Program-made: the position numbers and the translations under genes
In this document: positions 1 through 44,973 of the stretch, in pieces
Layout: each line of letters opens with the position of its first letter
Position numbering within the stretch: position 1 is the first letter of the stretch
Notes under the pieces: model-generated
What the model was told of the DNA's origin: nothing
The model's database searches: none
Seen by the model: the letters and a program-made list of their open reading frames with translations, nothing else
Assembly: GCA_964016885.1 (NCBI GenBank)
Contig: CAXHJY010000220.1
Span: 1 to 44,973 of the forward strand
Direction: 5' to 3'
From: Eledone cirrhosa
Lineage: Eukaryota
DNA: 44,973 nucleotides

Positions 1-5
1 TAATA

Positions 6-3398
<3,393 letters not shown>

Positions 3399-3452
3399 AG
3401 CGGCGATGAATTAGTTTTGCGAGGTTTTTTATATGAAATCGTCGTGTCGAAA

Positions 3453-3562
3453 GAAATATTGTTATACTTGGTCGAGGGTCATATTTGTGTAATATTGCCA
3501 GAATTAATAACAGAACACACTCATTGTTTGGTTGGTTTTCGCTTCTCGCTATCTTTTATATC
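3453..3562 (+). mobile_element. short dispersed repeat, probably a PLE terminal (pseudo-LTR) fragment
   Basis: ATATTGTTATAC..GAGGGTCATATTTG..TAATATTGCCAGAATTAATAACAG..TGTTTGGTTGGTTTTCGCTTCTCGCT recurs in reverse complement at ~37932-38037. Both copies lie next to (TA)n. Confidence 0.6.
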
Positions 3563-3659
3563 GGTAATCTAACTTACTCGGTCCTCAATGTTGCCATTGA
3601 CTGACCGACGGTCAAAAATAATACAGATACAATATAGACACAAACACATATATATAGTT

Positions 3660-3703
3660 TATTATAAATCTTTCGTTGCACATCTGCAACATCGTCAGTG
3701 GTG
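3660..3703 (-). ncRNA. degenerate type I hammerhead ribozyme in the PLE 3' region
   Basis: Minus strand reads cacca CTGACGA T GTTGCA-gatg-TGCAAC GAAA gatt TA taata. The core and a 6-bp stem II are intact; stem I is mismatched. Confidence 0.6.
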
Positions 3704-3922
3704 TTATATTTTCCTCCTGTTGTGTTGTACGTCTACGCCATTTTTTATTCAGTCTCTCTATATATTTATTTATTTATTTGCTTGTTTGTTTATTTTATTT
3801 TGTCTTGTTTGTGTGTGTGTATAGTGTTATGTTTGCTGTGTGATGGGTGACTAGTGTGTGTTTATGTGCTTGTGTTATTGTGCTTGTGTATGTATTTATT
3901 TATCTTTTTTTTATTTACTTAT

Positions 3923-4440
3923 TTATACTTCTCTTAGGTCAGTGTTGTTTGTTTGGGTGTTGTTATTATTCCATTCATTCTTTCTGTTTAGCTTTGGTCT
4001 TCTAATTTCTATTTCACTGGCCTCTCTGATTTGCCTATCTGCTGGGTCATTTCTATGTTTAGATATTATTCTAATTTCTATGTTGTCTATGTTACCGTCA
4101 TGTTGTTGTCTAGCATGTTCGTATAGTACTGACCCGTTTTTTCGTCCTTTTAGTTCGCCCCAGTGTTGGTCTATCCTTTCACCTATGTATGTTGTTGTCA
4201 TGTTTCTGCAAGTACCCTCTGTACATCTTATGCTATAGACTACGTTTCTAGTTTTACAGTTTATCCGAGGGTTCACCTTACATATGATACATTTCCTATT
4301 GGTACAGTGGGTTTTCTTAAAAGGGTAGGTTTTGCTGATCAGGGATTTTATGGTGGTTCCTGGCTTTTCTACCACCTTTATTTTTAAGTGGGTCTTTCTC
4401 AGGGCCTTTCTACACTGGTTAGCTAATTTCCCCTCCAGGG
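3923..4440 (-). pseudogene. PLE GIY-YIG endonuclease domain, frameshifted from the RT
   Basis: CTNRKCIIC linker; CKTRNVVYSIRC...TYIGE (VVY/YIG); HARQQH; RQIREA; LNRKNEWN. Residues appear deleted after YIGE. Confidence 0.88.
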
Positions 4441-5391
4441 GTGGCGTCCACAAACATGACACTCTGGTATCTCTGGTTGTCGTACCATGATGTGGCTTTC
4501 CCTATCTTATGTCTAGCCCTATCTAAGCTATTCCATGATTTGCTACTGTATAATGGGCAAATTCCTTTCATGTCCAGTTCTATGAGGGTCTTGTACTTTT
4601 CCATGGCTCCTTCGTATACTCTGACGCTGTCTCTTTGGTTGTAGCCAGAGAACTGCATGCGGTTGATGAAGTGTTGGATGTGTCTTTCCATTTCTGTTGG
4701 GTCGCACATGCGGGACACATTCTTCATCACTCGTACCAAATCTGCCATCAGAATATTAAACTTAGCACTACTGGACATTGCTGAGTTTTTGAGTATCAGG
4801 TATTTGGAGGCCATAGGTTTAGCATAGTGTGAGTGGAGAATTTGGGCTCTCTCGTCTATAGTGTTAATCCAGAGTTCTGTGTCTAATACAGGTAGTCTAT
4901 TGTTAGGGTGTTTGGAAGGGAAGTCGATAGTTACAGTTATACTCTGGTGTATGGAATTAGCTATCTGCCGGATGCTTTCCATCGTGCTACGTTCTAAATC
5001 AAACTTGTTAGTGCTCTCTAGTGGGGGTGTTCTTATAACTATATTGATATCGTCTACATAACGAGAGTACATGATGAGGTCTATGGAGCTTTCATTAAGG
5101 AGATCTTTAAGTCTCCTTTCCCACCATACCATGAAAAGGTTGGCAACATCAGCTATGCTGACGCCGATGGCTGCTCCCTCATTTTGGGTGTAGATTTTCT
5201 CATTGAACTTAAATATGTGGCCCTTTGGGGTAGTTTTGATACTAGCCCCTATTGCATGTGCGACCATTTTTCTTACCTGATCATTGTTTTGGGGGGTCCG
5301 TATAGCTTTGGTCCACCAATCCACCTTCCCATGGGAGTCTTTTTGCCATTGAGGTTATGGTGGGGGGGTCTACCTCTTATAGGTCTACTAT
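4419..5391 (-). pseudogene. PLE reverse transcriptase C-terminal half and thumb
   Basis: [17 protein letters not shown]...ANLFMVWWE; catalytic YSRYVDD; LPVLDTELW; HYAKPMAS. Frameshift near FVDATPGG (~4430). Confidence 0.92.
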
Positions 5392-5444
5392 ATTTATGTA
5401 TATATATGTATATGTATATATATGTATATATATATATATGTATA

Positions 5445-5510
<66 letters not shown>

Positions 5511-6352
5511 AATATAAATGTATATATATAAATGTATATGTATATATAAATGTATATGTATATATATAAATGTATATGTATATATATAAATGTATATATA
5601 TAAATGTATATGTATATATATAAATGTATATATGTATATGTATATATATAAATATATATGTTTATGTATATATATAAATATATATATGTGTATGTATATA
5701 TACATATGTATATATATATGTATATGTATATATATGTATATTATGTGTATGTATATATATGTATATATGTGTATGTATATATACATATGTATATATATAT
5801 GTATATGTATATATATGTATATATGTATATGTATATATATGTGTATATGTGTATATATATGTATATATGTATATATATGTGTATATGTATATATATATGT
5901 ATATATATATATGTATATATATATATGTCATATATATATATGTATATATATGTATATATATATATGTATGTATATATATGTATATATATGTATATATATG
6001 TATATGTAATATATATGTATATATATATGTATATATATATGTATATATATATATGTATATATATATGTATATATATGTATATATATATATGTATATATAT
6101 ATGTATATATATATGTATATATATATGTATATATATATGTATATATATATGTATATATATATGTATATATATATATGTATATATATATGTATATATATAT
6201 GTATATATATATGTATATATATATGTATATGTATATATATATGTATATGTATATATATATGTGTATATATATATGTGTATATATATATGTGTATATATAT
6301 GTGTATATATATATGTGTATATATATATGTGTATATATATATGTATATGTAT

Positions 6353-6412
<60 letters not shown>

Positions 6413-6555
6413 GTATATATATGTGTATATATATATGTATATATGTATATGTATATATGTATATGTATGTATATGTATATATATATGTATATGAATGTAT
6501 ATATATGTATATGTATATATGTATATATATGTATATATATATATGTATATATATG

Positions 6556-6602
<47 letters not shown>

Positions 6603-6681
6603 GTGTATATGTATATATGTATATGTATATATGTATATGTATATATATATGTATATATATATATATGTATATATATATATG

Positions 6682-6758
<77 letters not shown>

Positions 6759-6851
6759 GTATATATATATATGTATATATATATATGTATATATATATAT
6801 GTATATATATATATGTATATATATATATGTATATATGTATATATATATATG

Positions 6852-6896
<45 letters not shown>

Positions 6897-7951
6897 ATGT
6901 ATATATGTATATGTATATATGTATATGTATATATGTATATATATATATGTATATATATATATATGTATATATGTGTATATATATATATATGTGTATATAT
7001 ATATATATGTGTATATATATATATGTATATGTGTAAATATATATATATATATATATGTATATGTATATATATATGTATATGTATATATATGTATATGTAT
7101 GTATATGTATATATATGTATATGTATATATATGCATATGTATATATATGTATATGTATATGTATATATATGTATATGTATGTATATGTATATATATGTAT
7201 GTATATGTATATATATATGTATATATATGTATATGTATATATATGTATATATATGTATATGTATATATATGTATATGTATATGTATGTATATGTATATAT
7301 ATGTATATGTATATGTATATATATATGTATATATATATGTATATATATATATATGTATATGTATATGTATATATATATGTATATATATATGTATATATAT
7401 ATATATGTATATGTATATATGTATATATATGTATATGTATATATGTATGTATATATATATATATATGTATGTATATATATATATGTATATATATATGTAT
7501 ATATATATATGTATATATATATGTATATGTATATATATATGTATATATATATGCATATGTATATGTATATATATGTATATGTATGTATATGTATATATAT
7601 GTATATGTATATATATGTATATATATGTATATGTATATATATGTATATATATGTATATATATGTATATATATGTATATGTATATATATGTATATATATGT
7701 ATATATATGTATATGTATGTATATGTATATATATGTATATGTATATATATGTATATATATGTATATGTATATATATGTATATATATGTATATGTATATAT
7801 ATGTATATATATGTATATGTATATATATGTATATATATGTATATGTATATATATGTATATATATGTATATGTATATATGTATATGTATATATGTGTATAT
7901 ATGTATATATATATATGTATGTATATGTATATATATATATGTATATATATG

Positions 7952-8002
<51 letters not shown>

Positions 8003-8015
8003 GTATATATATATG

Positions 8016-8048
<33 letters not shown>

Positions 8049-8111
8049 GTATATATATGTATATATATGTATATATATATATATGTATATATATGTATAT
8101 ATATATATATG

Positions 8112-8206
<95 letters not shown>

Positions 8207-9026
8207 GTATATATATATATGTATATATATATATGTATATATATATGTATATGTATATATATATATGTATATATATATGTATATATATATGTATATATAT
8301 ATATGTATATATATATGTATATATATATGTATATATATATGTATATATATATGTATATATGTATATGTATATGTATAATGTATATGTATATATATATATG
8401 TATATATATATGTATATATATATGTATATATATATGTATATATATATATATATATATATGTATTATATATGTATATATATGTATATATATATATGTATAT
8501 ATATATGTATATATATATGTATATATATATATGTATATATATATGTATATATATATATGTATATATATATGTATATATATATGTATATATATATGTATAT
8601 ATATATGTATATATGTATATATATATGTATATATATATGTATATATATATATATATGTATATATGTATATATATATGTATATATATATATATATGTATAT
8701 GTATGATATATATATGTATATATATATATATGTATATATATATTCTCTTTTACCTGTTTCAGCCAAAAGAGAATATATATATATACATATATATATATAC
8801 ATATATATATACATACATATATATATGTATATATGTATATATATATGTATATATATGTATATATATATATGTATATATATATATATGTATATGTATATGT
8901 ATATATATATGTATATATATATATATGTATATGTATATATATATATTCTCTTTTACCTGTTTCAGCCAAAAGAGAATATATATATACATATATATATACA
9001 TACATATATATATGTATATATATATG

Positions 9027-9089
<63 letters not shown>

Positions 9090-9112
9090 GTATATATATG
9101 TATATATATATG

Positions 9113-9195
<83 letters not shown>

Positions 9196-9218
9196 GTATA
9201 TATATGTATATATATATG

Positions 9219-9274
<56 letters not shown>

Positions 9275-9709
9275 TGTATATATATGTATATATATATGTA
9301 TATGTATATATATATGTATATGTATATATATATGTATATATATATATGTATATGTATATATATATGTATATGTATATATATATGTATATATATATATGTA
9401 TATGTATATATATATGTATATATATATATGTATATATATGTATATATATATATGTATATATATATATGTATATATATGTATATATATATATGTATATATA
9501 TGTATATATATATATGTATATATATATATGTATATATATATATGTATATATATGTATATATATATATGTATATATATATATGTATATATGTATATATGTA
9601 TATATGTATATATATGTATATATGTATATGTATATATGTATATGTATATATATGTATATATATGTATATATGTATATGTATATATATATATGTATATATA
9701 TATATGTAT

Positions 9710-9741
<32 letters not shown>

Positions 9742-9810
9742 GTATATATATGTATATATATATATATATGTATATATATGTATATATATATATATATGTA
9801 TATGTATATG

Positions 9811-9879
<69 letters not shown>

Positions 9880-9938
9880 GTATATATATATGTATATATA
9901 TGTATATATGTATATATATATATGTATGTATATATATG

Positions 9939-10002
<64 letters not shown>

Positions 10003-10056
10003 TGTATATGTATATATATGTATATGTATATATGTATATGTATATATATGTATATG

Positions 10057-10087
<31 letters not shown>

Positions 10088-10128
10088 GTATATGTATATA
10101 TATATGTATATGTATATGTATATATATG

Positions 10129-10159
<31 letters not shown>

Positions 10160-10215
10160 GTATATGTATATATATGTATATGTATATATATGTATATGTA
10201 TATATATATATATGT

Positions 10216-10247
<32 letters not shown>

Positions 10248-10311
10248 GTATATATATGTATATGTATATATATATGTATATGTATATATATGTATATATA
10301 TATATATATGT

Positions 10312-10343
<32 letters not shown>

Positions 10344-11035
10344 GTATGTATATGTATATATATGTATATGTATATATATATGTATATGTATATATATGTA
10401 TATGTATATATATATGTATATGTATATGTATATGTATATATATGTATATGTATATGTATATATATATGTATATATATGTATATGTATATATGTATATATA
10501 TGTATATATGTATGTATATGTATATATGTATGTATATATATATGTATATGTATATATGTATATATATGTATATGTATATGTATATATGTATATATATGTA
10601 TATGTATATGTATATATATGTATATATATGTATATGTATATGTATATATATATGTATATGTATATGTATATATATGTATATATATATGTATGTATATGTA
10701 TATATATGTATATATATATGTATGTATATGTATATATATGTATATATATATGTATGTATATGTATATATATGTATATGTATATGTATATATATGTATATA
10801 TATGTATATATATATGTATATATATGTATATATATATATATATATATACGTGTGTGTATATATATATGTATATATAAATGTATATATATATGTATATGTG
10901 TATATATATGTGTGTGTGTATATATATGTGTGTATATATATATATATATATGTGCGTGTGTATATATATGCGTATATATATATATGTGTGTATATATATG
11001 CGTATATATATATGTGTATATAAATATATATATGA
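5392..11035. repeat. compound (TA)n/(TATG)n microsatellite array (~5.6 kb)
   Basis: Same TA/TG alternation, interrupted only by two short non-repeat islands at ~8743 and ~8946. Confidence 0.99.
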
Positions 11036-11079
11036 ACATATAGGGAGCTCAAAGATAGGACAACACACGGTTTTTCGTG

Positions 11080-11468
11080 GGGGTAAGTTTTTATTAATTT
11101 TCGTATTCTGAAAGACAAAAATACAACAATAATTTTTACTCATTGGAAGCCGGGAAACGTTCTGAGAAATATTCCATATATTCTTCCAGAGCCATCTCTA
11201 TTTAAAAATTTACATTTTACGCTTACATGTCCGCTATTGCAAAAAGCCATAAATTCAAAATTTTGGGGGTAAGATTTTATTAATTTTCGTATTCTGAAAG
11301 ACCAAAATACAACAATAATTGTTGCTCATTAGAAGCCGGGAAAGGTATTGAGAAAAGCTGTGAAGCTCCAGAAATATTCCATATATTCATCCAGAGCAAT
11401 CCCTATTTAAAATTTACATTCTAAGCTTACTTGTCCGCCATTGCAAAAGGCCATAAATTCAAATTTTT
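11080..11468 (+). repeat. diverged tandem duplication (~185 + ~204 nt)
   Basis: GGGGGTAAG..TTATTAATTTTCGTATTCTGAAAGAC...GCCATAAATTCAAA occurs twice; copy 2 has an extra ~20 nt (AAGCTGTGAAGCTCCAGAAA). Confidence 0.9.
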
Positions 11469-11643
11469 AAAAGAGAGGAAAAGAGACAAGTGAACTATGA
11501 ACTTGTACATCTCAATGCCCCCCCTCCCCCGCCACCACAATAACAATAACGTCTACACTCGCTCCCCACCTTACCACATAACTCATTACTCTATCTAAGG
11601 TGGCTGACCTGTTGACAAACTGCTAACTCCTTTGATGTATGTA

Positions 11644-11692
<49 letters not shown>

Positions 11693-11719
11693 ATGTATAT
11701 CTCAGTGGATGCGACCAGC

Positions 11720-12150
11720 TTTCAACAGAGCAACAACTACAACAACAGCAGCAACAGCAACAATACCATTGTCTGTGTTGAATGTGTGTGTATGTATGTA
11801 TTTATATATATGCGACTACAATAACAGCAACAGCATCAGCAGCAGCAGTGAAATGAAGAACAACGGCAACAACAACAATAACAACGACAGCAACAACTGC
11901 CACCACCATCACCATACTGACACCATCCACCACCATCACTGGCATCATCCACTGCCATCCACCACCACCACAACCACCACCATCACTGGCACCATCCACC
12001 ACCATCACTTACACCATCCACCACCATCACTTACAACTTCCACCACCACCACTACAACCACTGCCACCATCACTTGCACCATCCACCATCACTGACACCA
12101 TCCACCACCTCCACCAACATCACTGACACTATCCACCACCATTACCAGCG
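11720..12150. repeat. degenerate trinucleotide tract, (CAA/CAG)n then (CAC/CAT)n
   Basis: Read directly from the sequence; includes recurring CACCATCCACCACCATCACT units. Confidence 0.9.
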
Positions 12151-12269
12151 TAAAGCAAACAATTATTATTATTATTATATAAAAACTGAACTGGACTGGG
12201 AAAAGTCAACAGTTGACATGATTTTGATTTTGTATCAGTACTGCCGGTAATATATATATATATATATAA

Positions 12270-12563
12270 ACGCATTATTACTCACATGTCGCATCCTTTC
12301 GACATCCAGAAAAAAGATTCACAACAGCTCTGGCTAGCAGAATATGGGATTTGAAAGACCAAGGTATCCAATATAAATTGGATTGGTCAATTTTGAACCA
12401 ATCTAAAGAATATGCAAGAGGAACAAGAAAATGCACACTCTGCATAAATGAAAAATATTGAATTTTACAAAACCTTAAATCACCAAAAACCTGCCTAAAT
12501 ACAAAGACAGAAATCTTTACCAGTTGCCCACACATGAAATCACACTTGCTTTCCAGCTCATAA
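12270..12563 (+). pseudogene. PLE GIY-YIG C-terminal remnant with CxxC...CxH motif (Hydra-clade-like, tentative)
   Basis: Hand translation: HYYSHVASFRHPEKRFTTALASRIWDLKDQGIQYKLDWSILNQSKEYARGTRKCTLCINEKY*ILQNLKSPKTCLNTKTEIFTSCPHMKSHLLSSS*. Not in the ORF track. Confidence 0.8.
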
Positions 12564-13781
12564 ACTTAACACACTTTCAGATACTTATCCTCCATAAGCT
12601 CTCATTCTTCACTTAAATTATTCTCTTTAAAGACTACTCTTTCGGATTTACTTTCATTTTTAACCTTATTATTAATTTTAATTTAATTTTTATTTTTATT
12701 TTTACTTCACATCCACCAGTAAACCCCTCCCCCTCTTTTTATCCTTCGATTCACTTACCTAATATCTTCACTTTCCACTTTTTACTTCCCTATTTTCTTT
12801 ACTACCTGATTACATGATTTATACAAGTCACTTGCGTTTTCCACTCCAGATATTTTCTGTTATTTCGCAGCCAATTTTATATTTTTATATTTGTACCCAT
12901 TTATTCATAAGGCTGTTTTACACCCTGTATCTATGTGTCTGAGCGTCTTTATGTGTGTATACGTTCTGTATATGTACACGAACGCCTTCGTATGCGCGTG
13001 TGCGTGCGTGTATATATATGTGTATGTATGTGTGCTTTTATATCTGTGTTTTTATGTTTTTTACAGTCTTATTTTTATGTGTACATGTAAGCGGGTCAAT
13101 GTACGTGAATATGTTTGTGTGTATGTGTGTGTATATGTGCGTACATACGTGTGATTAGATATACATGGGACGATATGTATGTATATATGTACGCATGCAT
13201 ACGCTTTTGTCTGTACGTATTGCGTGTATATATATATTTTCTTATAGATATGTTTTTTATAGATATATGTGTATGTACGCGTGTATCTTTTCTTTTCTCT
13301 AGTGTTAATTGACTACTTTCTCTTTCATTTAAATATTTTTTCTTTCTCACATATTGTTTAATTTATACATATATCGAGAATGACACTTTCTTTTAACTAT
13401 TACACTCCCTTCCCCCTTTATCTTCCGCATATAAGTGATCGCGCGTGTGTATGTGTTTATACGCGTGCTTTCATACTCATGTGTATCTAATACCTGCTTC
13501 TGGATTCGTGTCAACTAGATTATATCCGTATTTGTGGTTACATATACACAAATATACTTGCCCTCATATATGTACTTACGCACACATTTTCACCATACAC
13601 ACGCATTTGTACATACATATGTACATTCGTGAGTGTATATACATATATATACACACACCTAACTATATTTCCTTTTTTTTTTAAATATATTTTATATGTC
13701 TATTGCATTACCTTTATTTATATATATATATATTTTTTGCATTTCTTGAGGAGACTTTCCAAATATTTCACTATGTTTTAT

Positions 13782-13859
13782 ATTGCCTTGTTCGACGAAC
13801 GAATGAGGACGTTTCTTTCGTATTCCTCTTATTCGGGAAACCTCTGGTAATGAGGTAAT
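13782..13859 (+). ncRNA. variant type I hammerhead ribozyme
   Basis: Stem I ATTGCCTTGT/ATGAGGTAAT (10 bp including G-U); core TCGACGA; long stem II CGAATGAGGA...TCCTCTTATTCG; GAAA; stem III CC-tct-GG; GUA site. Confidence 0.65.
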
Positions 13860-13978
13860 TATATTGTATTGTTTATTATACATTAAATTTTGCTCTGGTA
13901 CTTACATAGAGCACTCTTCACTCCTATGACTTTTTCAATTCCAAAGGAAACTTCAATATATATATATATATATATATA

Positions 13979-15069
13979 CTAGCATTAAAGCCCGGCGTTG
14001 CTCGGGGTCATTAAGTTACCAAAGTTAGGTTGCACCACCCATTTTATGGCAGCACTTTTTTGTCTGCCAGGCACTGGGTGAATGAATTGCAGACCTGGAA
14101 GCAGGAGCTGCGCCAGCAGTGACAATTGTAGTTTCACCTATGGATATTATCTCTGTGCAAAAAAGTGTTGAAATTTGTTTCACAGTACTTGCGCAACACG
14201 CGCGTAGACGATGCCAGCCGAACAACAGAGCTGCGATGGAGTTGTTCTGCATGGTTGTCTGTGTTTTCTAAATTTAACACAGTAGGGAGGGTTGTGATAT
14301 GAGGGAGAGTTAGCTGTTGTTTCTAGCAGGTTTAGTGACCTCATAGAGGATATGTGTTTTCTAAATTTAAGACAGTAGGGAGTGGTGTGATATGGAGGAG
14401 AGTTAGCTGCTGTTTCTAGCAGGTTTAGTGACCTCAGAAGATATGTTTTCTAAATTTAAGACAGTAGGGAGGGGTGTGGTATGGGGGAGAGTTAGCTGGT
14501 GTTTCTAGCAGGTTTAGTGACCTCATAGAGGATATTATTGTTTATCATTATCTATAAAAGGCAGATTGTTGTTGTTGTTGTTGAAGTGAGTGTGTTTGTA
14601 TGCGTTTGGAAAAGAGGTTTAAAAAAAAGATTTATTGCTTGTTGTTGAATAAATGTATCTGTTGCTTTTGAATAATTGTCGTTTCGTATGAAATGTAATA
14701 ATTTGAAGTATAAAAGAGAAAGTAGCAAAATGTGTGGGTTGTAGATAGAGGTAAGCAGATGATATGACAGAGTAATACGGACAGTATCACCATCAAGCTT
14801 GGAAAGAGAAAGTAGCAGAAAGTATGAAGTTATATAGATTTTGAATGGTAGTGGAAAGAGTTTAGCAGTTTAAATGACAGAGAAAAATCGTAAAATATTG
14901 ATTTTTATCTATTTTTTGCGTAATTGTGGGTGAAATTGAAAAAATGAGATGTGCCAAGACGCAATCGAAACTATTTCGAATACTGAATTGTAAATTTCAA
15001 TTGAAGAAATTCTATATCGTAGATTTCTATAAGAAAGGAGCATGACCACACACTGAGCTTTATAGATTA

Positions 15070-15072
<3 letters not shown>
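13979..15072 (-). mobile_element. non-autonomous Helitron (~1.1 kb)
   Basis: On the minus strand it begins A|TCATAATCTATATAAAG and ends with the GC hairpin CCCGAGCAACGCCGGG followed by CTAG|T. A|T insertion site, no TSD. Confidence 0.85.
14261..14534. repeat. three tandem ~90-nt units inside the Helitron
   Basis: TTTTCTAAATTTAA..CAGTAGGGAG..GAGAGTTAGCTG..GTTTCTAGCAGGTTTAGTGACCTCA three times. Confidence 0.95.
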
Positions 15073-15115
<43 letters not shown>

Positions 15116-15241
15116 TTGTATGCATGAGTGTGTGTGTGTGTGTGTGTGTTTGTATGCATGAGTGTGTGTGTGTGTTTGTATGCATGCATGAGTGTGTGTG
15201 TGTGTGTTTGTATGCATGAGTGTGTGTGTGTGTGTGTGTTT

Positions 15242-16143
15242 TTTATGACCATACTGTAAAATGGAGGGGTAGAGAGGGCCCTTGAGTCTAGTAAGACATC
15301 CTCTCTAGTGCTGGTGGCACAAATAAAAGTACCCAGTCCATGGTGTAAAGTGGCGCTGGTGTTAGGAAGGGCATCCAACCAGTGTATCAATGCCAAAGCG
15401 CTTGGCAGCACAGCAACAAATAGATAGGAACAACAACAAAATATGGAGACGTCGCATCTCAGAGTTGCAACACTTGATGTTGGCACTCTCAGAAGTAGAT
15501 CTGCTGAAATAGCGGAGATGCTGGAGAGAAGGCAGGTGGATGTGTGCTGCGTGCAAGAGGTGCCTCTGCGAGACTAGTCGTAGGCAAACATCTTAGCTAT
15601 AAGCTTTTCTGGGTAGGTAAGGATGATGGGTTAGGGGGAGTAGGCATTTTCCTGGCTGAGAGATGGATCAATAAGACAATAGATTTGTTCGAGTTAGTAA
15701 TTGAATAATTAAGCTTAGATTAGTTGTAGGCAGGAGACTACTGACAATCATCTCTGCCTATGCTCCCCAAGCAGGCCCCGTTGGATGTGCAGTGTAAATG
15801 TGTGTGAACGACCCAGCATGAATGTGTTGAGAGAGAAACTGTGTCTGAGAGGGATAGAATGTAGTGTACGGGAGTGGAGACTGAGGTGGTATGGACATGT
15901 GATGCGCATGGAGGATGACCGATGGGTGAAGAAGTGCCAGGAAATGCCAGTTGAAGGAAGACATGGTAGAGGTAGACCACGAAAAACATGGGCGGAGGTG
16001 GTGAGAACAGACCTCAGATCATTGAAGCTCACGGTGGAGATGACGAAGGACCGTGACGAGTGGAGAGATGCTGTGCTGAATAAGATCCGTCCCACCCTTG
16101 CAAGCAGGGAAAAGCGGACGTAAAATGATGTTGATGATGATGA
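15242..16143 (+). mobile_element. internally deleted RTE-clade LINE (5' UTR + APE start fused to the RT C-terminal tail)
   Basis: 5' motif GTTAGGAAGGGCATCC. ATG at 15443 gives METSHLRVATLDVGTLRSRSAEIAEMLERRQVDVCCVQEV...GGVGIF...ISAYAPQAG, joined at ~15778 to RWMC...[11 protein letters not shown]...GRGRPRKTW. Ends GCGGACGTAAAA(TGA)n. Confidence 0.88.
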
Positions 16144-16197
16144 TATATATGTGTATATATGTGCATATATATATATACACAATATCCCCCCCCCCCC

Positions 16198-16466
16198 CAC
16201 TGCAAGGTGGTCGTGGAGGTGCCATGGCAAAAAAGCACCCAGCCCACACTGTAAAGTGGACGTGTAGGCGCCACGAAAAAGCACTCAGCACTCACTGTAA
16301 ATGAGGTTGGTGTTAGGATCTTATTAAATCCAGCTGTAGAAATCAAGCCAAATCAGTTCCTGTATGAGCAAGGCATGGTCAGCCGACCAGACACTGCCCA
16401 CAACAGGACAACCCGTCTAACCCATGCTAGCGTGGAAGAACGGACGTAAAACGATGATGATGATGA
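16198..16466 (+). mobile_element. RTE-dependent SINE-like element
   Basis: Repeated CACACTGTAAAGTGG head modules, GTTGGTGTTAGG, and tail CCCATGCTAGCGTGGAAGAACGGACGTAAAACGATGATGAT. Confidence 0.75.
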
Positions 16467-16490
16467 TACATGTACATAAATATATATATA

Positions 16491-16960
16491 TAAGTTCAGA
16501 GAGCTTATACCACTATTGGCCACAAAAGGTTTCTCTCTAAAAATGGAAGGCAGATTGTATGATGCGTGCATATGAACAGCAATGTTACATGGCATTGAGA
16601 CATGGGCATTGTGTGCAGAGGACCTGCGCAGACTGGAGAGGAACAAAGCAGGCATACTCCATTGGATGTGTAATAGTAACATACGTGAACGGCAACGCAT
16701 AAATGAACTAAGTGAGAAATTAGGAATAAGAGGGATCAGATGCTGTTTACTTGAGAGAAGACCACGTTGGTATGGTGATGTGATGCGCATGAAAGACGAC
16801 AGCTGTATAAAAAAGTGCAGGGTGATCAAAATTGATGGAAGTTACGGAGTAGGTAGACCCAGATTTTTCTGGGACGATTTGATAAATTCCGACCTTACAC
16901 ACTTACTCCTCTCTAAGACAATGTCACTGGACCGAGATCTTTGGTGCGACGCAGTAATAC
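16491..16960 (+). pseudogene. RTE LINE RT C-terminal fragment
   Basis: MLHGIETWAL...LRRLERN...WMC...RWYGDVMRM...GRPR..W, the typical RTE C-terminal motif. Confidence 0.85.
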
Positions 16961-17079
16961 AGATACCCGCCTTGCCTATGTACATAGCGAAACCTACAGT
17001 CAGTAGGCACCTCTTAACCAAACATACCCCCCCCCTCCACACGCACACACTCCCACACTCCCACCAAAACCACCCTCTC

Positions 17080-17342
17080 TCTGTAAAGTTACGTTGGTAC
17101 CACAACACGCAGTCCAAAATAAATTAGGACGTGTAGGTGTCACGACAAAAAACCACGCTGTAATGTGGCTGTGTAGGTAACACGGTAAAAACCTCGCAGT
17201 CCACACTGTAAACGTGGTTGGTGTTAGGAAGGGCATCCAGCAACCTGCCAGACTGCTATACGAGCGAGACAACCAATCTTGCCTCAAGTGGTGCAACTCC
17301 CGTCTAAACCCATGCTAGCGTGGAAGATAGACCTTAAATGAT
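17080..17342 (+). mobile_element. RTE-dependent SINE-like element, same family as 16198-16466
   Basis: GTGTAGGTGTCACGACAAAAAA, CCACACTGTAAACGTGGTTGGTGTTAGGAAGGGCATCCAG, and tail CCCATGCTAGCGTGGAAG. Confidence 0.75.
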
Positions 17343-17363
17343 ATATATATATATGTACATACA

Positions 17364-17405
<42 letters not shown>

Positions 17406-17495
17406 TACATGTACATATATATATATATACATGTACACACACACATATATATATATATATACATGTACACACACACATATATATATATATATATA

Positions 17496-17680
17496 TGGTG
17501 GCTGCCAACTCGTTTTCGAGTACGGCCACTACTTTATATCCATGTAGGAGAAGCCCTACCGATGCGCTGAACGAATGTAACTTTAGTCCAGCCAGCGACT
17601 TGAAAACTCTGGTACAAACACTACACCTGTGACAATTATTGACACACAGTGCTAGGCCCATGGTACCATGTGACGACAAG
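17496..17680 (-). mobile_element. 3' end of a LINE with a terminal CxxC...H finger (RTE-like)
   Basis: [19 protein letters not shown], then a short UTR with the CTCGAAAACGAG hairpin ending in (TA)n. Confidence 0.5.
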
Positions 17681-17942
17681 TGCAGAGAGATCTCCAGATA
17701 TATAGCAATGCCTGTGCCGTGAAGCTTTTATAGTGAGCAAAGGCACTGCACAAAGCCAGTCCCACTCTCTTAACCAAGATGATATTTACCAAAAAGAAGA
17801 ACAAGTCAACATCATTGGATACTATCAGGGTTGCAGGTGCTATATCAGAGTTTTCCTTCTCCTAGAATTCTGCCTTGACAAAGGCTAAGGGGTCATCTCT
17901 CCCAGTGATTTTGGATGGCCATTGACTCTTAAGAGCTCCTTT

Positions 17943-18388
17943 GATATATATATATATATACAAACGTGTATATATATATGTATATATATACAAATATATA
18001 TATATACAAATATATATATATATATATATGTATATACAAACATGTATATATACAAATATATATATATATATATATGTATATACAAACATGTATATATGTA
18101 TATATATATATATATTATATATATATACAAACATGTATATATGTATATATGTATATATATATATATTATATATATATACAAACATGTATATATGTATATA
18201 TATATATATGCATATATATTATATATATATACAAACATGTATATATGTATATATATATATATATATGCATATATATTATATATATATACAAACATGTATA
18301 TATGTATATATATATATATATGCATATATATATATATGTATATACAAACGTATATATATATATATATATATATGCAAACATATATATA
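17943..18388. repeat. TA-derived minisatellite with ~55-60-nt higher-order units
   Basis: ACAAACATGTATATATGTATAT...TATTATATATAT recurs periodically. Confidence 0.9.
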
Positions 18389-18740
18389 GAGAGAGATTTG
18401 GTCCGGTTGTACTGTATTTGTGTTTGCAGGTTTGTATTGTAGGGCTTGAAATTTGCCAGCATTAAACTGCATGTTGGTTTCTTATGCCCATTTGTATATG
18501 GCATCCAGATCTTGTAAAAGGACAGCATCAACCGGGTTTTTGATTGCCTGTGCTACATTAGTGTCATCAGCATAGCTAGAGAGGGATATTGTGTGTACTA
18601 CAGAGGGCATGTCTGAGAGAGCCACCAAAAACAGTAGTGGTCCCAGGACTGTGCCTTGGGGCACCCCACTTGTTATTGATGTTTCCTTTGAGAGGGCCCC
18701 GTTTGCTGCAACTGTCGGGCTTATTTCTTTTAAGAAGTCA
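18389..18740 (-). pseudogene. CR1/Jockey-group LINE RT fragment
   Basis: SGVPQGTVLGPLLF...YADDT...[22 protein letters not shown]. Confidence 0.9.
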
Positions 18741-19007
18741 TGCAGAATACCGTTTATACCTATTATATTTATGCCTAGAATACCAACAGATGTTCCTTTT
18801 CCTCCCAAATGATTGCAATTCCCAGTGAGAGTCAATTATACAATGACCATTAACAAGTCCGAAGGTCAAACACTGCAGGTTGTCGGTCTCCATCTAGAAA
18901 AGGGCTGTTTCTCACATAGTCAATTGAATGTAGGTTATTCCAAACTAGAAAGATCCCACAAACTCTTCATATATGTTAAACATATTGTATACACTAAAGT
19001 TCTGTAA
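18741..19007 (+). pseudogene. Helitron PIF1-type helicase C-terminal fragment
   Basis: PRIP..DVPF..LQFPVR..MTINKSEGQTL..VGL.L..CFSHSQL.VG.SK matches helicase motifs V and VI; contains an in-frame stop. Confidence 0.88.
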
Positions 19008-19204
19008 ATGCTTTATAACTTTAGTAAAATACATTTGTCTGTTATTATCTTACTTAGGTATTCTAAATAAATTAAAAAAATTATGTTATGGGATATTTAA
19101 ATACCTTTTAACATCTTTTATTTCAAGGGAAATTAACATTGAGATAGATGCCAATAGGTACCTTATAACTAGATTTGAGCACAGTATAGACTGGAGTGAA
19201 GTAT

Positions 19205-19335
<131 letters not shown>

Positions 19336-19654
19336 AGTAGTGTGTGTGTATTTCAGCAGCATATTTTCTTTCTAAGAGCTCTGCCCATCAAACTTGTCAA
19401 CAAGGAATGTATTCATGTTAAATTAACCAAAGCATGTATATACACACACACAGACATTCAGCTAAATGCTAACTCATACATATAGACAGAGATACACACA
19501 CAGTAATATATATACACACATCCACTTAAAGTTCTTCTGTCTTGTCTGCACACTTCCTCCACCTCCCTCCTCTTACCTTTTGTTCTTCCTTTACCTTTTT
19601 AGTTTCTACCTTGCTTTGAAGAAATACAGCTGCTGCTTACCTTTTCATGTACTG

Positions 19655-20340
19655 ATATGGTGGTGGTGTCGATGTCGATGGTAATGGTGTTATGTGTATG
19701 GGTTAGTGATGGGGATGTGTATGTGATGCTGTTGGTTTGTAGTGGTAGTAGCTTTGAATGTGGTGTTGCTGATATGATGGTTAGGTTGTGGTTTTGTTTG
19801 TGGTGAGCTGTCCAGTGGTGGTATGTTGTTAGGCATCCAGTGCTAGTAGTGATATGTGGTTGTGATCAAAGCAGAGGCAGTAGTGATGATGATGATGATG
19901 TTAATAGTTGTGGTGTGCAGACCAAGGCAATGGTGGTGGTGTTGGTATGTGATGGTAGTGTTGACATATGATGATTTTGACGGGGATTGTAGCAGGGTAT
20001 GTGGTGGTGGTGGTGGTGATGGTGATGTGAGTAGTGATATATGATGCGTGTGGTGGTAGTAGTATGTAATGGTTGTGATGATGGTAGTGGTGTGTGATGG
20101 CTGTGATGTTTGTATGATGGTGTTGTGGTGGTGGTGGTAGTAGTATATGATAGTGGTTGTGGTGGTAGTAGTGGTATGTAATGGTGGTGGCAGAGGTATG
20201 TGATGATAGTGATGTTTGTATGATGGTGTAATGGTGGTGGTGGTAGTAGTATATGATAGTGGTTGTGGTGGTAGTAGTGGTATGTAATGGTGGTGGCAGA
20301 GGTATGTGATGATAGTGATGTTTCTATGATTTGTGATGTT
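19655..20340. repeat. (GGT/GAT)-rich low-complexity tract containing a ~105-nt tandem duplication
   Basis: GGTGGTGGTAGTAGTATATGATAGTGGTTGTGG...GGCAGAGGTATGTGATGATAGTGATGTTT occurs twice within ~20130-20325. Confidence 0.85.
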
Positions 20341-20426
20341 ATCTTTTACAGTTTTCTAAAAACAAATTCTTCAGAAATATCATCCTAGAAATATTTCCAT
20401 TCAATTTTTAAAACTTCACTCACTAT

Positions 20427-20540
20427 TCCCCCCCACCTGTCTCCTCCCCTCTTATCCCCCCACCTGTCTCCTCCCCTCTTATCCCCCCACCTGTCTCCTC
20501 CCCTCTTATCCCCCCATCTGTCTCCTCCCCTCTTATCCCA
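20427..20540. repeat. ~27-nt C-rich minisatellite, 4 copies
   Basis: CCCCCCACCTGTCTCCTCCCCTCTTAT units. Confidence 0.95.
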
Positions 20541-21020
20541 CCATCCACTCTCACTCATTCCCCACCCACTCTCTGAGCTATCTATTCAGTTGTTTTTCTT
20601 TTTCCTTTTCTCCTCTTCATTTCTTTTTAATCTCAATAATATAACAAAAAAATTAATTTTTTTCTTCCTTTAAATTACAATTTTGCTTATATTTTATTTG
20701 TTCTAATTTTATTTCATTTTATTTTATTTTTGTTATATATTTATTAATAGATTTTTTTTCTTTTCAATATTTGTCGACAAATTTAATTTGGAATATGAAT
20801 TTTTTTTGTGTGTGTGGCAAACAGTAGCAATAATTGTAGTTAATGTAGTGACAACAGTTAACATTTTCATAGTTTATGTATAACACAAGATTGTGTGTAG
20901 TGGTTAAAACTGGAGAATTCTTGTTATATTTACACAGTGAACTGGTTGTATTTATTTAAACAGTTAAAAAAAAAGAATTATTTAAATAAAGTAGTATACT
21001 GAAAGAATACACTTGCGAAT

Positions 21021-21395
21021 TACAAATGGCCGAAATGGGATTCCTCCAAAGGGTCTTTGGAGTAAGGTTACTTGATAAAGTGTAACTTGATCAGCGATTC
21101 ACTCCAGGTAGAGCCGCTACTTCTCTGAATTGAGAGATCATATCTCTGATACTATGGGCATGTGGTTAGAATGTCTCAGGAAAGAATCTCTGGACAAAGC
21201 TAACTAGCAAGTGACGCAGGGATAGACTCCCCGAACAACATGGGTGGATAACATCCATGAGCTTGGCTGGTCACGCTTGGGGATCCAGCTGCATCAGTTG
21301 GAGGGAGATGGTTGCTTCTGATAGGACCCACTGGAAAGAGTGTTTGAGGATTCTACCCCCACGATCCTCTCAGGAATAAGTGGGTTAGGAAGAAG
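21021..21395 (+). mobile_element. RTE LINE 3' end (second family)
   Basis: MAEMGFLQRVFGV.LLDKV...LQVEPLLL.IERS.L.YYGHVVRMSQER...W.DNIHELGWSRLGIQ; homologous to 39040-39357. Confidence 0.85.
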
Positions 21396-21428
21396 TAGTA
21401 TAGTTAATATGAATCATTGTGAGGTATG

Positions 21429-21839
21429 TAATACATGACTGATAAGTTTCAAAAGGATGACAAATAAAACAAAGAAATGTTTTACCCAAGTATATTTCAA
21501 CATATTTCAAGCCTAATACCCTCTTTTCGAATGTGAACCAAAACGATTGATCAGTCTGTTCTTCCCTAACTGCTCTACGTGATAAATAATAGATTAGAAA
21601 TGCATGAAGCAGATTGGCTGCTATAACGACTCCACACATGCATATTTCAGACACGCAGACCTGATATGGAAGATCAAGTCGACTGTTTGTTTTTGTTTTG
21701 AGCCGTTTCTGTTTCACATTTGAAAATAGTTTTATCCCTGAAATATTGTTGAAATATACTGGGTAAGACATTACATTGTTTTGTTTTATTATTTCTACCA
21801 CATTGTACCAGCATTTTGAAACTTATCACTCGTTTATTA
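21429..21839. mobile_element. MITE with ~80-100-nt imperfect terminal inverted repeats
   Basis: Left end TAATACATGACTGATAAGTTTCAAAA..TTACCCAAGTATATTTCAACATATTTCA matches the reverse complement of the right end; TA at both ends. Confidence 0.8.
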
Positions 21840-22140
21840 TTTATCTCATAACGATTCAGATTAACTATATTACTTTAATCTTGGTTTCATGTTGTTGTTT
21901 AAACACTGAAAAATTCCTTGTTTTTTTTCTTTTCTTAAAGCTGTAAACAATTTACTTTATGCAGTAAACAGATGTTTGTTCAATGTAGTGAACAAATGCG
22001 TATTTAAAGCCATGAACAAATGTTTATTTAATGCAGTAAACAGATGTTTATTTAAAGCAATGACATTTTCATTTAAATCAATGAATAATTTATTGAAAGT
22101 GGTGAACAATTTTATATTAAGTATTCAACCAAGTTTTGGT

Positions 22141-22232
22141 GTCTGGTTCAGGGGAGCTGCAGCTGACAAGAGACTAGCGTCTGGTCCAGGGAAGCTGCAG
22201 CTGACAAGAGACTAGCGTCTGGTCCAGGGAAA
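22141..22232. repeat. ~38-nt tandem repeat, ~2.4 copies
   Basis: GTCTGGTCCAGGGAAGCTGCAGCTGACAAGAGACTAGC. Confidence 0.9.
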
Positions 22233-23231
22233 GGGAGTCTTTTCATGATAGGACTGGAGACTATAATTAAAATACTCCAGAAACCTCTTATGTGATTCAG
22301 CCAGATAGATCAGCTAAACCTACATAGGTGTGAGCTGTAACAACATATAAGCATATATAGGTATTTGCATGTGTTTGTGTGTATGTATGTGTGTATGGGG
22401 AATGTCTCAGATTTCTGTCTGACATACTCCCCCATATTCATTATGTTTGGTTATGTGTGCTTTACTATTCATTTTCTATATAATGCCTTATGGTGTATGC
22501 ATGTGTGTGCGTATGCGTGGATAGATGTATGAGTAAGAGCGGGGTGAGTGGGAAGGGACGTTGTTAGGTGAAGTAAGCAAGTGGTGACTTTTTTTGTAAA
22601 TAAGCTGTCTTAGCTACTGGTGACACTGGTGGTGGTGGTGGTGGTTGGGACAGCAGCAGGTTGTCTCAGGTGTTAAGTGTGTGTGTAGACGTAGAGGTGT
22701 GTGTGTATATATATATATACACACACCTGTAAGGGGTGTAAATAACAGGTTGTAGGATGTGTGTATTATACACCTGTAAAAGGTGCAAATAGGTTGTGTT
22801 GGTGTGTGGGGTGTGTATATTTACACCTGAAGGGGTAAATAATAGGTTTTGTGGGGTATGTATATTATACACCTTGTAGTTGTGTGGGGGTGTATACAAC
22901 TGTGAGGATGTAAATAATTGGTGGTGTGCAAGGCGAGGTGGGTGAACAGACATAGGTGTGTGGGGGTGTAAACAGTAGTTATTTATAATAGAGGGTGGGG
23001 GTTGTGGTGCTCTGTGAAGATGATATAAGATTTACATTCCTATATACACAGGTGTTGGGTGGGGGTGCAGTGTCATGTTCGAAGCCTGGTGGGGTGAGGT
23101 GGTGGAGCACAGTGAAGTTGACATATTTACATTCCTATATACACAGGGGCAGCGGTGTTGGAGGTTTGTTGGGTTGGTGTTATGCAGTATGTCGTGACTG
23201 CTGGCAGGCATGGTGGGAAGGTGAGTGGGTG

Positions 23232-23375
23232 ACTGAGTGTTTGAGTTTGATCCTCCTACCTTGACTTTAAGGCACCTGTACTGAGTGTTTGAGTTTGATC
23301 CACCTACCTTGACTTTAAGGCACCTGTACTGAGTGTTTGAGTTTGATCCACCTACCTTGACTTTGAGGCACTTGT
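23232..23375. repeat. ~48-nt tandem repeat, 3 copies
   Basis: ACTGAGTGTTTGAGTTTGATCCACCTACCTTGACTTTAAGGCACCTGT. Confidence 0.95.
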
Positions 23376-23472
23376 CTGGCACCTGTCTGGCACACGTCTT
23401 TGGCCCAACACGATGACACGTGTGTGTGTGTGTGAGGTATGTAAATATATATATTTGCCTGTTGAGATAGTA

Positions 23473-23757
23473 CAGTGTAACCCCAGTTCATGAACGCCTC
23501 TCATCACGAACAAATCGGTTCACAAACAATTTTTCCCTACATAAAACATCCCGAGTAACGAATACACGAGCCAGCAACAACGGGTGGTAACAAGTTCGGA
23601 GTATCGGCGGGAAACTGCCACTTGTCTTTCACATGGAGTCTCTCACTGTATTTCTCACTTGACATTTCGTATGGAAAAAAAGGTTTTGGTTTACAAACAT
23701 TTCGGGTGACTATTGACCTTCAGGAATGAATTAAGTTTGTGAACCGAGATTCCACTC
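23473..23757. mobile_element. pogo/Tigger-like MITE (~285 nt)
   Basis: TA|CAGTGTAACCCCAGTTCATGAAC ... GTTTGTGAACCGAGATTCCACTC|TA: imperfect TIRs with a TA duplication. Confidence 0.8.
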
Positions 23758-24019
23758 TACTTAGCTGTGTGTGATTGCTACCTTTAAAAACCCGTAAATT
23801 TTGGCTTCATTTTCATCTTCATACAAATCACGTATTTATGTATATATGTGTATGTAGTTAGGTGTATATATATATATATGTGTGTAGTTATGTGTTTGTA
23901 TAATTTTATTAGGTTAATATTGAACAAGGTATAATTGTTAGATAAAAATAGTATATTATTACAAACATACAACACATTAGGCTACAAATTATCTATTCCA
24001 AATTACTTTTATGAACTTT

Positions 24020-24937
24020 AGCAGCAATTCTACAAGGCATTGATTTCACCAAGGAGGCACAATATTCAGGAATAATGTGTTGTGTCCATACAGTAAGAAT
24101 TTTTTGTTGTAAATCAGTAATTGAGCTGGGATTTAGTTGTCTTTCATCATTATCCAACAGTTTTCAATTGGGTTTAAGTCAGGATTTGAACCTGGTCATG
24201 GTGCCAGCACTTCAATACCAGATTCTTAAAATAACTGGTTAATGGTTTTTGCCCTGTGGCAAGGAGCACCATCTTCTTGATATATTTTGCAACCATGCCT
24301 CATAATGGGACCTTTTTTCATATGATTTCTAAATATATGTTTGCATTTACAGTCTTTGCTGTTTGAATTATGGTCAGTGCAGCTCGTCCATTATGAACGA
24401 TTGTGAATGTTTAACTGTTGGTTTGACATTATATCGTTGTCCAGGTGATCTTCTTAAATGGGGATTATAAGGGGAAAATTGTCTAATTAATGTTTCATCA
24501 CTAAACATTACCTTACTCTATTGAGCAACAGTCCAATGATAAGTGTTGCAGAACAACAGATGGTCCTTGATGATTTTATTTGAAAGTTAGGCTTGGCAGC
24601 TGGCTTAAAAGCCTGAAGGCTAAAGTCCTTAACACAGCGTTGCCGGATTGTAGAAGATGATATGTTTGTGTCCTGAGGAAGTTGGGCTTGGATATGTGAG
24701 TTGAAAGCAGTTGGATTTAACACTGCAAGTCGGTGCATCATATAATCTGTTGGAACATCTATCTTGTGTGGTCTTCCATGTCGTTGGGTTAAGAGTGTCC
24801 GTTGTTGCATTACAGGCAAGTGTTTTTTTAACACCAGCCTTAGATACACCCAATTGTACAGATATTTGGTGTTGGGAATAGCCCTCCTCATTAAGAAGGA
24901 TAATATTTGCACGTTTTTCATTTGAAATGACAGCCAT
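24020..24937 (-). pseudogene. decayed Tc1-family transposase
   Basis: HTH region MAVISNEKRANIILL..GYSQHQIS; GRP; MFSDET; QEDGAPCHRA; PDLNPIENCW; LVKSMPCRI. Several stops and frameshifts. Confidence 0.9.
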
Positions 24938-25109
24938 GTTAGTACTAAAAAAATGTATTAAAATGCTTAATTGATGTGCTATATATATGAAATACAACAA
25001 ATATGATTGGTCAACATATGTACAATAATTGAAAAAAAAAATGTGATGATATTGGCACGCTTGTATGTTTGTATACTAAGGTTACTAATATGACAGCTAA
25101 AATACAGAT

Positions 25110-25137
25110 GGTCTCTAAATTATGCACAACACTGTAT
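25110..25137 (-). repeat. putative 5' TIR of the Tc1 element
   Basis: Minus strand reads TA|CAGTGTTGTGCATAATTTAGAGACC, a Tc1-type CAGTG end. The partner TIR is not clearly seen. Confidence 0.6.
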
Positions 25138-25701
25138 AGTTAGGTATATATATATATATATGTGTGTATGTGGTTAGGTGTATATATGTATGTGGTTAGG
25201 TGTATATATATGTATAGTTAGGTTTATATGTGTGTAGTTAGGTGTATATATGTGTGTATGTGTGTGTGTGTATTATGTCAGGGTGTGTAGGGGGAGGGAA
25301 CCTGTTTCTAAAGCTCTGTGTCAACTGTGACTACAAAGATCAATGGTCTATGAAGGGGGTGGGATAATGAGAAAAACAAAATGAAAAATGTTTTAATATT
25401 TTTTTTCTGTATGGTGTGTGTATGCTAAGTATCTGAGGTGTGTTTATGTATGTATGTGTAGTTGTGTTTATGTATGTAAATCTGTGTGTGTTTTCACTGT
25501 TCTGTAGACATAGTAACCATCACTCTCATGTCAAAACTATTTTTCTACTTCTTTCTTTGTCTTTCTTTACCAAAGTCTAAAGTCTAAATTTTACTGCCTT
25601 TAGAAATTTCAAACTTCAAAATACCAACCTTTGACCTCTTGTTTTGTGGTGGGAGTGTTGCCAAGCCCACAAATGAAATAATAGAATTAATTTTATGATG
25701 C

Positions 25702-25702
<1 letters not shown>

Positions 25703-25779
<77 letters not shown>

Positions 25780-25826
25780 TATATATATATACACACACAT
25801 ATATATATATAGATATATATATATAT
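25703..25826. repeat. (CA)n/(TA)n microsatellite
   Basis: Read directly from the sequence. Confidence 0.95.
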
Positions 25827-27009
25827 TTAGGTTTGTTGGTTCACCACTGGATAGAACTAGTCATTCCGTGTGGTCAACCTTGATGTAATATTAGGGAGAG
25901 CACTCGACGTAATGCAACTCACCCGTCTTCGTTTGTGTTGTTGGTGGTGCGAGTACAGAGTTAATTATTATAAAATAACAGGAGGCTTGACTGGTGTAAT
26001 TCCTTAAAAGGTTTATTATACTATGATCATACATCATCAGGTATTCGAAATTTAACAAAGGAATATAATAGACAAAATCCATGGGGCTGAAAAGCAGAGA
26101 CAAGAGGGCGGCCGAACATTTAGCAGCTTCTAGCCCGGTCAGCCACCCTCAAGTGATGATTATTAAGTCTTCTTATGTCCTTCTGGTAAAGGGGCGTAGG
26201 CCTATAGTGTACTACTACCACCCTGTCATAGACAGAGACCAGCAGTGAGATCAGGTTACATTCAAGCTGGTCAGAAGTGCTAGAAAGTGCCACGAAATAT
26301 ATTTTTTCAAAAAATATATATCTTTAACAAAACTATATCTAGTGGGCATCTGCACAGAATATTGTAGGGTCATAAATTACGATTAACAATTAGAAATGTA
26401 AAATTTATGTTTAGGATTAAAAGAATATATATATAAATGAAAAAATGGCGTGCTGTGTTGTTGCGAATATGAACATATGAATAAAAATAGACCGAGAGAC
26501 AGCAAAAAGTCTGTCATCAGTAGTCTGCTGATTCTCATTGATATTTCTTCGCATTAAAGACTAGATACCTAAAATGAGTGCGAGCGATAACTCAATTAAG
26601 TTATCGGAAAGTGAACAAACAAGATTGTAGTAATGCAACGTAAAGAGAGGAAAAGTGAGAAAAGTCAAAGAATTTTGTGGTCTTAAGTCCGACAAATCAA
26701 ATGACAAGAAGAAAATAGACACGTCCGAGCCACGAAAAAAGTGAGAGAGGAAAGAAATAACGCAGGTCAGACGGGAGGAAGTGAGAGAGGAGGAGTAGCA
26801 GAGAGTGAGTTGGTGAAAGTGTGAGGAAGGGGCCAGCTAAGAGTGTGGGACCAGCAGCAGGGATGGAGGAAAGCAAGAGGTAAGGGGGAGAGAGAAAGAG
26901 GAAAGCAGTAAGGTAACAGAAAAAAATACGAACCACAGCGAAGGGAAAAGCGGACGTAAAATGATGATGATATACATATATATGCAAATATATACATAGA
27001 TATCCAGTC

Positions 27010-27090
27010 CTAAATAAATGAGGTTGTGTAGGTGTCACGACAAAAAACACACAGTCCACACTGTAAACGTGGTTGGTGTTAGGAAGGGCA
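27010..27090 (+). mobile_element. fragment of the RTE-dependent SINE head
   Basis: Near-identical to parts of 17110-17235 (GTGTAGGTGTCACGACAAAAAA..CAGTCCACACTGTAAACGTGGTTGGTGTTAGGAAGGGCA). Confidence 0.75.
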
Positions 27091-28151
27091 TATATATTAT
27101 TATATTTATATATATATATATTATTATATTTATATATATATGCATACACACACACACACATATATAAGAAGGGGGGCTTTGAGTACTCAATCTCATAATA
27201 TAGATAAAATATTTTCTTGATTGTGGAATCTGTGTCCTGTTGCTCTACTCTGGAACCTGTGTATTCCACAAGGTCATCAGTGGAAACAGATTTGGTCTTA
27301 ATACTCTCTGTCTCTCCTTACCATCCAGTCAGTTGTGCTCCATCCCCCAGTTTGTACCTACCCTCTATCAGTAATGCAGTCAATCTACAGCTAACACCTC
27401 TGTTATTTAATGAAGTTTTAAAACGAAACATTAAATAAATTAATCAGTCAAGATTTATTTAGCACCACCACTCTCCTCCTCCTCCTCATCATCATCATCA
27501 TTTCCTTAGCAAGCAGCTTGTTGCAACTACTACTGCTATTAAAGTTAATGAAGACTGAAGGTGGTGGTGGTGGTGGTGTGGTAGTGGTATGGTTTTCATT
27601 AAGGGTGGTGGTCATGTTTACATCGGTTGAAGTGTGATAGTAATGGTTGTGTTGGTGGTAGTGTTGATGAATGACAAGTTGTAATGGTGAGCTTGAAAAA
27701 TAAATGAACATTGGGGAAGAAAAAAACTTGAGAAAAAAAGAACAAATATGTGTAGGTGTGTGTGTGGGGTGGGGGGTGGGGGGGGTCCTAAAACAGGATA
27801 GAGAAGGGAAATAAATATGGAAGAGAGAGAAAAAGAAATGGTAGGGAGTGATGTGGCGAGAAAGAAAATGAATTTCAACAGAAATCTTAGAAAACTTTAT
27901 AGAGAGAAAGAAAGGTATATAATGTGAGTGTCAAATAGTGAGAGAGAGTAGGAGGAGATGCAGATAAGGAGTAGGAGAGATATAGGAGGATAGGGAAAGA
28001 GAATGATAAAGTCTGTTATATTATCCACCAAACATTTTTTTAAAATTTAATTTCACACAGGAATGAATTCTGTTGAGAAGTGTGTGTGTGGGGGGGGGGG
28101 GGGGGGAGATAGCAGTAATATACCCATGATATTTCCACCACTAATATCAAT

Positions 28152-28346
28152 AATAATTGTTTCTACATTTGGCACAAGGCCAGCAAATACCCAGTACATT
28201 ACTGGTACTTTATTTTATCGAGCCCTGTAAGGATGAAAGGCAAAGTTAACCTCGGTGGGATTTGAACTCAGTCCGTAAAGGGACGTAACTCTATGCTGCA
28301 AAGCATGGCGTCCGACTCTCTACCGATTCTGCCAATCCACAGCCCC
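28152..28346 (-). mobile_element. tRNA-derived SINE (resembles octopus OR-type SINEs)
   Basis: Minus strand: box A-like TGGCAGAATCGG, box B GAGTTCAAATCC, body TTTGCCTTTCATCC..AAGTACCAGT, and an (ATT)n tail. Confidence 0.85.
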
Positions 28347-28356
28347 TAATATCAAT

Positions 28357-28572
28357 AATAATCTTCTACATTTGGCATAAAGCCTGCAATTTGAAGGGGA
28401 GGGGAAGTTGGTTAAATCGGCCCCAGTGCATTAATGGTACTTTATTTTATCAAGGACAAAAGCCAAAAATTAACCTCAGTGGGATTTGGACTCAGAATAT
28501 AAAGGGCTGTAATTATGTCACAAAGCATGTTGATGATTGATCTACTGATTCTACTGCCAATCCACCATCCTC
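28357..28572 (-). mobile_element. second, tandem tRNA-derived SINE copy
   Basis: Homologous to 28152-28346; box B-like GAGTCCAAATCC. Confidence 0.8.
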
Positions 28573-28819
28573 CTTCTGCTACTACTACTATTATTATTAT
28601 TATTATTATTATTAATAATAATAATAATTTATTTGATTTGCAACAGGAAAGAGGGGCAGAAGGGTAGGGAAAAAGTATGCATCATCACCATTTTATGTCC
28701 ACTTATGCTGGCATTGGTTTGATCGGTTGTCAAAATTTGAGACTAGTTGTTTGAGAGAGAACTTGAGATCTTGGCCCATACTGTATTCCATCATAATATA
28801 CAAATTAGGCCTGATAACA

Positions 28820-28975
28820 ATTCTGGTTTCTAATTTAGGCAAGCATAAGGCTAGCAATTTTTGTTGAGGTGTCGCAGGGAGGGCTAAGTCAATTAAACTG
28901 ACCTTGCTACTTGACTGTTATGAAAAAGAAAATGGACCTCTGCGAGATTTGAAATCAGAACATAAAGATCCAGAA
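28820..28975 (-). mobile_element. degraded tRNA-SINE copy
   Basis: TTTCTAATTTAGGC tail and GAGATTTGAAATCAGAAC (box B complement). Confidence 0.55.
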
Positions 28976-29024
28976 TGACTATTGCACTTGATTAATTAAC
29001 TTAATTGCAGCAGTCATCTCTCTC

Positions 29025-29192
29025 TACACCACCACCACACTGTCCACCACCAGACTGTCTACAACCACCACCACCACCACCACAACACTGCTACCACCAC
29101 CACCACACTCTTCACCACTACACTGTCCACCAACACCCTCTTCACCACCACACTGTCCACCACCACCATACTGTCCACCACCATACTGTTCC
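29025..29192. repeat. (CAC)n-rich repeat with CACTGTCCAC units
   Basis: Read directly from the sequence. Confidence 0.85.
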
Positions 29193-29389
29193 AGTTACAG
29201 AGGGTTGGCTGTATTCAGGTGTTCAAGCCTCTGTCCACTAAGCTTTTGTCATGGCACACTCTTTGTTACTCTTTGTTTTTCTCTTACTCTCTCTCACCCT
29301 CTCTCTATCTGTCACTCTCTTTCTCTATTACCCTCTCTCATGTTCATATCCAAATCAACAATGACTGTAACAATGACACTGGGTGGGGT

Positions 29390-31568
29390 GGGGCAGGTGT
29401 TTGAAGGTGGACATTACACATACATGGGGGGGGGGCAGGTGTTTGAAGGTGGACATTACACATACATAGGGGGGCAGGGTGTTTGAAGGTGGACATTACA
29501 CATACATGGGGGGGGGCAAGGTGTTTGAAGGTGGACATTACACATACATGGGGGGGCAAGGTGTTTGAAGGTGGACATTACACATACATGGGGGGGCAAG
29601 GTGTTTGAAGGTGGACATTACACATACATAGGGGGGCAGGGTGTTTGAAGGTGGACATTACACATACATAGGGGGGCAGGGTGTTTGAAGGTGGACATTA
29701 CACATACATGGGGGGAGCAGGTGTTTGAAGGTGGACATTACACATACATAGGGGGGCAGGTGTTTGAAGGTGGACATTACACATACATGGGGGGGGCAAG
29801 GTGTTTGAAGGTGGACATTACACATACATAGGGGGGCAAGGTGTTTGAAGGTGGACATTACACATACATGGGGGGGGGCAGGTGTTTGAAGGTGGACATT
29901 ACACATACATAGGGGGGCAAGGTGTTTGAAGGTGGACATTACACATACATGGAGGGAGCAGGTGTTTGAAGGTGGACATTACACATACATGGGGGGAGCA
30001 GGTGTTTGAAGGTGGACATTACACATACATAGGGGGGCAGGTGTTTGAAGGTGGACATTACACATACATGGGGGGGGCAGGTGTTTGAAGGTGGACATTA
30101 CACATACATGGGGGGCAGGTGTTTGAAGGTGGACATTACACATACATGGGGGGGGCAAGGTGTTTGAAGGTGGACATTACACATACATAGGGGGGCAGGG
30201 TGTTTGAAGGTGGACATTACACATACATGGGGGGAGCAGGTGTTTGAAGGTGGACATTACACATACATGGGGGGAGCAGGTGTTTGAAGGTGGACATTAC
30301 ACATACATAGGGGGGCAGGGTGTTTGAAGGTGGACATTACACATACATGGGTGGGAGCAGGTGTTTGAAGGTGGACATTACACATACATAGGGGGGCAGG
30401 GTGTTTGAAGGTGGACATTACACATACATGGGGGGCAAGGTGTTTGAAGGTGGACATTACACATACATAGGGGGGCAGGGTGTTTGAAGGTGGACATTAC
30501 ACATACATAGGGGGGGGGGCAAGGTGTTTGAAGGTGGACATTACACATATATGGGGGGGGAAAGGTGTTTGAAGGTGGACATTACACATACATAGGGGGG
30601 GCAGGGTGTTTGAAGGTGGACATTACACATACATAGGGGGGCAGGGTGTTTGAAGGTGGACATTACACATACATGGGGGGGCGAGGTGTTTGAAGGTGGA
30701 CATTACACATACATAGGGGAGCAAGGTGTTGAAGGTGACATTACACATACATGGGGGGGGGGGGCAGGGTGTTTGAAGGTGGACATTACACATACATAGG
30801 GGGGGCAGGTGTTTGAAGGTGGACATTACACATACATGGGGGGGCAGGTGTTTGAAGGTGGACATTACACATACATAGGGGGGGGGCAAGGTGTTTGAAG
30901 GTGGGACATTACACATACATAGGGGAGCAGGGTGTTTGAAGGTGGACATTACACATACATAGGGGGGCAGGGTGTTTGAAGGTGGACATTACACATACAT
31001 AGGGGGGGGGGGCAAGGTGTTTGAAGGTGGACATTACACATACATAGGGGGGGGGCAAGGTGTTTGAAGGTGGGGCATTACACATACATAGGGGGGCAGG
31101 TGTTTGAAGGTGGACATTACACATACATGGGGGGAGCAGGTGTTTGAAGGTGGACATTACACATACATGGGGGGAGGCAAGGTGTTTGAAGGTGGACATT
31201 ACACATACATGGGGGGGCAGGTGTTTGAAGGTGGACATTACACATACATAGGGGGGGCAGGTGTTTGAATGTGGACATTACACATACATGGGGGGGCAGG
31301 TGTTTGAAGGTGGACATTACACATACATAGGGGGGCAAGGTGTTTGAAGGTGGACATTACACATACATAGGGGGGCAGGTGTTTGAAAGTGGACATTACA
31401 CATACATGGGGGGAGCAGGTGTTTGAAGGTGGACATTACACATACATGGGGGGAGCAGGTGTTTGAAGGTGGACATTACACATACATGGGGGGGGGGCAG
31501 GTGTTTGAAGGTGGACATTACACATACATAGGGGGGGGGGGCAGGTGTGGACATCACACACATACATA
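29390..31568. repeat. G-rich minisatellite, ~54 units of ~40 nt
   Basis: Nearly invariant core GGTGTTTGAAGGTGGACATTACACATACAT plus a variable (A)G-run and CA/CAA/CAG linker; hand count of about 54 units. Confidence 0.99.
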
Positions 31569-32604
31569 CACTCACCTAATCTGCACAGAAACACATTCCT
31601 AGTATTTATCCCTGTGGTCATCATCATCATATTGAAGGAGCATCTGTGATCGCTTGACCTGCTAAACATAGCAGTCAAATCTCTAGAATACACTGAAGAC
31701 AGGGTGGTAATGGCTGGAAAGCTTATCTCAATCACGATTGGAATGGCGTTAAACATCATCATCACCACTATCCCCACTCCCACCTCTGCTACCACCACTA
31801 ACATCACATGCCCATCACTATTACAGCTACTTTCATCATTATCAACACCACCATTACCATCACCATCGTACCATCCACATCATCTTCATTATTGAATCTA
31901 CCTTTATTACCATCACTATCATCACCATCATGAATCTCACATCAATCTACCATCATCATTACCACCCACATCACTACTATTTCAATCATCATCACTATTG
32001 TTATCATCGCTATCATCATCATATGTACCCTGAAAAGGTCAGCTGTCTAAAAAGGTGGAATAATGGATGACCCCCCCCCCTCTTCTTTCTTTTCTGCTCC
32101 AGGCTCTCTACCCCTATCCCTTCCTTTCTATTTGTTAGAAACCACCCCTTCCTCTCTTCATCTATGATAATAAGGGATATATCTTTTTTGTGACCTTTTT
32201 TTAATAGAGGACAAAGAATTTGTCATTTTTTTTTATTGTCCCTAAGGTGTGACCTACTCCTAGTTGGGTGAAGGGGAGAGCCTTTTCATTCCTTGAACTT
32301 GGGGTGTGGGGTGGGGCTTCTTCTAATAGTGAGTCACCCCCCACCCCCATTATTACTGTTTCTTCCATCATAGGTATGACCCTGGACACATCTCATTATC
32401 TGCTTCTTGCGGGTGTGGGAAGTGTATGGCTGCTCTTGATATTGCAGGGAGATGGCAGTGAGGGGGGTAAAGAGGAGGAGGACGGGGTCAGTTAACCCCT
32501 CCCTCCACTCATCATTCTCTATCTGCAATACAGCAAATCAATTCCCCCCCCCCCCTCACCATCACCACATACAGTCTGCACGTTTATCTTCCTCCTCAAA
32601 ATAT

Positions 32605-33240
32605 TAATAATTGTTTCTACTTTTGGCGCAAGGCCAGCAACACCCAGTGTATTACTGGTACTTTATTTTAACGACCCCCGTAAGGATGAAAGGCAAAGTT
32701 AACCTTGGTGGGTTTTGAACTCAGAATGGCAAGAGCCACAACTCTATGCGTCAAAGCATGGCGTCCGACCCTCTACCGATACTGCCAATCCACCAAAATA
32801 TTAATAATAATAATAGTTTCTGATTTAGACGGAAGGCCTGCAATTTATAGGGAAAGAGAAAGAAGATTAAATCGACACCAGTGCATTACTGGTGCTTTGT
32901 TATTGACCCCATAATTATATACCACAATGCATATTGTCTGACGCTCTACTGATGCACTGCCAATGATGATGATGATTTCTAATTTAGGCACAAGCTCAGT
33001 AATTTATCGGGAGAGGTAAGTTGACCTTTAATTGACTCCAGAATAATTAATAAAGAAAGTACCAGTTATGTACTGGGGTCAATTTAATCGACTTTCCCCT
33101 CCCCATAAATTACTGGCCCTGTGCCTAAATTAGAAATATTAACTACTACTACTACCACCACTACTACTAATATTATGAGGGTGGTGGATTTGTAGAATTG
33201 GTAGAGCATCGGATAAAATGCTGTGTTATTTTTTCCAGTT
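32605..33240. mobile_element. cluster of tRNA-SINE copies and fragments in both orientations
   Basis: 32605-32795 (-) closely matches 28152-28346. Further pieces at ~32808-32965 (-), 32975-33040 (-), 33055-33140 (+) and 33178-33240 (+). Confidence 0.8.
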
Positions 33241-33314
33241 CTTTAATTTTTTTAATTCAATTTTGATGTATATTTGTTCCACTGATCTTTGTGGAGTCAG
33301 CAAGCTGTAGAACA

Positions 33315-33482
33315 TTTCTTCTTTGTTCTTGCTCGATGGGACTGGGATCATCCTATGTAAGCAATCCCAGAGGCATCCAGGTCCACTTTTGCTCTCCATC
33401 GCTGGTATAACCCCTCTGCATCCTCAAAGGTGATGTCGAGCCTCTGGAGACCTTCCTTCATCCCATCCAGCCATCTGGTGCA
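33315..33482 (-). mobile_element. RTE-like LINE 3' end fragment
   Basis: Minus strand RWLDGMKEGLQRLDITFEDAEGL, ending in an AAGAAGAA-like tail. Confidence 0.5.
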
Positions 33483-34224
33483 GGGCGTTTTCCATTGCTC
33501 AACTCAAGCTAAAGCAGAGATATAATGTTCTCCTTTTTGAGGCAATGTTTTAGGAAGAGCATCCAGTTGTAAAAAGCCTGCGAAACAAAGGGTTGAGAGG
33601 CTTTTCAGTTGTGTCAAAGACATGATAACCTCTTCTTGTGCACTCAATAGAACGTAAGACTGGGCCTGTCTGGGAAGTCAGTAGCCCCGCTTCACCACTG
33701 AAATTGGTTTATGTAGATTCGTCCAACTTTTGCTAACAGGGAAAGCGACCGACAATGGCGGCGGTGGCTTCTGCTAGTCACCTCTTATGACATGCAATGA
33801 TACACCATACCTAAACTGGATACTGTAGTCTAATCAAGTATAGATCATTGCTTCCTGCAACTTATATTGAAATATATATTGAAATCTTTGCTTAACTAAT
33901 ACATCTGTTTCCTCTAAGTACCAATAGTGCATTGCTTTCAACTTGGTCACCTATACATCTGTTTCTTGTAAATACCAGTAATATATTAAGGTTAATTTTA
34001 ATATAAAGGAAGAAATCCTATCTTGAGCAACAAAGGTTATTGTGATAAAGTATAACATATTTCCTATTGTCTCTCTATGTACCTGTGACTATGTGTCACT
34101 GTGTTCCAGTACATCTGTGTGTGTGTGTGTGTGTGTCTGCATGCACTTTCACAGACATACAGACAGACAATTATGTATTTATAGCATGTGACATGTGTTT
34201 GCTTACAGACCTGGCACCACCAAC

Positions 34225-34475
34225 ACCACACCATTGCTACAGGCCTAGTTCCTCGCCACCACCACCACCACCACACCATTGCTACAGGCCTAGTTCCTAG
34301 CCACCACCACCACACCATTGCTACAGGCCTAGTTCCTCACCACCACCACACCATTGCTACAGGCCTACTTCCTCACCACCACCACACCATTGCTACAGGC
34401 CTACTTCCTCGCCACCACCACCACCACCACCACCACCACCACCACCACCATTGCTACAGACCTATTTCCTGACCA
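34225..34475. repeat. minisatellite: CACACCATTGCTACAGGCCTA(G/C)TTCCT plus variable (CAC)n, ~6 copies
   Basis: Read directly from the sequence. Confidence 0.95.
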
Positions 34476-35014
34476 CTACCGCCACCCCAGTCAACCCCAG
34501 TCCAACCTGGCACTTGCCTGTCATCTTATATTATTAACAGGTTACCTGGGTGTCATTGACAATAATACATCTGTATAGCAACATGAACATTGTGTTGTGG
34601 TGGGGGGAAATGGTGATGTGGATGACAATAATGGTGGTGAGGATGGGGGGGGGGGGCAATGGTGGTGAGGATTATTAACATGCATCTAAGTATATCAATG
34701 TATGTGTTTATATATATATAATGTATAACTATATCATATGTATGTCAAGGTGGTAGGGTATCTGTGTGTGCTTGTGTATGTGTATATCAGTTTGTGTGCC
34801 TGTATCTGTGTGTGTGTGTTTGTGTGGTATATAATATTGTAGAGTTGCTGTGAACCCTGTCTTTGTTTAGTAAGCAATGACAATGGTAAGGTAAAATGAC
34901 TGATTGTGTTATGACAGCCCAACCCAACCTTGCCCACCTCCCATGGAAGAGAGAAACAGTCAGGATTGCTGTCACCTTCCTTATGACTCAATAACCTATA
35001 TCTTACATCACTAA

Positions 35015-35112
35015 ACTACCACCACCACAGCTACCACCCTCACCACCACCACCACCACAGCTACCACCCTCACCACCACCACCACCACAGCTACCACCCT
35101 CACCACCACCAC
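35015..35112. repeat. 30-nt tandem repeat, 3 copies
   Basis: CACCACCACCACCACCACAGCTACCACCCT. Confidence 0.9.
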
Positions 35113-35202
35113 ACAAAGAACAACAATTGAACTGCTGCAATTAAGCTTGTCAACTTTATTTATAGGTACTACATACAGTGTTGAAAATACATTATTGTGT
35201 TT

Positions 35203-35212
35203 GTGTGTGTGT

Positions 35213-35284
<72 letters not shown>

Positions 35285-35288
35285 CTCT
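35203..35288. repeat. (GT)n(CT)n(CTAT)n microsatellite
   Basis: Read directly from the sequence. Confidence 0.95.
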
Positions 35289-35321
35289 TTAATGAATACA
35301 GATATCACTGGCATATGTACA

Positions 35322-35478
35322 TATCATTTAACGGCTGTTTTCCATGCTTGCAATTGGTTAGACAGGTTGTTGGGTTATGAGGCCAGATAGATCAGGTAAT
35401 CGTGTCTTGTTCATACTATATGATTTGGGCTTGGTTTTTTACAGCAGGATGCCTGCTCTTCCTAACGCCAGCCACAGT
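35322..35478 (-). mobile_element. RTE-dependent SINE-like copy
   Basis: Complement of the RTE tail (CATTTAACGGCTGTTTTCCATGC) and of the head (GGATGCC..TTCCTAACGCCAGCCAC). Confidence 0.65.
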
Positions 35479-36565
35479 TATATGTTCTGAGAGCTTTTTT
35501 TTTTTTATTTATAAAACCAGCCCTGCCATCCAACAGGGTATACTGGGTACTTTTAATTGTTGCACCAGTACTGCAATTTTACAGGGTATACTGGGTGCTT
35601 GTTGTTGTGGCACCAGTACAGTACCCTACAGAATGGGCAGGTTGCTTTTTGTCATGGTACCAGCACAACAACCAGTTACAGGATTGACTGGGCCCTTTTT
35701 GTTGTTGTGGCAACAGCAGTGTGGGAGAGCAAGCAACATGTCATAGGGATGGCTTTGAAGAGAGTCAGTTGCTCTTGACAATAAATTGCAGAGCCTATCT
35801 GGCTTTCCATACATGTATTGGTTAGCAAATGTGAATCTGAGATGTGGTAGAGAGTGGAGTGTAACATATCATCATTGTTAAACATCCATTTTCCATGACC
35901 TTATGGGCCAGATGGGCTGTGATGTACTGAAACGAAGCCAGGCAGGTGACCACGGCTAGTTCATACATTTTTCTTATGGCATGACCTCCACAGCCGGCAA
36001 GATGCTCTTCTTAACCCCTATCAGAGTATTTTATCAGGGGATGAGGTGTGGGTGTGTCTGGCTTTCTATGTTGGATATGGAAAAGGTGGATGTGACTGTA
36101 TTTGTGTGTTGGTATGGGTTAAACTGGACTCGATTCTTTGGTTGTATTCTATCTATGCTTGTAGGTTCAAAGCCCAGTGGGAACAAAGCAAAAGGTCTTT
36201 CATTCCCACAGGATCATCTAAACAGGATATTCAGTCCTCATGACACCATTTAACAAAGATGGTCTTATAAGCAATGTTAGGAATTGTGTTTACACACACA
36301 GAACACACTAAACATACACAACACACAACACACTGTATGGGAGTCTGAGAGAGGAGGTGAGCAAATACATCAACAACATATGTATAATGATCTCAGTCTG
36401 TCAGGAATCAACATATTGAGGCTGTTTTAACCCCCCCCCCCTACTACCAAGGGACATCATCATCGTTTATATATATATATATCTAACAAAGGAATTGTGG
36501 TAAGGAACCAGATGGACCATAACACACCAGAGTACTCAATACTTAGGGTAGTAGAGTGGGAAATG

Positions 36566-36676
36566 GGAAAAAGTATGACCCCGACGGCAGAGCTCAAGCC
36601 GTTTCGACGGCTACTTCTGGACTGAAATAGCCGTCGAAACGGCTTGAGCTCTGCCGTCGGGGGTCATACTTTTTCC
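36566..36676. repeat. near-perfect palindrome (48/49-nt arms, 14-nt loop) built from the 3' half of an HHR
   Basis: GGAAAAAGTATGACCCCGACGGCAGAGCTCAAGCCGTTTCGACGGCTA and its reverse complement, differing by one base in the C/G run. Confidence 0.97.
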
Positions 36677-36682
36677 TATCTA

Positions 36683-36721
<39 letters not shown>

Positions 36722-36772
36722 TTAGCACTTTCCTGTAAACAAGTGCTATTATGCCTGATATCATGTTACCTT

Positions 36773-36840
36773 ATTTTATCTGATGAGAACACAATTTTTG
36801 TCCCAGGATGATTTTGTATTCGAAATGCGCATAATAAAAT
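36773..36840 (+). ncRNA. minimal type I hammerhead ribozyme, intact core
   Basis: ATTTTAT CTGATGA GAACACAA...TTGTATTC GAAA TGCGCA TA ATAAAAT: perfect 7-bp stem I, 7/8 stem II, palindromic stem III, AUA site (cut after 36833). Confidence 0.88.
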
Positions 36841-37054
36841 ATATGGAACTCTTTTAACCATCTTTTAATTTCTTCTTTATTATATATATATATATATATA
36901 TATAATTTGATGATGATGATGATGATTAATTTCTTCTTTATTATATATATATATATATGCATAATATATATATATATATATAAGGTAAACAAGGTTCAAT
37001 GAGTTTTACAATAGATCGGAAGCACTCAACAGTATTGGTTTTCCGGAGTTATTA

Positions 37055-37248
37055 ATATTAATTCAAAATATTAACAAAAATAGACATTCGTGTGATCAAG
37101 TATATTTTATTATACATATTTCATGCATCATCTTATTTTATCTGATGAGGACGTACAGTTGAAGATAGCTCAGTACCTCTGAAATATGTATAATAAAATA
37201 TACTTGATCACACAAATGTCTATTTTTGTTAATATTTTGAAATAATAT
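37055..37248. repeat. inverted repeat (~69-nt arms, ~56-nt spacer)
   Basis: 37055-37123 is the reverse complement of 37180-37248 with 2 mismatches. Confidence 0.95.
37135..37199 (+). ncRNA. minimal type I hammerhead ribozyme
   Basis: ATTTTAT CTGATGA GGACGTAC...GTACCTCT GAAA TATGTA TA ATAAAAT: same stem I as 36773, weaker stem II. Confidence 0.8.
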
Positions 37249-37269
37249 ATATATATTATATACACACAA

Positions 37270-37340
<71 letters not shown>

Positions 37341-37402
37341 TATATATATATATATAATACAATATTAAATAAATGGAAAACTATATTTATAAAACCATAT
37401 TT

Positions 37403-37466
37403 ATTTCATTATATATATTTCGGGGATATCATATTAACAATATGCTATGCCCTCATCAGACAAAAT
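37403..37466 (-). ncRNA. minimal type I hammerhead ribozyme (left arm of the palindrome)
   Basis: Minus strand: ATTTTGT CTGATGA GGGCATAGCATA..TATGATATCCCC GAAA TATATA TA ATGAAAT. Confidence 0.78.
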
Positions 37467-37641
37467 ACAATATAAACAGTTATAGATAAATATATTCGAC
37501 ATACCGTAATAAACATCAACTTCATTTGAAGAGGTTTACGCTAGCAGTGAAAATACACTGCTAGCGTAAACCTCTTCAAATGAAGTTGATGTTTATTACG
37601 GTATGTCGAATATATTTATCTATAAAACTGTTTTATATTGT

Positions 37642-37705
37642 ATTTTGTCTGATGAAGGCATAGCATATTGTTAATATGATATCCCCAAAATATATATAAT
37701 GAAAT
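37642..37705 (+). ncRNA. mutated HHR copy (right arm), GAAA changed to AAAA
   Basis: Mirror of 37403-37466 with G-to-A at the catalytic G12 and at the first stem II base. Confidence 0.7.
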
Positions 37706-37931
37706 AAATATGGTTTTATAAATATAGTTTTCCATTTATTTAATATTGTAAATATACTCCAAATATTTGTCGAGTGCTTTTATATCAGTTATAAATATTT
37801 ACTAGTTGTAACCCAACAATTTTAAATATAACTTACATGTATATATATATATATATATATAATATATATATACACATATATATATATATATATACACATA
37901 TATATATATATATATATACACAGCGATATAT

Positions 37932-38037
37932 ATATAAAAGACAGCGAGAAGCGAAAACCAACCAAACAGTGAGTGTGTTTCTGTTATTAATTCTGGCAAT
38001 ATTACGCAAATATGACCCTCCCCAAATATAACAATAT
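37932..38037 (-). mobile_element. copy of the 3453-3562 dispersed repeat, embedded in TA/CA microsatellite
   Basis: Reverse-complement homology to 3453-3562. Confidence 0.75.
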
Positions 38038-38203
38038 ATATACACATATATATATATATATATATACACATATATATATATATATATACACATATATATA
38101 TATATACACATATATATATATATATACACATATATATATATTACACACATATATACACATATATACACATATATATATATATACACATATATATATATAC
38201 ATT

Positions 38204-38251
<48 letters not shown>

Positions 38252-38343
38252 TATATATATATACACATATATATATATATATATACACACATATATATAT
38301 ATATATATACATACACATATATATATATACATACACATATATA

Positions 38344-38375
<32 letters not shown>

Positions 38376-38444
38376 ATACACACATATATATGTATATACA
38401 CACATATATATATATATACACACACATACATATATATATATGAT

Positions 38445-38630
38445 ATGGTATGGACATGTAATGCGCATGGAGGATGACTGCTGGGTAAAGAAGTGCCAAG
38501 AAATCCCAGTAGAAGGAAGACGCAGTAGAGGTAGACCGCGAAAAACATGGGCGGAAGGTGGTGAGAGCAGACCTCAGATCGCTGAAACTCACCGAGATGA
38601 CGACGAAGGACTGTGACAAGTGGGAAAAGT
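38445..38630 (+). pseudogene. RTE 3' coding fragment, same family as 15785-16123
   Basis: [37 protein letters not shown]. Confidence 0.88.
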
Positions 38631-38636
38631 GGTCGG

Positions 38637-38740
38637 CTTGTGCCCGGTCCCTAATCAACTGTGCTATAACTCTTTCCGTTACTTTCATGACCTGGTCCAT
38701 CAGCTTTAACTCTTTAGTATTTCACATTACTCTGTATATA
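38637..38740 (-). pseudogene. inverted RTE RT fragment (early RT subdomains)
   Basis: [21 protein letters not shown], resembling the segment that follows YRGIKL. Confidence 0.65.
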
Positions 38741-39039
38741 TACTATTATATTTTCATGGTAAAGGCTTTACCTCGCATAACTATCTCACATAATAACGAA
38801 TCTATGAGATTTTGAAAGTATTTATTTTGAAAACAATACCTTAACATCAGTTTGAGCGACCAATTCAACAGAAAGAGGTAGAGAATTCTGGCAGGTTTTG
38901 GCCAGTTTTGAACATTAATAGTTTCCTCTATCTAGTGCATCTCCCTTACCCTTGTAGCAGTTGACAATGATGTTGCTGCACCAATCCTTTATATATATAT
39001 TTATATTCACACACACTCGCATATACCTCTTCCTCTTTC

Positions 39040-39357
39040 TCTACTTATTCCTGAGAGGAAGCAACTGTCTCCAACTGATCCGGCTGGATTCCCAAGCGAG
39101 ACCAGCCAAGCTCATTGATGGTATCCAACCATCTTGCTCGGGGTCTATCTCTGTATCTCCTGTTGATTGGTTTTACCTGTAAAATCTGTCCAGCAATTCT
39201 TTCCTGGGACATTCTAACCACATCGCCATAGTATCGGAGATGTGATCTCTCAATTCGGAGAAGTAGCGGTTCTACCTGGAGTGACTCTCTGATCTCTGAG
39301 CTCTGCACTCTATCGAGTAACGTTACCCCAAAGACTCTTTGGAGGAACCCCTCACAC
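39040..39357 (-). pseudogene. RTE LINE 3' fragment
   Basis: FLQRVFGVTLLDRV..IRESLQVEPLLLRIERSHLRYYGDVVRM..RPRARWLD. Confidence 0.88.
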
Positions 39358-40387
39358 ATATATTCTTAGTAAATCCATAAAATCTCTAATGCAGGAAATA
39401 ACTGTGAACACAGCTGATTGCTTTAAATAATAGCTTAGAAAATTGTGTAAAATACCCCTATAGACAGAAAAAGGGGGCCAGCAGTCACCACAGGGAATCA
39501 AACTTTGTACTAGGGAAAATAATCCAGAGGTGTGAGCGGGGAAAAAGCTCAACTCGGAAATGTAGTATAGGTTAGAAATTATATTTTATGATAAATTATA
39601 TTTATATATTTGTATGTGTGTATGAGTGCCTGTATAGCCATGCTAATGTGGAAAAATGGAGGTTAAACGGTGATGATTATGATATATACACACACAGACA
39701 TAACTACTGGTGTTATTATGTAATTCTTCAGGTTAATGACCGAGAAGCTCAGTAGAGGGTATGGGTAGTTGAGTGAGACTACAAAGTGAAATAAATAGAG
39801 AGGGGTTGGGTGGGGGGCAAGGTGTGACAGCAGTTTGCATTCTCTACTTCCATGTGGGCTGTTAAAGCATTATATAATACTACTGTTACTATCACACACA
39901 CACACACACACCATACATACAACATATGTATGTGCAGTTGAATGGAGTGAAGATTTTGGTTTAAGGATGAGAAATATTTTGAGTTAGACAACCTTATGAG
40001 AAAAAAAAAACAGGTTAGACACACACAAAAATGTGTGTGTGTGTGTATTGTTATACTTTGGGAGGGTCATGCGACCAATAAAACACATGCACGTTTTTAT
40101 TGGCAGCTTGACTCTGCCTCAACGCACGTTTTCAGATGAGAAATCTTGGAAAACAAATTCAAAAGTATATATATATATATATATATATATAAATGTGTGT
40201 GTGTGTGTGTACACACACACATGAATGCTGAGGTAATGAGTGTAAAGGAAATGGGTGTGTTTGATGTGCAATATACATGTGGTTGTGGAGAGGAGGACAA
40301 TAACAATGTGCACCCATGCACATCAAGTGCATATGTTTGTGCTTTGCATGTGCACACCAGTTAGGCCATTCACCGTTTCTCTGTTTA

Positions 40388-40425
<38 letters not shown>

Positions 40426-40554
40426 CATACAGTTCCCCCAAAATGTATACACATATTGGTTATTTTGCTGTTGAATTGTGTATACATTTTTAAGGACATT
40501 CTGTATATATATATGTGTGTGTGTACATATGTACATGTATGTCTTTCTCCGTTG

Positions 40555-40731
<177 letters not shown>

Positions 40732-40959
40732 ATGTGTGTGTGTTTGTGTACATGACTCCCCCAGTCCCTAGTTCTCTGAGTGTAACAGTGTGGGGTGTGG
40801 ACGAGGAACATAATGATATAAAAAAACCACACTAACTTCTATACTACTACCAACAATAACACAACCACCACTGCTACTACTACTGCTACAAACATCATCA
40901 TTACCGCCAGAACTGCTACTACTACTAGTGGTGGTTGTGGTGGTAGTTGTGCTAATGTA

Positions 40960-41335
40960 TTAATGGTGGTGATAGTGGTTAGTGCTGTGGTGGTAATATT
41001 GGTGGAGGTTGTTAGTGTATTGGTGGTGATATTGGTTACTGTATTGTTGGGAGTGTAGTTTAGTGTATTGGTGGGAGTGTAGTTAGTGCTGTGGGTGGTG
41101 ATATTGGTGAGAGTGTAGTTAGTGTATTGGTGGAGTGTAGTTAGTGGTGAGAGTGTAGTTAGTGTATTGGTGAGTGTAGTTAGTGTATTGGTGGGAGTGT
41201 AGTTAGTGCTGTGGTGGTGATATTGGTGAGAGTGTAGTTAGTGCTGTGGGTGGTGATAGTGGTTAGTGTATTAGTGGAGTGTAGTTAGGTGCTGTGGTGG
41301 TGATATTGGTGGGAGTGGTAGTTACGGTTGTGGTG
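40960..41335. repeat. degenerate GT-rich minisatellite (GAGTGTAGTTAGTG units)
   Basis: Read directly from the sequence. Confidence 0.85.
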
Positions 41336-41802
41336 TAATTCTCTGGGGAGGGGGGTAATGGTGGTGGTTAGTTTAATGTCATTTGAAAAACTCTTTTGTC
41401 TCTAGATTTGTTCATTTATTGATGTCATAAGGGGTGGATGACAGATAGATCTGTAATCACAAGTGGTGGATGAAGCATTGTTGGTGTGGTGGTGGTGGTG
41501 GTAGTGGTAGTGGGTTGTTATGTGGTAATAGAGGTAATGGTTGGTGGTGGTGGTGGTGGTGGTGGGGTGATAGTGACAGCAGTTATGGGTAATGGTTGTG
41601 GAGTGGCTGTGAACCCTTATTACACCTTGCAGCTCATGAAACCTGCCCACAGAGGTATCCAATATCCGGTAGGGGTATTGTGGATGGGTGGGGAAGAGGG
41701 GGTTGTACAATAGGTGTGGTGTGGGGCATCTGTTGTGTTTGGTGACATTACAGGTTGTTGATGATGATTATTTGGGAACTTTCTGGTTAGACAGATATAC
41801 AT

Positions 41803-42072
41803 TGTGTATGGGGTAGTTATGGTATTGGGGCTTGGAGTAATGGATGGTGTGTATGGGGTAGTTATGGTATTGGGGCTTGGAGTAATGGATGGTGTACGTA
41901 ATGGGGTAGTTATGGTATTGGGGCTTGGAGTAATGGATGGTGTGTATGGGGTAGTTATGGTATTGGGGCTTGCAGTAATGGATGGTGTGTATGGGGTAGT
42001 TATGGTATTGGGGCTTGCAGTAAATGGATGGTGTGTATGGGGGTAGTTATGGTATTGGGGCTTGCAGTAATG
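41803..42072. repeat. 45-nt minisatellite, 6 copies
   Basis: TGTGTATGGGGTAGTTATGGTATTGGGGCTTG(G/C)AGTAATGGATGG. Confidence 0.97.
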
Positions 42073-42150
42073 GGGGAGACTATCCAGTGTTTCATCCTGA
42101 GCAATAATTCATTGAAACAAATTAAAAAGCAATATGTCTGTAACAACACC

Positions 42151-42223
42151 ATATATGTATGTATATATATAGATGTATGTATATATGTAGATGTATATAT
42201 ATATATGTATGTATATATATATG

Positions 42224-42256
<33 letters not shown>

Positions 42257-42333
42257 GTATATATATATGTATGTATATATATAGATGTATATATATATAT
42301 ATATATGTATGTATATATATAGATGTATATGTA

Positions 42334-42392
<59 letters not shown>

Positions 42393-42535
42393 GTATGTAT
42401 ATATATATATGTATGTATATATATATATATACATATATATATATACATATATATATATACATATATATATATACATATATATATATCTACATACATATAT
42501 ACATATACATATATATATATACATATATACATATA

Positions 42536-42571
<36 letters not shown>

Positions 42572-42616
42572 TACATATATACATATATATATATATACAT
42601 ACATATATACATTACA

Positions 42617-42648
<32 letters not shown>

Positions 42649-42796
42649 CATATACACTATATATATATACATACATATATACATATACATATATATGTAT
42701 ATATATATTATATGTATATATATATATATGTATATATACATATATATGTATATATATATATGTATATATATATATGTATATGTATATATATATATG

Positions 42797-42843
<47 letters not shown>

Positions 42844-42897
42844 TGTGTATATATATATGATATATATATATATATATACATAATTATATATATATAC

Positions 42898-42946
<49 letters not shown>

Positions 42947-43000
42947 TATATGTATATATATATGTATATATATATGTATATATATATGTATATATATATG

Positions 43001-43034
<34 letters not shown>

Positions 43035-43181
43035 TGTGTATATATGTATATATATATTTATATATGTATATATATATATATATGTGTATATATGTATATA
43101 TGTATTATATGTATATATACGTATATATATATATATGTATATATGTATATATATGTATATATATATATATGTATATATATG

Positions 43182-43212
<31 letters not shown>

Positions 43213-43272
43213 GTATATATATATAATGTATGTATATATATATGTATATATATATATATGTATATATATATG

Positions 43273-43303
<31 letters not shown>

Positions 43304-43496
43304 GTATATATATATATGTATATGTATATATATATATGTATATATATATATGTTATATATATATATGTATATATATGTATATATATGTATATATATGTAT
43401 ATATATATATGTATATATATATATGTATATATATATATGTATATATATATATGTATATATATATATGTATATATATATATGTATATATATTATATG

Positions 43497-43527
<31 letters not shown>

Positions 43528-43556
43528 GTATATATATATATGTATATATATATATG

Positions 43557-43587
<31 letters not shown>

Positions 43588-43604
43588 GTATATATGTATA
43601 TATG

Positions 43605-43635
<31 letters not shown>

Positions 43636-43676
43636 GTATATATATATATGTATATATATATATGTATATATATATG

Positions 43677-43709
<33 letters not shown>

Positions 43710-43770
43710 GTATATATATATGTATATATATATGTATATATGTATATATATATATATGTATATATATATG

Positions 43771-43805
<35 letters not shown>

Positions 43806-44113
43806 GTATATATGTTATATATATATATGTATATATATATGTATATATATATATATATATGTATATGTATTTATATATATATGTATATATATATATGTAT
43901 ATATATATTATATGTATATATATATATGTATATATATATATGTATATATATATATGATATATATATTATATATATGTATATATATATGTATATATATATA
44001 TATGTATATATATATGTATATATATATATATATATGTATATAATATATATAGTATATATATATGTATATATGTATATATATATGTATATATATATATATG
44101 TATATATTATATG

Positions 44114-44144
<31 letters not shown>

Positions 44145-44184
44145 GTATATATATATGTATATATATATATATTATATATATATG

Positions 44185-44215
<31 letters not shown>

Positions 44216-44904
44216 GTATATATATATATGTATATATATATATATGTATATATATATGTATATATATATATATGTATATATATTATATATGTATATATAT
44301 ATATGTAATATATATATGTATATATGTATATATATATATATGTATATTATATATATGTATATATATATGTATATATATATGTATATATATATATGATAAT
44401 ATATATGTATATATATTGTATATATATATGTATATATATATGTATATATATATATATGTTATATTATGTATATATATGTATATATATATGTATTATATAT
44501 ATGTATATATATGTGTGTATATATATATGTATATATATGTATTTATAGTGTTATATGTTATTATATGTATATATATGTTGTATATGTATATATATGTATA
44601 TATATGTGTTGTATATGTATATATATGTATATATATATGTGTATATATATATATGTGTGTTATATATATGTGTGTATATGTGATATATAATATATGTGTG
44701 TATATATATATGTGTATATATATATATATGTATATATATGTGTGTATATATATATATGTGTATATATATATGTGTGTATATATATATATATGTGTATATA
44801 TATATGTGTGTATATATATATATATTGGTATATATATATGTGTGTATATATATATGTGTGTATATATATATATATGTATATATATGTATATATATATATA
44901 TGTG

Positions 44905-44937
<33 letters not shown>

Positions 44938-44938
44938 G
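42151..44938. repeat. compound (TA)n/(TATG)n array with internal polarity switches
   Basis: G-type units, switching to C-type (TACA) at ~42430-42690 and ~42879-42945. Confidence 0.99.
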
Positions 44939-44973
44939 TCATCATCATCATCATTTTACGTCCGCTTTTCCCT
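44939..44973 (-). mobile_element. RTE-type 3' tail (element continues beyond the window)
   Basis: Minus strand AGGGAAAAGCGGACGTAAAATGATGATGATGA, the same as 26942-26971. Confidence 0.85.

What the first reader, a model, noticed from the sequence alone, without database searches (positions are those of the whole stretch)
36566..36676. Palindrome whose fold-back point is HHR stem II
Seen: the right arm reads GTC GAAA CGGC-ttgagctct-GCCG TC GGGGGTC, an HHR 3' half with a 5-bp stem III and a canonical GUC site (36656-36658). The central hairpin GACGGCTA...TAGCCGTC sits exactly where stem II belongs. Where CTGANGA should be, there is instead the reverse complement of the 3' half. Inference: the cDNA ended in the ribozyme core, snapped back on stem II and primed the second strand. 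This would be a concrete mechanism for PLE 5' inversions driven by ribozyme structure.
Basis: partly seen in the sequence, partly recalled or inferred. Interest (0 to 1): 0.8.

Follow-up and report, generated by a model that had tools for sequence, protein, structure and literature searches.

The report
Head-to-head run-off copies of Penelope retrotransposon
This palindrome is one of more than 15,000 short insertions of a Penelope-like retrotransposon in this genome, and their junctions suggest that two DNA copies, started at two different sites, likely ran off the same capped RNA end and were joined head to head, which would explain how these elements make their long-puzzling inverted ends.

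Summary
The palindrome, the 5-bp stem III and the GUC site are real. The window copy (36486-36676) is a whole short insertion, in (TA)n, of a Penelope-like element (PLE) with Hydra-clade motifs. The genome holds 13,928 + 1,763 such palindromes. The parent's hammerhead is a U3-A8 core variant (TTGA-N-AA), not CTGANGA.

Stem II snap-back is not the mechanism. The turn sits at one base, A(-41), inside loop II, and the native loop is lost. In 75 of 88 position-sampled insertions the anchored arm ends within -31..-52. In 60 of 62 classifiable pairs one arm has the long 3' end and the other the short one. Nine insertions have arms that do not overlap. Arms ending at A(-41) often carry an extra non-native G. 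A second PLE family in the window turns at an initiator-like site about 90 nt upstream of its ribozyme.

Best reading (inferred, about 0.72): two cDNAs are primed on opposite target strands at two internal start sites, run off the capped RNA 5' end, and are joined tip to tip. Unresolved: long tandem copies read past -41 (13 of 13), and no RNA data were available.

The parts
36486..36623 (-). Long arm: PLE sense on the minus strand, from A(-41) (36623) through the hammerhead 3' half to the long 3' end (+97). Numbering is from the first base after GTC.
36486..36565 (-). 80-nt tail between the short and the long 3' end. In full-length copies it runs on into the next unit's 5' region and ORF.
36583..36605 (-). 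GAAA, stem III and GTC of the long arm
36617..36632 (.). Head-to-head junction: a blunt join of the long arm at A(-41) (36623) to the short arm at G(-35) (36624). This tip type recurs among family copies.
36624..36676 (+). Short arm: PLE sense on the plus strand, from G(-35) to the short 3' end, without tail
36636..36658 (+). Hammerhead 3' half: GAAA, 5-bp stem III with a self-complementary GAGCTC loop (predicted dimer -26.9 against monomer -6.5 kcal/mol, folded from copy L177), and the GTC site. The 5' core is absent, so this copy cannot form the ribozyme in cis.
36467..36485 (.). (TA)n target, left
36677..36718 (.). (TA)n target, right
37359..37838 (.). Comparator: a second PLE family's head-to-head insertion (short arm on minus, long arm on plus, canonical CTGATGA core). 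It turns near TTC|ACTG, about 90 nt upstream of its ribozyme core.

Best explanation
The window copy is a short insertion of a Penelope-like retrotransposon in a TA repeat, made of a long and a short arm joined head to head, and it likely arose when two DNA copies primed on opposite target strands both ran off the 5' end of the element's RNA. Shown: the parent is a ~3.1-kb partial-tandem PLE whose repeat holds a U3-A8 hammerhead followed by two 3' ends 80 nt apart. Shown: insertions pair one long with one short arm, both arms come from the same source subfamily, arm 5' ends peak at A(-41), and an extra G often precedes that A. Inferred: (1) A(-41), in an initiator-like TTAGTCC, is the capped Pol II start inside the pLTR. 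(2) The two 3' ends are the two internal RT start sites, which lie only about 60 and 140 nt from that cap. (3) A dimeric RT-endonuclease nicks both strands of (TA)n and primes one cDNA at each site. (4) Each cDNA runs off the RNA end, often adding C opposite the cap. (5) The cDNA ends are joined by template jumping or end joining with trimming and microhomology. If both reach the end the product is a palindrome; if one stops early it is a non-overlapping inversion. Long tandem copies would come from another RNA pool without that 5' end (read-through multimers or circles).
For: Hotspot: 75 of 88 anchored arms end within -31..-52, 4 within -53..-80 and 9 further, with the mode at -41/-40. Long/short pairing: 60 long+short, 1 long+long, 1 short+short; of the other 26, 9 pairs were unclassifiable and 17 had no second arm detected. 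Non-overlapping arms: 9 of 71. Arms share non-majority bases 28 times against 4.5 in permutations, maximum 13 of 5000, over 47 pairs. Extra base, all hand counts from listings: of 50 listed loci (984 in all) with 1-4 nt between two A(-41) ends, 22 have a single C:G, 12 read C..G, 3 have C on one arm, 12 are native A/T and 1 is other; G..C order never occurs. G precedes A(-41) in 54 of 100 and in 35 of 42 non-native cases among all 66 hits, where joins cluster at partner GA/GAG microhomology. Tips such as zero-loop CTCGAG cannot be hairpin primers. A second pass through the ribozyme is not stopped (0 of 13), and partner arms of long copies mostly read through too, so the stop follows the RNA rather than the fold. 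Second family: 15 of 30 loci end within 8 nt downstream of an initiator-like TCACT, 15 read far, and all 13 stopped loci with a detected partner arm pair long with short. Short-read contigs show loose ends at L177:1183/1184 (A-41 and -40), 1243 and 1323. Literature: a PLE protein cuts and extends both strands, starts RT at two internal sites flanking the tail and is predicted to be a dimer (PMC11167929); the Penelope promoter is internal with an Inr (PMC2377424).
Against: No RNA evidence for a start or cap at -41. Full-length cDNAs made on an RNA that starts at -41 should end there, but 13 of 13 second-pass cDNAs read beyond -52 (30 best ORF matches only), so a second template pool must be assumed. 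The control at -42 gives G in 13 of 100, but once AAA-type templated joins are dropped the contrast is 54/86 against 13/30 (p=0.09). Many arms carry native bases to -42..-46 (24 of 66 have T before A-41). Arm fates are not always shared (L112, L138, L141, L145). A few tips look like fold-back on the upper hairpin of loop II (e.g. C1:105515488). An extra C could be untemplated addition at any RNA end, capped or not. The extra G is weakly seen in family 2 (two junctions, also explicable by microhomology).
Confidence: 0.72

Rival explanations
1. Twin priming, but the stop is a roadblock: protein bound to, or structure in, stem II/loop II near the initiation complex sets a template boundary, as in telomerase RNA.
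For: The stop lies on the 3' strand of a predicted upper hairpin in loop II. A-run stutters occur at the adjacent U run (L079). A roadblock tied to the initiating complex would spare the second pass.
Against: It does not predict one extra, orientation-specific G at a single base. Family 2 stops about 90 nt upstream of its ribozyme at an initiator-like site.
Confidence: 0.1
2. One cDNA runs off the RNA 5' end and then folds back on its own last bases to prime the inverted arm (run-off plus self-priming).
For: The arms share subfamily variants. Some tips fit tiny hairpins such as CTAAATTAG. Snap-back after full-length cDNA is documented for R2 proteins (PMC11371274, passages), and self-priming was proposed for PLE palindromes (PMC3846280, passages).
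Against: It cannot give non-overlapping arms (9 of 71). It cannot give inverted arms that contain tail sequence absent from the other arm. Zero- or one-base loops with C..G are not primers. It may still be a minor route.
Confidence: 0.07
3. One reading: the cDNA ended in the ribozyme core, snapped back on stem II and primed the second strand.
For: The breakpoints cluster in the stem II/loop II region, and native stem II is a 9-bp helix.
Against: The native 33-nt loop is lost; spacers up to 30 nt outnumber 31-60 nt by 13,928 to 1,763, and the listed longer ones are insertions or partial loops. Also the long/short pairing, non-overlapping arms, no stop on the second pass and the family 2 site.
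Confidence: 0.05
4. A single palindromic non-autonomous element (MITE-like) spread as a unit, and its tip later eroded by palindrome-centre deletions.
For: Copy number is very high, some tips recur, and long palindromes are known to lose their centres (recalled).
Against: The same tip types occur in both the ATTT and AATT subfamilies. Solo arms and non-overlapping arms end at the same base. Deletion does not add a specific C:G.
Confidence: 0.04
5. Assembly or fold-back read artefact.
For: The window is a 45-kb unplaced contig rich in microsatellites.
Against: Thousands of copies sit on chromosome-scale contigs with different flanks, tips and ends. Short-read contigs show the same ends and opposite-strand joints at 1178-1185 (one study, possibly the assembly's own sample). 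This particular locus was not checked with reads.
Confidence: 0.01

Closest known systems
Hydra-clade PLEs (Craig et al. 2021, PMC8557442)
   Same: C-terminal GIY-YIG, RW[R/K], DKT, CxCx5C linker, no CCHH cysteine pair, CxxC and CxH motifs, (TA)n target, hammerhead in the repeat.
   Different: The core is U3-A8, whereas that paper calls Hydra hammerheads canonical. The unit is about 3.1 kb against generally <3 kb. Two short motifs of this family were not found in that paper's supplement. No tree was built.
PLE inverted pLTR plus one-sided tail (PMC8557442; PMC3846280)
   Same: Head-to-head inverted 5' copy, tail on only one end, palindromes at the junction.
   Different: PMC3846280 reads the palindromes as self-priming, possibly on an antisense template, and PMC8557442 leaves the mechanism open. 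Here thousands of junctions point to two primed cDNAs and run-off at a fixed base. The tail is 80 nt rather than 30-40.
PAc Poseidon in vitro mechanism (Frangieh et al. 2024, PMC11167929)
   Same: Two internal RT start sites bounding the tail, both DNA strands cut and extended, uncleaved RNA as template.
   Different: In the parts read (1-2 of 4) it does not link the two sites to opposite strands of one insertion, and does not describe run-off palindromes.
L1 twin priming; retroviral minus-strand strong-stop DNA (both recalled, no call)
   Same: Two target strands each prime a cDNA and give an inversion. Priming near the RNA 5' end gives a short run-off cDNA.
   Different: In L1 the arms copy non-overlapping parts and the second site varies. 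Here both sites are fixed and the arms usually overlap. There is no tRNA primer and no LTR transfer.
U3-A8 hammerheads of Cercyon PLEs (Cervera and De la Pena 2014, PMC4209133)
   Same: The same core covariation, and close pairs of motifs on opposite strands.
   Different: Here stem III is a full 5 bp with a self-complementary loop, and stem II is long and two-part.

Membership tests
EN+ Penelope-like element | Single ORF with RT and GIY-YIG endonuclease | tested here: met
   RT motifs (GGGLYRDD, MGATDSAE) and VIY..YIG downstream in related copies. ESM Atlas hits at 0.95-0.96 with RVT_1/HTH_animal in part of the members. Pfam gave 0 families for 2 proteins.
EN+ Penelope-like element | Partial tandem (pLTR), inverted 5' copy, tail on one end | tested here: met
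Hydra clade | RWK motif and DKG changed to DKT | tested here: met
   RLRWR in 24 of 24 hits (R for K); VHSDKT in 25 of 27 hits, over 41 loci
Hydra clade | CxCx5C linker; CCHH absent; CxxC and CxH around the conserved E and N | tested here: met
   CNCPDRSTC x13; one cysteine between VIY and YIG; CNLC..EE and CKH
Hydra clade | (TA)n target | tested here: met
Hydra clade | Canonical hammerhead; generally <3 kb (descriptive traits) | tested here: not met
   Core is TTGA-N-AA; unit about 3,120 bp. Filing as Hydra therefore rests on the protein motifs and is provisional.
Hydra clade | RT phylogeny groups with Hydra | not tested
   No reference proteins were fetched.
Neptune clade | CCHH motif with two cysteines between GIY and YIG; DKG | tested here: not met
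Type I hammerhead (parent element) | Three stems around a conserved core with free N7 | tested here: met
   Three-way fold. Among 87 distinct segments: TTGACAA 53, TTGAAAA 15, TTGAGAA 4, TTGATAA 1, 2 other, 12 without the region. The sample is enriched for one subfamily.
Type I hammerhead (parent element) | Self-cleavage at GUC | not testable with these tools
   No excess of arm ends at the cleavage site among the 66 junctions, by eye.
Type I hammerhead (window copy) | 5' core and stem I 5' strand present | tested here: not met
Non-LTR retrozyme | Tandem monomers, each with a complete hammerhead | tested here: not met
   Dispersed half-ribozyme insertions; definition
MITE / TIR DNA transposon | Matching terminal inverted repeats at both ends of a fixed unit | tested here: not met
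   Ends differ by an 80-nt tail, tips vary, and the sequence is part of a retroelement

The most novel reading that the evidence does not exclude
PLEs integrate by obligatory twin priming: a dimeric enzyme uses the long and the short internal start site on opposite target strands in every insertion, and this is the general origin of the inverted pLTR and the one-sided tail. Capped transcripts yield mass-produced 'strong-stop' palindromes that record the start site and cap in the genome. Full-length tandem copies come from a separate endless template, plausibly circles made by the hammerhead, which would give PLE ribozymes their missing function.
Probability: 0.35. Interest if true: 0.85.

Novelty: new variant of a known kind. 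Interest (0 to 1): 0.68.

Why it matters
How PLEs form tandem and inverted repeats and the one-sided tail is named as open in PMC8557442 (section 15), and the later steps of integration as unvalidated in PMC11167929. This family gives more than 15,000 natural junctions that argue against the published self-priming reading and make sharp predictions: a capped RNA start at one base, one start site per DNA strand, and an extra C at cDNA ends. If it holds, PLE promoters and RT start sites can be mapped from genome sequence alone, and many short palindromic repeats in TA-rich animal genomes can be re-read as retrotransposition by-products. It would also bear on how a telomerase-related RT handles template ends. 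The window copy itself is a dead by-product.

Tried and rejected
Rfam: no hammerhead among the 150 listed of 382 matches; the listing is dominated by TA-repeat noise. Pfam: 0 families for 2 proteins. PDB sequence search: one irrelevant hit at E 0.064. My first label, Neptune, was dropped after the Hydra diagnostics. RNA runs: no RNA holder listed, which is not evidence either way; the three runs laid are contigs of unrecorded type from one study. The control for the extra G at -42 was only partly discriminating. Use of ribozyme-cleaved RNA as template: no visible pile-up at the cleavage site. A lariat branch-point stall (CTAAT lies at -48..-44) was considered, but it predicts a stop at -44 and no extra G at -42; not tested further. 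The GAAG variant in the window's long arm is probably a later mutation, enriched among one search hits by the query. Earlier scan findings: none. Literature searches listed no paper whose title or abstract proposes twin priming or cap run-off for PLE inversions. The library lacks most subscription papers, including Arkhipova 2006 and Evgen'ev and Arkhipova 2005, which I did not see.

Full report
Observation. The palindrome and the hammerhead 3' half are as described. The element is larger than flagged: 36486-36676, between two (TA)n runs. It has a 138-nt arm (sense on minus, with an 80-nt tail) and a 53-nt arm (sense on plus). Positions below are counted from the first base after GTC; the arms join bluntly at A(-41) and G(-35).

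Family. The host is a 3.0-Gb animal genome. The 29-mer of the 3' half has 14,265 exact hits. Palindromic forms number 13,928 with spacers up to 30 nt and 1,763 with 31-60 nt. Arms that read through loop II in one subfamily number 1,161. Of the 30 best matches to the window copy, 28 (including the window itself) are palindromic with varied tips and 2 show the native upstream sequence. A search with that upstream sequence led to long copies with an RT-GIY-YIG ORF in the same sense. In copies holding the ORF start, the tail runs on into the next unit, the classic partial tandem. The unit is about 3.1 kb. The protein motifs match the Hydra clade of Craig et al. (PMC8557442; passages, sections 11 and 15 and supplement searches seen) and not Neptune. 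No tree was built.

Ribozyme. N varies (C 53, A 15, G 4, T 1 among 87 distinct segments; 2 other, 12 lacking the region), as expected for position 7 of a U3-A8 core. That covariation is already reported in Cercyon PLEs (PMC4209133, part 1 of 4 read). The region folds as a three-way junction with a two-part stem II. Activity is untested. The window copy lacks the 5' core.

Breakpoints. I took 90 of the first 100 positional hits, leaving out 6 that were partner arms of places already taken and the last 4 places (one pair counted once); 2 duplicates were removed, giving 88 insertions. All lie on one chromosome arm, and the anchor requires arms to reach -31. The anchored arm ends within -31..-52 in 75, within -53..-80 in 4 and further in 9, with a mode at -41/-40. 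A second arm was found in 71. Pairs were long+short 60, long+long 1, short+short 1 and unclassifiable 9. In 9 of 71 the arms do not overlap: one is tail only, the other the ribozyme half. The two arms share subfamily variants far above permutation (28 against 4.5; 47 pairs). Short-read contigs from three runs of one study show loose ends at A(-41)/-40 and at both 3' ends, opposite-strand joints at the hotspot, and a roughly six-fold step in summed depth at that bin (not a copy number, and possibly the assembly's own sample).

Why not stem II snap-back. Such a product keeps the 33-nt loop; I saw no clean case in the 100 loci listed, though a few tips fit fold-back on the small upper hairpin. 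A copy of one cDNA cannot contain tail sequence that the cDNA lacks, nor give non-overlapping arms. The second PLE family in the window (462 exact hits) has a canonical core, yet 15 of 30 loci end within 8 nt of a TCACT about 90 nt upstream of it. The other 15 read far, mostly as long+short pairs.

Why the RNA 5' end. The DNA base before A(-41) is T, but junctions often have G. Among 50 listed of 984 palindromes with 1-4 nt between two A(-41) ends, hand counts give single C:G 22, C..G 12, one-arm C 3, native 12 and other 1, with no G..C. Where the partner arm is short, G precedes A(-41) in 35 of 66 hits, T in 24, C in 5 and A in 2, and joins favour partner GA/GAG. In one search, G was 54 of 100. 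The control one base upstream gave 13 of 100, but only 54/86 against 13/30 after dropping AAA-type templated joins (p=0.09), so that control is weak. An extra C on cDNA opposite a cap is established for several RTs (recalled; one search gave no supporting passage). A(-41) sits in TTAGTCC, which fits the YYANWYY initiator (recalled consensus). Penelope has an internal Inr/DPE promoter (PMC2377424, passages), and a TCACT initiator-like site was noted in a rotifer pLTR (PMC3846280, passages).

Mechanism. Shown: architecture, end pairing, hotspot and extra base. Inferred: a capped transcript starts at -41; a dimeric enzyme primes one cDNA per target strand at the +17/+20 and +97 sites, each followed by TA that can pair with the target; both run off; the ends are joined by a template jump or end joining. 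This extends the in vitro finding of two start sites and two-strand extension (PMC11167929, parts 1-2 of 4 read). It contrasts with the self-priming proposal (PMC3846280), though snap-back after run-off is real for R2 proteins (PMC11371274, passages) and may be a minor route here.

Against and unresolved. No RNA data. The second-pass read-through that counts against a structural stall also means long copies are not made on RNAs starting at -41. A second template pool must be assumed (read-through multimers or ribozyme-made circles), with start-site transcripts losing their 3' priming sites by cleavage or termination; neither is shown. Native bases reach -42..-46 in many arms, and arm fates are sometimes discordant. 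The parts of PMC8557442's supplements not hit by my searches, and papers outside the library, may hold related models. Of the bioRxiv retrozyme preprint I read part 1 of 5.

Verdict. A real feature and a new member, provisionally, of the Hydra PLEs. The inverted structure is known. The junction evidence for twin priming with run-off at the RNA end is not in the listings or passages I saw. Interest 0.68.

Noticed in passing
window 37359-37838: Second head-to-head PLE insertion of another family (canonical CTGATGA, CxCx5C linker in its ORF), with long+short arms and a hotspot at TCACT.
   Followed up: yes
window 36773-36838 (+) and 37134-37198 (+): Two further minimal type I hammerhead motifs (CTGATGA...GAAA; the first with a palindromic TGCGCA stem III), probably ends of other PLE families piled into the same TA tract.
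   Followed up: partly
L118, L195, L198, L102, L128, L183 and others: At least five subfamilies differ mainly in the 3' strand of stem I around its bulge; covariation with the 5' strand was not tested.
   Followed up: no
G000 C1 listings; L079, L125, L193: Some tips hold untemplated A/T runs of 10-20 nt or short re-copies of the cDNA end, suggesting RT stutter and re-priming at the template end.
   Followed up: partly
L184:1144-1320 (oriented copy): A long cDNA ends at -24 on its second pass and is joined to a short arm ending at -40: the one long copy that fits a start-site transcript.
   Followed up: no
window 30005-31540: Tandem array of a ~40-bp unit, at least 39 copies.
   Followed up: no
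L062, L063, L065, L066 flanks: Other PLE ORFs of different families lie next to the insertions, showing nested use of TA tracts.
   Followed up: no
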